64,000 bases of DNA from an uncultured Verrucomicrobiae bacterium (GCA_963702845.1 OY969763.1:384001-448000); one strand, 5' to 3'; counted from the stretch's first letter, positions 1-64,000 are shown. Program-made: numbers and translations. Notes: a model not told the origin generated them from the sequence alone.

Positions 1-1
1 A

Positions 2-2950
2 TTGTTCGTTCATCACACGCCGGATTTCAGTGTTTTTACGGATGACAACGGCGTGGGCAAAGAGCGTAAGGATTTGTTCACTACCAACCCCGATCCGAAT
101 CTAAAAGGCACCGGTTTCAACGACCACATTCCATCGAACATACGCTTGGGCATGGACGGCTGGTTTTACATGAGCACCGGGGACAAGGGCATTTATGGCG
201 CGGTAGGAAAAGACGGCAGCAAAGTGAATCTACAGGGTGGGGGAGTCATGCGCTTTCGTCCCGACGGAACCCACCTGGAGATTTATGCGAATGGAACGCG
301 CAATCATTTGGATGTCGCGATCAACGCCGAGGACGAAATTTTCACTTACGATAATACTGATGACGGCCTCGGTTGGTGGACCCGTGTGACGCATATGGTG
401 GACGGCGGCTATTATGGTTATCCCTACGATTATAAAACCCGGCAGCCTTATACGCTTTGGATGATTGGAGATTACGGCGGTGGATCGCCCACTGGCGCGA
501 TGGCCTACAACGAGGATGCTTTGCCCGAAGAATATCGCGGCAATTTGTTCCTTTGCGACTGGGGCCGAAGCCAGTTACTTCGCCTCCGCGTTTCGCGCGA
601 GGGTGGATCTTACAAGATTGATTCGCGGGTTAAAACTAATGGGCTGGATTTCCTTAGCCAGGGCGACAAGCCGTTCCGGCCTGTTGGGATTGCGGTCGCG
701 CCCGATGGTCTGAGTTTTTACGTTGCCGATTGGAATTTCACTGGCTGGAGAAAAAACGAGACTGCCGGGCGTTTGTTGAAGGTGACTTACACGGGTCCAA
801 GCCAGGGCACACCCAAGCCCGAGTGGTTCGTTCCGGCTGCGATGGGGAAATCATTTCAAGCAAGCAACGATGAATTGATCGCCGGGTTGAGACATCCCGC
901 TCAAAGTGTGCGGATGGTGGCGCAGCGCCGGCTTGCCGAACGCGGACAGGCCGTGGCACCTGCACTCACTGCGTTGCTCGCGGATGCTAAGGCACCGGCT
1001 TACTCGCGTTGGCATGCGATTTGGACTTTGGATGCTTTGGACGGCGGCACGGGTGCCCGGCAGGAAATTATTGCGGTTGCTGGTGGCGATCCAGATGTAT
1101 CGGTTCGCGCGCAGGCGATTCGCCAGTTGGGAACAGCGCGAGCGCGTGACGCGGTGAAAACGTTGAGCGGCGCGCTTAAGGATTCAAATCTTGAAATTCG
1201 TTTTCGCGCGGCAACGGCGTTGGGGCGCATCGGTGATATTGCGGCAGTGCCCGATTTGATTTCCGCGCTCGACGAAAGAGATTTGTTCACGCGCTATTCG
1301 GTTTTTACGGCGTTGAACCGGATTGGGAAGTCAGACACGAATTCATGGACCGCGATTGCAGCCGGGTTGCAAAGCACCAATGCAACAGTGCGTCAGGGGA
1401 CGTTGTTCGCGATGCGCGAAACTTACGATGACCAAAACGTTAAGGCGCTCGCCGCATTCGTCGCATCAATGCAGTGGCCTGCCGAATCTCGCGCACAGGT
1501 GTTAACGAACCTCGCTGAGTTGCATCGCCAACGTCCGGCTTGGACCGGCGGTTGGTGGTTAACTCAGCCGGCGAATGCCGCACCGCCCGCAAAGACTGTG
1601 CAATGGGCCGGAACTCCGAGCGTCATGGCCAGCCTCACCAACGCCCTGAAGGATACTCAAATAGCAGTGCGGCGTGCTTCCCTCGAGGCATTGGCATTGG
1701 TTGGCGAGGCCAATGTTACCGGTGCGGTTTGCGAAATGTATCCGAGTGAAGGCACGGAGTTGAAACGCGCGATCCTTAAAACTCTCGGCGGTTTGGGTGG
1801 AACGAATTCTGGCGCGTTGGTCGCTGAAATTTTGGCGGATCCAGCGAAAAATTCGGACGTGTTGCCGGACGCGATCGATGCTGCGGGTCGCATCAAGGTG
1901 AAGGCTTCGACTGCGGCGCTGATCAATCTCGCTTCGGTCACGAAGGATAACGGGACGACGATCCTGATCCTGCACGCTTTGGGTGAGGCGAGATCAGCCG
2001 ACGCCGTTAGCGTCGTCGCGAAAATGCTTCGGCATTCGGATTCGAAAGTTCGCCACGATGCCGCCGAGGCGCTGGCTTCCATTGGAGGTATGGCTGCACT
2101 CGACGCCGTCACCGCGTTGCTTTCGGATGCGGATAAAGATTGCCGTCACGCTGCAATCACCGCGGCCGGCCTCTTGAAAGACAAACGGATTGTGCCGCAA
2201 CTTCTGGAATCGTATCAAACAACGGAATACAAAGCCGATGCCCTTGAGGCGCTGACCAAGCTTCCAGACGTAAATGCGTTGAGCGCTTATCTCGATGGCC
2301 TCAACAGTCCCACTGATGCGGTGCGCAACAACTGCCGCACTGCGATTGAAAGAATTCGCGAAACTGTATTGAGTGTGATCGAGGAAAAAGATCGCACCAA
2401 GCCGTTCACCGGCCAGGCACGCGCAGCTTTGCAACGGGTTTACAATTATAGTGAAGCCGCGAAAAAGGGTCCGTTGTTTAAAGGCGCATTGAAAGTTGAA
2501 GCCTATGTCAACTTCGCAGAGAAAACACACGGCGATGCCGTCCGCGGCCAAAAGGTTTTTGGCGGGCCGGTCGGTTGCGTAACGTGTCATCGCATCGACG
2601 GCAAGGGCGGCGAGGTCGGTCCGGAACTCACCGGCGTGGCAGCGAAATATAATCGCACTTTCCTGGTGGAATCGGTTCTATACCCATCAAAACAAATCCT
2701 CGACGGCTACCATAGCACGGTCATCACTACGAAAGATGATGAGTCCTACACCGGTTTTGTTCGCGCCGAGAATTCGCGCGAGTTGACTCTGCTGCAAGGC
2801 TCCGGCGAAAAGCGCGTCATCAAGAAAAATCAAATTGTGACGCGTGCTGAGGGTAAGCTGTCGGTCATGCCAGAAGGTTTGCAGGCGGCGATGTCATTGT
2901 CTGATTTTGCCGACCTTGTCGCTTACCTCGAATCGTTGAAGGAAAAATAA
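2..2950 (+). CDS. PVC-type membrane-bound dehydrogenase domain protein with HEAT repeats and C-terminal cytochrome c (5' partial)
   Basis: Sorbosone-dehydrogenase-like beta-propeller (GMDGWFYMSTGD, RPVGIAVAPDG), HEAT-like repeats, heme motif CVTCH, then GPELT and SVMPEGL. ORF runs off the left edge. Confidence 0.8.
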   Translation: MFVHHTPDFSVFTDDNGVGKERKDLFTTNPDPNLKGTGFNDHIPSNIRLGMDGWFYMSTGDKGIYGAVGKDGSKVNLQGGGVMRFRPDGTHLEIYANGTRNHLDVAINAEDEIFTYDNTDDGLGWWTRVTHMVDGGYYGYPYDYKTRQPYTLWMIGDYGGGSPTGAMAYNEDALPEEYRGNLFLCDWGRSQLLRLRVSREGGSYKIDSRVKTNGLDFLSQGDKPFRPVGIAVAPDGLSFYVADWNFTGWRKNETAGRLLKVTYTGPSQGTPKPEWFVPAAMGKSFQASNDELIAGLRHPAQSVRMVAQRRLAERGQAVAPALTALLADAKAPAYSRWHAIWTLDALDGGTGARQEIIAVAGGDPDVSVRAQAIRQLGTARARDAVKTLSGALKDSNLEIRFRAATALGRIGDIAAVPDLISALDERDLFTRYSVFTALNRIGKSDTNSWTAIAAGLQSTNATVRQGTLFAMRETYDDQNVKALAAFVASMQWPAESRAQVLTNLAELHRQRPAWTGGWWLTQPANAAPPAKTVQWAGTPSVMASLTNALKDTQIAVRRASLEALALVGEANVTGAVCEMYPSEGTELKRAILKTLGGLGGTNSGALVAEILADPAKNSDVLPDAIDAAGRIKVKASTAALINLASVTKDNGTTILILHALGEARSADAVSVVAKMLRHSDSKVRHDAAEALASIGGMAALDAVTALLSDADKDCRHAAITAAGLLKDKRIVPQLLESYQTTEYKADALEALTKLPDVNALSAYLDGLNSPTDAVRNNCRTAIERIRETVLSVIEEKDRTKPFTGQARAALQRVYNYSEAAKKGPLFKGALKVEAYVNFAEKTHGDAVRGQKVFGGPVGCVTCHRIDGKGGEVGPELTGVAAKYNRTFLVESVLYPSKQILDGYHSTVITTKDDESYTGFVRAENSRELTLLQGSGEKRVIKKNQIVTRAEGKLSVMPEGLQAAMSLSDFADLVAYLESLKEK

Positions 2951-3089
2951 AGACGGTCGCGGTGCATTCGGTCAGCCACTCGCCGCGTTTAAAATAGCCG
3001 GCCGTTTCACGCAAAGATACAAAGATGCAAAGGCGCGAGTTCCTCCTCTTGTCAGAAGCCTTGAAACCCGCGATTATATAGTGGAAAGA

Positions 3090-3335
3090 ATGAAGCCGAG
3101 TAAGATTCGTTTATTTGTTAAGCCGTGGTGCGGTTGGTGCCAGGAAGCGGAGGAATGGCTGGACGATCGTAAGATCGAATACGAAACCCTCGATGTCACC
3201 AATGATCGTGCGGCGCGCCAGGAGATGTTGGAGCTTTCCGGCCAGACGCTCGCGCCCGTCATTGAAGTCGATGGCGAGATTCTAGCTGACTTTGATACGG
3301 GGCAACTGGCAAAGTTTTGGCAGAAATTTGAATGA
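3090..3335 (+). CDS. Glutaredoxin family protein
   Basis: CGWC motif, SGQTLAPVIEVDG. Overlaps the lipA start (ATGA). Confidence 0.8.
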   Translation: MKPSKIRLFVKPWCGWCQEAEEWLDDRKIEYETLDVTNDRAARQEMLELSGQTLAPVIEVDGEILADFDTGQLAKFWQKFE

Positions 3336-4213
3336 CCTCCGCGCCCACACAACCACCTCGTCCGCGCCTTCCCGAATGGCTGCGCATCAAACTGCCGACC
3401 AACGATACTTACGCCCGCACGCGCTCTTTGCTCGATGAACTGAAACTGCACACGGTTTGCGAAAGTGCCAAGTGTCCGAATCACTGGGAATGTTGGGCCA
3501 AAGGAACGGCGACTTTCATGATCGCGGGCGACCATTGCACGCGAGCTTGTAAGTTCTGCGCCGTCAGCACGGCGAAGCCGCTGCCTTTGGAAATCGACGA
3601 ACCTGACCGCGTAGCCGAAGCAACTCAGCGGATGGGGCTCAAACACGTGGTCATCACGGCGGTCGCTCGCGACGATATTGCGGATGGAGGTGCGGACCAT
3701 TTTCGTCAGACCATCGAACGCGTGCGCGAACTGAATCCCGGAATCGTCATTGAAGTGCTCGTGCCGGATTTTCTGGATCGCGATGAATCGATTCGCACCG
3801 TTCTCACCGCGAATCCGCATATATATAATCACAATTTGGAAACCGTTCGGCGGTTGACGCCGTCGGTGCGACATCGGGCCACGTACGACCGATCGTTGAG
3901 CGTGCTGCGCAAAGTGAAAGACTGGCGCGGTGATTCGATTTATACAAAGTCAGGCATCATGCTCGGGCTTGGCGAGACCGAACCGGAAATTGATCAAGCA
4001 ATGCGCGATTTGCGCGGGAGCGGGTGCAACATTTTGACGTTGGGCCAGTATCTTCAACCGACGCTGGCGCATTTGCCGGTGACGGAATTTGTCAGCCCGG
4101 CAAAATTCGCGGACTACAAGGCCAAGGCGGAGGCAATGGGTTTCGTCCACGTTGCCGCTGGACCGATGGTTCGCAGTTCTTATCACGCGGACGAATTCAG
4201 GTTGCCTGGGTAG
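3332..4213 (+). CDS. lipA: Lipoyl synthase
   Basis: CESAKCPNHWECW auxiliary cluster motif, CTRACKFC radical SAM motif, C-terminal VRSSYHA. Confidence 0.97.
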   Translation: MTSAPTQPPRPRLPEWLRIKLPTNDTYARTRSLLDELKLHTVCESAKCPNHWECWAKGTATFMIAGDHCTRACKFCAVSTAKPLPLEIDEPDRVAEATQRMGLKHVVITAVARDDIADGGADHFRQTIERVRELNPGIVIEVLVPDFLDRDESIRTVLTANPHIYNHNLETVRRLTPSVRHRATYDRSLSVLRKVKDWRGDSIYTKSGIMLGLGETEPEIDQAMRDLRGSGCNILTLGQYLQPTLAHLPVTEFVSPAKFADYKAKAEAMGFVHVAAGPMVRSSYHADEFRLPG

Positions 4214-4428
4214 TCCGCGCGCTGCGCCGTTTGCTCGTTCTAGTTTTCCCGTTTAAGTAACCCTGTCTGCTCGCTGTAAGAGGCTTAACTGCAGCATCTT
4301 GCAGACAGCTTCGTTCCCCCGCGATGCGTCGCCTTTTGTAAAGCATTCTCGGCGCCTGTAGAGAATGGCATTCCCCCTGCTAATTGTTTGTCAAGAAACG
4401 GTGCAGCTACTGAGCGGGTACGAATGCT

Positions 4429-5883
4429 ATGGTTTTCAGTTCTACAATTTTTTTATTTTTATTTTTGCCGGTTGTTTTGACGCTTTATGGAGTCTTTCCA
4501 AGTCTCCGCGTCAAAAACCTGTGGCTTGTGCTCATCAGCATCGTCTTCTACGCATGGGGCGATATTGGATTTCTTCCTGTTTTGCTCGGCTCGATTTTTC
4601 TTAATTACATTTTCGGATTACTTCTCGATCGCGAGAATCGCCCGACCCGCAGAAAGATTATTCTGATAGCTGCACTCGTTCTAAATATTGGGCTTCTTTG
4701 TTGTTTTAAATATCTCAATTTGGTTGGAGAGACCTTCAATACTCTCCGTGTCGTTTATCATTTAGCACCTGTTCAATGGCAAGCGGTCCAATTGCCAATT
4801 GGCATTTCGTTTTTAACGTTCCATGCAATCTCCTATGTAATGGATGTCTATCGTCGCAAAAGTAATGCGGCCCGCAATCCATCTTCTGTAGCTCTTTACA
4901 TTCTATTCTTCCCGCAGCTTATTGCCGGGCCAATTCTTCGTTGGAGCGCTATTGCACCGCAAATCGCATCCCGATGCGCAACGCGGGCCAAATTCGCCGA
5001 AGGAATTCGTCGGTTTGGCTACGGTTTCGCGAAAAAAATGCTTATCGCGAACGCTGTTGCGCTGCCGGCCAACAAAATCTTTGCTTTGCCCACATCGGAG
5101 CTTTCGCCTGCATTAGCGTGGTTTGGCGCATTATGTTACACGTTGCAGATTTATTATGATTTCTCGGGTTACTCGGACATGGCGATCGGGATGGGGAAAA
5201 TGTTTGGATTCGATTTCATAGAGAACTTCAATTTCCCGTACATCGCGCAATCGATTCAGGATTTCTGGCGGCGCTGGCATATTTCGCTTTCCAGTTGGTT
5301 TCGAGATTATCTATACATCCCGCTTGGTGGAAATCGTTGTTCCAAGATGCGGAACTTTCTCAATCTCGTGCTCGTCTTCTTTCTTTGCGGGTTGTGGCAT
5401 GGAGCCAGTTTGACGTTTGTGATATGGGGCCTTTATCACGGAATTTTTCTGGTGCTGGAACGAACACGTTGGGGTGCATTCATCGCATCACTGTCCAGTC
5501 CGTTTCGGCATTTTTATGCGCTGTTGATCGTCACGATTGGCTGGGTCTTTTTCCGCGCTGCTACGTTCGGGGGAGCGGTTATGTTCTTGGGTTTTATGTT
5601 TGGCTTCCGGCAGGTCTCCGTAACCAGCCGATCAGTGAATATGCATCTTACGCATCAAGTGGCCTGGGCAATCGTGATTGGAATCCTGTTTTCGATGCCG
5701 GTCTATTCCTGGCTGAAAGAAAAGTGGAACGGCCTTGCAACGAAGCTGCCCGCGAAGACCGAAGTAGCAGCTCAAAGCTTTGGTTTAGTCGCGGAACCTG
5801 TGCTCCTCATTGTGATACTTGTTATGTCCGCGGTGTGGCTTGCCGGGGGAACTTATAATCCTTTTATCTACTTTAAATTTTGA
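4429..5883 (+). CDS. MBOAT family O-acyltransferase (AlgI/DltB-like)
   Basis: LPIGISFLTFHAISY, FPQLIAGPI, DFSGYSDMAIG, FWRRWHISLS, GLWHGA, NPFIYF. Confidence 0.92.
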   Translation: MVFSSTIFLFLFLPVVLTLYGVFPSLRVKNLWLVLISIVFYAWGDIGFLPVLLGSIFLNYIFGLLLDRENRPTRRKIILIAALVLNIGLLCCFKYLNLVGETFNTLRVVYHLAPVQWQAVQLPIGISFLTFHAISYVMDVYRRKSNAARNPSSVALYILFFPQLIAGPILRWSAIAPQIASRCATRAKFAEGIRRFGYGFAKKMLIANAVALPANKIFALPTSELSPALAWFGALCYTLQIYYDFSGYSDMAIGMGKMFGFDFIENFNFPYIAQSIQDFWRRWHISLSSWFRDYLYIPLGGNRCSKMRNFLNLVLVFFLCGLWHGASLTFVIWGLYHGIFLVLERTRWGAFIASLSSPFRHFYALLIVTIGWVFFRAATFGGAVMFLGFMFGFRQVSVTSRSVNMHLTHQVAWAIVIGILFSMPVYSWLKEKWNGLATKLPAKTEVAAQSFGLVAEPVLLIVILVMSAVWLAGGTYNPFIYFKF

Positions 5884-7034
5884 GCGACGAATCAACATCT
5901 CATTTATTGGAGAAACGGCGCTCCGTCGTGACGATCGTATTTGTTGCGATCTTTTTTATTTTTCTATGGCTGCCGACAATGGACGTGCTCTTTTATCAGG
6001 ACAAGGTTCCGCAAGTGAACGAAAAGCGTGTCTTGGCTCGTTTTCCAGTCTTTGGATCAGGCATCTCGGGGATGCGGCACTTCATCACTGGCTTAGAAGG
6101 ATACTACAATGACCATTTTGGCTTTCGGAAGCGGCTAATCTATTGGGGAGAACGTTGGCGGCTGAGTTGGTTTAATGAATCACCGACTGGCAATGTCATG
6201 GTGGGCCAGAACGGATGGTTGTACTACCAGGACGATCAATCTGTGGCCGACATGCGTCGGGCAAGCTCGTTCAGTGTCAAACAGCTTCAGGCCTGGAAAT
6301 CTCTTCTGGAAAATCGACGCTATTGGCTGGCTAAACGTGGCATTCACTATGTTTTTGTTGTTCCACCTGACAAACACAACGTCTACCCGGAATATCTTCC
6401 CGATTGGATCAAGCCTGTCGGAACAGTCACTCGCCTGGACCAATTCATGGAGTACATGAAAAGAAACTCCACTGTTTCGGTTCTCGATTTGCGTCAGCCG
6501 CTTTTACACGCGAAACGAAATGGGGTTATTTATTTTCAAACCGATACGCATTGGAATGAGCAGGGTGGATTCGTCGGTTACCAGGAGTTAATCCATTCAC
6601 TTTCGGCTCAGATGCCGGGAATCAAACCTCTCCCGATGACCGCTTTTGACATCGCAACCAATTCGCAACCCGGCGGCAATCTTGCCTCCATGCTCGCTCA
6701 AGATAAATTGGTGACGGAAAAATATGGGGCGACCTTTTCAGCCCGCCCTCCGCTTCAGCAGCTGGTATTACACAAAAATAGTTCGGGCGTTGCAACCCTT
6801 TCCAGCACCAATTCTAATGCGACCGGGAAAGCGGTTGTTTTTCGTGATTCATATTCGGAAGCCTGGGCTCCTTTCATCGGCTACCATTTCAACGAGGTCA
6901 TCTACCGGTGGCAATATAGATGGGATTGTTCGCTTATTGAAAAAGAGAAGCCGATTGTCGTTATTGATGAATTGTTGGAACATTATTTCTACCAACAAAA
7001 CCCAGAGACGCTCGCTTCCAAGGAACGAATATAG
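5880..7034 (+). CDS. AlgJ/AlgX-like polysaccharide O-acetyltransferase
   Basis: N-terminal TM helix, DHFGFR, GQNGWLY, PDKHNVYPE, catalytic DTHW and RDSY. Translationally coupled to the MBOAT gene. Confidence 0.85.
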   Translation: MSDESTSHLLEKRRSVVTIVFVAIFFIFLWLPTMDVLFYQDKVPQVNEKRVLARFPVFGSGISGMRHFITGLEGYYNDHFGFRKRLIYWGERWRLSWFNESPTGNVMVGQNGWLYYQDDQSVADMRRASSFSVKQLQAWKSLLENRRYWLAKRGIHYVFVVPPDKHNVYPEYLPDWIKPVGTVTRLDQFMEYMKRNSTVSVLDLRQPLLHAKRNGVIYFQTDTHWNEQGGFVGYQELIHSLSAQMPGIKPLPMTAFDIATNSQPGGNLASMLAQDKLVTEKYGATFSARPPLQQLVLHKNSSGVATLSSTNSNATGKAVVFRDSYSEAWAPFIGYHFNEVIYRWQYRWDCSLIEKEKPIVVIDELLEHYFYQQNPETLASKERI

Positions 7035-7094
7035 GTCCTCGACTTCTCTATCGTAACTTTCGCCGTCCGTGGTTATATTGCTCGTTCTAAAACG

Positions 7095-8396
7095 GTGAAC
7101 GTTACACACAGAACATCTCAGTTGCGCGACCTGGACTATTCCGTCGTTCAACAATGTATGCATTGCGGACTATGCCTTCCCACCTGCCCGACATACGACG
7201 CGACCAAGCTCGAACGCAATAGTCCTCGAGGCCGCATTTCATTGATGCGCGCGATTGCCGATGGCCGGCTCGAAGCGACCAAAGCGTTCGCCGACGAAAT
7301 GTATTTCTGCCTCGGCTGCCTCGCGTGCATGACGGCGTGTCCAGCCGGCGTTAACTACGCTGAACTTTTTGAACACGCTCGCGCTGAGGCCGAAGAGAGT
7401 CGCGTGTTGAACAATCCCAAGCGCAGTTTCATCCGCGCGCTCACGTTGCGCTGGCTGTTTTTCGACATGGGCCGGTTGCAGTTGCTCGGGGCGGCCATTC
7501 GACTGTATCAGCAACTCGGATTGCAGTCTTTGCTTCGCAACAGCGGCGTTTTGAATTTGCTACCGAAACGCATGCGCGAGTTGGAAGCGATGACGCCCGC
7601 CATTCAACCGCAGTTTTCATCAGAGCTGATTGCTCCCCTCACACACGCCAGCGGTGAAAAAAAATATCGCGTTGCAGTGCTGACCGGTTGCGCGCAGGAC
7701 CTGATGTTCAGCAACGTGAACCGCGACACGGTGGAAGTGCTTTCGCGGAACGGCTGCGAAGTTGTGACGCCGGCGGAGCAAAACTGCTGTGGCTCTTTGC
7801 ACGCGCACAATGGCGAATTGGAAATGGCCCGCGCGCTCGCTCGCAAAAATATTGAGCAATTTCCGCCCGACAAGTTCGACGCCATCATCACTAACGCCGC
7901 TGGTTGCGGTTCGCATCTTAAGCATTACTCGCATTTGCTCGGGGAAGATTCGCATTACGCCGATCGCGCGAAAGCATGGGACAAAAAGCTGAAGGACGTC
8001 CACGAATGGCTCGCGCAAATAGGCATCCAAACTCCCCCGCAACGCGAAGTGCAGACGGTAACCTATCACGAGGCCTGCCATTTGTGCCACGGGCAAAAAA
8101 TCACTGCGCAACCGCGTCAGGTATTGAAATCCATTCCAAATTTAAAACTGGTTGAGCTTCCTGAAAGCAATTGGTGTTGCGGCAGCGCGGGTATTTACAA
8201 TTTGCTCCAGCCCGAAATGGCCAATCAACTTCTCGACCGCAAACTCGGCCACATCAAAACGACCAAGGCGCGGATCGTCGCGAGCGCGAATCCCGGCTGC
8301 CTAGCGCACATGGTCAACGGTGTGCGTCGCCACGAAATGTCGGTGCGTCTCGTCCACCCTATTACGCTTCTTGCCGAAGCGTATCGCGGCGAGTAG
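7095..8396 (+). CDS. Fe-S oxidoreductase, glycolate oxidase iron-sulfur subunit GlcF-like
   Basis: Two CxxCxxCxxxCP ferredoxin motifs and two CCG domains. Confidence 0.85.
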   Translation: MNVTHRTSQLRDLDYSVVQQCMHCGLCLPTCPTYDATKLERNSPRGRISLMRAIADGRLEATKAFADEMYFCLGCLACMTACPAGVNYAELFEHARAEAEESRVLNNPKRSFIRALTLRWLFFDMGRLQLLGAAIRLYQQLGLQSLLRNSGVLNLLPKRMRELEAMTPAIQPQFSSELIAPLTHASGEKKYRVAVLTGCAQDLMFSNVNRDTVEVLSRNGCEVVTPAEQNCCGSLHAHNGELEMARALARKNIEQFPPDKFDAIITNAAGCGSHLKHYSHLLGEDSHYADRAKAWDKKLKDVHEWLAQIGIQTPPQREVQTVTYHEACHLCHGQKITAQPRQVLKSIPNLKLVELPESNWCCGSAGIYNLLQPEMANQLLDRKLGHIKTTKARIVASANPGCLAHMVNGVRRHEMSVRLVHPITLLAEAYRGE

Positions 8397-8490
8397 CCCG
8401 ATTTGACCTCGGTCAACGCCGACCGTCCCGCAGCTAAATTAACTACGTTCCTCGTGTAACCGTACTGCCTCCGGCATCCTCTGTTACGCT

Positions 8491-10956
8491 GTGTATTGTC
8501 CGAAATCTGTGAAATCCATTTTCCTGACCTGTCTCGTCTGCGCATCTACCAATGCTGCCGAAACCAACGTCACTCGCGCCGCCACCAACTCCGTCAATTC
8601 CGCCGTCGTTCGCCAGAAACAGAACCTCGCCCCGAACGAAAATCTCCTGTTCAACGGCTGGGGCGTCACGCCCGCCGGCCAATCCGTTCCGGTCAGCGAC
8701 ATGCCGTTGAAGTTTGTTCTCTCGCCCGACGGCACGCGATTGCTCGCGAGCAGCGGCGGTTTTAACAACACCGGCCTGACGATTCTTGATACGGCGACGC
8801 ATCGCGTTACCCAATTCTTCCCGCTGAAAACCTGCTGGAACGGCCTCGCCTTCAGCAAAAACGGCCACCAGATTTACGTTTCCAGCGGCGCGTCCGGCGA
8901 AATTCACGTTTTTAACTACGACAAAGGAACCGCCACCTTCGCCAAAACCTACAAACCGATTCTCACCTTTCGCCAAACCTTCTTCACCGGCCTCGCCGTT
9001 CATCCGAGCACGGGCAAAATCTACATCTGCAACGAAGCCGCCCACGAAGTTCTCGTTCTCGATCCCAAAAATTTCCATCTCGAAGCCACCATCAGCGTTG
9101 GCGAATACCCGCACACGTGCGTGATGGGCGCCGACGGCGTTCATCTTTACGTGAGCAATTGGGGAAGTCGCACCATTAGCGTCATCGACACAAAAGAGAA
9201 TCGGCGTCTGCGCGATCTCGATGTCGACCTCCGTCCCAACGACATGGTCGTCGCGCGGGATGGCCGGATGTTTGTTGCGTGCGCGGGCGAGAATACCGTT
9301 CACGTCATCCAAACACTTACCGTCGAAAAATTCCGGATCGAAGCAAGCCGCAAAAAACGCCCGGTCGAAACCGCGCGCGAAATCATTTCGACCTCGCTCT
9401 ATCCCGACTCACCCGAAGGCAGCACGCCCGACGCGCTCGCGCTTTCGCCCGACGGCAAAACCCTCTTCATTGCCAACGCCGACAACAACAACGTCGCCGT
9501 CGTGAACATCAGCGATCCCGCCGCGTCGACCGTCGACGGTTTCATTCCCACCGGCTGGTATCCCACGGCACTGATTGTCAGTCCCGACAACAAAACGCTT
9601 TTCGTCGGCAACGGCAAAGGCCAACACTCGCGCGCGAACTATCCCGGGAAATTGAGCGCCCAGCGCGGCATCCGTAACGTTCTGTTCGATTACATCGGTA
9701 ACACCGTCGAGGGCTCCATTTCGTTTATCGATCGACCCAGCCCCGAACAAATGCGCGACTACACCGCTCAGGTCCAACGCAACTCGCCTTACACGCCCCA
9801 CAACCTTCGCGCCGCCCCCATCAAAAGCCACAGCGTCATACCTGACCACGTCGGCGCGCGCTGCCCGATCAAACACATTCTTTACATCATCAAAGAAAAT
9901 CGCACCTACGACCAGGTCTTCGGCGATTTCAAAGACGCCACCGGCAAACCCGCCGGCAACGGCGATCCTCGCCTCACCATTTATGGCGACGCTGTGAGTC
10001 CGAACCACCACCAACTCGCTCGCGACTACGTCCTCTTCGACAATCTTTACTGCAATGGCGAAGTCAGCATGGACGGCCATAGCTGGTGCGACGCCGCCAT
10101 GGCCACCGACTACAAACAACGCTGCTGGATGGTCAGCTACTCCCGACACGGCTGGCTTCCCGGCAACGAAGAAATGGAAGCCCCCGCCGCCGGGTTTTTC
10201 TGGGACCTTTGCCGCCGCGAAGGCCTCACGTTCCGCAACTACGGCGAAGGCGCAAAACGCGTACCGTCCGCCAATCGCGGCCACTGGCCGGGCGGTCGCG
10301 ACATGGACCGCGTCAAAGCCTGGATCGACGATCTCCACGCCGCCGAGAAAAAAGGTAATTTACCCGCGTTCACCATCATGTCCCTTGGCGAAGACCACAC
10401 CACCGGAACCAAACCCGGCACCTTCGCGCCTGAAGCCTGCGTCGCGAGCAACGATCTCGGTCTTGGCCGCATCGTCGAAGCCGCCAGCCGCAGCCGATTT
10501 TGGAATCAAATGGCCATCTTCGTCATCGAAGACGACGCGCAGAACGGCCCCGACCACGTCGACGCCCATCGCACCGTCGGCCTCGTCATCAGCCCCTGGT
10601 GCAAGCGCAACTTTGTCGACAGCACCATGTATTCGACCGCTAGCATGATCCGCACAATGGAATTGATCCTCGGCCTCCCGCCCATGACCCAATACGACGC
10701 TGGCGCCACACCCATGTTCAACGCCTTTCAAACCAACTCCATCCCGACGCCCTACACGCCGATCATGCCGCAAGTGAACATGCTCGCGAAGAATACAAAA
10801 AATTCGCCATTCGCCGCCGAATCCAAGCGAATGAACTTCAGCGAATACGACCTCGCCCCCGAAGACGAACTCAACCGCATCCTCTGGTACGCCGCCAAAG
10901 GAACCGACGCCAATTACCCAACGCCAATCCACCGTGCAATTCATCTAACACCGTGA
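8491..10956 (+). CDS. YncE/YVTN beta-propeller plus alkaline-phosphatase-like phosphoesterase
   Basis: Repeated SPDG propeller blades, IIKENRTYDQVFGD, EDDAQNGPDHVDAHR. Start uncertain. Confidence 0.85.
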   Translation: MYCPKSVKSIFLTCLVCASTNAAETNVTRAATNSVNSAVVRQKQNLAPNENLLFNGWGVTPAGQSVPVSDMPLKFVLSPDGTRLLASSGGFNNTGLTILDTATHRVTQFFPLKTCWNGLAFSKNGHQIYVSSGASGEIHVFNYDKGTATFAKTYKPILTFRQTFFTGLAVHPSTGKIYICNEAAHEVLVLDPKNFHLEATISVGEYPHTCVMGADGVHLYVSNWGSRTISVIDTKENRRLRDLDVDLRPNDMVVARDGRMFVACAGENTVHVIQTLTVEKFRIEASRKKRPVETAREIISTSLYPDSPEGSTPDALALSPDGKTLFIANADNNNVAVVNISDPAASTVDGFIPTGWYPTALIVSPDNKTLFVGNGKGQHSRANYPGKLSAQRGIRNVLFDYIGNTVEGSISFIDRPSPEQMRDYTAQVQRNSPYTPHNLRAAPIKSHSVIPDHVGARCPIKHILYIIKENRTYDQVFGDFKDATGKPAGNGDPRLTIYGDAVSPNHHQLARDYVLFDNLYCNGEVSMDGHSWCDAAMATDYKQRCWMVSYSRHGWLPGNEEMEAPAAGFFWDLCRREGLTFRNYGEGAKRVPSANRGHWPGGRDMDRVKAWIDDLHAAEKKGNLPAFTIMSLGEDHTTGTKPGTFAPEACVASNDLGLGRIVEAASRSRFWNQMAIFVIEDDAQNGPDHVDAHRTVGLVISPWCKRNFVDSTMYSTASMIRTMELILGLPPMTQYDAGATPMFNAFQTNSIPTPYTPIMPQVNMLAKNTKNSPFAAESKRMNFSEYDLAPEDELNRILWYAAKGTDANYPTPIHRAIHLTP

Positions 10957-11498
10957 GTTAGGGCGCGTCGCTCCACGCCGTCCTCTCTTTCTCCCTCTGA
11001 CCACTGACTACGGCATAGCGGCCTCATCGAATGGCGTAGCCATGAAGCGAAGGTAGACGTGGGATTCATCCCACGAACCAAAAGCGCCGCAACGATTCGT
11101 GTCGCGTCGCGACACCTGAACCCGCAAACCCGGTGGCAACCCCGCCACGGTTTGAAGCGAACGATCTGCGCGCCCTAGAGGGGCAGAATGAAAATAGCCC
11201 AGCGCTTTCCGGCCTGTTGCCCAAATCAACGCTCTTCGTCTTCAATCCCAAAGGGATTGCGTCACTCGGCCCAGCACCACGCGAAGCGTCCTCCGTAGCT
11301 TCAGCGAAGGTGGATTGCGTAGCGGCGACGAAGGAGTTAATTGGGTTTGGATCGGTGTAAAATTTTATTGACGGTGTTTGAACCGCGAAGCCACTCCGAA
11401 ATCCCGTAGGGATGACATGATTGTAGCCCGGCGTTTCAACGCCGGGACAAAAGACTCAAACGAAGTTTCACTTTGCCACAGGCGCGACGAAGGAGTTA
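10957..11498. repeat. Cluster of REP-like palindromes
   Basis: GTAGaCGTGGGAttcaTCCCACG (11053-11075), GTAGCCCGGCGTTtcAACGCCGGG (11423-11446), short hairpins TCCCaaAGGGA and TCCCgtAGGGA, and GCGACGAAGGAGTTA present twice. Confidence 0.55.
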
Positions 11499-12389
11499 TA
11501 TGCAGGTTGAGACGAGCCTCGAAAGTGAGGGCCAATTCGCTGTCGCGAGCTGTTCGTTTTGAAAAAACTTCTTACAAATACAGTTCCAATCTGGCTTAAG
11601 GATGCCCTTGTGACTACCTCGGACAGCAAGCGTCTCGCCGTCAGAGCAAAGTTCAGGAAACCCCAAGCGACGCATGTTCTGCTCATGATAACCGAAACCG
11701 AAAAACGCGGCTGAGTCGGCTTCTCTAAGAACCCAGCGAGCAAGTTTAAATGCTTTGGTAGAGAGCTTAGCTTCGGAAATAACAACGATTGATTCCAAAG
11801 CCTGCTTCATTCGCTCGTAGGCTGTTAGTCGATTTGTAATCCAATGAAGCCTCTCCCCCTCATAGTCTCGAAGCGTGCCGTGGGGACGAATTACGAACTC
11901 TTCGTTCAACCACCCGGCGGCAGTTTCCCTGGACACGCGTAGATTGTTCGAAATCACGCCGCACAAGTAACACTCAAGCGTTCGATCATAGTTAAAGGTA
12001 ATGACATGAACGCGTCGTTTCTTCAAAGCCGACCACGAGCTACATCGGAGCGCTTGCCAGAATGCTTCGTACCAGTGATCTCGCGGCTGGCACGGCGGAA
12101 ACAGCTTGTCTTCGTTTTCCCTTCCATCGAGGGCGAGCGCCGTGGCGAGCTTTCCTATCTTCATCCAGTTAGGTCGCTTCTCTAGAAAAGAATCCACAGT
12201 TCCTGCCGCAGACATCCGCAAGTCGTTCTGGAATGCGTGAAGTTCATCCCTTGAGACCCGAAATGGGCTCAGTAATTTAATCGTTGAGTCCGTGTGCCGT
12301 ATGCTTAAAACGAGGTCCCGAAGCTCTCGCCCAAGAGGTAAGCCATACGGTTTGCTTGCACCAGCACCGAGGATGAGGACGACGTTCAT
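11496..12389 (-). CDS. SIR2-like domain protein
   Basis: ILGAGASKPYGLP, VITFNYD, PHG and FFGFGY motifs in the order typical of SIR2_2-like proteins. Confidence 0.7.
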   Translation of the reverse strand: MNVVLILGAGASKPYGLPLGRELRDLVLSIRHTDSTIKLLSPFRVSRDELHAFQNDLRMSAAGTVDSFLEKRPNWMKIGKLATALALDGRENEDKLFPPCQPRDHWYEAFWQALRCSSWSALKKRRVHVITFNYDRTLECYLCGVISNNLRVSRETAAGWLNEEFVIRPHGTLRDYEGERLHWITNRLTAYERMKQALESIVVISEAKLSTKAFKLARWVLREADSAAFFGFGYHEQNMRRLGFPELCSDGETLAVRGSHKGILKPDWNCICKKFFQNEQLATANWPSLSRLVSTCI

Positions 12390-12771
12390 ATCTTCGCTAT
12401 CGAAACAGAATCATCCCCGCCATCGAAAAGCACTCTCACATTGCTGACGTAATCCTGCGGAGAGGTAACTTGGTTGGGAGGATGGTAACGCATTTGTTGA
12501 TTCTTCTCATTGTGCAGGACACCGCAAGTTTTTTTGCCGCCATGCCCGCCTTGCCCGTCCGGCTCGGACCCTATCTCGGATGAAGGGCGACAGTCGGAGA
12601 GCACGACCACGATTCGCGACAGCAAACAACTCATTTTGGGCACCTGACTAGTGGCGGGCTTGGGAAGCCAACCTGAGCAGTCAAAAAAAAGAACATGAAA
12701 ACAAATACACAAAATACAAACACAGGTCACTGCAGCTTGAACTCTTCATCTCTTCTGCCAATCATCAACTG

Positions 12772-13332
12772 ATGCGGCGAAAATGGAAGGTCGCGGTTCT
12801 GCTTGGGTGCATCGTCGCCATCGCGATTGGTGTCGCGCTGTTGTGGTCAACTCAACTTAACCAGGTAACGATCACGATCCCTAACGGACCGACGCTCAAA
12901 CTAATAGAGGCGAATTACGATGTCCGCAGTCAAATGTTGCTGAACCAAAACCCAGCAAAGCGCGCCTTGCAGAAGCTGAGCCTCTTGAGCGCGAAAGTTT
13001 TCCCACGACTCTTCATGCAAACGAAGACGATTACATTCTATTCGGACCCGGGTGAGGCAGTGTTTTGGTTCAGCGAAACTCCATACGAGCCCGATCGCGC
13101 TCGCCGGACATGGTGTGCCGTCCAGGACCCCGGAAAGCCCTACACAATAATGGCGGCTTGGAAATTGAAGGCTTGGCGATATCCGAAAACTCCGGGCATC
13201 GTTGCCATCACCTGGCCAGAATGCCCTACGAACGAAGAGACATTGGAACTGTCATTTTACAATGAGAACAATATGGCCCGGTCCAATGTTCTCGGACGAA
13301 TCACATTGAAGAATCCAGCGTATCGGCAGTAA
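12772..13332 (+). CDS. Hypothetical membrane-anchored protein
   Basis: 186-aa ORF with N-terminal basic plus hydrophobic helix. No family recognised. Confidence 0.55.
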   Translation: MRRKWKVAVLLGCIVAIAIGVALLWSTQLNQVTITIPNGPTLKLIEANYDVRSQMLLNQNPAKRALQKLSLLSAKVFPRLFMQTKTITFYSDPGEAVFWFSETPYEPDRARRTWCAVQDPGKPYTIMAAWKLKAWRYPKTPGIVAITWPECPTNEETLELSFYNENNMARSNVLGRITLKNPAYRQ

Positions 13333-13445
13333 CCCCGCGCCGTGCATCAGTGGCCGTGCGCGAGCCATTCCTTTTAGAGACTCGCGTCGCCTCCAAACCT
13401 CCACGCCAGAGATTTGCAACCTCTGGATTCCGCGCGCAGAACACC

Positions 13446-13496
13446 CTTGTTCGCGCTGCGGAAATATGCGAACACATGTCGGTATAAGTGTTGGAC
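13446..13496 (+). promoter_or_regulatory. attI-like motif, copy 1
   Basis: CTTGTTC-N12-TATGCGAACACATGTCG...TGTTGGAC. Aligns with 14042-14094 and ends in a GTTRRRY core at the start of an ORF. Confidence 0.45.
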
Positions 13497-13778
13497 AGGA
13501 CGGAAATAAAGAGACTATCTATCTGCATAGCGGCGGCAATTCTCTCTTTTGTTACCTGCCATTTCGAGCCACTGCCTCACGGCGATGCATTGCTCCACTT
13601 GAGGTCCCTTGAAGCGCTCTGGAATATCCTGATCATTGCCGTGTCCGTAACGGCCGTTGCCGTTGGCATCGGCGTTCTGGTTCGCGGCTCTACTCCAGCC
13701 CGCGTCGTAGCAGTCGTCGCCTGTCTGTGGCCGCTTGCAGTCCTTTTGCAACTCGCGGCATTCCTGCTCGTTGAGTGA
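13488..13778 (+). CDS. Small hypothetical membrane protein (cassette-like)
   Basis: 96 aa, about three hydrophobic segments, begins at the GTTGGAC core. Start codon uncertain. Confidence 0.5.
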   Translation: MLDRTEIKRLSICIAAAILSFVTCHFEPLPHGDALLHLRSLEALWNILIIAVSVTAVAVGIGVLVRGSTPARVVAVVACLWPLAVLLQLAAFLLVE

Positions 13779-13785
13779 GGAAGGC

Positions 13786-13916
13786 TCACAACCCCCTCAA
13801 CCTCCCCTGAATAATCACGCGCGGCTTCGTTGCGACCATAGACCGCAACGCATCCGCCGCATCATCGCCGCCGATTCCATCCTCGGCATCAACTTTGTCC
13901 ACGTCCTCAGGCCGAT
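13786..13916 (-). pseudogene. Phage terminase large subunit 3'-end fragment, copy 1
   Basis: Encodes RPEDVDKVDAEDGIGGDDAADALRSMVATKPRVIIQGRLRGL*. 125 bp near-identical to 14731-14855. Confidence 0.6.
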
Positions 13917-14041
13917 CTTCCCCACCATCAGCGTTGCAGTGCGCGCGCCAATCGAGCCTCGCATCCTTCACGCCACGCCCTCACTCCGCAGCTGACGCAG
14001 TTAGGCGGGGTTGCAGAGACGCGCTTCAAGCTTATAAAGCG

Positions 14042-14094
14042 CTTGTTCACCTATCAAAGCTATGTGAACACTTGTCGCATATTAATTGTTAGCC
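14042..14094 (+). promoter_or_regulatory. attI-like motif, copy 2
   Basis: CTTGTTC-N12-TATGTGAACACTTGTCG...TGTTAGCC, directly followed by ATG at 14095. Confidence 0.55.
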
Positions 14095-14640
14095 ATGAAA
14101 CAACTCGCCGCAGTATTGTTGTCTTTGGTCATCGGGGGCGTTGGTGCCTCCGTTTTCGCGGGCGATGCCAGGACAAACCAGGCGCCACAGCGTGCTGTAA
14201 GCTCAGACGGTGATGTTGGATTGATCATCAAGGAGCTTTCCCCTGGTCATCCTATTGTAATTGCCATCGAGCGTTACAAAGATCATTCGAATCCCTCGCG
14301 GAGGGATGTGGAGATTCCCGAATCTCTGGCTCGTCAGTCGCAGACCAATTACGCGGAATTCAGCAGCGCCTTGGTCGCAGCCGCAGAGCATGCGAAGCTT
14401 GATAGCGCGTCGCTAGCCAAGATATTGGAGCTGGTGCGCGGCGCCAAAGAAAACAAAGGCTTGGCCGTAGTTCCGGTCGCTGCACACGCAACTCGGAGGG
14501 ACGGTGAGCTGGTTTGGGTTGTTTCGCTCAGATGGGAGGGAGAAAAATGGGTTTCAAGCGATGGAGATATGAGTCATTTCAGTAGTTTTACGTTTACGCA
14601 GAAGACATTGAGGAAGGTTGCTTTCGACTCGTGCGACTGA
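14095..14640 (+). CDS. Hypothetical secreted protein, integron gene-cassette ORF
   Basis: Signal-peptide-like N terminus (MKQLAAVLLSLVIGGVGASVFA). Bounded by GTTAGCC and an attC. Confidence 0.7.
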   Translation: MKQLAAVLLSLVIGGVGASVFAGDARTNQAPQRAVSSDGDVGLIIKELSPGHPIVIAIERYKDHSNPSRRDVEIPESLARQSQTNYAEFSSALVAAAEHAKLDSASLAKILELVRGAKENKGLAVVPVAAHATRRDGELVWVVSLRWEGEKWVSSDGDMSHFSSFTFTQKTLRKVAFDSCD

Positions 14641-14641
14641 T

Positions 14642-14730
14642 GGCTACAACTGCGTGCAGGCGACGCCGGGTTGCGCGCTGCTGTTTCCTGTAGCTGAGGT
14701 GCCCGGCGCGCCTGACGCATAGCGTTAAAG
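14642..14730 (+). mobile_element. attC recombination site
   Basis: R'' GGCTA(A)C, 5-nt spacer, stem CGT-G-CAGGCG-A-CGCCGGG pairing with CCCGGCG-CGCCTG-ACG (two extrahelical bases), 6-nt spacer, R' GTTAAAG. R'' lacks one A relative to the reverse complement of GTTAGCC. Confidence 0.75.
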
Positions 14731-14915
14731 CCCCCTCAACCTCCCCTGAATAATCACGCGCGGCTTCATCGCCACCATATACCGCAACGCATCCGCCGCG
14801 TCGTCGCCGCCGATTCCATCTTCGGCGTCAACTTTGTCCACATCCTCAGGCCGATTCGGATCGTGCTGCAATGCCGGCAAACACTCAATCAACCGCTGAC
14901 AACGTTTGTGTATGA
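14725..14915 (-). pseudogene. Phage terminase large subunit 3'-end fragment, copy 2
   Basis: PRLFIHKRCQRLIECLPALQHDPNRPEDVDKVD...DDAADALRY. A D-x-x-D-A-L-R-Y end is typical of TerL nuclease domains. Confidence 0.65.
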
Positions 14916-15376
14916 ACAGCCTTGGTGCAGTTGTCAGTCCCAACTATTGACAAAAGCCTCTTTCGTGAAGGGTAGACACTGCATTGAAACAAATGCCGAC
15001 ATTGATTGCGGAGGCAAATCTTCTTCCGCGTATTCAGCGCATTCCGCGGTTCCACTCCGTTCCCTTCGTGCCTCCTGTTCAATCGCTCCCGAACTTTGAT
15101 CCCCTAACTTCCAGCTTCGCTATCCTACACGCTTGACACAGCAGCTACTTAACTATAGGCTAAAGCCGCTGCTTAAAATGCAGTAGCAGGGTTTGCGTTC
15201 AACTTTGGATGCAATTCTCGCCGACAGTCGCGCCATAGCTTTATGCGAAGGCGGATTGGTCTTTGACATATAATGTAGCCGCCGAGGGTGCTTGTGGCAG
15301 TGTGTATCAAAACAATTTGTTCCGTAGTGCGAGGCGGAGGTTTGGCGGTTAACACTCAACTATCAACCCTCAACTT

Positions 15377-15577
15377 CCCGATCACCTCCCGACACTTCCG
15401 GACACCCTCCGGACACCCTCCGGACACTGAAAAAGGATTGTTTTATTTTCGTCCTGCGAAGGCGGGCCGTTTAGGAGAAACAAATGTTTCTCCAAAGTTT
15501 CTCCAACCCTTCTCCGAAGTTTCTCCATGTTTCTCCAAAGAGAAGGAATGGGAAGGAATGAGCAACAATGAGCAACA
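15377..15577. repeat. Helically phased short direct repeats
   Basis: CCGGACACCCT units (about 11-bp period, 15377-15428), TTCTCC units (about 11-bp period, 15486-15539), AATG-GGAAGG/AGCAAC units (10-bp period). Confidence 0.65.
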
Positions 15578-15698
15578 TTTTTGAATTTTTCTCCGGTTTC
15601 CGAATTTCGACCCATTGACTCCCAAAAAGGCGGAGGTAGTGAAAGATAATGTTGTTAATTGCGTGCTATCCGCTCTAGGGATGTCATGATTGACCCTT

Positions 15699-17027
15699 AT
15701 GTCATTTCAAGGACTTGGGCTAGATGCGAAGATTTTGCAGGCGGTTAAAGACGCCGGTTATACTGAGCCGACACCGATTCAAACCGCAGCCATCCCGCCA
15801 ATCGTCGCGGGACACGATCTCATCGGCATCGCCCAGACCGGAACGGGCAAAACGGCGGCGTTCACGCTACCGCTCCTCACCCGGCTGGCGGCGCAGCCTC
15901 CGATGCAACGTCGTGCCACGCGCGTGTTGGTCCTCGCGCCGACGCGTGAACTGGTCGTGCAAATCGACGAGAACGTGCGCGCTTATGGCAAACATTTACC
16001 GCTCTCGGTCGCCACGATTTTTGGCGGCGTCGGCGAACAGCCGCAGATCCGCGCTTTGCGGGCGGGCACAGATATTATCATCGCCTGTCCGGGCCGGTTG
16101 CTCGATTTGATGCGCCGACGGTGCGCGGATTTTTCGCAGTTGAAAGCGCTGGTGCTGGATGAAGCGGATCGGATGTTGGATATGGGTTTCCTTCCCGATA
16201 TCAAAAGTATCGTTCAACAATTGCCCAAGCAGCGTCAGACGCTGATGTTTTCCGCGACGCTTTCGAAGGAAATCGAACGGCTCACGCACGACTTTCAGCA
16301 CGCGCCGAAGATGGTGCAGATCGGTCGTCGCTCGAATCCCGCTGAAACGGTGACGCAGCTTGTTTACGAAGTGCCGAAGCACTTGAAGACGTCCTTGCTG
16401 TTGCATCTCTTGCGCGAGCCGCAAATGAATATGGTGCTGGTGTTCTCGCGCATGAAGCACGCGGCGGATCGCCTTGCGCGACAGTTGGAACAAAACGGCA
16501 TTCGCACGGCGACGTTGCATTCCAATCGTTCTCAAAGTCAGCGGTTGCGCGCGTTGAAAGATTTCAAGTGCGGTGCGGTGCGGATTTTGGTTGCGACGGA
16601 TATCGCCGCGCGCGGCATTGATGTGGACGGTATTTCGCACGTGGTGAACTACGATTTTCCGATGCACGTGGAAGATTACGTGCATCGCATCGGCCGCACG
16701 GGTCGCGCGAATGCGATTGGCGATGCGATTAGTTTCATCACGCCGGAAGACCAAAGCGAATTGCGGGCAGTTGAACGATTTATTGGTCGCGGTATCGTAC
16801 GCAAAAAGGCTGAAGGATTTAACTACGCCGGCTCTGCCCCCGCGCGGGAAGCGGGAGACGATGATCGTCGCCCGAGGCACCAGCACGGCGGGCCGAGGCA
16901 TCAGGGGCAACAGCGCCAAGGCGGGAGCAATCAGCAGGGTGGTGGACAGCGCCAAGGCGGAGGGAATCAGCAGGGCGGTGGACAGCGGAGAAGCCGGCCT
17001 TCTGGCCAGCGGCGTTGGAGAAGATAA
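15699..17027 (+). CDS. DEAD-box RNA helicase (RhlE-like)
   Basis: Q motif, AQTGTGKT, PTREL, DEAD, SAT, HRIGRTGR, and a G/Q/R-rich tail. Confidence 0.95.
   Translation: MSFQGLGLDAKILQAVKDAGYTEPTPIQTAAIPPIVAGHDLIGIAQTGTGKTAAFTLPLLTRLAAQPPMQRRATRVLVLAPTRELVVQIDENVRAYGKHLPLSVATIFGGVGEQPQIRALRAGTDIIIACPGRLLDLMRRRCADFSQLKALVLDEADRMLDMGFLPDIKSIVQQLPKQRQTLMFSATLSKEIERLTHDFQHAPKMVQIGRRSNPAETVTQLVYEVPKHLKTSLLLHLLREPQMNMVLVFSRMKHAADRLARQLEQNGIRTATLHSNRSQSQRLRALKDFKCGAVRILVATDIAARGIDVDGISHVVNYDFPMHVEDYVHRIGRTGRANAIGDAISFITPEDQSELRAVERFIGRGIVRKKAEGFNYAGSAPAREAGDDDRRPRHQHGGPRHQGQQRQGGSNQQGGGQRQGGGNQQGGGQRRSRPSGQRRWRR
16911..16982 (+). repeat. In-frame 36-bp tandem repeat in helicase tail
   Basis: Two copies encoding QRQGG(S/G)NQQGGG. 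Confidence 0.8.
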
Positions 17028-17093
17028 TAGGTTCTCGAACGCCTGAGGTAGACGAAGCCTTCAGAGTTCTCATCGCGCAGAGCAGGCACTATA

Positions 17094-20000
17094 TTGTCGC
17101 GAATGTCGTTGGAGCTAACCGAAAAACTGCTGAGTGACGCCGCAGGCTGGGACGTGATGAAACACGCCCGCGCCTACCTGTCTCAAGGGCAGGTGGTCAG
17201 TTCGTTTTGGGAAGCACCGCTGCTACGCGGTGTGGTGCAAGCCGGCGAATTATCGGTTCGGGCTTCGATGGTGATCAAGAGCGCCAGCGATATTGAAAAT
17301 CTTTGCACCTGTCGAGAGGCGCGCGAATGGGGCAAAATCTGCGCGCACGGTGTTGCGGTCGGTTTGCATTGGCTCAAGGCGCAGAGGGGAGAGGTCATTG
17401 CCCCGGAATCCGCTGCAAAGCCAGCAACTACGAAGGCCAAAAAAACTCCGTCTTTGTTGCGAGCCGACGACGGCGAGCCTACGGAATTGTTTTTTGTTTT
17501 ACCGCCAAATTTCGACCAGGCCGCAGCCCGCGGGCGAATCATGCTCGTCGTTGAAGGCAAATGGAGCGGTGGTCGTTGCCCGCTGAACGCGTTGCCGAAA
17601 GGTCGCCGATACGCTTTCTCGGAACAGGACAATACAGTTCTCGACGCTTTGGAAGAATTTACCGGCGGCGAAACTCCGGCGGTCCTGCAGTTGGAAGTGA
17701 AAGATTTCACAGCACTCCTTCCCACTCTGGCAGCGCATCCAAGAATCGCGCTTGGCAAATCGAGCGAAGTCGTCGTTAGCAAAGTGCCGTTTGTTTTGCC
17801 TTTGCGCGCGACGTTGCAGGCCAATGGCGAAATCGTGCTCGCGTTGAAAGAAAAAGCAGGTGGAGTCGCAATGATCGGCGATTGGGGTTGGTGCAACTCG
17901 ACGCTCCAGCCACTAGCACTGCCGCCCGGGTTGAAGGAAATCGTCCGTGGTCCCTTGCGAATCGCACGGTTGCAAGTGCCCGCGTTTCTCAATCAACAGT
18001 GGCCGCAATTGCAGGCGTCCGGTGCTGCCGAAGCGAATTTTAAACTGGAGGATTTCACCGTAGGACCGCAAACGCCTCGGTTCCTCCTGGAACTGCGCGG
18101 AGGACTTGCCCAACTCGGTGCAAGACTGCAGTGCGCGTATGGTTCGCGTATCATGACTGTCGGGGTAACGACCGACGATGTTTGGATGCCCGATCCGGAA
18201 ATTCCAACAAGTTACGCAATGCGCGACGTTGGTGCGGAGCGGACGGCGCTGGCACGATTGCAGCGTCATGGGTTTTCGGCGCCGGATAGCTTCGGCAAGA
18301 TGCAGTTGCTGGGACAGAATGCAGTTTTGAATTTTCTCGCGCGTGAGTTTCCGCGTCTGCAACGCGAATGGACGGTGACGTTGGATGAACACCTTGAGAA
18401 CCGAACGTTGCGGAATATCGAACGGGTCGAGCCGCAATTTCAAATCACGCCATCGGGTGTGCAATGGTTTGATCTCGGCGTCGTGTTTGCCACCAGCAGC
18501 GGTGAGACTTTTTCAGCGGCGGAAATTCAGCGACTGATTCTTTCCGGCCAAAGCCATACGCGATCCAAGAGTGGTAAGACGGTCGTGATTGATACTGGTG
18601 CGGTCGAGGAAATGCAGGAGGTGCTGCTCGATTGCGCTCCGCAGCAACATGCGCAGGGCTATCGGATGAGCAACACGCAGGCGGGTTTTCTCGAAGCGAC
18701 TTTGCGCAAGCATACGAGCTGGAAGGTGGAAGCGCCGACGGAATGGCGCGATCGTGCGGCGCGCCAGAGCGGCGAAGCGAAATTGGATTGTCCGCCGCTG
18801 GGGAATCTGGAATCGGTGCTGCGGCCTTATCAGAAGCATGGCGTGGCGTGGCTTCAATTTCTGCGCGAGAACGGTTTTGGCGGCATCCTGGCCGATGAAA
18901 TGGGATTGGGAAAAACGCTACAGACGCTTGCCTTCCTGCGGTTCGTGCGAGAGAAAAATCCGACAGCAGCACCGATGCTCATCGTTTGCCCGACGAGTTT
19001 AGTTTTCAATTGGATGGCCGAAGCGAAGAAGTTTACGCCGGAACTGAAGATGTTAGCTTTGCACGGCCCCAATCGTCATCCGTTGTTCGACCAAATTTCG
19101 CAAAGCGACATCGTCGTAACAAGCTATGCGCTGGCGCGGCGCGATGCGGAGCGTTATCGCGATTTCGAATTCGACACGGTTGTTCTGGACGAAGCGCAGC
19201 ACATCAAGAACCGAGAAACGCAAAATGCTCAGGCTGTCAAAGCGGTGAAGTCGACCCACCGGCTCGTGCTCACCGGCACGCCGTTGGAAAATTCGGTGTT
19301 GGATTTGTGGTCTGTCTTTGACTTTCTCATGCCCGGTTATCTTGGTGGCGCAAAAGACTTCCGCGAGCGCTACGAAATTCCTATTACCAAGTCGAAAGAT
19401 GCGGCGGCGCAACAGCTTCTCTCGCGGCGGTTGCGGCCGTTCCTGCTACGACGACTGAAAAAGGAGGTCGCGGCTGATCTGCCTGCGAAGATCGAGCAAG
19501 TGTCGTTTTGCGAGCTCACGCCGGAACAGCGCGGGGTTTACCAACAGGTCATCGAAGCGAGTCGCAAGGAAGTGCTGGAGGCTGTCGGCGCGCAGGGACT
19601 GGCGAAGAGTCGGATGGTCGTGCTGACGGCACTGCTCCGGTTGCGTCAGGTCTGTTGCGATTTGCGATTGCTGAAACTGGAAAACGTGAATGCGGCGACT
19701 GCATCGAGCAAGCTGGAGATGTTCGGCGAGTTGCTGGAGGAGGTCATTGACGGTGGGCACCGCGTGTTGGTGTTCAGCCAATTCGTAACGATGCTCGGTT
19801 TGTTAAAAGAACGGCTCGCGTCCGAGGGCATTGAATATTGTTACCTTGATGGCTCGACGACCAATCGCGCGGCGGTCGTGTCACAATTTCAAACGAACGC
19901 CGCCATTCCTGTGTTTCTCATCAGCTTAAAAGCCGGTGGCGTAGGTTTGAATCTGACCGGCGCCGATACGGTGATTCACTTCGACCCCTGGTGGAATCCG

Positions 20001-20210
20001 GCTGTGGAAGACCAGGCGACAGATCGTGCACATCGCATTGGACAAACCAAAGTTGTGACGAGCTACAAATTGATCACGCGCGATACGGTCGAGGAGAAAA
20101 TGCTCACGTTGCAAAACCGCAAGAGGGAGATCATTCAATCGACGATTGGTGGCGAAGAAGAATTTGCCGCCGCCTTGAACTGGGACGAGATCCAGGAATT
20201 GTTGGCGTAA
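17094..20210 (+). CDS. SWIM-domain SNF2 family helicase
   Basis: CTC...CAH SWIM motif, LADEMGLGKT, DEAQHIKN, LTGTPLEN, QATDRAHRIGQ. Confidence 0.93.
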   Translation: MSRMSLELTEKLLSDAAGWDVMKHARAYLSQGQVVSSFWEAPLLRGVVQAGELSVRASMVIKSASDIENLCTCREAREWGKICAHGVAVGLHWLKAQRGEVIAPESAAKPATTKAKKTPSLLRADDGEPTELFFVLPPNFDQAAARGRIMLVVEGKWSGGRCPLNALPKGRRYAFSEQDNTVLDALEEFTGGETPAVLQLEVKDFTALLPTLAAHPRIALGKSSEVVVSKVPFVLPLRATLQANGEIVLALKEKAGGVAMIGDWGWCNSTLQPLALPPGLKEIVRGPLRIARLQVPAFLNQQWPQLQASGAAEANFKLEDFTVGPQTPRFLLELRGGLAQLGARLQCAYGSRIMTVGVTTDDVWMPDPEIPTSYAMRDVGAERTALARLQRHGFSAPDSFGKMQLLGQNAVLNFLAREFPRLQREWTVTLDEHLENRTLRNIERVEPQFQITPSGVQWFDLGVVFATSSGETFSAAEIQRLILSGQSHTRSKSGKTVVIDTGAVEEMQEVLLDCAPQQHAQGYRMSNTQAGFLEATLRKHTSWKVEAPTEWRDRAARQSGEAKLDCPPLGNLESVLRPYQKHGVAWLQFLRENGFGGILADEMGLGKTLQTLAFLRFVREKNPTAAPMLIVCPTSLVFNWMAEAKKFTPELKMLALHGPNRHPLFDQISQSDIVVTSYALARRDAERYRDFEFDTVVLDEAQHIKNRETQNAQAVKAVKSTHRLVLTGTPLENSVLDLWSVFDFLMPGYLGGAKDFRERYEIPITKSKDAAAQQLLSRRLRPFLLRRLKKEVAADLPAKIEQVSFCELTPEQRGVYQQVIEASRKEVLEAVGAQGLAKSRMVVLTALLRLRQVCCDLRLLKLENVNAATASSKLEMFGELLEEVIDGGHRVLVFSQFVTMLGLLKERLASEGIEYCYLDGSTTNRAAVVSQFQTNAAIPVFLISLKAGGVGLNLTGADTVIHFDPWWNPAVEDQATDRAHRIGQTKVVTSYKLITRDTVEEKMLTLQNRKREIIQSTIGGEEEFAAALNWDEIQELLA

Positions 20211-20602
20211 TGCGAGGCCGAAGATTGCGTCAATCCGCAGAACTGCCGTAAGCGCAACGCAATTTGGTGCGCCTGCGCGATCAACTCAGAGGCGCATTCA
20301 GGAGTGAGCCACTGACGGCAATTGGCTTCCCATAGACTAAGCCAGGCGGTGAAGTGTTCTTCGCGCAATCCCAATGGAATATGCCGCATCGGCATGCCGC
20401 CAGCGTATCTTGCAGGGCCACCTGTGACTTGCGTCCAGAACTTCGCAATCTTTTCGATGTGTTCGGGCCAGTTCTCGATTTTGCTGTTAAAAATGGGACC
20501 GAGAAGCTGATGTTGGCGAACGTCAGCATAGAAGTGCCTCAGCAATTGCTCAATCGTCTGCCGTCCACCAAGTCTCTCAAATAATACCGAGGTCTCTTCC
20601 AT
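20135..20602 (-). CDS. Group III truncated hemoglobin
   Basis: LGG...FYADVRQHQLLGPIF...WPEHIEKIAKFW...HF..WL.LW. Its 3' end overlaps the SNF2 gene by 76 bp. Confidence 0.85.
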   Translation of the reverse strand: MEETSVLFERLGGRQTIEQLLRHFYADVRQHQLLGPIFNSKIENWPEHIEKIAKFWTQVTGGPARYAGGMPMRHIPLGLREEHFTAWLSLWEANCRQWLTPECASELIAQAHQIALRLRQFCGLTQSSASHYANNSWISSQFKAAANSSSPPIVD

Positions 20603-20632
20603 CAATATTTATCATTAATACATCAAATATTG
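20603..20632. promoter_or_regulatory. Palindromic operator, NsrR/Rrf2-like, upstream of trHb
   Basis: CAATATTT-N14-AAATATTG. On the minus strand GATGTAT-N5-ATAAATA resembles the NsrR consensus gATGyAT-N5-ATryATc. Confidence 0.45.
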
Positions 20633-20773
20633 GGGCAACGCGAGTTTGGGTTAAGCGGGAATCCCATTAACCGTCGCATTTCATAATTCTCACACTTCGC
20701 GCAATAAACGGTTAGCTCTTCGCAAGAGCGGTGTATCGCCATTTCCCGAGGCGAACGACTCTAATTCAAGAAT

Positions 20774-20793
20774 TAAAGACAGTTATTTCTTTA
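20774..20793. promoter_or_regulatory. Palindromic operator upstream of ric
   Basis: TAAAGA-N8-TCTTTA, 3 bp before the ATG at 20797. An Rrf2 gene lies in the same run. Confidence 0.4.
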
Positions 20794-20796
20794 TTT

Positions 20797-21525
20797 ATGA
20801 GTCACAAAGCAAACGTCTTCTCTGCACCGGGAACTCCGGTTGAACAACGCACCGTTGGTGAACTGGTCGCTGAACGCCCGGGGCGCTCGCGGATTTTCCA
20901 ACAGCACCAAATCGATTTCTGCTGCCAGGGCGGCTTGAAACTGCAGGATGCTTGCACCCGCAAAGGCGTGCCGGTCCAAACAATCGTCGAGCAGCTCGAA
21001 GCCGAAGCTGCGCAAAAGGTCGAAGGTGAAAACCCGGCGACGTTGCCCCTGCACGAGTTGACCGGCTACATCGTCGGCAAGCATCACGAATTTTTGAAAC
21101 GCGAGTTGCCGCGCCTGTCGCAGATGTCGGCGCGCGTCGCGAAAGTTCACGGCGACCATACCCCGTCGCTCGTCGAAATGGCTCATGTCTATCAAGGCAT
21201 GTCCGAGGAACTCTCGAGCCACATAATGAAGGAGGAGCAGATTCTTTTTCCCGCCATCGAGTCGCTCAGCACCAGTCGTGCAAAAGCTTTTCCGCTCGAT
21301 GGGCCGATCGCGTGCATGCTCCACGAGCATGACGATGCCGGCGCGGCGTTGAAACGTCTCCGTGAGTTGTCACACGGATTCGTTCCGCCGCCGGAGGCTT
21401 GTAACACGTATCGCGCGCTGTTCGCCGGGCTCGCAGATCTCGAAGAAGATTTGCACACGCACATCCACCTCGAGAACGCGGTGTTGTTTCCGGCCGCACA
21501 AGCGCTGGTCCAAGCCAACAACTGA
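20797..21525 (+). CDS. ric: Iron-sulfur cluster repair di-iron protein
   Basis: IDFCCQG N-terminal motif, hemerythrin motifs HH, HIMKEE, EH, ACNTYR, HIHLEN. Confidence 0.93.
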   Translation: MSHKANVFSAPGTPVEQRTVGELVAERPGRSRIFQQHQIDFCCQGGLKLQDACTRKGVPVQTIVEQLEAEAAQKVEGENPATLPLHELTGYIVGKHHEFLKRELPRLSQMSARVAKVHGDHTPSLVEMAHVYQGMSEELSSHIMKEEQILFPAIESLSTSRAKAFPLDGPIACMLHEHDDAGAALKRLRELSHGFVPPPEACNTYRALFAGLADLEEDLHTHIHLENAVLFPAAQALVQANN

Positions 21526-21532
21526 GGTCGCT

Positions 21533-21988
21533 ATGTTCGCTTACGGTCAAACTTCCGCCAATGCCATCGCGGTGATGAGTTATCTCGCCGCGGTGCCGGG
21601 CCGTCGCGCGGGCTCGGGGGAGATCGCCGAAGCTCGTGGGATTTCGCAAGCGCTGACCGGCAAGTTGCTGACGCAATTGTCGGCGGCGGGGTTGGTCGAT
21701 GGGCAACCTGGACCGAATGGCGGATACACGTTGGCGAAGAAGGCTGAAGACATTTCGTTGTGGGCGATCGCCTCGCTGTTTGAACAACTCGATCCGCCGA
21801 CGCTGTGCGCGTTCGGACGCGGTTGGTGCGGAAATGGTGATCCGTGCCCGCTCCACGACAAAATCCACGCCATGGTGGAAGATAACCGGCGCTTCATGGA
21901 AGGAACACGGCTCTCGGTCTTCCTCGGGCACGAGAAGAATTTTAAATCGATATCGGAACAACGGGACGAAGTTTTAAATCCTAAATAG
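21533..21988 (+). CDS. Rrf2 family transcriptional regulator (Fe-S type)
   Basis: wHTH with GPNGGYTLA, C-terminal CAFGRGWCGNGDPCPLH. Confidence 0.9.
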   Translation: MFAYGQTSANAIAVMSYLAAVPGRRAGSGEIAEARGISQALTGKLLTQLSAAGLVDGQPGPNGGYTLAKKAEDISLWAIASLFEQLDPPTLCAFGRGWCGNGDPCPLHDKIHAMVEDNRRFMEGTRLSVFLGHEKNFKSISEQRDEVLNPK

Positions 21989-21990
21989 CT

Positions 21991-23205
21991 ATGAAGAAGA
22001 TGATGCTATGTTCGCTCGCTGCTGCGGTTTTGATGGCGGTTGGTTGCGGTGAACAAAAATCCAACAACCAACAATCGGCGACTGCGGCGAGGAATGAAGC
22101 AGCTCCCGCGCAACCAGCGGTGACGTTTTCCGATTTTCAAGTGCCGGCCAAACCGGAAGTGAATCCCGCGTTGGTGGGGCATGGTAAAGAAGTTTATCAA
22201 AAAAATTGTGCCGCCTGTCACGGGGACAAGGGCGACGGCCACGGGATTTGCAGCGCATTTTTGCTGCCGCCACCGCGTGACTTTACCCGGGCTCAATATC
22301 GGTTGCGCTCGACGGAAACCGGAAAGTTGCCGACCGACGAAGATCTTTTCCGCGCAGTGTCCCTTGGTTTGTCTGGCACGCCGATGCCTCCCTGGCGGTT
22401 CATGTTGAATGAGACCGACCGTTGGTCAGTGGTTGAATACGTGAAAACATTTTCGCCACGGTTCGCCGGGATTGAAGCGAAGCCATTGGTCGACCTCGGT
22501 AAAGCACCGGAACGCAATGACACCGCGATCAATCAAGGCAAAGTGCTTTACGCGAAGATGCAGTGCGCAAGTTGCCATGGAGAAAAAGGGCAGGGTGATG
22601 GTCCGTCAGCGTTCTCGTTGAAAGACGATGCTGGGAACAAAATTGCGGCGCGGGACTTTTCCAAACCGAGCGGATTTAAAGCCGGCTACGCCACAAAGGA
22701 GATCGTGCGCGGTTTCCTGACCGGCTTCAACGGCACGCCGATGCCGAGCTTTGAAAGCAGCTTGAGCAAAGAGGATGCATGGAAGCTGGCCTACTACGTT
22801 GAAACATTGGTGAAAGCGCCGAATACGCCGGACGCGCGTGTATCTCAGAACTTCCTGCATCGCGAACAACTCGGGGCCCCAGACGTTAAAGTGAAATTGA
22901 CCGAGCGCGCCTGGCAATTCGACCCGAACGAAATTCACGTCAAAAAAGGCCAGGTCGTCGAAGTGACTTTCGAACCGACCGACAACGGCCTCGGCGTTGG
23001 ACATGGTTTTGCGATCAGCAGCTATGACGAAAATGCATTCATGAATGGCGCAATGGTTGGCGCGCCGAAGACGGTGAAATTCCGTGCCGACCGTGCCGGC
23101 CGATTCATCTTCTACTGCTCGACGCAGTGCTCCACCGACAAGCTCCATCCGCTGATGAACGGCACGTTGATCGTGGATGACGACATCAAAACCGCCAGCC
23201 GGTAA
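21991..23205 (+). CDS. Lipoprotein diheme cytochrome c fused to C-terminal cupredoxin (CuA-like) domain
   Basis: Lipobox-like MAVG-C, CAACH and CASCH each followed by GTPMP, C-terminal HGF...FYCSTQCSTDKLHPLM. Confidence 0.8.
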   Translation: MKKMMLCSLAAAVLMAVGCGEQKSNNQQSATAARNEAAPAQPAVTFSDFQVPAKPEVNPALVGHGKEVYQKNCAACHGDKGDGHGICSAFLLPPPRDFTRAQYRLRSTETGKLPTDEDLFRAVSLGLSGTPMPPWRFMLNETDRWSVVEYVKTFSPRFAGIEAKPLVDLGKAPERNDTAINQGKVLYAKMQCASCHGEKGQGDGPSAFSLKDDAGNKIAARDFSKPSGFKAGYATKEIVRGFLTGFNGTPMPSFESSLSKEDAWKLAYYVETLVKAPNTPDARVSQNFLHREQLGAPDVKVKLTERAWQFDPNEIHVKKGQVVEVTFEPTDNGLGVGHGFAISSYDENAFMNGAMVGAPKTVKFRADRAGRFIFYCSTQCSTDKLHPLMNGTLIVDDDIKTASR

Positions 23206-23224
23206 CCCAATAGAATTTACTGAC

Positions 23225-25036
23225 ATGAAAACGAAATCTTTTATCGCCCTGATCATCGCATTACCGCTGGCGTTCACCGCGTGTAATTCGGACTCCTCGA
23301 AGGACAAAGCCGCCGCCGTGTCCAGTGCTGCTGAAAAAGTTTATGTCGCGCCGGGCAAGTTGGATGATTACTACGCGTTCCTGAGCGGCGGCCAAAGCGG
23401 CAGCGTGTTCGTCTATGGCATTCCGTCGTGCCGATTTATTCGCGAGATTCCAATTTTTGAACCGCGCGCCGGGTTAGGTTACGCCAACAATCCTGGCACG
23501 GAGTCTTACAAGCGCCTACGTGAATCCGGCCCAACCTGGGGTGATACACATCATCCGGTGTTGAGCCAGACGGACGGCAAATACGACGGAAAAAATCTGT
23601 GGATTAACGACAAGGCCAACGGTCGTGTTGCCCGCGTCGATTTGCACACGTTCGACGTCGCAAAAATCGAACGCGTGCCGAACATCCAGGGCGCCCACGG
23701 CTTGGCGGCGTATTTGCCGTCGTGCAAATACGTGTTCGTGAACGGCGAATTGGAACACGATTTTGAGAAAAACAGCAATGACCCGAACAATTATCGCTCG
23801 GTCATTGCCTTTTTGGACGGACAAACTTTGGAAACGAAATTTGAAGTGAGTTTCGTCGGCAATGCGGATATCGCGAGCTCGGGCAAGGACGGCAAATATG
23901 TTTTTGTCACGATGTATAATACCGAGAATGGCATGACCAGCGAAGGGATGATCGAGCGCGACCGCGATGCTGTCGGCGCGATTGACGTGCCACTGGCGGA
24001 GAAGGTCGTTGCCGAAGGTAAAGCGACCACAATCAACGGCGTTCCGGTCATCGACAGCACGAAGAATCCCGGCGTGCTCACGCTGATTCCGGTGCCGAAA
24101 AATCCGCACGGTTGTAACGTCACGCCCGATGGCAAATACGTTTTGGCGAGCGGCAAGTTGTCGCCAACGGTCACAATCATCGACGCGCATACGTTGAAGG
24201 TTGTCGCAGAACCGGAAGTCGGTTTGGGCCCGCTTCACAGCACCTTTGACAATCGCGGCAATGTTTTCACATCGCTGTTTGTCGACTCGCAAATCGTGAA
24301 ATGGAACCTGGAAAAGGCGATCAAGGGTGACCCGAGCTACATCGTCGATCGCGTTGATGTACATTACAACGTCGGCCACACCAAAGCGGCGGGCGCGGAC
24401 ACGAGTTTTCCGAGCGGCGATTGGCTAATTTCGTTGAACAAACTGAGCAAAGGCATGTTCCTGCCGGTCGGTCCTGCCATGCCTGAATCGCAGGAGTTGG
24501 TCGACATCTCTGGCGACAAGATGAAAGTCGTTGCTGCGTTTCCTTCACCTCCTGAACCGCACGACGCAGTGATGTGCGCGCGCCAGGTGTTGGCAGACAA
24601 AGTGGCGCAGACGTATCAACTGCCTGCCAAAGCGACGAAGCTCGGCGAAGAAAAGGTCGTTCGCAACGGCAATAAACTGGAAGTTTACATGACCTGCATC
24701 CGTTCGAAGTTTGTTCCCGAAACATTTGAGGTTCACGCAGGCGACGAGGTCACAATTCATCTTACGAACGTCGAAACCGTTCGCGATATGACCCACGGTT
24801 TGGCGATTGCCGACCACGGCATCAACGTCGCGTGCGATCCCGGCCAGACGCAGGACGTGATGTTCACAGCCGGCAAGCCGGGCACGTATTGGTATTACTG
24901 CACCTGGTTCTGCTCGGCGCTCCATCTGGAAATGCGCGGACGCATGTTGGTGAAGAACGTAGGCGAACCGGTGAGCGATAATCTCAATCCTGTGGCCGCC
25001 CATGGAAATGCTGAACCCAAGGCTTCGTATGAATAA
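23225..25036 (+). CDS. nosZ: Nitrous oxide reductase, Sec/lipoprotein type
   Basis: Seven CuZ histidines (DTHH, GAHG, NPHG, GPLH, VGH, EPH) and CuA (HG...CTWFCSALHLEM). Signal ends FTA-C with no twin-arginine motif. Confidence 0.97.
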   Translation: MKTKSFIALIIALPLAFTACNSDSSKDKAAAVSSAAEKVYVAPGKLDDYYAFLSGGQSGSVFVYGIPSCRFIREIPIFEPRAGLGYANNPGTESYKRLRESGPTWGDTHHPVLSQTDGKYDGKNLWINDKANGRVARVDLHTFDVAKIERVPNIQGAHGLAAYLPSCKYVFVNGELEHDFEKNSNDPNNYRSVIAFLDGQTLETKFEVSFVGNADIASSGKDGKYVFVTMYNTENGMTSEGMIERDRDAVGAIDVPLAEKVVAEGKATTINGVPVIDSTKNPGVLTLIPVPKNPHGCNVTPDGKYVLASGKLSPTVTIIDAHTLKVVAEPEVGLGPLHSTFDNRGNVFTSLFVDSQIVKWNLEKAIKGDPSYIVDRVDVHYNVGHTKAAGADTSFPSGDWLISLNKLSKGMFLPVGPAMPESQELVDISGDKMKVVAAFPSPPEPHDAVMCARQVLADKVAQTYQLPAKATKLGEEKVVRNGNKLEVYMTCIRSKFVPETFEVHAGDEVTIHLTNVETVRDMTHGLAIADHGINVACDPGQTQDVMFTAGKPGTYWYYCTWFCSALHLEMRGRMLVKNVGEPVSDNLNPVAAHGNAEPKASYE

Positions 25037-25745
25037 CTCGACGCGTAAAGTTCTGACGATCGTATTCGCAAGCGCCGCAAGCGCACTGCTGGTGGGAAGC
25101 TTGGCCTTGCCGCTGTGGAAAATGCGCATGGACGCGCCACAGTATCAAGGTGATGAAGCGCTGAAAGTCGCCGTATATGCCGGTAAAATGACCGGTGACC
25201 TCAATGAAATTCAACACATCCAGCAATACGTCGGCATCAAAGTGCCGAGTCATTTACCGCAACTGCAATGGTTGCCGGGCGTGCTGATTGGCGGTGCGGT
25301 GGTTAGTTTCATTGCCGCGTTTTTGCCAATCGTTGCGCGACGTCGCGCATTGCTCGCGACGGTAGCGGGAGTATGCGTCGCCATTGGAATCGCGGGCGGA
25401 CAGGCGCAGTACCAGATGTATAAAATCGGTCACGAGCGAACACGGAGTCCGCTGGCGAGAGTGCAAAGTTTTACCACGCCGCTGCTGGGCGATTTAAAAT
25501 TTGCCAACTTCCACATCAAATCACGCCTTGGTTGGGGTTCGTTTTTGATCGGGGGCGCGTTGCTGTTGCAATTGGCCGGTGTGCGTTTGTCTGCGGTCGC
25601 ACGAAAGGCCAACGAATCACATCGGCCTGTTGTCATTAACCCAAATCATTCGTTTCAACGAACGATTCCCGCGGATTCTGCGGCTTCCAGCAAAACCAAT
25701 TCAAAGTTTTCGCCGGACGTTCGATTGACCGCTTACGAAATTTAA
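25029..25745 (+). CDS. nosB: NosB-like membrane protein of clade II nos clusters
   Basis: LPLW...APQY...GDLNEI...YVG motif, four TM segments, position directly after nosZ. Confidence 0.7.
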   Translation: MNNSTRKVLTIVFASAASALLVGSLALPLWKMRMDAPQYQGDEALKVAVYAGKMTGDLNEIQHIQQYVGIKVPSHLPQLQWLPGVLIGGAVVSFIAAFLPIVARRRALLATVAGVCVAIGIAGGQAQYQMYKIGHERTRSPLARVQSFTTPLLGDLKFANFHIKSRLGWGSFLIGGALLLQLAGVRLSAVARKANESHRPVVINPNHSFQRTIPADSAASSKTNSKFSPDVRLTAYEI

Positions 25746-25749
25746 CTCC

Positions 25750-27270
25750 ATGAAAGGTTCCAGAATTTTATTCATCTCGGGGGTGTTGCTGTTGTTGGGC
25801 GTGTTCATCATCGGCATCTACATCGTGCCGCGCGGGCAAGCCGGCGGTCCCAAAACCGCGCGGCAAAGCGATGCGGCGCGAGTGCCGATTTCCGACGTGT
25901 TCCTCGATGTTACATACGCTACGCCCGATTTCATCAAACGCGTGAAGCTGGAGCCGTATCTCGGTTCGCACGAGAAGCGCGCGCAACCTTTTCTCATCGG
26001 CGTCAACACCCACGTCGGTTCGATCGAAGAACTCGATTTACGCGGCAAGGTCCATTTGCAGGACAGTGATGGGAATTTGTACCCTGCAATCGGTGAACCG
26101 GTGGTGGTCAGCGAGCATCACAATATGTATTTGCTCGCATTCCCGTTGTTTGACCATCACGGCAAACCAATCTTCGCCGCCGACCGCCAGTCGTTTAAGT
26201 TAATTGTAAGCGGCGTCGGCAAAGCGCCGGAACGCATCTTCGAATGGAAACTGCCGGTGGTGGAAGAAACCCCGGCGCGCACGCTCGCCAACGCGTTGAT
26301 CATGGCGTTGAGCGTGATCGGGGCGTTGATGGTGATATTGAGCTCATGCGCGATTGAACTGACCACTTACTACACGGGAATTATTGCCGGCGTCGTCAGC
26401 TCTGCGGCCATTGCCGAACGCGGAACGAAAATGCCGCTCGGTGTTCGCGCGCGAATTATTTGCAATCTCGCTGCGTTTGTTGCTGGATTTACGCTGCTCT
26501 ACACAATCAGCGGCGCGATGGTCTCGACAATGGGCCAGAAGTTGATGGCGATGTCAAAGCCGGTGGCAGAACAAATTTGTGAAGTTCCGACTGGCGTGAA
26601 TCCGACTGCCACCACTGCAGCGGCGCCGGTAAAACATCCAGTCGGTCACGCTGCGCATGGATCGATGTTCGGACCTTGGGCGCATTATGCCAGCTGGCTT
26701 GGTGCGGGTTTTCTAATTTTCTTCGCATTGAAAGCAGTCGGCGTGATTAAGCGCGGCAACGTGTGCCTCGTGTGGATGGCACAATTCGGCCGCAAGATGC
26801 GCGCAGGCATCGCGTGGGTGGTGGGGCTCGTTTCACCCAAACGCGCCGCGGTCATTCGTGCGCCAGGCTTCAGCATGCGCGTCGCGGGAAACATCACACC
26901 GGCAAACTCGTTCTGCGCCGGCCTCGGCCTTTCCGTGAGTTGCCTCACTTGTATGGGCGGAGCGATTTTGTATCCCTTGCTGATCTTTGTTGGCACGTCG
27001 ACATGGTATTGGGGCGCTCTCATTCTCGGCACTTACTCGATCGCGCTGGCGGTGCCGATGGCGGCAATCGCTTTAGCCGTCGGCAACTTCGCATGGCAAT
27101 GGAGCACTAAAGCGTGGGTTACGCGTGGACTGCAATATTCCAGCGCCGTGGTGATGATTTTCGTTGCAGTGCTAATCGCCTTCGATCGCACCCGTTTTAT
27201 TAATAGCGTCGTTTTCACTATGCTGAGCGCATTGGGCGGAAAACCGGACGCTACTTTTGCTCAACTGTGA
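25750..27270 (+). CDS. CcdA/DsbD-type membrane thiol-redox protein with N-terminal soluble domain
   Basis: About six TM helices with Cys in LSSCAIE and SCLTCMGG, FVAGFTLLY...G, YSIALAVP. Confidence 0.65.
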   Translation: MKGSRILFISGVLLLLGVFIIGIYIVPRGQAGGPKTARQSDAARVPISDVFLDVTYATPDFIKRVKLEPYLGSHEKRAQPFLIGVNTHVGSIEELDLRGKVHLQDSDGNLYPAIGEPVVVSEHHNMYLLAFPLFDHHGKPIFAADRQSFKLIVSGVGKAPERIFEWKLPVVEETPARTLANALIMALSVIGALMVILSSCAIELTTYYTGIIAGVVSSAAIAERGTKMPLGVRARIICNLAAFVAGFTLLYTISGAMVSTMGQKLMAMSKPVAEQICEVPTGVNPTATTAAAPVKHPVGHAAHGSMFGPWAHYASWLGAGFLIFFALKAVGVIKRGNVCLVWMAQFGRKMRAGIAWVVGLVSPKRAAVIRAPGFSMRVAGNITPANSFCAGLGLSVSCLTCMGGAILYPLLIFVGTSTWYWGALILGTYSIALAVPMAAIALAVGNFAWQWSTKAWVTRGLQYSSAVVMIFVAVLIAFDRTRFINSVVFTMLSALGGKPDATFAQL

Positions 27271-28565
27271 AGTTTTGCCCGACCATTTTATGCGCGTTGG
27301 CGGTTGCCACCTCCGTGACTGCGGCCACGATCCCGGTCGCGAATACTATCCAACGCGCTTACGATTTAGCGAAAGATGGGGATACGCTTCTGGTGAACGG
27401 TCCCACGGTGTTCCACGAGCACATCAAAATAACGAAGCGCGTTCAACTCATCGGAACGAACAATCCTGTAATTGATGCCGACGCCAGTGGCAGTCCGCTG
27501 AGGATCGAAACTGAGGGCGTTCAAGTCCATGGAATTACAGTGCGCAACGGCGGCGTCGATCTTGGCGCGCCAGACGCGGGCATTCTCATTCGCGCGTCGA
27601 AAACGATTGTCGAGAATGTGCACGTCGAATGTGGTGGATTTGGAATTTACCTTCGAGCGAGCGACAATTGCCGCATCGCAAACAACGTCATCGTCGGAAA
27701 CACGAACGTTGAAAACGCCAAACGTGGTAACGGCATTCACCTATGGAACTCCAAGAATAATACCATCGCGAACAATTTCGTGACCGGGTCGCGGGACGGA
27801 ATGTATTTCTCGTATGCCGATCAAAACATCATCACGAGCAATCGTGTTGAACATACGCGCTTCGGAATTCACTACATGTATTCGCATCACAATCAACTGC
27901 GCTTCAATACGCTCACCGCAAACTCGGTTGGCGCCGCATTGATGTTCGCGCGCGATTGCGTGGTTGAAGACAACCGGGCGTTTGCCAATAAACGTCACGG
28001 AATTTTGCTCAAGCAGGTTGAGTCATCGCGCTTCATCCACAACGCTGTCTACGGACAGAACCGCGGATTCTTCGTTCAGCAAGCCGCGCTCGATCGCTTT
28101 GAAGAAAACCTGATCTGCGAAAACGACATCGGCCTGTATCTTAGCAATGGTTCTGAGAAAAATGTGTTTGTCGGCAATGCGTTTGTGCGTAACACCGACC
28201 AAATTTGGCAGCCGAGCGACGAAGTCGAGATGGGCCGGCTCGCATCGAACAATTTCCACGAAGGTTGCCGTGGCAATTTCTGGAGCGATTACACCGGCAG
28301 TGACAGCGACGGTAACGGCATCGGCGACACGCCTTATCATGAGACGGATGTTCTCGGTTATATCGTCGATCGTCATCCTGAAGCTCGCGTGTTTGCGTTG
28401 AGCCCGGCGGCGTCGTTGTTGCGCAAGAGCGAGGAAGTTCTGCCGTTGCTGGACGCCCAAGGTGTCACTGACCTATTTCCGCTGATGAATCCCTCTGCCG
28501 ATTCACAAGCAAGGCTCGCGCTGTTTCACCCGGCAAAGCTGTTGGTGAAAGCGACTGACCAATGA
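27267..28565 (+). CDS. nosD: Nitrous oxide reductase maturation protein
   Basis: Beta-helix repeats, RGNGIHLWNS, RDGMYF, RFGIHYMYS, GNFWSDY.G.D.DGNGIGDTPY. Confidence 0.95.
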   Translation: MKFCPTILCALAVATSVTAATIPVANTIQRAYDLAKDGDTLLVNGPTVFHEHIKITKRVQLIGTNNPVIDADASGSPLRIETEGVQVHGITVRNGGVDLGAPDAGILIRASKTIVENVHVECGGFGIYLRASDNCRIANNVIVGNTNVENAKRGNGIHLWNSKNNTIANNFVTGSRDGMYFSYADQNIITSNRVEHTRFGIHYMYSHHNQLRFNTLTANSVGAALMFARDCVVEDNRAFANKRHGILLKQVESSRFIHNAVYGQNRGFFVQQAALDRFEENLICENDIGLYLSNGSEKNVFVGNAFVRNTDQIWQPSDEVEMGRLASNNFHEGCRGNFWSDYTGSDSDGNGIGDTPYHETDVLGYIVDRHPEARVFALSPAASLLRKSEEVLPLLDAQGVTDLFPLMNPSADSQARLALFHPAKLLVKATDQ

Positions 28566-29302
28566 ATTCAATTCTCCAATTCAAAAATATCGAAAAGCGC
28601 TTCGGCCACATTGTTGCGTTGAACAACGTCACACTCGATGTCGAACAAGGCTGTGTTCTCGCGTTGCTTGGGCCCAATGGCGCCGGCAAAAGTACGTTGT
28701 TTGGTTGTTTGCTTGGCCTGATTTTCCCGACTGGTGGCGAAGTTTTGTTGCGTGAACAAAATGTGCGCGATTGCGACCGGTGCAGTTTTGGTTACGTGCC
28801 GGAACGCATCTCGTTGTATCCGCAACGCACGGTTTGGGAGAACGGACTGTTTTTCGCAAAGCTGCGTGGCCAAACCGCACACGAACTCGAAACCCAACTC
28901 AAACGCGTTGGTCTCTACAATGTGCACGATCGCAAAGTGCGCCAGCTTTCCAAAGGTATGTTGCAACGCCTGGGGCTCGCCATTGCCCTCTGCGGGCAGC
29001 CGAAGCTCCTCGTGCTGGACGAACCGTTCAACGGGCTCGATCCCGTGCTGCTCGAGCAATTGCAGAACATCTTGCGCGCTGAAAAAGAACGCGGTGCGAC
29101 GTTGTTGATTTCTACGCACACGATTTCCGCTGTTGAAAATCTTGCGACACACGTCGCGATTCTGTTGCAAGGCCAGGTCGCCGCCAGCGGCACTTTGGCT
29201 GAGTTGCGTGCGACATATCCGGACCACGCGTCGCTCGAAAGTATTTATCACACGATCGCGCGTCAAAGCCGCAACGTTGCCCCGGAGGAAATCGCGGTAT
29301 GA
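28562..29302 (+). CDS. nosF: ABC transporter ATP-binding protein
   Basis: GPNGAGKS, LSKGMLQR, LDEP. Lies between nosD and the permease. Confidence 0.88.
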   Translation: MNSILQFKNIEKRFGHIVALNNVTLDVEQGCVLALLGPNGAGKSTLFGCLLGLIFPTGGEVLLREQNVRDCDRCSFGYVPERISLYPQRTVWENGLFFAKLRGQTAHELETQLKRVGLYNVHDRKVRQLSKGMLQRLGLAIALCGQPKLLVLDEPFNGLDPVLLEQLQNILRAEKERGATLLISTHTISAVENLATHVAILLQGQVAASGTLAELRATYPDHASLESIYHTIARQSRNVAPEEIAV

Positions 29303-30189
29303 ACTCAGCCTTCCAAATCGCTTTCAAAGAATTCAGTGATCGTTTCCGCAGCGGATGGGTTATCGCCTGCACGGCGGTCTGGCTCGGCGCAATTGCGCTG
29401 ACGAGCTTGTTTGGCGTCATCCAAATCGGAAAAATCGGCTGGCAAGGGTATGAGCGCACGGTGGTCAGCTTGCTCAATCTGGTGCAATATCTCGTGCCGC
29501 TTCTGGCGTTGCTACTTGGGCACGACCTGGTAGTTAGCGAACGCGAAGACCGGACGATTGCGCTTTCAATCGCAAGCGGTGTGAGTCGTGCGCAAATGCT
29601 CGTTGGCAAATTTCTCGGTGGCTGTCTGGCGCTCGCGTTCCCGGTCACGCTTGGATTTGTCATCGCTGGCGTGGCGATTGGTTTGGGTGCTGGCCGCAAT
29701 GGCATCGGTAATTTTGTTGTGCTCGCCGTCTCCGGTTTGGGGCTTGGCATCATTTTCCTCGCGATTGGTTTGGTGATTTCAATTTTGTGCCGCACGCGCG
29801 TGCAATCCTTGGTTATCGCGTTGCTCCTGTGGTGCGCGGCTGTATTTGTGTTTGATCTCGTGGCGCTCGGCGTCGTCGTTTCGACGCGCACAAACGAAGC
29901 TGCTAAACAAATTGAAACCGTCACTGATGCCATGCACGTCAACACAGTCGCTGACATGCACCAAACGTTCGAGAGCGGTGTGGACAATGTTCCGAAAGCT
30001 AAGTCTGCAACGACGCGGATTCTGTTTTGGACGTTGCTCGCGAATCCGGTGGATTTGTTCCGCGCCGTTAATCTGCCGGCAACCGCCGAGGCGCAAGTGC
30101 CGGTTCCTGTCATCCCGCTGGCGTTTGCGTGCTGGATTACAGCTGCGCTCGGTGCAGGGTTTTGGCGGTTACGCCGTTTGGATTTATGA
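29299..30189 (+). CDS. nosY: ABC transporter permease
   Basis: SLLNLVQYLVPLLALLLG, SERE, NPVDLFR, multiple TM helices. Confidence 0.88.
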   Translation: MNSAFQIAFKEFSDRFRSGWVIACTAVWLGAIALTSLFGVIQIGKIGWQGYERTVVSLLNLVQYLVPLLALLLGHDLVVSEREDRTIALSIASGVSRAQMLVGKFLGGCLALAFPVTLGFVIAGVAIGLGAGRNGIGNFVVLAVSGLGLGIIFLAIGLVISILCRTRVQSLVIALLLWCAAVFVFDLVALGVVVSTRTNEAAKQIETVTDAMHVNTVADMHQTFESGVDNVPKAKSATTRILFWTLLANPVDLFRAVNLPATAEAQVPVPVIPLAFACWITAALGAGFWRLRRLDL

Positions 30190-31079
30190 AAACACGAACC
30201 ATCATCATTACGTTTATCGCGCTGACGTTGGCGGTCGTTGTGTCCGCTGTCGCGATTCATCGACAAATCCCCGCCACCAAACCGACTGCTGAACAAGCTG
30301 CCGAACAATCCTTCAACGTCAAAGGTCGTGTCGTCAGCATCGAGCCCGGAGGCAAGACTGTTCACATCGCGCATGAAGATATCCCCGATTTCATGTCGAC
30401 CATGACAATGCCGTTCACAATGAAACATCCCGAACAGGCCGCGGACCTTGCCCCGGGTGACGCCGTGAAATTTCATCTCGTCGTCACGAAGGATGATTCG
30501 TTTGTTTTAGCGATCGACAAAATCGCTGGAGCAACTCGCCCCATCGCCAAAGCCGCTGGTGAATCACACGCCAACCGCGTTGAAACCGGCGAAACGGTGC
30601 CCAATTTTCAATTGGTCGACCAAAATGGCGCGCCGTTGAAGCTGAGCGATTATCGCGGCTCGGCTGTGCTGGTGACATTCATTTACACGCGCTGTCCGTT
30701 GCCGAACTTTTGCCCGTTAATGTCGAGCCGGTTTTCGGAGTTGCAGGATCGACTGGCGAAGAAACTTCCCGGCAAATTTCACCTGATCAGCATCAGTTTC
30801 GATCCGGAATTCGATACCCCTGGCGTGATGAAAGAATACGGTAAACGTTTCGGCGCGCGGCAGAAGACGTGGTCGCTCACGACAGGTTCACAAAAACAGG
30901 TCGACGACGTCGCTGGGCTGTTCGGATTGATCAAAGAAAAAGATGCGAATGGCTACACACACGACTTGCGTACGGCGTTGATTTCACCCGAGGGCAAGCT
31001 CGTGCATATCTGGCGCAGTAACGTCTGGACGACTGAAGAAGTCGAATCCCGCATTTCTGAGGTTCTCGGGAATTCATAA
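30186..31079 (+). CDS. CusF-like copper-binding domain fused to SCO/SenC domain
   Basis: HEDIPDFMSTMTMPF (His/Met copper site), FIYTRCPLPNFCP, SISFDPEFDTP, conserved His in THDLRT. Confidence 0.85.
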   Translation: MKTRTIIITFIALTLAVVVSAVAIHRQIPATKPTAEQAAEQSFNVKGRVVSIEPGGKTVHIAHEDIPDFMSTMTMPFTMKHPEQAADLAPGDAVKFHLVVTKDDSFVLAIDKIAGATRPIAKAAGESHANRVETGETVPNFQLVDQNGAPLKLSDYRGSAVLVTFIYTRCPLPNFCPLMSSRFSELQDRLAKKLPGKFHLISISFDPEFDTPGVMKEYGKRFGARQKTWSLTTGSQKQVDDVAGLFGLIKEKDANGYTHDLRTALISPEGKLVHIWRSNVWTTEEVESRISEVLGNS

Positions 31080-31160
31080 TTCCGCCGCAGTTCACCTTTT
31101 GCAGCACGGAGGGCAACTTTTACCTTTTGCGTCCGGCACTTAGCCTTTAGCCTGCCTAAC

Positions 31161-32136
31161 ATGAGTCATCTGGCACGAGCCAGGAAAGTTTTTGATATCG
31201 AGCTCGCAGGCATCAAAGCCGTGCGCGGGCAACTCGACCGTTCATTCGATGCGGCAGTGGACCTGATCGTCGAGGCCTTGCGGCAACGAAACAAAATCGT
31301 TGTCGTTGGCGTCGGCAAATCGGGCAACATCGGCCGCAAAATCGCCGCCACCCTGACCAGCACCGGCTCAACCGCTGTCGAGCTGAACAGCGTCGATGCG
31401 CTCCACGGCGACTTCGGTGTCGTGGCTGATGGTGATGTGATATTTGCGTTGAGTTATTCCGGTGAATCCGAAGAAATCCTCGCGTTGATGCCGCACCTGA
31501 AACGATTCGCGGTTAAAATAATTGTCATCACTGGGTCGGCAAAGTCATCGATTGCGCGTTACAGCGACTCCGTCATCAGCGTCAAAATTCCCAAGGAAGC
31601 TTGCCCATTCAATCTGGCTCCCACAGCCAGCACGACCGCGACGTTAGTTGATGGGCGATGCGTTGGCGATGGCGATTCTCCAAGCGCGCGGCTTCAAAGA
31701 AAAAGATTTTGCGCGCCATCATCCCAATGGCTCGATCGGCCGCACTTTACTGCTAAAGACCAAAGACATCATGCGCACGGCAACATGAATGCGGTTGCCG
31801 ACAAATCACTGACCATCAAAGAAGCGTTGATGATCATGATCCGCGCCCAATCCGGCAGCATCAGTGTCGTCAATAAAGCCGGCAAACTTGTTGGCGTTTT
31901 CACTGACGGTGACCTGCGCCGCCACATGGCTAAAGACGATAATGCGCTCCAGAAGCCGATTGGAAAACGTGATGACGCCAAAGCCAATTTGCGTGCGCGA
32001 CGATGCGCTCGCGGCCGAAGCGCTTGAAGATTTTCAATGAACGCAAAATTGACGACCTGATTGTCGTCGAACGGAAAATACCGAACCCATCGGCCTGATC
32101 GATTCCCAGGATTTGCCAAAATTGAAATTGATGTGA
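31161..32136 (+). CDS. kdsD: Arabinose-5-phosphate isomerase KdsD/GutQ (frameshifted in this sequence)
   Basis: GVGKSGNIGRKIAATLTSTG, EACPFNLAPTASTTA, CBS motif GVFTDGDLRR. Frame switches near 31650, 31780, 31965 and 32075. Confidence 0.85.
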
Positions 32137-32197
32137 GAACGAACCTGATTCAAACTTCTCGCTGCAATCTTGTGCCGTCGGAGCCGTTTGCTTCAAC

Positions 32198-32923
32198 ATG
32201 AGTGCCCAGGAAAAACCACAGGACAAATTCCAACGCGCCGAGCATTTCGAGAAAAAAATCACGAAGACCGTTGAAGCCGATTATCTGCTGTTCCTGCCGA
32301 AAGGCTACGAAAGAAATAAAAAGCAATGGCCGCTGATGTTGTTCCTGCATGGAGCAGGGGAGCGCGGCACGAATGTCTGGCGCGCTGATATTCATGGCCC
32401 GAGCCGATACGTCGCCACGCATCCTGATTTCCCGTTCATTCTCGTTTCACCGATTTGTCCCGGTGGCGACGAGCATTGGTCGAACGAGACGCTCACCGCG
32501 TTGCTCGATTCAGTAATCAAAAAATACAACGCTGATCCCGAACGCATTTACCTTACCGGGCTGAGCATGGGCGGCTATGGCGCATGGAGTTTCGCGGTCG
32601 CGCATCCCGAAAAATTTGCGGCGGTGATTCCGATTTGCGGCGGTGGTGAAACAATTCACGTTCACCTCGGCCGTTTGGGTTATCTAAAACCGGAAACCAA
32701 AGAAGCTCTCAAGACGTTGCCGATTTGGGCATTTCACGGCTCGAAAGATTCCGCCGTGCCGGTCAACGAATCCGAACACATGGTCAGAGCGTTTAAAGCT
32801 CTCGGAAACACCGAAGTGAAGCTTACGATTTATCCTGGCGTCGAACATAATTCATGGGAACAGACTTACAACAATCCGGAAATCTACGACTGGCTTCTCG
32901 CGCACAAGCGTTTGGAGAAATAG
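32198..32923 (+). CDS. Alpha/beta hydrolase (predicted peptidase/esterase)
   Basis: FLHGAGERG, nucleophile GLSMGG, FHGSKD, HNSW. Confidence 0.85.
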   Translation: MSAQEKPQDKFQRAEHFEKKITKTVEADYLLFLPKGYERNKKQWPLMLFLHGAGERGTNVWRADIHGPSRYVATHPDFPFILVSPICPGGDEHWSNETLTALLDSVIKKYNADPERIYLTGLSMGGYGAWSFAVAHPEKFAAVIPICGGGETIHVHLGRLGYLKPETKEALKTLPIWAFHGSKDSAVPVNESEHMVRAFKALGNTEVKLTIYPGVEHNSWEQTYNNPEIYDWLLAHKRLEK

Positions 32924-34311
<1,388 letters not shown>

Positions 34312-34315
34312 GAGG

Positions 34316-35550
34316 TCAAATCTCCAAAAGGATGCGCGCGGGACTTTCGATGTTTTCCTTCACCCGCTTCAGAAAAGTGACTGCTTCGCGGCCATCGACA
34401 ATGCGATGATCATAACTCAACGCGACATACATCATCGGACGGATGACCACTTGGCCCTGCACGGCAATGGGTCGTTCTTGAATCGTGTGCATGCCGAGAA
34501 TTCCGTTTGAGGCGGGTTAACGATGGGTGTTGATAGCAGCGATCCATAAATTCCGCCATTCGTGATCGTGAACGTGCCCGGCTGCAGTTCGTCGGGTTTG
34601 AGTTTGTTCTCCTGCGCGCGTTTCGGGAAATCGGCGATGTGTTTTTCAGTTTCAGCAAAGCCAAATCGCTCGGCATTGCGCAGAACTGGAACAACCAAAC
34701 CTTTGCCGCTGCCGATGGCGATGCCGATGTCGAAGTAGTTGTGATAGACAATGTCATCACCGCGAATGGAAGCGTTTAATTGCGGTGTCGCCTTCAACGA
34801 TTCAATCGTTGCACGGACGAAGAACGACATGAACCCAAGTTTCACGCCGTGTTTCTTTGTGAAATTTTCCTGATGCTCTTTGCGCAATGTCATGACTTGT
34901 GAAATGTCGATTTCGTTGAAAGTCGTCAGCATCGCCATCGAATGCTGCGCTTCGACAAGTCGTCTTGCGACCGTTCGTCGCAAAGGCGTCATGCGCACAA
35001 CTTCTTCTTCGCGCTGTGGCTGTATCTCCGGCGTCGATGTGGGAGGTTGAACGTTGGACGTTGGACGTTGGTTTTTGCCCCTCTCGATGTGCCGCATGAC
35101 ATCTTCTTTAAGATGCGACCGCCGGGGCCGGTCGGCTGCACTTCTTCAGCGCTCGTTTCGGTTTCGGCCAACATCCTGTTGCGCGGCCGGCATTACGCGT
35201 CGTTTTGGTTCGGCGGTAGGGCGTGTCGTTCCGCGGCTGCCGCTTGGTTGCGGCGTAGCTGATTGTTCCTGTGTCGCGGGCCGAGCGGCGCGTGCTTCCT
35301 GCTGTGGTTTTGCGGCCGGATCAATTTCCGCGATGGTTTCGCCGATGCGCGCTTTGTCTCCCTTATGCTTCGTGATCTTGGTTAGAACCCCTGCGCTCGG
35401 TGCAGGCAGCTCAACCGTCGCCTTTTCAGACTCGAGGGCGACCACGTTCTCGTCCTTCTCAACCGACTCACCTTCGCGCTTAAGCCAATCGCCAATTTCG
35501 ACTTCGGTAATCGATTCCCCCACGGACGGCACTTTTAGTTCAATCGCCAT
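34316..35550 (-). CDS. sucB: 2-oxoglutarate dehydrogenase E2 succinyltransferase (frameshifted in this sequence)
   Basis: Lipoyl domain [10 protein letters not shown]...[35 protein letters not shown]. Several frame switches. Confidence 0.88.
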
Positions 35551-35614
35551 AATCCACCAGAATACAGTCAACCGTATTGACCAATTTGCAACCTGAGGAC
35601 TCCGGGCGTTGCTG

Positions 35615-36289
35615 CTAATTACCATGGACGGCCAGCAACCGTTCGGCGTCGGCGAGCCTCATTCGAACCTCTCTTAATTCACATTCCAGTTTATCGCGTT
35701 GCGCACGGATGTTATTTGCCTCACGCGATTCGCGGCGGATTTCCAATTGAGTCACCACAAATCGCGAAAGCACGCGCAACGCCTGTTCTTGAATCGGCGT
35801 CAAGTCGCGCGGCACTTGATCAAGGACACAAATTGTCCCAAGCATATAGCCATCTTTCGTGATCAAGGGAGCGCCGGCGTAGAAGCGAATGTTCGGTTTG
35901 CATTTGACCAGTGGATTATCGGCAAAACGGATGTCGGCCATCGCATCATGAACCACCAACAAACTGTCACCCAAAATGGCGTGAGCACAAAATGAGATGT
36001 TCCGCGACGTTTCGCTCACTGAAATGCCATAAGTCGATTTGAACCACTGCCGATTTTCATCAATCAGCGTGATGAGCGCGATGGGCGCTTCACAAATGCA
36101 GGCGGCCAATTCGGTGAGGTCGTCGAAGGCCTGTTCCGGCAATGTATCGAGAATGTCGTATTGCCAGAGCACTTCCAGGCGCTTTTTCTCGTTTGCCGCC
36201 AGCGGTGCGCTCGGACAACGTTGCGCCAAATGTTCCATGTACGCTTTATCCTGCTCCGTGACAGACAGAGATGGTTTGGGGCGTGGCAT
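35615..36289 (-). CDS. Stand-alone GAF domain protein
   Basis: EKKRL..L..Y.ILDT, RQWFKS, SFCAHAI, RFYAGAPL, GTICVLD, then a coiled coil with no output domain. Confidence 0.85.
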   Translation of the reverse strand: MPRPKPSLSVTEQDKAYMEHLAQRCPSAPLAANEKKRLEVLWQYDILDTLPEQAFDDLTELAACICEAPIALITLIDENRQWFKSTYGISVSETSRNISFCAHAILGDSLLVVHDAMADIRFADNPLVKCKPNIRFYAGAPLITKDGYMLGTICVLDQVPRDLTPIQEQALRVLSRFVVTQLEIRRESREANNIRAQRDKLECELREVRMRLADAERLLAVHGN

Positions 36290-36432
36290 AAAATCAATAA
36301 GACCGTGGTGCGACGCTGAATTCAACAGGCGCCAATGCGTTCCTTCGTATCCGAGACCGCATTATGACGCTCTCCGATGCGACACTATGATATGGCGTTG
36401 GAGGGCTGATTCTGCTATGAAATTGCGGGTAA

Positions 36433-36978
36433 ATGACAAAGCACATCCTAAACAGGACCAAGTGTTATCTCGTTGGTAACATTGAAAACGCAAATTCTCC
36501 CGAATCCTGGCGCGACAAAGTTAAAAACGAACTTAAATCGACTGGGATTACCTTTTTCGATCCCCTGAAGAAGCCGTTCCTTGATTCGATCAACGAAGAC
36601 AAGGAGCACATCGCCATGCTTCAACGGCTTCGTACGGAAGGCAATTTCGAGGAACTTTCGCGCATCATGAAAAAGATTCGCGTTGAAGACCTCAGCCTCG
36701 TCGACCGCTCCGATTTCATCATCGCCGTCGTTTCCGCGAAAACCGCCTCATGGGGCAGCGCGGAAGAAGTCTTCTGGGCCAACCGCATGAAGAAACCGAT
36801 TTTCCTCGTGGTGTCTGAAGGCAAGCGCGGATGTCCGTTCTGGATTTTTGGTACGCTCAAGCACGATCAGATTTTCGAAACAATCGACGATGTCATTGCC
36901 GAGTTGGCGAAAATCGATTCTGGCGAGAGGCAAATCGATTGGAGCCAGTGGAAGATTTTCCGCGAGGAATATCGCTAA
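36433..36978 (+). CDS. Nucleoside 2-deoxyribosyltransferase-like protein
   Basis: YLVG, WR, FFDP, DL..VDRSD, SWGSAEE, KKPI pattern. Confidence 0.65.
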   Translation: MTKHILNRTKCYLVGNIENANSPESWRDKVKNELKSTGITFFDPLKKPFLDSINEDKEHIAMLQRLRTEGNFEELSRIMKKIRVEDLSLVDRSDFIIAVVSAKTASWGSAEEVFWANRMKKPIFLVVSEGKRGCPFWIFGTLKHDQIFETIDDVIAELAKIDSGERQIDWSQWKIFREEYR

Positions 36979-37009
36979 ACTCGCAAGCCGTCCAGCGGCT
37001 GTGTCAAAG

Positions 37010-39581
37010 ATGAATCTTTGGATTCGTGCTCGCACGCAAACGGCTTTCCTTGAGTTGGTGGTCGCAAGCTCGCTCGCGATTTTTTGCTGTGCGTCAATTG
37101 CCGCGAGCGACCCGGTGCAGAAACTCACGATCGCGCCCGGGTTCAAAGTCACGCCCATCTATTCCGTCCCGCCGGAGCAAGGCTCATGGATTTGCATGGC
37201 AGCCGACCCTCAGGGTCGACTGCTCATCTCGTCGCAAATTCCCAGTTTCCCCAGTATCACACCAGCCCAACCAACTCTATTCCGCCTCACAATCGCGGAT
37301 CAAAAGGTCTCGCGCATCGAGAAAATTCAAAAGCGAGTTAGCGAACCGCAGGGCATGCTCTACGCGTTCGACAGTCTTTATGTCAATGTCAACGGTCCTG
37401 GCCCGGAAGGCACCGGCATTTACCGTCTTCGTCAGCGCGGGCGTGACGACTTCGATGACCCCGAGCTGATACGGTCGATCAATTATAGCGGCGAACACGG
37501 CTCACATGCGCTCGTCCTCGGGCCTGATAAAAAAATTTACATCGCGAGCGGGAATTACATCGATCACTCCCAACCGCCGAACAAAATTTCTGCCGCGTCG
37601 CCCTTTCAATCATTTCGGTGATGATCAATTGATTTGCCAATTATCCCGATGCGAAAGGTATTCCCGAAGGTGCCACAAACTCGCCTCGTGGAACGATTGC
37701 TCGAATGAATGCGTCGGGCGGCGAGTTCGAAATTTTCTGTGGAGGACCCGCAATATATACGACATTGCGTTCAATCAGGACGGTGAACTCTTTGGCTTTG
37801 ATAACGATCACGAACCGGATTGGGGCACTCCATGGTATCGTCCCTGTCTGCTTTATCACCTGGTCTCTGGAGCCGATTATGGGTTCCGCGAAGGCAGCGG
37901 CAAATTGCCCGACTACGATGAAGACATTTTGCCCGCGGTGAAAAAGGTCAGCATCGGCGCACCGACTGGAATCAAGTTCGCAACTGGAACAAAATTTCCG
38001 GAAAAATATCGAACCGCCTTGTTCATGTGCGAATGGAATTACGGACGAATCTTTGCCGCACATTTACAGCCGAACGGAGCCAGTTACACCTGCGACATCG
38101 AGACGATTGTCCATGGCAGCGCCCCTCAATGTCACCGACATCGAGGTAATGCCCGATGGCTCCATGTATTTCATCACTGGTGGACATGACACACGATCGA
38201 CGTTGTATCGGCTCGACTACACCAACCAGGTTCAAGCAACGGACGCTGTGGCATCTCAACCGGCAGAAAAGGGAGATGCCAAGCTTCGATCTGTCCGACA
38301 TCAACTCGAAATGCTTCACGGCGATCTGATAGTTCCGCCATCGAATTGATTTGGCCTTTCCTTGGCCACACCGACCGCGAAATTCGTTACGCTGCGCGGG
38401 TCGCGCTCGAATCGCAACCGGCGCGGAATTGGAAAGACCGTGCACTAAACGAAACGAATCCCGTTACAGCGTTGACCGCGCTTTTGGCGTTGGCGCGAGT
38501 TGGGGATAAAAATGTCCAGCCGTCGCTGCTTCAATCCATTTCGAAATTTCCTTTTGCGGCTTTGCCAACGGACGAAGCGATTTTGAAACTGCGAGTGCTC
38601 GAACTGAGCTTTATTCGCCAGGGCCGACCAGACGTCGATACTGGGGCTCGAATTGTCGCCGAGTTGAGTTCCGAATTTCCGTCAACGTCCGAACCTCTGT
38701 CTCGCGAACTTTGTCAGTTGCTCCTCTATCTTGGTGACCAGACAACTATCGCCAAAACGCTGCAACTTGCGCACGACGCGACGACTCGCGAAAGCCAGAT
38801 TTATTATTTGAACCGCCTAAGTTCGATTTCTAATGGATGGACCTTTGATCAGCGCAAAGATTATTTCCGTTTGGTGCGTGGGCCATCACGACCGGCCCCA
38901 GATGCGGACTTAGTCGCTCTCATCAAAGATGCCGGCACCGAATACACAGACGGAGGAGGGTTCGATAAATACCTCAAATTATTCCGAAATGAGGCTGCAA
39001 AGTCTTTAACCGTTCATGACCGGGTTTTGCTCAATGACGACATGTTCGAGCCTGCCGAAACGCGCGCCGGCTCCTTTAAAAAAAGGTTTGTCAAAAAATG
39101 GGCGGTGCAGGACCTCACGAACTCGCTGTCGCAGATCAATGAAACTCGCAATCTCGGCAACGGACGTATCGCCTTCGAATCGGCCAACTGTATTCTTTGC
39201 CATCGCTTCAAGCAAACTGGTCGCAGCGTTGGTCCTGATCTGACCGCCATCGCCCAACGCGCGACCGCCCGAGACATTCTTCAATCAATTCTCGAGCCGT
39301 CGAAAGTCGTCGCCGATCCGTATCGCGATACGATCTTCTTTCTCAAGACTGGCGATGTTTTCACAGGGAAAGTAATGGAGACGTCTGCCGACCAAATCAC
39401 CGTGTTAACTGATGAAATGAATCAACGGACCGTTTCGATCAAAAAGAGCGATATCGATAGTAGCCAAACTTCCAAAGTTTCTCCAATGCCTGAGGGGTTG
39501 GCAGATTATCTCACTGAAGCGCAAATTCTGGACTTGATCGCCTATCTACTGTCCGGAACCGACGCGAAAAGCGTTCATTAA
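37010..39581 (+). CDS. PVC-type heme-binding dehydrogenase domain protein (frameshifted in this sequence)
   Basis: GEHGSHA, RNIYDIAFN, GTPWYRP, CILCH, GPDLT, SPMPEGL fragments across at least five frames. Confidence 0.8.
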
Positions 39582-39602
39582 GCAGTTTGACCCAAGTAAT
39601 AT

Positions 39603-40256
39603 TTACAAACCGAGGATCGCGTGCAGTTCGCGAAAGTCGCTGATGGTGTATTTCGCCATTTTTGCGACTTCCGGTTTTTTGGGGTTGAACGCGACAGATA
39701 ATCCGACGCGTTCGAACACGGAAAGGTCATTCTCGTTATCGCCGATGTGGCAGATTTCTTCAGGAGAAACGTTATACTTCGCGCAGATTTCCGGAATGCG
39801 TAGGTGCTTTTCCCAGGTGGGCACGTCGTAATTGAGTGTGCCGGTGAAAACGCCGTCGCGATGATGAACGCGATTGCAGAAGGTGAATTCCATCTCCGTT
39901 TCGTCGGCGGCATGTTGACCGACTAAATCAACGCAGCTCGAGAGCAACCCGCGAACCAGTTTGCCTTTCGTCGCAGCGAGGAACTCCTTTACGCCGGCGG
40001 AGTAGGGGACGGGATACAAGACTTCGGCCGCTTGAGCGAGGGGGCGACCGACCAGGTCGCTGACGTCTTCTTCGGCCCATTGTTGGTCGAAGGTTTTCTT
40101 CGGGTAATATTTTTGGGTGCGGACGTCCCACTGTTCCTTCAATCCGTAAGCGAAACCAAGCGCGTCCCAACTCGAATGGAAAATGCTGCCAACTTCGGTG
40201 TAGGCGAACAGACAACCATCGCCGTCGATGGTCACGACTTTGATTTTGCTCGCCAT
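39603..40256 (-). CDS. HAD superfamily phosphatase (phosphoserine phosphatase-like)
   Basis: DGDGC motif I, LSS motif II, K, GDNEND motif IV, AFNPK. Confidence 0.8.
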   Translation of the reverse strand: MASKIKVVTIDGDGCLFAYTEVGSIFHSSWDALGFAYGLKEQWDVRTQKYYPKKTFDQQWAEEDVSDLVGRPLAQAAEVLYPVPYSAGVKEFLAATKGKLVRGLLSSCVDLVGQHAADETEMEFTFCNRVHHRDGVFTGTLNYDVPTWEKHLRIPEICAKYNVSPEEICHIGDNENDLSVFERVGLSVAFNPKKPEVAKMAKYTISDFRELHAILGL

Positions 40257-40259
40257 GGT

Positions 40260-41609
40260 TTAATGGCCGGATTTGCCGGGCGGGACAGTTACTTTGCCGA
40301 GAATCGTTAGCATCAACAGACCGCCAATAAAACCAAATGGGGCCATGAAGTAAAAGTAATGGCCCATATTCTTGTCCAGAATATCGCCGAGGATCCAGCC
40401 AGCGAGGCTTCCGCCAAAATATTGGAACGAGTCAATCAGCCCGAGAGCGAATCCAGCCATGCGCCGGCCGCCGATGTCCATCGGTGCTGCGGCCCCTAGG
40501 ATGGAGTGTGTTGAGTTCGCGGTGAAGGCAATCAACAGGAAGAACAAAATTGCGGCGTTAGCAGTATGAAATTGCGCGGCAAGCAGGATAACCGTTGTTT
40601 CCAAAAAATAGAGCCCAGCGGCGACCGGTGCGCGGCGACCTTTGAAAACGGTATCAGAAATGTATCCAGAACTGAGCGAACCGATGGACGCGACCAGCGG
40701 AATCATGAAAGCAAGAAACTGGAAGCTCTTTGAGTTCAGGTCGACGTGATAGAGGTCCTGCATATAACGCGGGAACCATTGATCGACGGCTTGCCGCACA
40801 GCCCCAGTGCAAGCGTAAGCGGCTGCAGTGACCCAGACGACGGGGTTGCGAACAATACTTTGAAAAACCGTTTTAAAACTGGCGTGGGAACCGTCGGCGG
40901 CGCGCGGGGAATCATCAGGAATGATGTTGTGCCAACCGGCTTCTTCGGGCGTTTCCTTAACGAAGATCGCCATTGCGATGGCGGCAACTGCACAAATCAT
41001 CGAGGGAGCCCAAAACAACCAACGCCAGTGCAACGGCGGCACGCGCATCATTCCGAGGAACAAGAAGCCGGCTAACAACGCTGGACCGAGCTTGAAAATT
41101 CCAAATCGACCGAGGTTGATCATGAAACCGAAAACGCCGGAGAAACGACCGCGTTCGCGATGTTTGAACCATGCCGCGTTGATCTTGACCATGCCCGGAG
41201 CGCCATAGGCCTGGAAGTAACCGTCTATGCTGCGAATGGCGATGAACAGACCCAACATTCCCCAAAATGAGGCGACACCGAACAGGATGTTCATAACCAC
41301 AGTGCCACAGGCTCCAATCAACATTGCCTTCTTGCCTCCAATGCGGTCGGTGATCAGACCATTGATGATTTGGCCACAGGCATACGCCAACATCGCGAAC
41401 GTGATGATTTTTCCAACATCTCCGCGACTGAAACCGTACTGATCGCTAATGGATTTATTAGCGATCGAAAGGTTGTATCGGCACATGTAAAAGCTCGTGT
41501 AGAGCAGGCCGAGTAGTCCCCAGTTGAGACCGCGACGGCGCCGAAAACCTTCTGGATAACGCGCGTCGACGTCGGTGGTTGAGACTGGGGAAGTTACCGG
41601 AGCGATCAT
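40260..41609 (-). CDS. MFS transporter, organophosphate:Pi antiporter (GlpT/UhpT-like) family
   Basis: Y..FYMCRYN, WFKHRERG, SD..FKGRRAP, G.A.GLID.FQYFG, about 12 TM helices. Confidence 0.85.
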   Translation of the reverse strand: MIAPVTSPVSTTDVDARYPEGFRRRRGLNWGLLGLLYTSFYMCRYNLSIANKSISDQYGFSRGDVGKIITFAMLAYACGQIINGLITDRIGGKKAMLIGACGTVVMNILFGVASFWGMLGLFIAIRSIDGYFQAYGAPGMVKINAAWFKHRERGRFSGVFGFMINLGRFGIFKLGPALLAGFLFLGMMRVPPLHWRWLFWAPSMICAVAAIAMAIFVKETPEEAGWHNIIPDDSPRAADGSHASFKTVFQSIVRNPVVWVTAAAYACTGAVRQAVDQWFPRYMQDLYHVDLNSKSFQFLAFMIPLVASIGSLSSGYISDTVFKGRRAPVAAGLYFLETTVILLAAQFHTANAAILFFLLIAFTANSTHSILGAAAPMDIGGRRMAGFALGLIDSFQYFGGSLAGWILGDILDKNMGHYFYFMAPFGFIGGLLMLTILGKVTVPPGKSGH

Positions 41610-41662
41610 GTTGTTTGTGGTCCCGCAGAGCTAAGCAAACTGCCGCTCTGCGGTCAAAGCTT

Positions 41663-42694
41663 TTACAAGGTGTTTAACGCATCGACCAGCGCGCGCAAGC
41701 GACCGTAGCTGCGTCTGTCGAAGCCAAAGGCGATGCGCGGCAGGTTGAGAGCAGCGACTTCGTCTTGTTCTTCCGGCAACGCATCGATCAGACGAATTGG
41801 TTCGCCAGCGATGATATCATCGAAGTCTTCGTTCAACGCCTGGATCGCCGAGGGCGTCGGCGTGTTCTTCAAACGAACGACCAGCGTGTCGCGCACCCAA
41901 CGCATCGAATGATAGTTTCGATAGAAACGGATGATGTGTTTGATGGCGTCATCGTTGTTTTCGAAAATGCGATAGATCTTGGTGTCGGTTTCGTTGATGA
42001 GCTTATGGCGAAGCAGATGTTCATGGATATTCTTGTCCCATGTGCGCCAGAAGGTCGAACCGGGTGGGTTGATACAAACCAACGGACGCAAACGGCTCTT
42101 GCCGGTTTGCATCAGAGTCAGTGCTTCGAAGCCTTCGTCCATCGTGCCGAAGCCGCCGGGGAACAACGCGATCGCGTCGGCCTGGCGGATGAATGTCACT
42201 TTGCGAGTGAAGAAGTATTTGAAATTAACGAGCTTCTTGTCGCCGGAGATAACCGAGCTGGTCGATTGTTCGTGCGGCAAACGAATGGCGGCGCCGAAAC
42301 TGTTGTCAACGCCAGCGCCTTCGAGGCCTGCTTGCATGATGCCAGGGCCCGCGCCGGTGATGACCATCCATTTTGCTTCAGCCATCTTGCGACCGAAATC
42401 GAGCGCTTGCTTGTATTCCGGTTCTTCGGGTTTTGTGCGAGCGGAACCGAAGACGGTAATTTTCTTTCTGTCCGCGTAAGGTGCGAAAGTTTTGAAGGCG
42501 TAGCGCAGTTCGCGCACAGCGGTTTGAATGACGCGGACATCGCCTCGGTCTTCAACGTCGTGAAGAATTTTGAGGGCGTTGTCGATGATGTCTGCGACGA
42601 GTTCCTGATTGTGACCGCAACCTTTGTAGACGATTAATTCCTGAATTCTGCGAAACAGCTCCGGGTCGATTGGAGCCTTGACGGGCTTATCCAT
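41663..42694 (-). CDS. LOG family (TIGR00730-like) Rossmann-fold protein
   Basis: TVFGSART, TGAGPGIM, FKYFFTRK, PGGFGTMDE. Confidence 0.9.
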   Translation of the reverse strand: MDKPVKAPIDPELFRRIQELIVYKGCGHNQELVADIIDNALKILHDVEDRGDVRVIQTAVRELRYAFKTFAPYADRKKITVFGSARTKPEEPEYKQALDFGRKMAEAKWMVITGAGPGIMQAGLEGAGVDNSFGAAIRLPHEQSTSSVISGDKKLVNFKYFFTRKVTFIRQADAIALFPGGFGTMDEGFEALTLMQTGKSRLRPLVCINPPGSTFWRTWDKNIHEHLLRHKLINETDTKIYRIFENNDDAIKHIIRFYRNYHSMRWVRDTLVVRLKNTPTPSAIQALNEDFDDIIAGEPIRLIDALPEEQDEVAALNLPRIAFGFDRRSYGRLRALVDALNTL

Positions 42695-42782
42695 ACTTTT
42701 TTCCTAACTACTCAACTAAGGGTGAAAAGCGTATCACAGCGCGCACGCGCAAAGCAAAGACAATGCGTGATTTTAGCTGGTT

Positions 42783-43970
42783 TTAATGCGCTGCGGACGC
42801 CATTGGTGCAACGGCACGATGGCCGCTTTCCGGCTGCACAACGCTGGTGTGTCGTGCGCCGCGAGTGACCTCGCGGATGTAACGGACTTCCTCCTGGTTA
42901 TAAGGAGTGCCGTCAGCTCGGAAAATGTCGTGGAACCACGTCGGTGGTTCGTCGCCGTATTGTTTTTCCCAGGAATCCCACGGGAAAATGGTCTGCGTTT
43001 TGCCGGAGACAAAGCCCCAGTTGTAAGCGCCGACATGTTGTTCTTTTAAATAGCCAAGGACCGGGTTGAAGGTGCTGCCCATCGGACGCGCCATATATTC
43101 ACTGCAAACGATCGGGCGATTGTAGCGGCGGAGATGGTCGATGCCTTTTGTGATTTCTGGCAGCTTGGAATAGTTGTGGAAGGTGATGATGTCGGATTCT
43201 TCCAATTGCTCGTGTTCCGTGGGAGAGAGCTTTTCGACATTGCCCCAGTTGCCGATCCAGACGCCGGAGGTGAGCGGCTGAGACGGGTTCATTTCGCGAG
43301 CCCAGATGAAAGTTTTCTTCAGCAGTTGAAGCGCGGCTTCTTTTTTGTTCGGCAGTTCGACTTTGCGATATTGCGGGACCGGGTTATCGGGTTCGTTGAA
43401 GATGTCCCAGACTTGCACGCGGCGGTCGTTGCGGAAATGGCCGACGACATCTTGCACATAGGGTTTGAGTTGGTCCTGGAGTTCAGCGCTGGCGAGAATG
43501 TTTGCGCCGGGGCTTTGGACCCAACCGGAGTTGTGTGTGTGCGGACGCGGTTCGCGTTGTTTGCCCGCTTGAGGGAACGGGTCCCAAACGCTGTCAAAAA
43601 TAACGAACATGACGCCGATATTGTGTTTGTCGGCCATGCCGAGGAATTGATCCATGCGATTGATGAATCCTTTTGGATCCTGTTTCCAGGCGAGGTCATG
43701 CAGGAAAACGCGAACGCTGGTGAAGCCGAGGCTTTGTGCAAAACCGAGTTCGCGATTGATGGTTTTCGGGTCCCATGTTTCAGCCTGCCACATCTCGAGT
43801 TGGTTGATGGCAGTGCTTGGGGCGAAGTTGCACCCGACGAGCAAGGGTTGGTTGGAATACCAGCTGTTCGCTTTGGCCTCAGTCCATTTGGCCCGGGCCT
43901 GGAGCGGTTGTTGCGAACCGGTGCTGCAGCCGAGCAGGAAAGCGATGGCGATGAGTTGTAAGAGTCTCAT
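42783..43970 (-). CDS. GH5-like glycoside hydrolase lipoprotein
   Basis: Lipobox LLG-C, NQLEMWQ, RVFLH, acid/base NEP, HNY, nucleophile in CSEYMAR. Confidence 0.8.
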   Translation of the reverse strand: MRLLQLIAIAFLLGCSTGSQQPLQARAKWTEAKANSWYSNQPLLVGCNFAPSTAINQLEMWQAETWDPKTINRELGFAQSLGFTSVRVFLHDLAWKQDPKGFINRMDQFLGMADKHNIGVMFVIFDSVWDPFPQAGKQREPRPHTHNSGWVQSPGANILASAELQDQLKPYVQDVVGHFRNDRRVQVWDIFNEPDNPVPQYRKVELPNKKEAALQLLKKTFIWAREMNPSQPLTSGVWIGNWGNVEKLSPTEHEQLEESDIITFHNYSKLPEITKGIDHLRRYNRPIVCSEYMARPMGSTFNPVLGYLKEQHVGAYNWGFVSGKTQTIFPWDSWEKQYGDEPPTWFHDIFRADGTPYNQEEVRYIREVTRGARHTSVVQPESGHRAVAPMASAAH

Positions 43971-44154
43971 GTGCTTTTGGGTTGTTAGTTGTATGCGTTG
44001 TTTGGGGAAAGGCAAGTGTTCAGTGTTCGGGTTTCAGGTGTTTTTACCACCAGGGACACCAAGGGAAGGGGGCGTGAGTGGGTGGGTCGGTAAGTCGGAT
44101 TGAGCACGATGGGGTTGTTGAGTTGTGTTCATAGCGTTTGGTAAAAATATTTTT

Positions 44155-44254
44155 TTGGGTTTTGGTGGACGCAGGTGGTCGTTGTTGGATGAAAGTGGAT
44201 GTTAGTGGACGAAAGTGGGCACCCCCTTTGGGTCGAAAATGGACGAAAGTGGGC
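44155..44254. repeat. 10-bp phased GTGG direct repeats
   Basis: (G/T)TGG-xx hexamers at 44155, 44165, 44175, 44185, 44195, 44205, 44215, then a second set at 44229, 44239, 44249. Confidence 0.7.
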
Positions 44255-44550
44255 AGGTCGAGTAGCAACCAAGGCAGAGTCACCATCGACAAAGAATTGT
44301 CATGGCTCGCTTCGTTCGGTGCGGGAATCGGAATCCCCGCGTTGTCTTCATGATGCATGTATCGCATAACGCGACTGATGATGCCATAAAGCAGCTACGC
44401 GTCAAAAAATGTAGGCAAGCCAGGGAAAGGGGGGAAAGAAATGGCACTTTTTCTGCACTGTTTTTAACACCAAGACACCAAGGCACAAAGATTGCTAAGG
44501 GTATGAGGTGCTGGAAAGTTAAGCGCTGATAGCTTGGGCCGAGCTTGGAA

Positions 44551-45939
44551 TTACTGGTGCTTTGGGTTTAACGGTAGCCGCACTTTGAATCGGGTTTCGC
44601 CACGACGTGATTCGAATTCGATTTCTCCACCGTGCCGGTCGGCGATAATACGATTGCTAAGGACGAGCCCAAGGCCGGTGCCAGCACCCACCGATTTCGT
44701 CGTGAAAAATGGTTCGAACATCCGCGATTGAATTTCCGCCGGAATACCTTCGCCGTCGTCCACGATCTCAACGACGATTTCGTCGCCGTCCCGGTAAGTA
44801 TCGACACAAATTATTCCAGCGCCGTGGACGGCATCTATCGCGTTGTCGATTAAGTTGGTCCAAACCTGATTGAGTTCACTTCCGTAAGCCATGATGCGCG
44901 GCACTGAACGGTCGAAAGCCCGGTTAACCGTAACGTTCTTCAGTTTATGTCCCAGCATCGTCAATGTATTCTCGATCCCTTCGTGGATATCGATCTCCTG
45001 CATGGGCGATTGATCCATGTAGGAATACGATTTTACCGCCTTCACCAATTCAGCGACGCGTGCCGTGCTATCCTGCATTTCTCGAAGAAGCCCTTGAGTC
45101 CTTAAGCGAGCCTCGAGCCAACGGAGAGCATTAGCCTGGCTCGCTTCGGGAATTTTTTCGAAAAGCTTTTCGAGCCACGGCAAATCCAAACCCACATTGA
45201 CGAAGGTCGGCGCCAGGTCCCACCCGTCCGCAATTCCGTGCGCATTGAGCCAGTCGCCAATGGCCTCGGATCGATCGCTCCGTGTTAAATGATCGAGTTG
45301 CGGAGGCTTCCGGTCGGACGCTTCGTTTGCAGCCTCCACCAGAGAATGCCAATGCTCCGACTCCAACGATTTACTCAAGCCGCACAGGAAAGATTGTAGG
45401 TTGTCGGTTGTTTCCTGAAGTTGCGCGGCCGCCCGTCGAGCAGCCGTTGCTGGGTTATTCAACTCGTGCGCCAGGCCGGCGGCCATCGTGCCCAGCGAAA
45501 TGAGCTTCTCCCGCTGTAACACATACCCTTCCATGTTTTTTAAACGGTTGGCCGCTGCACGAAAAATGGTTCGGGCAACTGCCGGACACGAAGTCAGCAT
45601 CTGCCAAAAACCTTCTTCGTTGAGTCGAAGCAGGCGGACAGGTTTAAAAGTTCGCACATCCGAAAGCCATGGAATATCCAGCAACAGCATGACTTCGCCG
45701 AAGAAGTCCCCCGGTTTGCCAACTGCCATCAGCACAGCCTGCCGCTCGTAATTGCGAACAATGCGGACCTCGCCTTCCAGAAGCACATCGAAAAAACCAT
45801 TGCGGTCACCTTCACGCGCGATAACGGTTCCAGCAGGGACGTCAACAATCTCAGCCTGCGATAAGCAATCCAATTCCTTATCTGTTAGGTGTGCGAACAA
45901 CGGGGTCGCACGCACTTTCTGGAGTTGCTCGGGTTTCAT
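44551..45939 (-). CDS. cNMP-binding domain histidine kinase
   Basis: cNMP domain (FFGE), H box AHELNNP, N box NLIDNA, PFFTTK, GTGLGL. Confidence 0.92.
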   Translation of the reverse strand: MKPEQLQKVRATPLFAHLTDKELDCLSQAEIVDVPAGTVIAREGDRNGFFDVLLEGEVRIVRNYERQAVLMAVGKPGDFFGEVMLLLDIPWLSDVRTFKPVRLLRLNEEGFWQMLTSCPAVARTIFRAAANRLKNMEGYVLQREKLISLGTMAAGLAHELNNPATAARRAAAQLQETTDNLQSFLCGLSKSLESEHWHSLVEAANEASDRKPPQLDHLTRSDRSEAIGDWLNAHGIADGWDLAPTFVNVGLDLPWLEKLFEKIPEASQANALRWLEARLRTQGLLREMQDSTARVAELVKAVKSYSYMDQSPMQEIDIHEGIENTLTMLGHKLKNVTVNRAFDRSVPRIMAYGSELNQVWTNLIDNAIDAVHGAGIICVDTYRDGDEIVVEIVDDGEGIPAEIQSRMFEPFFTTKSVGAGTGLGLVLSNRIIADRHGGEIEFESRRGETRFKVRLPLNPKHQ

Positions 45940-45942
45940 ACG

Positions 45943-47601
45943 CTACTGATGCAGCCCTAAATATTGGTGGACCATTTTGACCGCCATGGCGCCTTCGCCA
46001 ACGCCGGAGGTGACTCCTTTCGTTGACCGATGCCGCACATCCCCCGCGACGAAAATTCCCGGAACGCTGGTTTCAAGATAGAACGGATCACGATCGGCAT
46101 CCCATCCACTTGGCCTTTTCCCTGCAAAATGTTGACCGGAAATAATGTAACCCAGTTCATCGCGTTCGACGACGCCGGCTAGCCATTCAGTGCGAGGAAC
46201 CGCCCCTGCATAAATCAACAACGCATTCGCCGGAACAGTTTCCGTTACGCCAGTTTTATTGTTGCGAATCGTAATCGTCTCGCAGTGCCCCTCGCCCTCG
46301 ATCGCCACGACATTTGTATTAAGTCGCACCTCAATATTTTTCGTGGAGTGAATTTGGTCCTCGAGATATTGCGACATGGTGCTGGACAGGGAACTGCCTC
46401 GCACAAGCACGATGACACGACGCGCCACGCGCGAAAAATACATCGACGCCTGACCGGCTGAATTTGCGCCTCCGACGATGTAAACATCGCCGTCTTTGTA
46501 AGAAAAAGCGTCCGTCATCGGCGCGTAGTAATAGACGCCCGCGCCGCTCAATCGATCCAACCCCGGCACATCGAGTTTTCGGAATGCGATTCCAGTGGCG
46601 ATCAGAAGCGCTCGGCACCCGATTTCTCCTTTGTCCGAAAGCTCGACAACTCGGGTTGGGCCCTCCACGCGAACTCCGCAAACTTCCTGTGGCGCCAGTA
46701 TTTCAACCCCAAAACGCCGCGCCTGTGCCACTGCTCGCCGCGCCAGGTCGCCTCCACTAAGCCCCGTGGGAAATCCCAGATAATTTTCAATGCGCGAACT
46801 GCGTCCTGCCTGGCCGCCCGGCGCTTCCCGTTCGATCAATAATGTGTGCAAGCCATCAGCCGCTCCATAAACCGCAGCCGCCAATCCAGCGGGACCGCCG
46901 CCAACGACAACGAGATCGTAAAACGGAAATTCTGCCTTCGTTCGAAGCCCCAGTTTTTCCGCAATCGCTTTGTTCGGTGGATCGGACAGCACCGACCCGT
47001 CAGGAAATATGACCAGAGGCAGCGACGCGGCATCCGCCTTCGCTGTTTCAATGAACTTTTTTGCCTCGTTATCCCGATCGGCATTGAGCCATTGGTGCGG
47101 GACAAAATTCCTTCCAAGAAAATCTCGAATCTCGCTGGCGCGCGACGACCATTGGCTGCCCACCACACGCACACCTTCAAACGTTGGATGATATGAGGAT
47201 TGCCAATCATCCAGCATATCATCGACGAACCCGAAAAGCCGTTCCTCCGGCGGATCCCACGGCTTCATTAGATAGTGATCAATGTGCACGCTATTGATCG
47301 CGCGAATTGCAGCATCCGTGTCGGCGTAAGCGGTCAGCAACGCGCGCTTCGCGTCCGGAAAATACTCCAACGACTGTTCCAAAAATTCCACGCCGTTCAT
47401 CCGTGGCATTCGTTGATCGACAAGAAAAAGCGCGACCGGTTCGTTACGCAGCTTCAACTGCTTCGTCGCCTCCAACGCCGAGGCGCCGGAGTCTGCCGAA
47501 ATGACTCTGTAACGATCTCCGTAATGCCGTCGCAAATCACGTTCCACAGCGCGAAGCACATCCGGATCATCATCCACAGTCCATATGACCGGTTTTGACA
47601 T
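45943..47601 (-). CDS. Receiver domain-thioredoxin reductase-like fusion
   Basis: REC domain (VDDD, DQRMP, K), GGGPAGL, SSRIENYLGFP, GGANSAGQA, AGDVR. Confidence 0.9.
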   Translation of the reverse strand: MSKPVIWTVDDDPDVLRAVERDLRRHYGDRYRVISADSGASALEATKQLKLRNEPVALFLVDQRMPRMNGVEFLEQSLEYFPDAKRALLTAYADTDAAIRAINSVHIDHYLMKPWDPPEERLFGFVDDMLDDWQSSYHPTFEGVRVVGSQWSSRASEIRDFLGRNFVPHQWLNADRDNEAKKFIETAKADAASLPLVIFPDGSVLSDPPNKAIAEKLGLRTKAEFPFYDLVVVGGGPAGLAAAVYGAADGLHTLLIEREAPGGQAGRSSRIENYLGFPTGLSGGDLARRAVAQARRFGVEILAPQEVCGVRVEGPTRVVELSDKGEIGCRALLIATGIAFRKLDVPGLDRLSGAGVYYYAPMTDAFSYKDGDVYIVGGANSAGQASMYFSRVARRVIVLVRGSSLSSTMSQYLEDQIHSTKNIEVRLNTNVVAIEGEGHCETITIRNNKTGVTETVPANALLIYAGAVPRTEWLAGVVERDELGYIISGQHFAGKRPSGWDADRDPFYLETSVPGIFVAGDVRHRSTKGVTSGVGEGAMAVKMVHQYLGLHQ

Positions 47602-47637
47602 AAGGTTAAGTCTCTTTCTAAGCAGGTTCCGTGATGC

Positions 47638-48399
47638 TCAACGCAGTCCACCTGAGATAAGGAACGTTTCACCGGTAATCCACGACGCATCATCGGAGGC
47701 AAGGAACACTACAGTGGGCGCGATATCTTGCGGTTGCCCGATCCGCCCAAGCGGCGTCTGCGCTTCGATTCCCTTGCGCTCATCGCTCTCAGCAAGTCCG
47801 GCAGCATGAAATCCTTCGGTCTCCACCATGCCGGGCCGGATCGCGTTAACCCGGATTTTGCGCGGGCCGAGTTCCGTCGCCAGCGAGCGCGTGATGGCGT
47901 CCACCGCGCCTTTTGTGCCGCTGTAAATAGATGAGTTCGGAATGCCAAGCGTGCTGACAATGGAACTCATGTTGATGATTACTCCTCCGCCATCGCCGAA
48001 TTCCCGCGCCGCTGCTTGCGACGAAAGTAATAGGCCGAGCACATTCACATCGAAAAATTTATGGAAATGCTCTTCGGTCACATCCTCTAGGGCCACGAAA
48101 TCGTAAATTCCTGCGTTATTGACGAGAATATCCAATCGTCCGAATGCCTTTTTCGCACTTGCAAACAGCGCCGCGATGTCCTTGGAATTCGACATGTTCG
48201 CCTGCACGGCTATGGCTTTGCCTCCTGTCGTCGTTACGGCTTTGGCAACCGTTTCTCCATCCGCTTGGCTGGAGGAATAATTAACGACGACAGATGCGCC
48301 TTCTGCGGCGAGTGATTTGGCGATGGCTGCACCGATGCCTTTAGATGATCCGGTCACAACTGCGACCTTGCCGGCCAATTTTTTCCCGTTCGTAATCAT
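47638..48399 (-). CDS. Short-chain dehydrogenase/reductase
   Basis: TGSSKGIG, NNAG, YSGTK, TPLGRIG. Confidence 0.92.
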   Translation of the reverse strand: MITNGKKLAGKVAVVTGSSKGIGAAIAKSLAAEGASVVVNYSSSQADGETVAKAVTTTGGKAIAVQANMSNSKDIAALFASAKKAFGRLDILVNNAGIYDFVALEDVTEEHFHKFFDVNVLGLLLSSQAAAREFGDGGGVIINMSSIVSTLGIPNSSIYSGTKGAVDAITRSLATELGPRKIRVNAIRPGMVETEGFHAAGLAESDERKGIEAQTPLGRIGQPQDIAPTVVFLASDDASWITGETFLISGGLR

Positions 48400-48658
48400 G
48401 TGGTTTGTGTCCCTTTTTGACTATTCGCTGAGAAACGAGTTCTGGAAAGTAATCCTTTGGAGGTTTCTCGACTCGGAAGCCGCACCGCTTGACGTCATCG
48501 ATTGCGCTAGCCTTTGCCCTGAATGCCGTCGATGTGGATGCGCGGCTGTTGCTACAGTGTTAAAACGGAAGCTCAAAAAGACGCGGGGCGCGCAAGTGGC
48601 GGTCGTTGCAACCGTCCAACGTTGGGAGTTGGCTTGCGAACGCAACTAGCATACACCA

Positions 48659-49571
48659 TTGCGCGAAATGATTTTGCTTCGCTACCTGTTCGTTGTTCTG
48701 CTCACCGGCAGTTGCATTAATGCCGGTGCGGATGGGCCGTTTGAGGCCGGTTTTGCGAAACTACATTCACGCATTACTACCGACCCGTCTCCGACCAACG
48801 TCTGGAGTCCACACCTGCGATTGCTCGTTGGCGTCGATGCGACCGAAGGCACTAAGCAGACCATATGTTTTGTCGAACTAACCACGATCAAACCGCCAGC
48901 CACTAATACCAATGGCAAACCGTGGGCGCCGGTATTCGAGACGAATGGTTTTTCGTGGACGGTCGACGAATCAGTCTCACATCACCACAAAAGAAAAATT
49001 CGTTTGGGCTTTGTATCCGGTGCAAGTGCGGGTGTTTGACGCAAGCGGGCGACAATCCAAAGAAGGCACCACCACGGTTCCGTTCGGCTTATTAACCAAT
49101 GGCCTCGCACAAGTGTGTCGGCTCGGGTTGGGCAGAGAGTCCGGCCCCGAAGAAACTCCAGAAAACATGAGAGCGTTTTTCAGTGGATTTCTTTGGATGA
49201 CTGCAATGATGGGACGGCTTGAAGGCGCGCCCGTCCTTCACGACGTTTGGGAGAACGCGAACTGCAGTTTCCGTTGGCCAAGCCTTTGGACAATCACACG
49301 GGCCGCGTTTGGAGGCGGCATGGTGATTGAGCTCAACCCGGATTGGAAAAAAATCGCTGTAGTCAGCACAAATGAGCCCCTGCAATATGTGCTGCCCATG
49401 ACTCTGGCTGTGAGCGGACGGGTTCTCACAAAGGTAGAAATCATCGTTGGTCAGGTCACGGCCGCCGCGGCGTTGCTCGGCGGGATCGAATCTCTCGAGG
49501 CAACACACCCCACCAAACCCGATCACAAGTATACCGCTCGCGTCCTGGCCTCCGGGATCGCGGCCGACTAA
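48659..49571 (+). CDS. Hypothetical secreted protein (probably one gene split by a frameshift)
   Basis: Two overlapping + ORFs (48659-49039, 48912-49571). The first has a signal-like N terminus. Confidence 0.45.
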
Positions 49572-49594
49572 TCGCCAGTGAATGCTACACAGCA

Positions 49595-49622
49595 TTGACA
49601 CGCCGTTGCTTCACGTTATAAT
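49595..49622 (+). promoter_or_regulatory. Perfect-consensus sigma70 promoter
   Basis: TTGACA (49595-49600), 16-bp spacer, TATAAT (49617-49622), then GC-rich CCCTTCAGCCGCC. Confidence 0.7.
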
Positions 49623-49857
49623 CCCTTCAGCCGCCGGTGCTTGCCGGCATTCGGGAGACAGAGAACCGGATGCGCTCTTTGATGAAAGTAGAAACATTTC
49701 GATGATATTTTTTTGATTCTGTGTTTTAAGCCGCAAATCAGAACGCGAAGGGCGGTCGCCATCGCGATGGGCTTCACGTCTTGTTGTAGAGTTGAGTTGG
49801 CAGGGAGCGAGCGGCGAGACGCCTCACCTACTGCACCACAGCGGGATCTATCACTGG

Positions 49858-52629
49858 TTACTTCGGCAACTTGGTGTCGAGGATGTGGCGGACTTTTTGG
49901 AGGAGGGCGTCGTTGGCGAAAGGTTTTTGGAGAAAATCCATGCCGGGACGGCCTTTGGTTTTCTGGGCAATTTCTTCGCTGGTGTAGCCGGACATAAAAA
50001 GGACTGGAGTCGGGCCGCGGGATTTGGCAATGCGGTCGGCGAGTTGCCAGCCGGGTAATTCGGGAAGCATGAGGTCGGTTATCAATAGGTCGATAGGGCC
50101 ATCGTGCGACTGGCTGAGCTCGAGGGCGGCCATGCCATCGCCTACTGCGATGATGTTGTAGCCTTTGGCTGTCAACACTTCGTAAAGCATCATGCGGACG
50201 AGTTCTTCATCTTCGACGAGTAAAATGGTTTCGCTGCCGGCGGTTTTTGTGGGCAGGGCAAGGGCTGCGCCTGCTTGTTGCGCCGCGGGTGTTGGGGCGA
50301 GTGGCAGGTAAATGGTAAAAATCGTACCGCGTCCGGGGGTGCTGTCGACGGTTATTTCGCCACCGCTTAATTGTACGATGTCCTGGACGATGGAGAGGCC
50401 GAGGCCGGTGCCCTGATTTTGATCTTTGGTGGTGAAAAATGGTTCGAAGATGCGGGCGAGCACTTCGGGATGCATGCCGCAGCCGGTGTCTTCAACGCGC
50501 AGGATGGCGTAGGAGCCGGGCTTGCGGTGAGGTGTGTTGTTTTCCAACAACTCGACGATGGCGGTTTCGATTTTGAGTTCACCTGCTCCGGCCATGGCAT
50601 CGCGCGCGTTGATGGCGAGATTCATCAGAATTTGCTGAAGCTGGCCAGGGTCAGCATGGACGCAGGGAGGAGCGTCGGTGAGTGAAATGGTTAACCGGAT
50701 CATTTCGCCGACGACGCGTTTCAACAGCTTGTTCATGTCTGTGATAACGGCGTTCAAGCTGACAACTTTTCGTTCGACGACGCGTTTGCGGCTGAAGCCA
50801 AGGAGTTGGCGCGTGAGGGAATTGGCCTGTTCAACGGAACGCTGAACCTGGGAGACGATTTCACGATTGGCATCGTGCGCGGTCATGCGTTGGAGCAAGA
50901 GATCAGTGTAGCCGAGAACAGCCTGGGTGAGGTTTCTGAAGTCGTGAGCGATGCCGCCGGTGAGCCGGCCAATGGCTTCCATTTTTTGGGCCTGCATTTC
51001 GAGTTGTTTGCGCTCGGTGATGTCGCGGACCAAAATGATTTGCAGATGGAACCAGCTAACGGTTGTTTCGGTGACGGCGATTTCAATCGGGATGACCTGG
51101 CCGCTGGGCGTGAGCGCGCCGAGTTCGAGATACTTGGTCTGGCCGAGCGGATTGTGTCTGCTGATGTGATCTTCGAAAATGGCGGCGTCCGACGCGGAAA
51201 AAAGTGTGGTAATTGATTGGCCGACGAGGGCGGCGGACTGGTGCGAGAAGATGGCTTCGGCCGCGGGATTGATTGAGCTGATGCGACCGGGCGGACTGAC
51301 GACGATGACGCCAACCATCATGTTTTCCAGGACGGCTTTAAGGCGTTCTTCGGATTCTTTGCGTTCGGTGACATCCTGGATGACGGCCTGAAACTCGGTG
51401 ATTTGGTTGGAGTCGTCGAATAAGGCGCGAGCGGTGACGTGTTGCCAGAGGATGCGGTCTTGCAGAAACGTGCGGTTATCAAAGGAGACGTGGTCGTGTT
51501 CGGGCAACAAGGCGCGGAAGATGGAGAGCGGAATGTCGCGGTCTTGTTCGGCAAGTTCCTCGAAGTAGTTGGTGCCGATGAGTTGGTCGCGGGTTTTTTC
51601 GGAGAAATGGCAGTAGGCGTCGTTGACGAAGGTGAGCATGCCATCGGGCCGGAAGCGACAGATGAGGTCGAACTGGTCTTCCACAACGCCGCGATATTGT
51701 TTTTCGCTAATGGCCAGGCGGCGATGGGCGTCATCGCGTTCCATGGCCCCGCTGCTGAGAAGGAGGGTCAAGCAACTACCAACGCCGATGTAGCACCCGA
51801 TGAGAATGAGGCTGGTGGTTTCGTTGCCGGTGTAAAAAGGGCCGTGCTGGTGGTGAAGTTCGGCAATGGCGCAGCCCGCGACTATGGCAACGGCGGTTGC
51901 TCCGCCGCGCTGTTCGAAACGCAAGGCTGCCCAGACCAAAAAAGGGAAGGGCAGGAACGCCATTGGATAATTCTTCAGGCCGTGAAATATCCAGGAATCG
52001 AAGGAGACCGCGCAACTTAAACCGAGGCCGGTAATGCATAACCCGAGTTCCAACACACGTGTGGCGTTCCATGGGATTTGGGTTCGCGCGACCCATCCCA
52101 GAATTAACGGCGCGACGAGGAGTGTTCCAAGTGCGTTTGGGACCCACCAATCGAGCAGGGCTGGGAACAAGTCGTTCCAGGAAAGGAGATGTGAATAGCA
52201 GAGGCCGACGACATTGAAGGCGGCGTTGATCGCGGTGCCAACGGCGGAAGCGAGGAGGATAAAGGCTGTGGCATCTCGTAGACGCGACATTGATTTGCGG
52301 AAACCCGCCTTCTCCAGAAGGTAGGCGCAAATGATGGCGGAGATGGTATTTCCAAAGGCAGTGGCGGCGGTGAAAAAGCCAATCGGTTTGCCACTAATGG
52401 TGGCAAAGAGCAGGGCTCCGGCAGCGACGCCGGGCCAGAAACGGTAACCGAACAATAGTATTGCAGCGACGGCAATGCCGGCCGGCGGCCAGATCAAGGC
52501 GATTTCGCCTGACATGAACGAGCCGGCGTGGCCCAGCATTCCACCAAGAAAGTAGAATGCAGTGAGGAACACCCATTGCGTTACTGAACTAAAGTTTGAT
52601 AATGATTTTTTTGTCGTGTCTGACTGCAT
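49858..52629 (-). CDS. Hybrid sensor kinase MASE1-PAS-PAS-HisKA-HATPase-REC
   Basis: IWPPAG and WAALRF MASE1 motifs, two PAS domains, AHDF, GTGLGL, C-terminal REC. Confidence 0.92.
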   Translation of the reverse strand: MQSDTTKKSLSNFSSVTQWVFLTAFYFLGGMLGHAGSFMSGEIALIWPPAGIAVAAILLFGYRFWPGVAAGALLFATISGKPIGFFTAATAFGNTISAIICAYLLEKAGFRKSMSRLRDATAFILLASAVGTAINAAFNVVGLCYSHLLSWNDLFPALLDWWVPNALGTLLVAPLILGWVARTQIPWNATRVLELGLCITGLGLSCAVSFDSWIFHGLKNYPMAFLPFPFLVWAALRFEQRGGATAVAIVAGCAIAELHHQHGPFYTGNETTSLILIGCYIGVGSCLTLLLSSGAMERDDAHRRLAISEKQYRGVVEDQFDLICRFRPDGMLTFVNDAYCHFSEKTRDQLIGTNYFEELAEQDRDIPLSIFRALLPEHDHVSFDNRTFLQDRILWQHVTARALFDDSNQITEFQAVIQDVTERKESEERLKAVLENMMVGVIVVSPPGRISSINPAAEAIFSHQSAALVGQSITTLFSASDAAIFEDHISRHNPLGQTKYLELGALTPSGQVIPIEIAVTETTVSWFHLQIILVRDITERKQLEMQAQKMEAIGRLTGGIAHDFRNLTQAVLGYTDLLLQRMTAHDANREIVSQVQRSVEQANSLTRQLLGFSRKRVVERKVVSLNAVITDMNKLLKRVVGEMIRLTISLTDAPPCVHADPGQLQQILMNLAINARDAMAGAGELKIETAIVELLENNTPHRKPGSYAILRVEDTGCGMHPEVLARIFEPFFTTKDQNQGTGLGLSIVQDIVQLSGGEITVDSTPGRGTIFTIYLPLAPTPAAQQAGAALALPTKTAGSETILLVEDEELVRMMLYEVLTAKGYNIIAVGDGMAALELSQSHDGPIDLLITDLMLPELPGWQLADRIAKSRGPTPVLFMSGYTSEEIAQKTKGRPGMDFLQKPFANDALLQKVRHILDTKLPK

Positions 52630-52941
52630 GCCAAATTCATGTTGTTTGAGGGCACACAATAGACGACGTGAGACCAGCAGGTTTGGGGCCGAATGCCTCA
52701 GTGTTTACTTGATTTGTAAGTTGTTGATTTCCTGAAACCTGTGGGCAAATCGTGATGAAAATCTTGGCGAGTTAAAATCGTTCTGTCAATTATATTGACT
52801 AACCATCTCCATTCGCCTCAGGTCATTTTAGTGTAATCTACTAACCATTTTTTGTGATGGAAGGCCTTATTCCTGCTGCTCTTACGTTTAAGAACTCGAA
52901 ACCGAGACAAACAAGCGAGTTCAAAAAAGAAGGTAGTTTTT

Positions 52942-53424
52942 ATGAAAGTTTTAGCTGGAATGGGGCTGGCTGGACAGGTGTCGGCTGGATTAAAATCCGT
53001 TTTGGTGGTGGATAATGAAGGGGAGCATTGCGCACGCATTCGCGATGAGCTGAGGAACCTAAACCTGCGCAATCATGTGCATTGTTTGACGTCGGCCGCG
53101 GAAATGATCGCGTATCTGAATGGGTTCGCGCAGTTCAGCGACCGGGAAGGGTATCCATTGCCGGCAGTGTTGCTCGTGGACCTGAATTTGCCGCTGATCG
53201 ATGGTTTTATCGTGGTGGAGTGGATCCGGTCGCATGAAAAGTTTTGTCGCATCCCGATCGTGGTGATGGGCCGAAGAGACCAGGCGGGGGCGTTGGAGGC
53301 GGCAGTCAAAGTCGGCGCGGATGCGTGGATGATGAAGCCGTTTGACCGGGCTGAATTCGAATGGATCGTGATGAAGATGCCGGTGTTGCTGGAGTTCCAC
53401 TGGGACGAAGCGGCTGACGTCTAA
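52942..53424 (+). CDS. Single-domain response regulator
   Basis: LVVD, LLVDLNLP, MKP. Confidence 0.85.
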   Translation: MKVLAGMGLAGQVSAGLKSVLVVDNEGEHCARIRDELRNLNLRNHVHCLTSAAEMIAYLNGFAQFSDREGYPLPAVLLVDLNLPLIDGFIVVEWIRSHEKFCRIPIVVMGRRDQAGALEAAVKVGADAWMMKPFDRAEFEWIVMKMPVLLEFHWDEAADV

Positions 53425-53558
53425 TGTAGTCTATTGGCTGATGTCAATACAGGTTTGACACTACATTTCAGTAGAACCCCGACAGACACGCCGTCAATTA
53501 CAGGGTATGATTTCGGAAGTTCAAACGTTCCCTACTAAGCTCAAACATCCCCAACTGT

Positions 53559-54020
53559 ATGAAACGAGTCGATGAACCTGGGGCAACAGACGGAGCGGAA
53601 GGCCTGAAAGTATTGCTTTTCGTTGAGGATGATCCTAATGACTTTCTCCTCGCGCAACGTGAGTTGCGCAAAATGAAATTACTGAACCCGGTGTGTCATG
53701 TAGCCAGTGTGGAGGAGATGGTTGCCTACATGAGCGCGGAGGAGAAGTTTTCCGACCACGAGAAGTTTCCGCTTCCGGAAGCGATTTTCCTGGATATGCA
53801 CCTGCCGAAGGGCGACGGTCTCGATGCGGCGGCGTGGCTGCGGTCGAAATTGAAATTTCGCAACATCCCCCTCGTCGCGATCAGCGGCAGTGGGACCGAA
53901 ATGCTGAAGATGGCGGTGGACATGGGCGCGCACGCCTTGATGCTGAAGCCATTCGACGCGGATGAATTTGCGAAGATCGTGTCGAGATTGAAGCTGCGGT
54001 TGGCATTTGTGGAAGATTAG
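53559..54020 (+). CDS. Single-domain response regulator
   Basis: VEDD, FLDMHLP, LKP. Confidence 0.9.
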   Translation: MKRVDEPGATDGAEGLKVLLFVEDDPNDFLLAQRELRKMKLLNPVCHVASVEEMVAYMSAEEKFSDHEKFPLPEAIFLDMHLPKGDGLDAAAWLRSKLKFRNIPLVAISGSGTEMLKMAVDMGAHALMLKPFDADEFAKIVSRLKLRLAFVED

Positions 54021-54203
54021 CGTTGGTTTGCTTCGGGAACTTTATTGGTGGCGTCAGTCAGACTACTTAACGGGCCTTCTGGGTTTGCTGATAGTTTCTT
54101 GCATACTAAATTATACACTTTTCTTGCGAAGTTGTAATCCGTAGGCTGCGCCGTGAAAACCTGCTCTTAACGCAAGGCGCTGCTGCCCAGAACAGAATGC
54201 GTT

Positions 54204-54617
54204 GTGACAAGAATTATTTTATACGTCGACGATGATAAAAACGACGCGCTGTTTGTTGAGCGCGCAATTAAGAAGGAGAAGCTCCCGGCCAAGCTGTTTA
54301 CCGTGCGCGAGGTGTGCGACGCGGCGGATTGGCTGACGGGCACCGGCAAGTTCGCCGATCCTGACAAGTATCCACGACCAGACGTTTTGATTGTGGATTT
54401 GCGCATGCCGCGGAGCAGTGGGTTTGATTTGCTGGAGTTTGTCCACGCGCGGCGACCGTTGCAGAAGATACCGGTGATTGTGTATAGCGATTCGGACAAT
54501 CCGGCAGATAAATTGCGGGCGTTTCAACTCGGTGCGAACGCGTATGTGACCAAAGCGTGGGGCATGGAGGAGTTGATGAGCTATGTGCGATCGGCGGTGA
54601 CGACTTTGCCAAAGTGA
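54204..54617 (+). CDS. Single-domain response regulator
   Basis: VDDD, IVDLRMP, GANAYVTK. Confidence 0.9.
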   Translation: MTRIILYVDDDKNDALFVERAIKKEKLPAKLFTVREVCDAADWLTGTGKFADPDKYPRPDVLIVDLRMPRSSGFDLLEFVHARRPLQKIPVIVYSDSDNPADKLRAFQLGANAYVTKAWGMEELMSYVRSAVTTLPK

Positions 54618-54721
54618 CGAACGCGCGACGAACCGGCACAATGGGGTGCGGCAATATTAATACGGCTTCTACGTCGAAAAATTTCCTGTAACCTTCTCGC
54701 TCGAACGCCTCAGTAACAGGC

Positions 54722-56965
54722 ATGAGCGATACGATGCGAATTTGTCCAAAGTGCGGCGTCCCCGTTTCACCGGAGGCGCCGCAGGGGTTATGTCCAAAAT
54801 GCGTTTTGGAGCAGGTTGCAATGGGAACGGAGGCGGGGCAGACGACGGAGCACAAACCTATGCCTCCGACGCTAGAGGAGTTGACGATAGCATTTCCACA
54901 ATTGCAGATCATCGAATTGGTGGGGCAGGGCGGGATGGGGTTTGTGTTCAAGGCACGGCAGCCGAAGCTGGAACGTTTTGTGGCGTTGAAGATTTTGCCG
55001 CAGACGCTGGCGTTGGATCCAGCATTTGCGGAGCGCTTCCAACGGGAAGCGCGGGTTTTGGCAAAGCTGAACCATCCGAACATCGTCACGATTTTTGATT
55101 TCGGACAGGCGGGCGGGTTTTTTTATCTGCTGATGGAGTTCGTGGATGGCGTCAATCTCCGGCAGGCAATGAAGCTCGGTCGATTTACGGCGGCGCAGGC
55201 GCTGGATATTGTTCCGAAAATTTGTGACGCACTCCACTTCGCGCACAACGAGGGGATTCTGCATCGCGATATCAAGCCGGAGAATATTTTGCTGGATTCG
55301 CGCGGGCGGGTGAAGATTGCGGATTTTGGGATTGCGAAGATTTTGGGCGCTGAAGCGGCAGCGGAAACGAAAGTAACTGCGCCACAGCAGGAGCACGTCA
55401 CGGGCATTGTCGGGACGCCGAACTACATGGCGCCCGAACAACGGGAACATCCAAGCGATGTCGACCAACGCGCAGACATTTATTCGTTGGGTGTGGTGTT
55501 TTACGAAATGTTGACGGGCGAGTTGCCCGTCGGAGTTTTCGCGCGCCCATCGCAAAAATCGCCGGTTGATCCTCGTGTTGATGAAATTGTATTGCGGACG
55601 TTGGAGAAAGAACGGGAGCGCCGACAGCAGAGCGCGGATGAGGTGAAGACGCAGGTGGAGACGATTGTCGAAACACCGCAGGCGCAATCGCCCCAATCCT
55701 TTTGGAAAAACGGCCACTACAATTACCGTTCAAAACAGACGTTTCTGGGATTGCCGTTGGTGCATGTCGCATGGGGAATAAATCCAGAAACCAGACGACT
55801 ACACCTCGCAAAGGGAATTGTTGCAGTTGGTCCGAGAGCGATTGGTTTAGTGGCGGTTGGCATTGAATCGTATGGTCTTTTTCCCGCAGGCGTTTTGGCC
55901 GTCGGTATAAGCCCGGTTGGGCTGTTTGCGCTTGGACTTGCTGCGGTTGGTTTGTTTTCAGTGGGGATGACCGCAACAGGTCTGGCGACGCTAGGACATT
56001 GGGCGACTGGGTTGATTAGATTTCATTCGGTGCTGTTGTTGTTGCTGGCTGTTGCAGGCGCGTTCGGTCTGAGCAGATTGATTGGATCAATTCTCACGGA
56101 TGCTTTTCGCGCGGCGAATGGAGGAGGTTCTGGCGGAACTGGCGTACCGCCGGTTATGAGCAGCGCGACACCGACGCCGCCGGATCGTTTCTGGAAACGA
56201 TTTGCAGTTGTCGTGCTCCTGTTAATTACGATTCCGATTGCGATTGCGATCATCGGGCTTCTCGCGGCAATTGCTATTCCGAATTTTGTGAGGGCGCGCG
56301 AACACGCGCAACAGTTGCGGCAATTGCAGCAGCAAACACGCGAGCCAGCGGCGCTGTTCAGTCCAGTAATCGATCCGAGCCTCGGCGATTCCGGCTATGA
56401 ACTGATCAGCACACTCGTAAAGCCGGGATATGCGGCCGTGGCGAAATTTCAGCTCATCGACGAACGGCATTCCGACGTAAAAACAATCCCAGAGTTAAAT
56501 TTCTATCTCGGAGCGCCGGCGACCAGCTCCAATGTGTCGCTGATCACAACGTGGCGCGTCGAACCTCTTACCTCCGAATCAGGCGCATGGACCATAAACG
56601 TTGAAGGCAAGCAGGTCGCGCTACGGCAGCATCAACAGGCAACGCTGGAACTCGGCAAATTGCTACCCACCGATGCGAAGATTACATTGTGGCGCGCGGT
56701 TAAACCCGCCCGCTCGTTTTGGGTCGGGCCGGGCGAATGGTCTGAAAACCAATGGTCCAGCATCCCGCTTTTTGTCGGTTTGGACGAGCAGAACAAAGTT
56801 GTTATTCGGGCCAATATCAAGCTATTCGTCTGCCCATTGCCCGCCGAGTCAGTCCGCGACTGGGCTTCGCCGGTTTGGCAACTCGGCGATTGGGAGCAAA
56901 ACAACGTGATCAAGAACGCTCTTGCACACTCACAAAAAATCGAGCAACCACATCTGAATAATTGA
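54722..56965 (+). CDS. Membrane-bound Hanks-type Ser/Thr protein kinase
   Basis: N-terminal CPKC...CPKC, GQGGMG, VALK, HRDIKPEN, DFG, GTPNYMAPE, TM region. Confidence 0.93.
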   Translation: MSDTMRICPKCGVPVSPEAPQGLCPKCVLEQVAMGTEAGQTTEHKPMPPTLEELTIAFPQLQIIELVGQGGMGFVFKARQPKLERFVALKILPQTLALDPAFAERFQREARVLAKLNHPNIVTIFDFGQAGGFFYLLMEFVDGVNLRQAMKLGRFTAAQALDIVPKICDALHFAHNEGILHRDIKPENILLDSRGRVKIADFGIAKILGAEAAAETKVTAPQQEHVTGIVGTPNYMAPEQREHPSDVDQRADIYSLGVVFYEMLTGELPVGVFARPSQKSPVDPRVDEIVLRTLEKERERRQQSADEVKTQVETIVETPQAQSPQSFWKNGHYNYRSKQTFLGLPLVHVAWGINPETRRLHLAKGIVAVGPRAIGLVAVGIESYGLFPAGVLAVGISPVGLFALGLAAVGLFSVGMTATGLATLGHWATGLIRFHSVLLLLLAVAGAFGLSRLIGSILTDAFRAANGGGSGGTGVPPVMSSATPTPPDRFWKRFAVVVLLLITIPIAIAIIGLLAAIAIPNFVRAREHAQQLRQLQQQTREPAALFSPVIDPSLGDSGYELISTLVKPGYAAVAKFQLIDERHSDVKTIPELNFYLGAPATSSNVSLITTWRVEPLTSESGAWTINVEGKQVALRQHQQATLELGKLLPTDAKITLWRAVKPARSFWVGPGEWSENQWSSIPLFVGLDEQNKVVIRANIKLFVCPLPAESVRDWASPVWQLGDWEQNNVIKNALAHSQKIEQPHLNN

Positions 56966-57708
56966 CACTATCAAAACCATCCTCTTTCGCCGACGCCTCA
57001 AGCGCCTTCGTGACGACGCACTGGACGCGGGTATTGCAGGCGCAGGGGAATTCGATGGATGCGAAGGCGGCTTTGAGCGACTTGTGCGCGGGATATTATG
57101 CGCCGGTGTTTGCGTTTGTTCGGCGCTGGACGAACGACGAAGAAGCAGCACGTGATTTGACGCAGGAATTTTTTGCGCGGTTGCTGGCGAAGAACGGCAT
57201 TGATAACGCGGATCGGCAACGTGGGCGGTTTCGGTCGTATCTGCTGGGCGCGGTAAAACACTTTCTTTCAGACGCTCGTGACCGTGATAAACGACTCAAA
57301 CGCGGTGGCGGGCAGCAGATACAATCGCTCAGCGCGTCGACGGAGACATCAACGTCGGTGCAATTGCCGGACCCGAATGCCGTTAGTCCTGACCATGAGT
57401 TTGATCGCAAATGGGCGCTGACGATTTTAGAGCGGGCGTTGCGATTGCTCGAACAGGAACACAATTCGAATGAGAAGGTGTTTGACGTGTTGAAACCGTG
57501 GTTGACTGGAGATACGGAGAATTTGAGCCAGGCGGATGCGGCGCGAGAATTGGGAATGAATGAAGCAGCCGTGAAGGTGGCGATTCATCGGCTGCGGCGA
57601 CGTTTTCGAGAGATTATCAAAAAGGAGGTTGGAGATACGTTAAATGATCCGGCGCAGGTAGAGCAGGAGTTGCAACATTTAATCAGTGCGTTGGGGGCGG
57701 GGCGTTAA
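56962..57708 (+). CDS. ECF sigma-70 family factor (kinase-associated PVC type)
   Basis: FVTTHW N-terminal motif, ARDLTQEFF, GRFRSYL, region 4 AARELGMNEAAVKVAIHRLRRR. Overlaps the kinase stop. Confidence 0.88.
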   Translation: MTLSKPSSFADASSAFVTTHWTRVLQAQGNSMDAKAALSDLCAGYYAPVFAFVRRWTNDEEAARDLTQEFFARLLAKNGIDNADRQRGRFRSYLLGAVKHFLSDARDRDKRLKRGGGQQIQSLSASTETSTSVQLPDPNAVSPDHEFDRKWALTILERALRLLEQEHNSNEKVFDVLKPWLTGDTENLSQADAARELGMNEAAVKVAIHRLRRRFREIIKKEVGDTLNDPAQVEQELQHLISALGAGR

Positions 57709-57916
57709 GGCTGAAACGGAAAACAGATGGCGGTAATGAGCATGTTTTCGTAGCGCTGCCACAGTTCATCGGCGGGGAGTGCGCTGGCTGACGCGTCGAA
57801 TTCGACGGTGACGATGGGAAGGTGTAAGGTCTCGCCTGCGTAGGAGCCGAGGGAACCATCGAGGGCTCCGACTTTACTCACCTTCAGGTCGCATGTGGCG
57901 GATATCGCTTCAGCCC
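57705..57916 (-). pseudogene. mpaA: 3' part of M14 murein peptide amidase A-like gene, separated by IS insertion
   Basis: AEAISATCDL...GSLGSYAGE...IVTVE continues the ORF at 59568-60126 in frame once the IS is removed. Confidence 0.8.
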
Positions 57917-58128
57917 CTATGAGGTTTGTCAATACGTAGTGTGCGTCGATGATATTTTTTTGAGTTGATCGCGCGGAGCGTAGTGGAACGGAGCGCAGTC
58001 GCGAGCGGTAGCGGTTGGACACTGTTCCATCGGCACGTGTCGTTCTTGGCGCGGCTTTGTTTATCTGTTCCTCTTCAAAGTTCCTTTCTTATTTTCTCTC
58101 AAAGCAGATTTCGTGAGGTTTGCTAAAT

Positions 58129-58310
58129 CGGTGTCGCCGCGTTTTGTGTGTCGGGAGATTGTCCCGCACCAGCTCCTATCCGGACAGTTGAGATAAGACT
58201 CAACGCCCACTGTGTCTTACTTGCCTGACTGCGGCGACCGGGGAGTCCGCCCCTTCTAACGGACGGATGAACGCAAGGTTCACCAGCTGCAGCTACGGAC
58301 TGGACTCGCC
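58129..58310 (-). ncRNA. Candidate bridge/seek RNA in the IS 3' non-coding region
   Basis: Two domains closed by long-range stems (GAGTCC/GGACTC and GTCGCCGC/GCGGCGAC), each with internal hairpins. Position matches IS1111-type elements. Ends approximate. Confidence 0.5.
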
Positions 58311-58374
58311 CGATCGCAAATTGTTTCACGCTCTTAACTCTGGAGGTTCTGGTCACTAAAAAATTTAATGTGGT

Positions 58375-59526
58375 TCACACTCCGATCCAGCCGAGGTCTG
58401 CCATGGTGCAACGGCCGGTTCTCCAGCGCCACAGGTCCACGGCCAGTTGCCGGGCCAGGGCGATGACGGTTTTCTTCTTCATGGCCGTGCCGGCGGCGAG
58501 TTTGGTTTTCATTTTAGCGGCGGCCTTCCAGTGCGGTTGCCACATCAGAAAGCGCCAGACCGCTTCCACCAGGATCGCTCTGACTCGTCCGTTGCCCATG
58601 CGATCGATGCTGCCGACGCGCCGTTTGCCGCCCGAACTGTGTTCGCCCGGGCAACAGCCGGTGTAGCTGCCGATCTGTTTGCGATTGTGAAAGCGCTGCC
58701 AGTCGCACACCTCGCCTTCCAGTGTCACAAGAGTGATCTCGCCAAGGCCCTTGGGCCGTGGTTGTTCTTTGACGCGCGCGATTAGTTCCTCTTCCAGTTC
58801 CTGCCGTTGTGCCTCCATGGCGACGAGGACCTCGCGGAGCTTTTCGAGAACACCGAGCAGCCATGGATCGAGCGTGGAAAGTTTTTTCCAGTTGCGCGCT
58901 CCCCACCAGCGATGGGGCAGTTTGACGTGGCTGTATTCGGCGGCTTGCCCGTGCCCGCGATTGGCGAGCATGCGAATGGCTTTGTTGAGGAACTGTCTTC
59001 GTCGCGTGCCTTCGCGCTGGCGCTGCTCTTTGTCCGAAGGAATGCGGATGGGCGCGAGTTCGTTGATGTTGCCATCGACCCAGCGGGACAGGCGCAGGCA
59101 AAGGGCGCGCGCATCCAGCTTGTCGGTCTTGCGCTGGCCGTTTAGGGCAATCGGCGTGATCAGAAAACTTTGCGCACCGGCGGCGACCAGTTCGCGATGG
59201 AGCACGAAGCCGAACCCACAACTTTCCTGCACGCAGAAAACTTGCAGGCCTTCGCCGGTCCACTTCTGAACCTGGGCGATGAGTTGCTCACGGCTGAATT
59301 TGCGCGGCGCTTGGGGTGAAGCGTGATCGCGTTGGGCTACCGCCATGATGAACTCCAGATGCACGTCCAGGCCAAGCTTGAGGGCGGGTTTGCCGGCAAG
59401 CAGCACAGGACGTGGCAAAGGCTGGCGCGGCGGCACGTTTGCCAGCTTGCCCGCGGCAGGCACGATGGTTAGGGTTGGGACTGTCATGTGGGGTTTGAGT
59501 AAATATGTTTTCATTTTCAAAAACAT
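58375..59526 (-). CDS. IS110 family transposase/recombinase
   Basis: DEDD RuvC-like motifs GLDVH, QESCG, KTDKLDA, and C-terminal YTGCCPGEHSSG...GN with catalytic Ser. Confidence 0.93.
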   Translation of the reverse strand: MFLKMKTYLLKPHMTVPTLTIVPAAGKLANVPPRQPLPRPVLLAGKPALKLGLDVHLEFIMAVAQRDHASPQAPRKFSREQLIAQVQKWTGEGLQVFCVQESCGFGFVLHRELVAAGAQSFLITPIALNGQRKTDKLDARALCLRLSRWVDGNINELAPIRIPSDKEQRQREGTRRRQFLNKAIRMLANRGHGQAAEYSHVKLPHRWWGARNWKKLSTLDPWLLGVLEKLREVLVAMEAQRQELEEELIARVKEQPRPKGLGEITLVTLEGEVCDWQRFHNRKQIGSYTGCCPGEHSSGGKRRVGSIDRMGNGRVRAILVEAVWRFLMWQPHWKAAAKMKTKLAAGTAMKKKTVIALARQLAVDLWRWRTGRCTMADLGWIGV

Positions 59527-59567
59527 CGTGACCCCGTGTGGGGCTGCGACTCAACCCTTCATGACAT

Positions 59568-60126
59568 CTAATGCTTTGGCGTGGTCTGGGCCATCGTAAT
59601 CGATGCAGGTGAGCGGTTGGTGCAACGAGATGATTCGGGTCGGCTTGTATTTGGCGATTAACGCGTATAAGGCGCGGCTTTCCGGTTCGGAAAGAGGTTT
59701 TGCACCATGGTCGGTTTGCTGATTCCAATTCTTTGCAGGGAAATTGCGATTTAGGTCGATGCCGCGAATGTTGCGGCGTTGTTGATGAAACGCACCGTCG
59801 GGATTTGCTTCCGGCACGAGCAGGACGCGACGGTCTGTCAGGGTCGCTGGATGATCGCGCAGGAATTCGCCGAGGCGCTGCAGGAGTGGCGTGCCGACGT
59901 GTTCATTGCCGTGAATGCTGGCAAGGATCAGCACGGTCTCGGAAGTCTTTTTACTTTTGCCGAAGATATCGCACCCGATTGGCCGGCCTTCGACTGACTT
60001 GCCGATGACAATGTACTTCGAGGATGGGGTGATGTCATTGGCAGGACTCTCGCATCCGGAAAGATATGCCGATGCTACGACCAGTCCGAGGGATGCCAAC
60101 TTTCGGTTTGCAGTTTTATTTTTCAA
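59568..60126 (-). pseudogene. mpaA: 5' part of M14 murein peptide amidase A-like lipoprotein, interrupted by IS
   Basis: LSG-C lipobox, GKSVEGRPI, IHGNE, NPDG, DLNRNFP, SEPE, ISLHQP, IDYDGP. Confidence 0.85.
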
Positions 60127-60137
60127 CCCAGGCTTAT

Positions 60138-61541
60138 TTACACGACGCGCATTTGGACGGCGTCGACGATTTGTTCGCCGGACATCAATGAGCCGATGAC
60201 GACGATGGTCTGACCTTTTTGCAGATTGCCTTTTTGCATCAGGTTGGCGATGGCGGATTCGATCGTGTTTTCGGGATTGATCATGTCGAAGGGGACGACA
60301 AAGGGTTGACGCCCCAGCTTAACGTCAGTGCGCCAGCGACTTCGTTGGTCGCGCACATAGCGTAGACGGGGAGAAATGCGGGCGCAGCCAACCGGCATAA
60401 CGCGCCATGTGGCCGTGCCGAGTGAAGACGAGGATTGCAGCGGCTTTGAGTTCGTTGGCCATGACAATGGCGCTTTTCACGAGTTTTTGACGCGGCAAAA
60501 TAGTTTCGGCGTGATCAAGGACGTGGACATCGTTGTTTTCTTCGATGCGCGTGGCGATGCGGTCAAAGACTTCGACACATTTCAGCGGATATTTGCCCAC
60601 AGTCGTTTCGCCGCTGAGCATGATGGCGTCGGCTTGTTCGAAGACGGCATGTGCGATGTCGGTGACTTCGGCGCGCGTGGCCATGGGCGAGTTGATCATG
60701 CTTTCAAGCATGTGCGTGGCGACGATGACTGGTTTGCCGACTCGCAGACAAGTTTTGACGATGCGGCGTTGGACGATCGGAAGTTCTTCGTAAGGAATTT
60801 CGATGCCAAGATCGCCGCGCGCGACCATGATGCCATCGGCTTCGTCGGACGATTGAGCTCGAGGTTGTTGATGGCTTGTTGGTCTTCAATTTTGGCGATG
60901 ACGAACGGTTGGTGCGGGTTGTTTTCGAAAAGTTCGCGGAGTTGGAACAGGTCGCGAGCTTCGCGGACGAACGACAGGGCAATGAAATCGACGCCGATTT
61001 CCAAACCCATTTTGACGTCCGCAATGTCTTTTGCAGTGAGGGCGGGCAAGCTGACTTTGACGCCGGGAAGATTGATGTGGCGACGGCTGCCGAGTTTTCC
61101 TGGGGTGAGGACTTCGCATTCGACTTTGTTGGCGGTCTTGGACAAGACCTTCATTTCGATGTTACCGTTATCGAGTAGAACGATATCGCCGACGTTGATG
61201 TCGTTGACAAAGTTGGCGTAATTGACGTCGACGGAATGTTCCTCTTCGCGTTTTTCGCCACGGACGGTCAGAGTGAATTTTTGGCCGGGTTTGAGATCCA
61301 GCGGAACGCTCAAATCGCCGGTGCGAATGGCAGGTCCCTGCGTGTCCATCATGATGCCGATAAAAACATTTCGAGCCGCGGCTGCGGAACGGATGTCTTT
61401 GATGACGCGACGGACCCAATCATGGGGCGCGTGCGACATGTTGAGGCGAAAGACATTGACGCCGGCCTCAATAAGTTTGCCGAGCATTTCCGGGGAATCC
61501 GTTGCGGGTCCAAGAGTGGCGATGATTTTCGTGTGGCGCAT
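60138..61541 (-). CDS. pyk: Pyruvate kinase (two frameshifts in this sequence)
   Basis: TKIIATLGPA, RLNMSH, DTQGP, IAKIE, MVARGDLG, ATHMLESM, MLSGET. Frame switches near 60850 and 60365. Confidence 0.93.
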
Positions 61542-61649
61542 TTTTACAATATCGCCGGAAGTTAAACATGCGCAGGGCAAATCACCAAACGGTTTTGTTG
61601 GAGAAGCACGCGGGCTGGCGGTTGAAGACGATTTGCTGCAGAGGAAAAG

Positions 61650-61734
61650 TGGTGCGCTTAGCAGGACTTGAACCTGCACGGATTGCTCCACTACCACCTC
61701 AAAGTAGCGTGTCTGCCAATTCCACCATAAGCGC
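61650..61734 (-). tRNA. tRNA-Leu (anticodon GAG)
   Basis: GCGCTTA acceptor stem, anticodon loop TTGAGGT, long variable arm, GTTCAAGTC T loop, encoded CCA. Confidence 0.95.
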
Positions 61735-61872
61735 AACCAGCCGGAATGTCCGGCTCGCACTAATGAAGCAGGTCGGAGTCTGATTCGCAAGTCGAATTAG
61801 GTGTGCCGGTTAGTTGCGCATCCCTGTAACTAAACCGCTCAATGCGGCAGTCGCGGAGCGACGCTCCTACCT

Positions 61873-64000
61873 TTAGTTCCCTTGGATAACGGTGTATCCG
61901 CTAAGCAGGCTGCCGAGCCAGAAGCCGGCGGCGATATTTTGCTTCTGAAATACGACGCCTTGGAAGGAAACGGTTCGGTTCGTTGCCGGGTCGATAAAGC
62001 TACCGTTCATCAGACCCGTGCCATTTGACAAGCTCACGCGGAAGCGAATCGAAGAGCCGGTGTCATCCGTGATAAACCGATTGAATTGATCAAGTGTTCC
62101 AGTGAAATCAAATTCACCCGCAATATCTGCACCGCCGATGGCGACGGAAACATTGTCGGGAACGAGGTCGAGGCTCAGCACGTTATTGCCACGGGGTGCG
62201 GGTGTGAACAGGGAACCGACAAGGCTCGACTGGACCGTAAACCCGTTTGGATAAATCGGTGAGCCGGATTGGCGACGGAACCATGTGACTTCACCATCCA
62301 TATCGGATGTGCCGGGGATGTCTTCGATCGTGATTTGGCCCAGGGCCATTTCTGAGCCGTTCACCCAAGTGAAAAACGGCCAAGTGTCATCCCCTGCCAG
62401 AGCTGTTGTGCGCGAGATGGTGGTGCCGTCGGCCAATCGGCCAAAGTAACTAATCGTGCCGGAGGTGGTGACGATTACGGTTGCGTAACCTGCGCCTTGT
62501 GGTTGGTCGGGGGAGTCACCACCAGGAATCAAAACAGTGTAGCGTCCGGCTGTAGCAGGATTCGTCCGCGCATTCCAAATCCAGCGATCGGATGAAATCG
62601 CCGCAGTGACTGAGCCGTCGTCGATTGTGCCGGTGAGTTGGTCGGACGAATCGTCGACATGCAACTGGAGGATGATTTGGTAACTCGTGCCGCCGCGCAC
62701 GATTGTGGTTGAGTAATCGCCGTCGCCGGTGAATTTGCCAGCGAAACTGAAGACTTGCCGACCCAAGTAGAGCATCGCGCTGAATGCGCCAGAGGAACCG
62801 ACGGTCGCGCGGAAACAGCCCTCGTGATCGATGTCCGGCTGATCGGTCGTGACGAGACCATTATATTGGCCCATGACTGGTATGAATGGATTGGGAACGA
62901 AGTTGGCCTGCAGGCCGAGGTCCTGCTGCATAGTGAACGTAATCGTCTGCGAACTGGAAGTGACATCGCCAGACCAGCCATTAAAGACGTAACCGGCGGC
63001 AGGAATCGCTGTCATAGTGGAACGCTGGCCGATTTGAATCATCCTGCCATCCAGGTTCGGAGAAACGGTGCCACTACCGCTGATCCCGACGCTGAGTTGG
63101 CTGCTTTGAAGATAGGTTAAAGTCCATGTAACAATGGTCGATTGATTTCCTGAAGTATCGACGGATTTCACCTTGATGGTGTTCGGCCCGGCGTTGAGGT
63201 TGAGTTGCATTTGCCACGACGTGGTGCCGTCGGCGTGTTGGTAAGTGTCCGAGTTAACTGCTACCAATACCTGTGCGACGGCGATGTTGTCGCTCGCGGT
63301 GCCGTGTAAAACGGGATTGTTGGTCAACAAACGTGAACCATTTACAGGGCCTTGAACGATCACGCGTGGCGGAGTGGATTCTGGAGGAGCATCGGAGACA
63401 GTGATGTTTGCGGTGTCCGAGGCATTGCGGTTGTCGCGTGCGGTTACGACTGCTTGAATTCTATAGCTGCCTTTAGCTGCGCTGTTAATGGCCGCGGTAT
63501 ACGGGGGGGCGGTGTCGACGGCGACACTCGCGCCGTTGACAAAGAATTCCACTTTTTGCACGCCTGCGCCTGCGCCTGCTGTTGCGTTTAGAGTGATGGT
63601 CGCACCGGTGTTGAAATTCGCGCCATCGACGGGTGACGTGAGCGTGATTGAAGGCGGACTGACCGTGCCGCCGCTTCCGCCAACGCGCGCGACGACGACT
63701 GTTTGATCAACCCGGCCGTAACCGAGAGTGCCTTGCGGAGAGTAGGCGACGCATTGGACGTTCGCGACATTGCTCGTGTAGGTGCGAGTGACTGCGCCGT
63801 CGGAAGTGCGCGCCAATTTGATCGAGTTGCCTTCGCCGGTTGTGAACGCGAATGTGGCGCTGTCCGGACTGAAGGCGACGCCGTAAATATTTCCGTTATT
63901 GTTGCCGATGCTGAATCGCAATGAACCATCGGAAACGTTCCAGACTTTGGCGGTTTGATCGTAGCTGCCGGTGCCGATGTAGGCGCCGTTGGCAGACCAC
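61873..64000 (-). CDS. Large extracellular protein with WD40 repeats, Ig-like domains and InlB-B-like repeat (5' partial)
   Basis: VAFSPD WD40 blades, ITLTSP...VEFFVNG and GTASDN...G.NTI Ig-like domains, GYVFNGWSG...ANF repeat. Frame continues to the window edge. Confidence 0.75.
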   Translation of the reverse strand, partial: WSANGAYIGTGSYDQTAKVWNVSDGSLRFSIGNNNGNIYGVAFSPDSATFAFTTGEGNSIKLARTSDGAVTRTYTSNVANVQCVAYSPQGTLGYGRVDQTVVVARVGGSGGTVSPPSITLTSPVDGANFNTGATITLNATAGAGAGVQKVEFFVNGASVAVDTAPPYTAAINSAAKGSYRIQAVVTARDNRNASDTANITVSDAPPESTPPRVIVQGPVNGSRLLTNNPVLHGTASDNIAVAQVLVAVNSDTYQHADGTTSWQMQLNLNAGPNTIKVKSVDTSGNQSTIVTWTLTYLQSSQLSVGISGSGTVSPNLDGRMIQIGQRSTMTAIPAAGYVFNGWSGDVTSSSQTITFTMQQDLGLQANFVPNPFIPVMGQYNGLVTTDQPDIDHEGCFRATVGSSGAFSAMLYLGRQVFSFAGKFTGDGDYSTTIVRGGTSYQIILQLHVDDSSDQLTGTIDDGSVTAAISSDRWIWNARTNPATAGRYTVLIPGGDSPDQPQGAGYATVIVTTSGTISYFGRLADGTTISRTTALAGDDTWPFFTWVNGSEMALGQITIEDIPGTSDMDGEVTWFRRQSGSPIYPNGFTVQSSLVGSLFTPAPRGNNVLSLDLVPDNVSVAIGGADIAGEFDFTGTLDQFNRFITDDTGSSIRFRVSLSNGTGLMNGSFIDPATNRTVSFQGVVFQKQNIAAGFWLGSLLSGYTVIQGN

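Follow-up and report, generated by a model that had tools for sequence, protein, structure and literature searches.

Cassettes headed by attI beside terminase 3' stubs in a Verrucomicrobiae genome: a probable stranded copy of a prophage cargo slot

Two tandem units at the locus

The window was a stretch of 64,000 nucleotides (G000:C1:384001-448000) from the genome of an uncultured Verrucomicrobiae bacterium, called G000 here, whose assembly is a single 6.03 Mb contig with an estimated completeness of 89.8%. Its features are listed in Table 1. An earlier note on this DNA had described two tandem units, each consisting of an attI-like motif, one plus-strand ORF and a convergent fragment of the large terminase gene terL. 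Both units were present. Unit 1 carried no attC, the coordinates shifted slightly, and the right end of the second fragment was measured at 14928 instead of 14915.

Table 1. Features of the phage-derived island in the window (coordinates counted from the first nucleotide of the window)
Feature	Position	Strand	Evidence
SIR2-like ORF (297 aa), island cargo, not a cassette	11496..12389	-	PF13289 E=0.023, below cut-off
'pre' element of the terL-portal spacer backbone	12543..12725	.	11 non-self BLAST matches in G000
ORF A (186 aa), hydrophobic stretch near the N-terminus, spacer cargo that resident elements also carry	12772..13332	+	
'up' backbone element	13358..13433	-	14 copies in G000; lies 5 nt behind the terL stop in the empty allele
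attI copy 1, crossover G13490|T13491	13440..13496	+	profile E=1.7e-11
ORF1, 96 aa, hydrophobic	13488..13778	+	reading frame
terL 3' stub 1, 131 nt	13786..13916	-	similarity to terL and stub 2
'mid' spacer-backbone element	13910..14014	.	5 copies in spacers of resident elements
attI copy 2, crossover G14088|T14089	14036..14094	+	profile E=2.3e-14
gene cassette 2 (ORF 14095-14640 and attC)	14089..14724	+	3 homologues at 46-89% identity
attC, crossover G14724|TT into the terL stop	14641/14643..14730	+	fold z=-3.4 (bottom strand); covariance model 52.7 bits, the site being among the model's 18 training sites
terL 3' stub 2, 204 nt	14725..14928	-	phrog_6672
short dispersed chromosomal repeat, right edge of phage-derived DNA	14925..14950	.	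4 other copies in G000

Unit 2 was built like an integron gene cassette, with an ORF followed by a folding attC and a crossover at G|TT. None of 200 shuffled sequences folded as well as this attC. The covariance model was built from 18 G000 attC sites and replaced half-site HMMs (13 seeds), which were too weak. It gave 52 matches in G000, with only 150 of 1980 candidates scored, and its single match in the window belonged to unit 2. The crossover G14724|TT ran into the terL stop codon (TTA, 14725-14727), in agreement with the coordinates of the earlier note. The cassette 2 ORF (181 aa) had a signal-peptide-like start and was assigned no function; a search of the Atlas gave leads only, all under 0.9. 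Read by eye, the start of the cassette, GTTAGCCAT, was complementary at 9/9 positions to ATGGCTA..AC at the end of the ORF when two inserted nucleotides were skipped, and ungapped tests of the same start/R'' pairing miss this complementarity. The 2-nt insert may have inactivated the attC.

Unit 1 was not a gene cassette by the same measure, with no attC after its ORF. ORF1 had no in-frame ATG, and the ATA at 13506-13508 may be its decayed start. It showed no homologue at E<=1e-3 and no R'' complement, and its stop codon (13776-13778) lay 7 nt from the stop of stub 1. ORF1 is a probable decayed cassette whose attC is gone. The ORFs of the two units were unrelated to each other when slot ORFs were compared, as the earlier note had said, and those of the window had no PADLOC match.

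The identification of the fragments as TerL 3' ends was upheld. On the minus strand, both stubs translated as the TerL C-terminus. Stub 2 matched phrog_6672, 'terminase large subunit' (E=4.4e-4), and stub 1, which alone gave zero PHROG matches, had 93% identity with stub 2 across 125 nt. Seven full-length TerL genes of G000 had 64-79% protein identity to stub 2, and the terL lineage of the window stubs had no full copy within G000. Since the stubs differed at 11 of 126 positions and their lineage lacked a full copy, the tandem would be two slot copies joined together rather than a fresh duplication. The start of stub 2 was set by 24/25 identity to the terL piece at G000:2362106-2362130. The 'PRLFIHK' part of stub 2 was considered as a cassette end and rejected, the look-alike being another terL piece.

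The first 7 nt of 'mid' (13910-13916) were common to terL and formed the joint between the units, with no GTT or AAC there. At the right edge, the chromosomal repeat was fused to stub 2 across 4 shared nt. On the left, the PADLOC SIR2 match of the SIR2-like ORF (E=1.5e-5) covered residues 2-29 only. Matches of 'pre' lay mostly at other G000 terL loci, and part of it was also found in IMG/VR spacers. ORF A had 92-93% nucleotide identity to G000:138760-139244 and 1720560-1721044, clustered with a spacer ORF of resident element P5, and had no match in Pfam or PHROG. In a sister genome, the genes flanking the island sat on different contigs with other neighbours, and synteny gave no island limits. 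Among sequencing runs, one DNA run (share 0.07) and no RNA run were listed for the sequence. The DNA run gave four contigs without the joints; one of them equalled 13971-14150 exactly and perhaps came from the source sample, so it was not counted.

The attI motif and the search for an integrase

The motif heading each unit ended in GTTGGAC in copy 1 and GTTAGCC in copy 2. With a cut-off of E<=0.01, a profile of it found 46 copies in G000 and none when the genome was reversed. Its 3' part matched a site directly upstream of intI in the same-family genome G015, on the opposite strand, where the last 22 nt differed from the motif consensus at one position. A site upstream of intI in G018 was related to the motif, with a weaker match than that of G015. 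When copy 2 of the window was compared with eight intI-flanking regions, the best alignment was to the G015 attI. By this likeness to intI-flanking sites, the motif is taken as the attI of this family. Neither a verrucomicrobial LexA box nor a dif site was retained as a candidate, as we take their spacing and length not to fit.

The copies were not specific to the slot described below: of about 46 in G000, some lay elsewhere in the spacer or in plain intergenic DNA, and 19 copies had no clean GTT. A promoter scan at the attI sites stayed at chance level and found nothing. In an exact and near-exact search, the G000 type was absent from 30 same-family genomes and from the genome contig and viral contig collections. 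It was found in three contigs of one metagenome, in intergenic DNA with no terL or intI.

The earlier note had reported no intI in the window and had proposed a search of the genome. Neither the window nor G000 yielded one: the best TIGR02249 score was 85.9 bits against a cut-off of 265, and the IntI proteins of seven relatives matched only two tyrosine recombinases in G000 (tblastn, 28-33% identity). No intI or intI remnant was found beside any slot tested. Given that the search of G000 gave no IntI, cassette exchange at the units has probably come to a halt. In terms of a complete integron, the window had an attI site, as judged by its sequence, and no intI next to it. With an attC and no neighbouring intI, it corresponded to the CALIN/SALIN class, and having one attC it is a SALIN by definition. 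Unit 2 can thus be classed as a SALIN to which a putative attI is added, and not as a complete integron.

Evidence of past integrase activity was sought in the pairing between the start of a cassette and its own R''. For attI-headed ORFs of G000, the match was 57, compared with 47.1+/-4.6 in shuffles (p=0.022), in a test that took in 25 of the 29 clean-GTT sites, the 19 further copies lacking such a GTT. The longest first-cassette runs were 10 nt in G105, 9 nt in G076a, 9 nt in G199 and 8 nt in P3. Weak pairings (<=7/11) were seen in 7 of 13 comparisons, both window units among them. Since starts matched their own R'' better than shuffled pairs did, at least some attI-headed cassettes would be true IntI insertions, made while an integrase was present.

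A variable spacer behind terL

Five resident elements were found in G000: P1 (about 127-150 kb), P2 (1686-1741 kb), P3 (2222-2253 kb), P5 (4277-4324 kb) and P6 (4815-4850 kb). They encode TerS, TerL, portal, scaffold, major head and head-tail adaptor proteins. Among 36 element ORFs scanned, no tail family was matched, and the prophage family is apparently temperate and tail-less. Between terL and the portal gene lay a variable spacer of 5.4-15.4 kb in G000 and 2.8-6.5 kb in IMG/VR relatives, and 17 spacer sequences, that of the window included, held 89 singleton ORFs. ORF A of the window belonged to this spacer, as did the three repeats 'pre', 'up' and 'mid'. Because no other element gene was present in the window, its island is best described, from its sequence, as an orphan piece of a prophage terL-portal spacer.

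The spacer began with a position that could be empty or filled. In the same-genus genome G002, an empty allele was observed in which an intact terL stop was followed by 5 nt and then by 'up'. Elements similar to 'up', read by eye, stood right after terL in L244, L250 and L259. Of the 14 'up' copies in G000, 13 had a terL end at a distance of 198-2583 nt, and the 14th had an internal terL piece. A convergent attI lay beside 'up' in 8 of the 14 G000 slots (seven by profile, one internally deleted and recognised by eye), a same-sense attI in 2, and no attI in 4. The 15 slot ORFs of G000 had no mutual blastp match better than E=0.009; one of them was a paralogue of a host gene family without an att site. 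In G002, two further 'up' copies were filled; read by eye, they had ORFs and what remains of attI-like sites, and one of them ended in a stub. In G001, a stub with a partial attI was found.

Tandem terL ends were seen at six G000 loci, namely the window, P2, P5, 1543-1545 kb, 2358-2362 kb and 2817 kb, and a block of stub, 'up' and attI recurred at four loci. The earlier claim that a family of prophage-like elements loads a variable cassette behind terL was borne out by four of the five resident elements, convergently in P1, P2 and P5 and in the same sense in P3, and by five genomes of other families; none was found behind the terL of P6. Its restriction to one cassette was not, as the slots at G000:3665 kb and in G105 held arrays of two to three. 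With variable genes between conserved flanks, unrelated slot ORFs and an empty allele, the position shares these properties with phage cargo hotspots.

Cassette arrays at terL ends of other families

The terL family was present in 62 of 401 genomes of the order. Of 104 listed places, 101 were fetched (3 at contig ends were left out); after four loci without a terL C-terminus were dropped, 97 terL ends were obtained, of which 83 had 700 nt or more of downstream sequence. Convergent arrays of attI, cassette and terL were found at 7 of the 97 ends, in five genomes of five other families, and all seven faced terL. The ends were those of G199 (full terL), G049 (terL cut by the contig end), G105, and two each in G076 and G100. 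Inspection downstream of terL homologues thus showed att-bounded variable ORFs to recur, so that the arrangement in the window is not a one-off juxtaposition. G100 had two stubs in tandem with the layout of the window; its units were recognised by weak profile matches (E=0.59 and 0.014) and by reading, with no covariance-model match.

The attI types of the other-family slots mostly aligned neither with each other nor with the G000 type. The slot site of G100 resembled the G015 type. In G105, the genome held its own intact integron, and the slot site aligned with the attI of that integron. In G076, no intI was found, and two of three copies of its attI-like motif stood at stubs. A tree of terL ends (120 ends, 129 columns, poorly resolved) was used to read the history of the cassettes. 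The 13 cassette-bearing ends required nine changes, of which well-supported branches forced at least four, and these ends formed a group in 0 of 200 bootstrap trees. From this tree, the cassette arrays at terL ends were read as several independent acquisitions.

Arrays were commoner at stubs (5/23) than at other ends (2/74; Fisher p=0.008, with kin not independent). Because 18 of the 23 other-family stubs carried no att site, stub-making appeared not to require cassettes. Around the stubs of G076, G100 and G105, no other element gene was found for about 4.5 kb. As a rule for the family, the layout failed: att sites were absent from 90 of the 97 other-family ends and from the terL end in all 14 close IMG/VR relatives, a set that leaves out distant terL or spacer-less ones (68/79 and 40/43), L178 having been dropped as a duplicate of L055. 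One weak right-arm match (E=0.022) was seen in L057, and the 'up' pattern was not found in the viral contig collection. Since the layout was absent from the 14 viral relatives, a cassette-filled terL slot is a recurrent option and not a family rule.

Joints and the origin of the stubs

The joints of the slots were compared. An attC crossover lay on the terL stop both in the window and at G000:3667422, with different attCs and the same terL lineage; at the latter locus, an IS110-family gene split the last attC (G000:3665.7-3667.4 kb). In G076, the crossovers were 4 nt from the terL stop, one of them clear and one with a G>A change. In the same-sense slots of P2 and P3, the attC crossover was within about 5 nt of 'up'. 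By analogy, these crossovers at or near the terL stop or 'up' look like IntI joins to a secondary site. The last attC was truncated in G105, G100, G199 and G049, which suggested illegitimate joins on the cassette side too. On the attI side, none of the joins with the backbone was at G|TT.

The inner breaks of the stubs were of another kind. They overlapped repeats of their donors by 7, 4, 11, 11, 8, 7, 9, 3, 1, 0 and -11 nt, with donors hand-picked from BLAST matches, mismatches allowed, and P2 and P5 probably one event. Thus, 8 of 11 stub 5' breaks had a donor overlap of 3-11 nt, and GTT or AAC was nearby at one of 11. The earlier note had taken integron recombination as the maker of the stacked units. 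The stub breaks on microhomologies spoke against this, and the note was probably wrong on what stacks the units, although cassette loading does look IntI-made from the sequences.

The stubs were also unusual in kind and length. At the threshold used, 12 partial copies of TerL (11 of them C-terminal) were found, compared with 0-2 for each of 15 other element genes. All 13 G000 stubs measured 48-204 nt, and 22 of 26 truncated order-level copies were at most 110 aa (the query being the last 100 aa, half with short upstream flanks, and kin not independent). An orphan portal 5' stub with its own attI-cassette also existed. Random prophage decay fits poorly as the source of such stubs. The best reading is that a filled slot moves or re-joins as a 1-3 kb piece, with homology at one end and microhomology at the other. 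Homology-facilitated illegitimate recombination is a model for joining anchored in this way. A single illegitimate cross between co-resident copies and the integration of a small circle would both give the same tandem.

Proposed mechanism and alternatives

We favour, with moderate confidence, the reading that the island in the window is a cargo-slot copy of two units left stranded in the chromosome, in which IntI loaded the cassettes and short-homology joining stacked the units. The starting point is the variable spacer of 3-15 kb, where the few bases from the terL stop to the first spacer element form a slot that can be empty. DNA with attI and without intI would have entered this slot several times independently in integron-bearing hosts; the arrangement was observed, and the route is the conditional part. 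There, attI mostly faces terL and so points the same way as the minus-strand genes of the spacer itself. An IntI supplied in trans, at present or in an ancestor, would then have inserted and exchanged cassettes at attI, and in some copies it may also have fused the last attC with a secondary G|TT lying on the backbone or a few nt from it, as the sequence signatures suggest. Finally, the filled slot, flanked by 50-300 nt of terL at one edge and by spacer backbone at the other, would have been copied or re-joined by short-homology illegitimate recombination together with homologous recombination between resident copies. In this way, tandem units would arise within prophages, and mini-islands would be left as orphans in the chromosome. 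In the window, unit 2 ends in 'mid', which is fused to the unit 1 terL stub across the 7-nt overlap. The units could still express their cargo genes if attI carries a putative promoter. A bolder version would make the prophage a satellite integron, with an attI dock at the terL end loaded in trans by the host IntI, and with the loaded dock exported, by recombination or packaging of the phage itself, as stub-tagged mini-islands that seed new attI sites in chromosomes; we regard this as a possibility, though an unlikely one.

Passive decay would leave orphans as whole prophages that lost both arms, with an immobile slot and with cassettes as bystanders of attI spread. Deletions would explain microhomology joins equally well, attI and attC are scattered genome-wide, and no mobilised intermediate was seen. 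However, decay predicts fragments of all genes at all lengths, and only TerL 3' ends were abundant, with narrow lengths both in G000 and across the order. Nor does it account for the tandem units inside the intact elements P2 and P5 and in G100, or for the G076, G100 and G105 stubs, which have no other element gene around them. We judge it improbable. Integron recombination alone is rather improbable as well. Here, the terL stub, backbone and attI would be one attI-type cassette, excised and re-inserted by IntI until stacks arose. The G|TT on the terL stop, reached by two different attCs in the same terL lineage, would agree with this, as would the block of stub, 'up' and attI at four loci, and delta-attI cassettes are described as functional in the available part of PMC12901181. 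However, an IntI-made unit needs a G|TT start, and stub 1 was preceded by neither attC nor GTT. The G|TT join at the stop was missing from most G000 stubs, the internal breaks were microhomologies with GTT/AAC at one of 11, and 18 of 23 stubs in other families had no att site. In the accessible part of bioRxiv 2022.09.11.507474, moreover, attI1 insertion into E. coli genomic sites was not above background.

End-driven dispersal would place a packaging or cleavage zone in the last ~300 nt of terL, from which resected ends, starting in a terL stub and continuing into the slot, anneal by microhomology to chromosomal repeats or to further copies. Stub lengths cluster tightly, in line with this, and the elements encode an exonuclease (phrog_298). 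In the sections of PMC9122126 available, the P2/P4 hotspots adjoin cos and are proposed to undergo end-driven exchange. The orphan portal 5' stub with its attI-cassette suggests instead that both spacer edges travel and not one, and we consider this account improbable too. The least credible alternative is a mis-join in the assembly. G000 is rich in short repeats, but the stubs differed at 11/126 positions, the ORFs were unique and the same tandem layout occurred in another family, which leaves an artefact a negligible chance.

Integron cassettes in phages are known, and the slot makes their route of entry and exit testable: its position is defined, its alleles are either empty or filled, several independent attI types occur in it, and one genome also has the matching integrase. 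The terL stub would be a marker that tags exported slot copies, and such copies would offer a vehicle for the spread of attI away from intI. If the satellite-integron reading were true, a phage would sample the cassettes of its host with no integrase gene of its own. The terL stop would also be an anchor for mining cassette-borne genes in this bacterial order.

Comparison with known systems

The earlier note knew of no described system with this layout. This was too strong, since attI-headed arrays without intI have been published in prophages: the available sections of Qi et al. 2023 (PMC9892861) report CALINs and attI-headed arrays within phage genomes. Among them is the Shewanella prophage M16-3, where a CALIN headed by its own attI is flanked by phage genes including terminase. 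For the entry of cassettes into phages, these sections suggest illegitimate or off-target recombination. As in those phage CALINs, integron cassettes without intI lay inside phage DNA here. Unlike the single cases in unrelated phages reported there, the terL stop was used repeatedly and an empty allele existed. Differing attI types in different host families, the strong convergent bias, tandem units and orphan copies are further differences from the cases in these sections. In the literature searched, no fixed and repeatedly used attI slot at a terminase stop was found.

The joints were compared with two products of integrase activity. According to the part of bioRxiv 2022.09.11.507474 available, a genomic site as minimal as GWT (attG) can be joined to an attC by IntI, which fits the crossover on the terL stop. 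However, attG insertion as given there keeps the original flank upstream of the cassette, and here attI and a linker stood upstream instead. Because this flank was attI and not the post-terL sequence of the empty allele, the unit is not a plain attG insertion. In delta-attI cassettes, as presented in the accessible part of PMC12901181, attI remnants replace attC within class 1/2 integrons. The slots resembled them in having attI downstream of an ORF in arrays and a truncated or IS-interrupted attC. They differed from those described there in that attI was about 55-60 nt long and was parted from the previous ORF by microhomology-joined phage DNA. The block of stub, backbone and attI did not qualify as such a cassette, stub 1 beginning without attC or GTT. 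The left side expected of one was seen only at stub 2 and G000:3667422, both with no attI behind.

The cargo hotspots of P2 and P4 are small, high-turnover loci between conserved phage genes that are exchanged through conserved flanks, as described in the available sections of Rousset et al. 2022 (PMC9122126). Like them, the terL slot lies between conserved genes, and one of the P2/P4 hotspots in these sections is next to the portal gene. The word 'integron' occurs 0 times in the main text of PMC9122126, and the available portion of the main text of a hotspot survey preprint (10.1101/2024.10.15.618418) is likewise without mention of integrons. Slot ORFs here were mostly without a family, and defence-like ones were found at the G000 1543-1548 kb locus. 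Unlike in the P2/P4 hotspots, the cargo was partly attI and cassettes, and the terL flank travels as stubs. By analogy, the terL slot would work like a phage cargo hotspot with partly integron cargo.

attI sites in the window genome and in relatives

The attI family represented in the window had, upstream of its crossover, two inverted repeats that overlap each other (positions of this and the other features are listed in the table). Since the outer inverted repeat was missing from the intI-linked sites of the same-family genome G015 and of G018, this repeat may represent an operator or promoter in its own right. The same attI type was also observed in a related organism from one metagenome (L150, L151, and L152), where attI was followed by one or two cassettes and the loci were located between core genes. 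The genes flanking the L150 cassette locus were neighbours in G000, the genome holding the window. In two integrons from relatives, an attC-like sequence abutted the intI start, in the place expected for attI. This suggested loss of attI or assembly collapse.

Positions of the features described (window coordinates count from the first nucleotide of the window)
Feature	Position
attI copies	window 13440-13500; window 14036-14094
attC-like sequence at intI start	L007:1-270; L012:1400-1510
Portal-side orphan	G000:C1:807600-808420
Slot with paralogue cargo	G000:C1:3446632-3447250
Intact TerL, first locus	G000:C1:2814196-2816502
Intact TerL, second locus	G000:C1:6002575-6004757
Direct repeats in G197	L273:2850-3150
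TIR-/FRG-domain cluster (L047)	G000:C1:1543165-1548132
SIR2-like ORF	window 11496-12389
Short repeat	window 14925-14950
Low-complexity repeat	window 15466-15643
IS110-family transposase gene	G000:C1:3665654-3667345 (L048); 1729197; 4307515

Orphan ends, intact TerL and cargo

A chromosomal orphan was found that comprised a portal 5' stub of 28 codons, spacer backbone, an attI copy, and a 139-aa ORF accompanied by an attC remnant. This arrangement is the mirror of the terL-stub layout, at the opposite edge of the spacer. The cargo of one slot, the position after the terL stop, was a paralogue from a host gene family of six members. No att site was present in this slot, and the stop of the paralogue gene overlapped the end of the terL stub. 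Intact TerL with a TerS-like neighbour was located amid housekeeping genes at two loci, with no other element genes beside it; the downstream context of the first was the same in the same-genus genome G002. In another genome, G197, a terL stub had an array of approximately six direct repeats, each 30-35 nt long, immediately upstream.

Genes with TIR and FRG domains, which gave PADLOC matches, were clustered between two stubs, and an attI copy preceded one TIR gene. The SIR2-like ORF on the island edge, present in one copy in G000 and with weak family matches, is a possible defence effector.

Repeats and the IS110-family gene

The short repeat in the window, whose ends are inverted, had four more intergenic copies in G000 and is possibly a mobile-element scar. 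The low-complexity repeat upstream of the DEAD-box helicase gene had approximately 11 further copies across G000. A 383-aa IS110-family transposase gene occurred three times in G000, and the attC at 3.666 Mb was split by it. This gene inside attC resembles attC-targeting IS elements.
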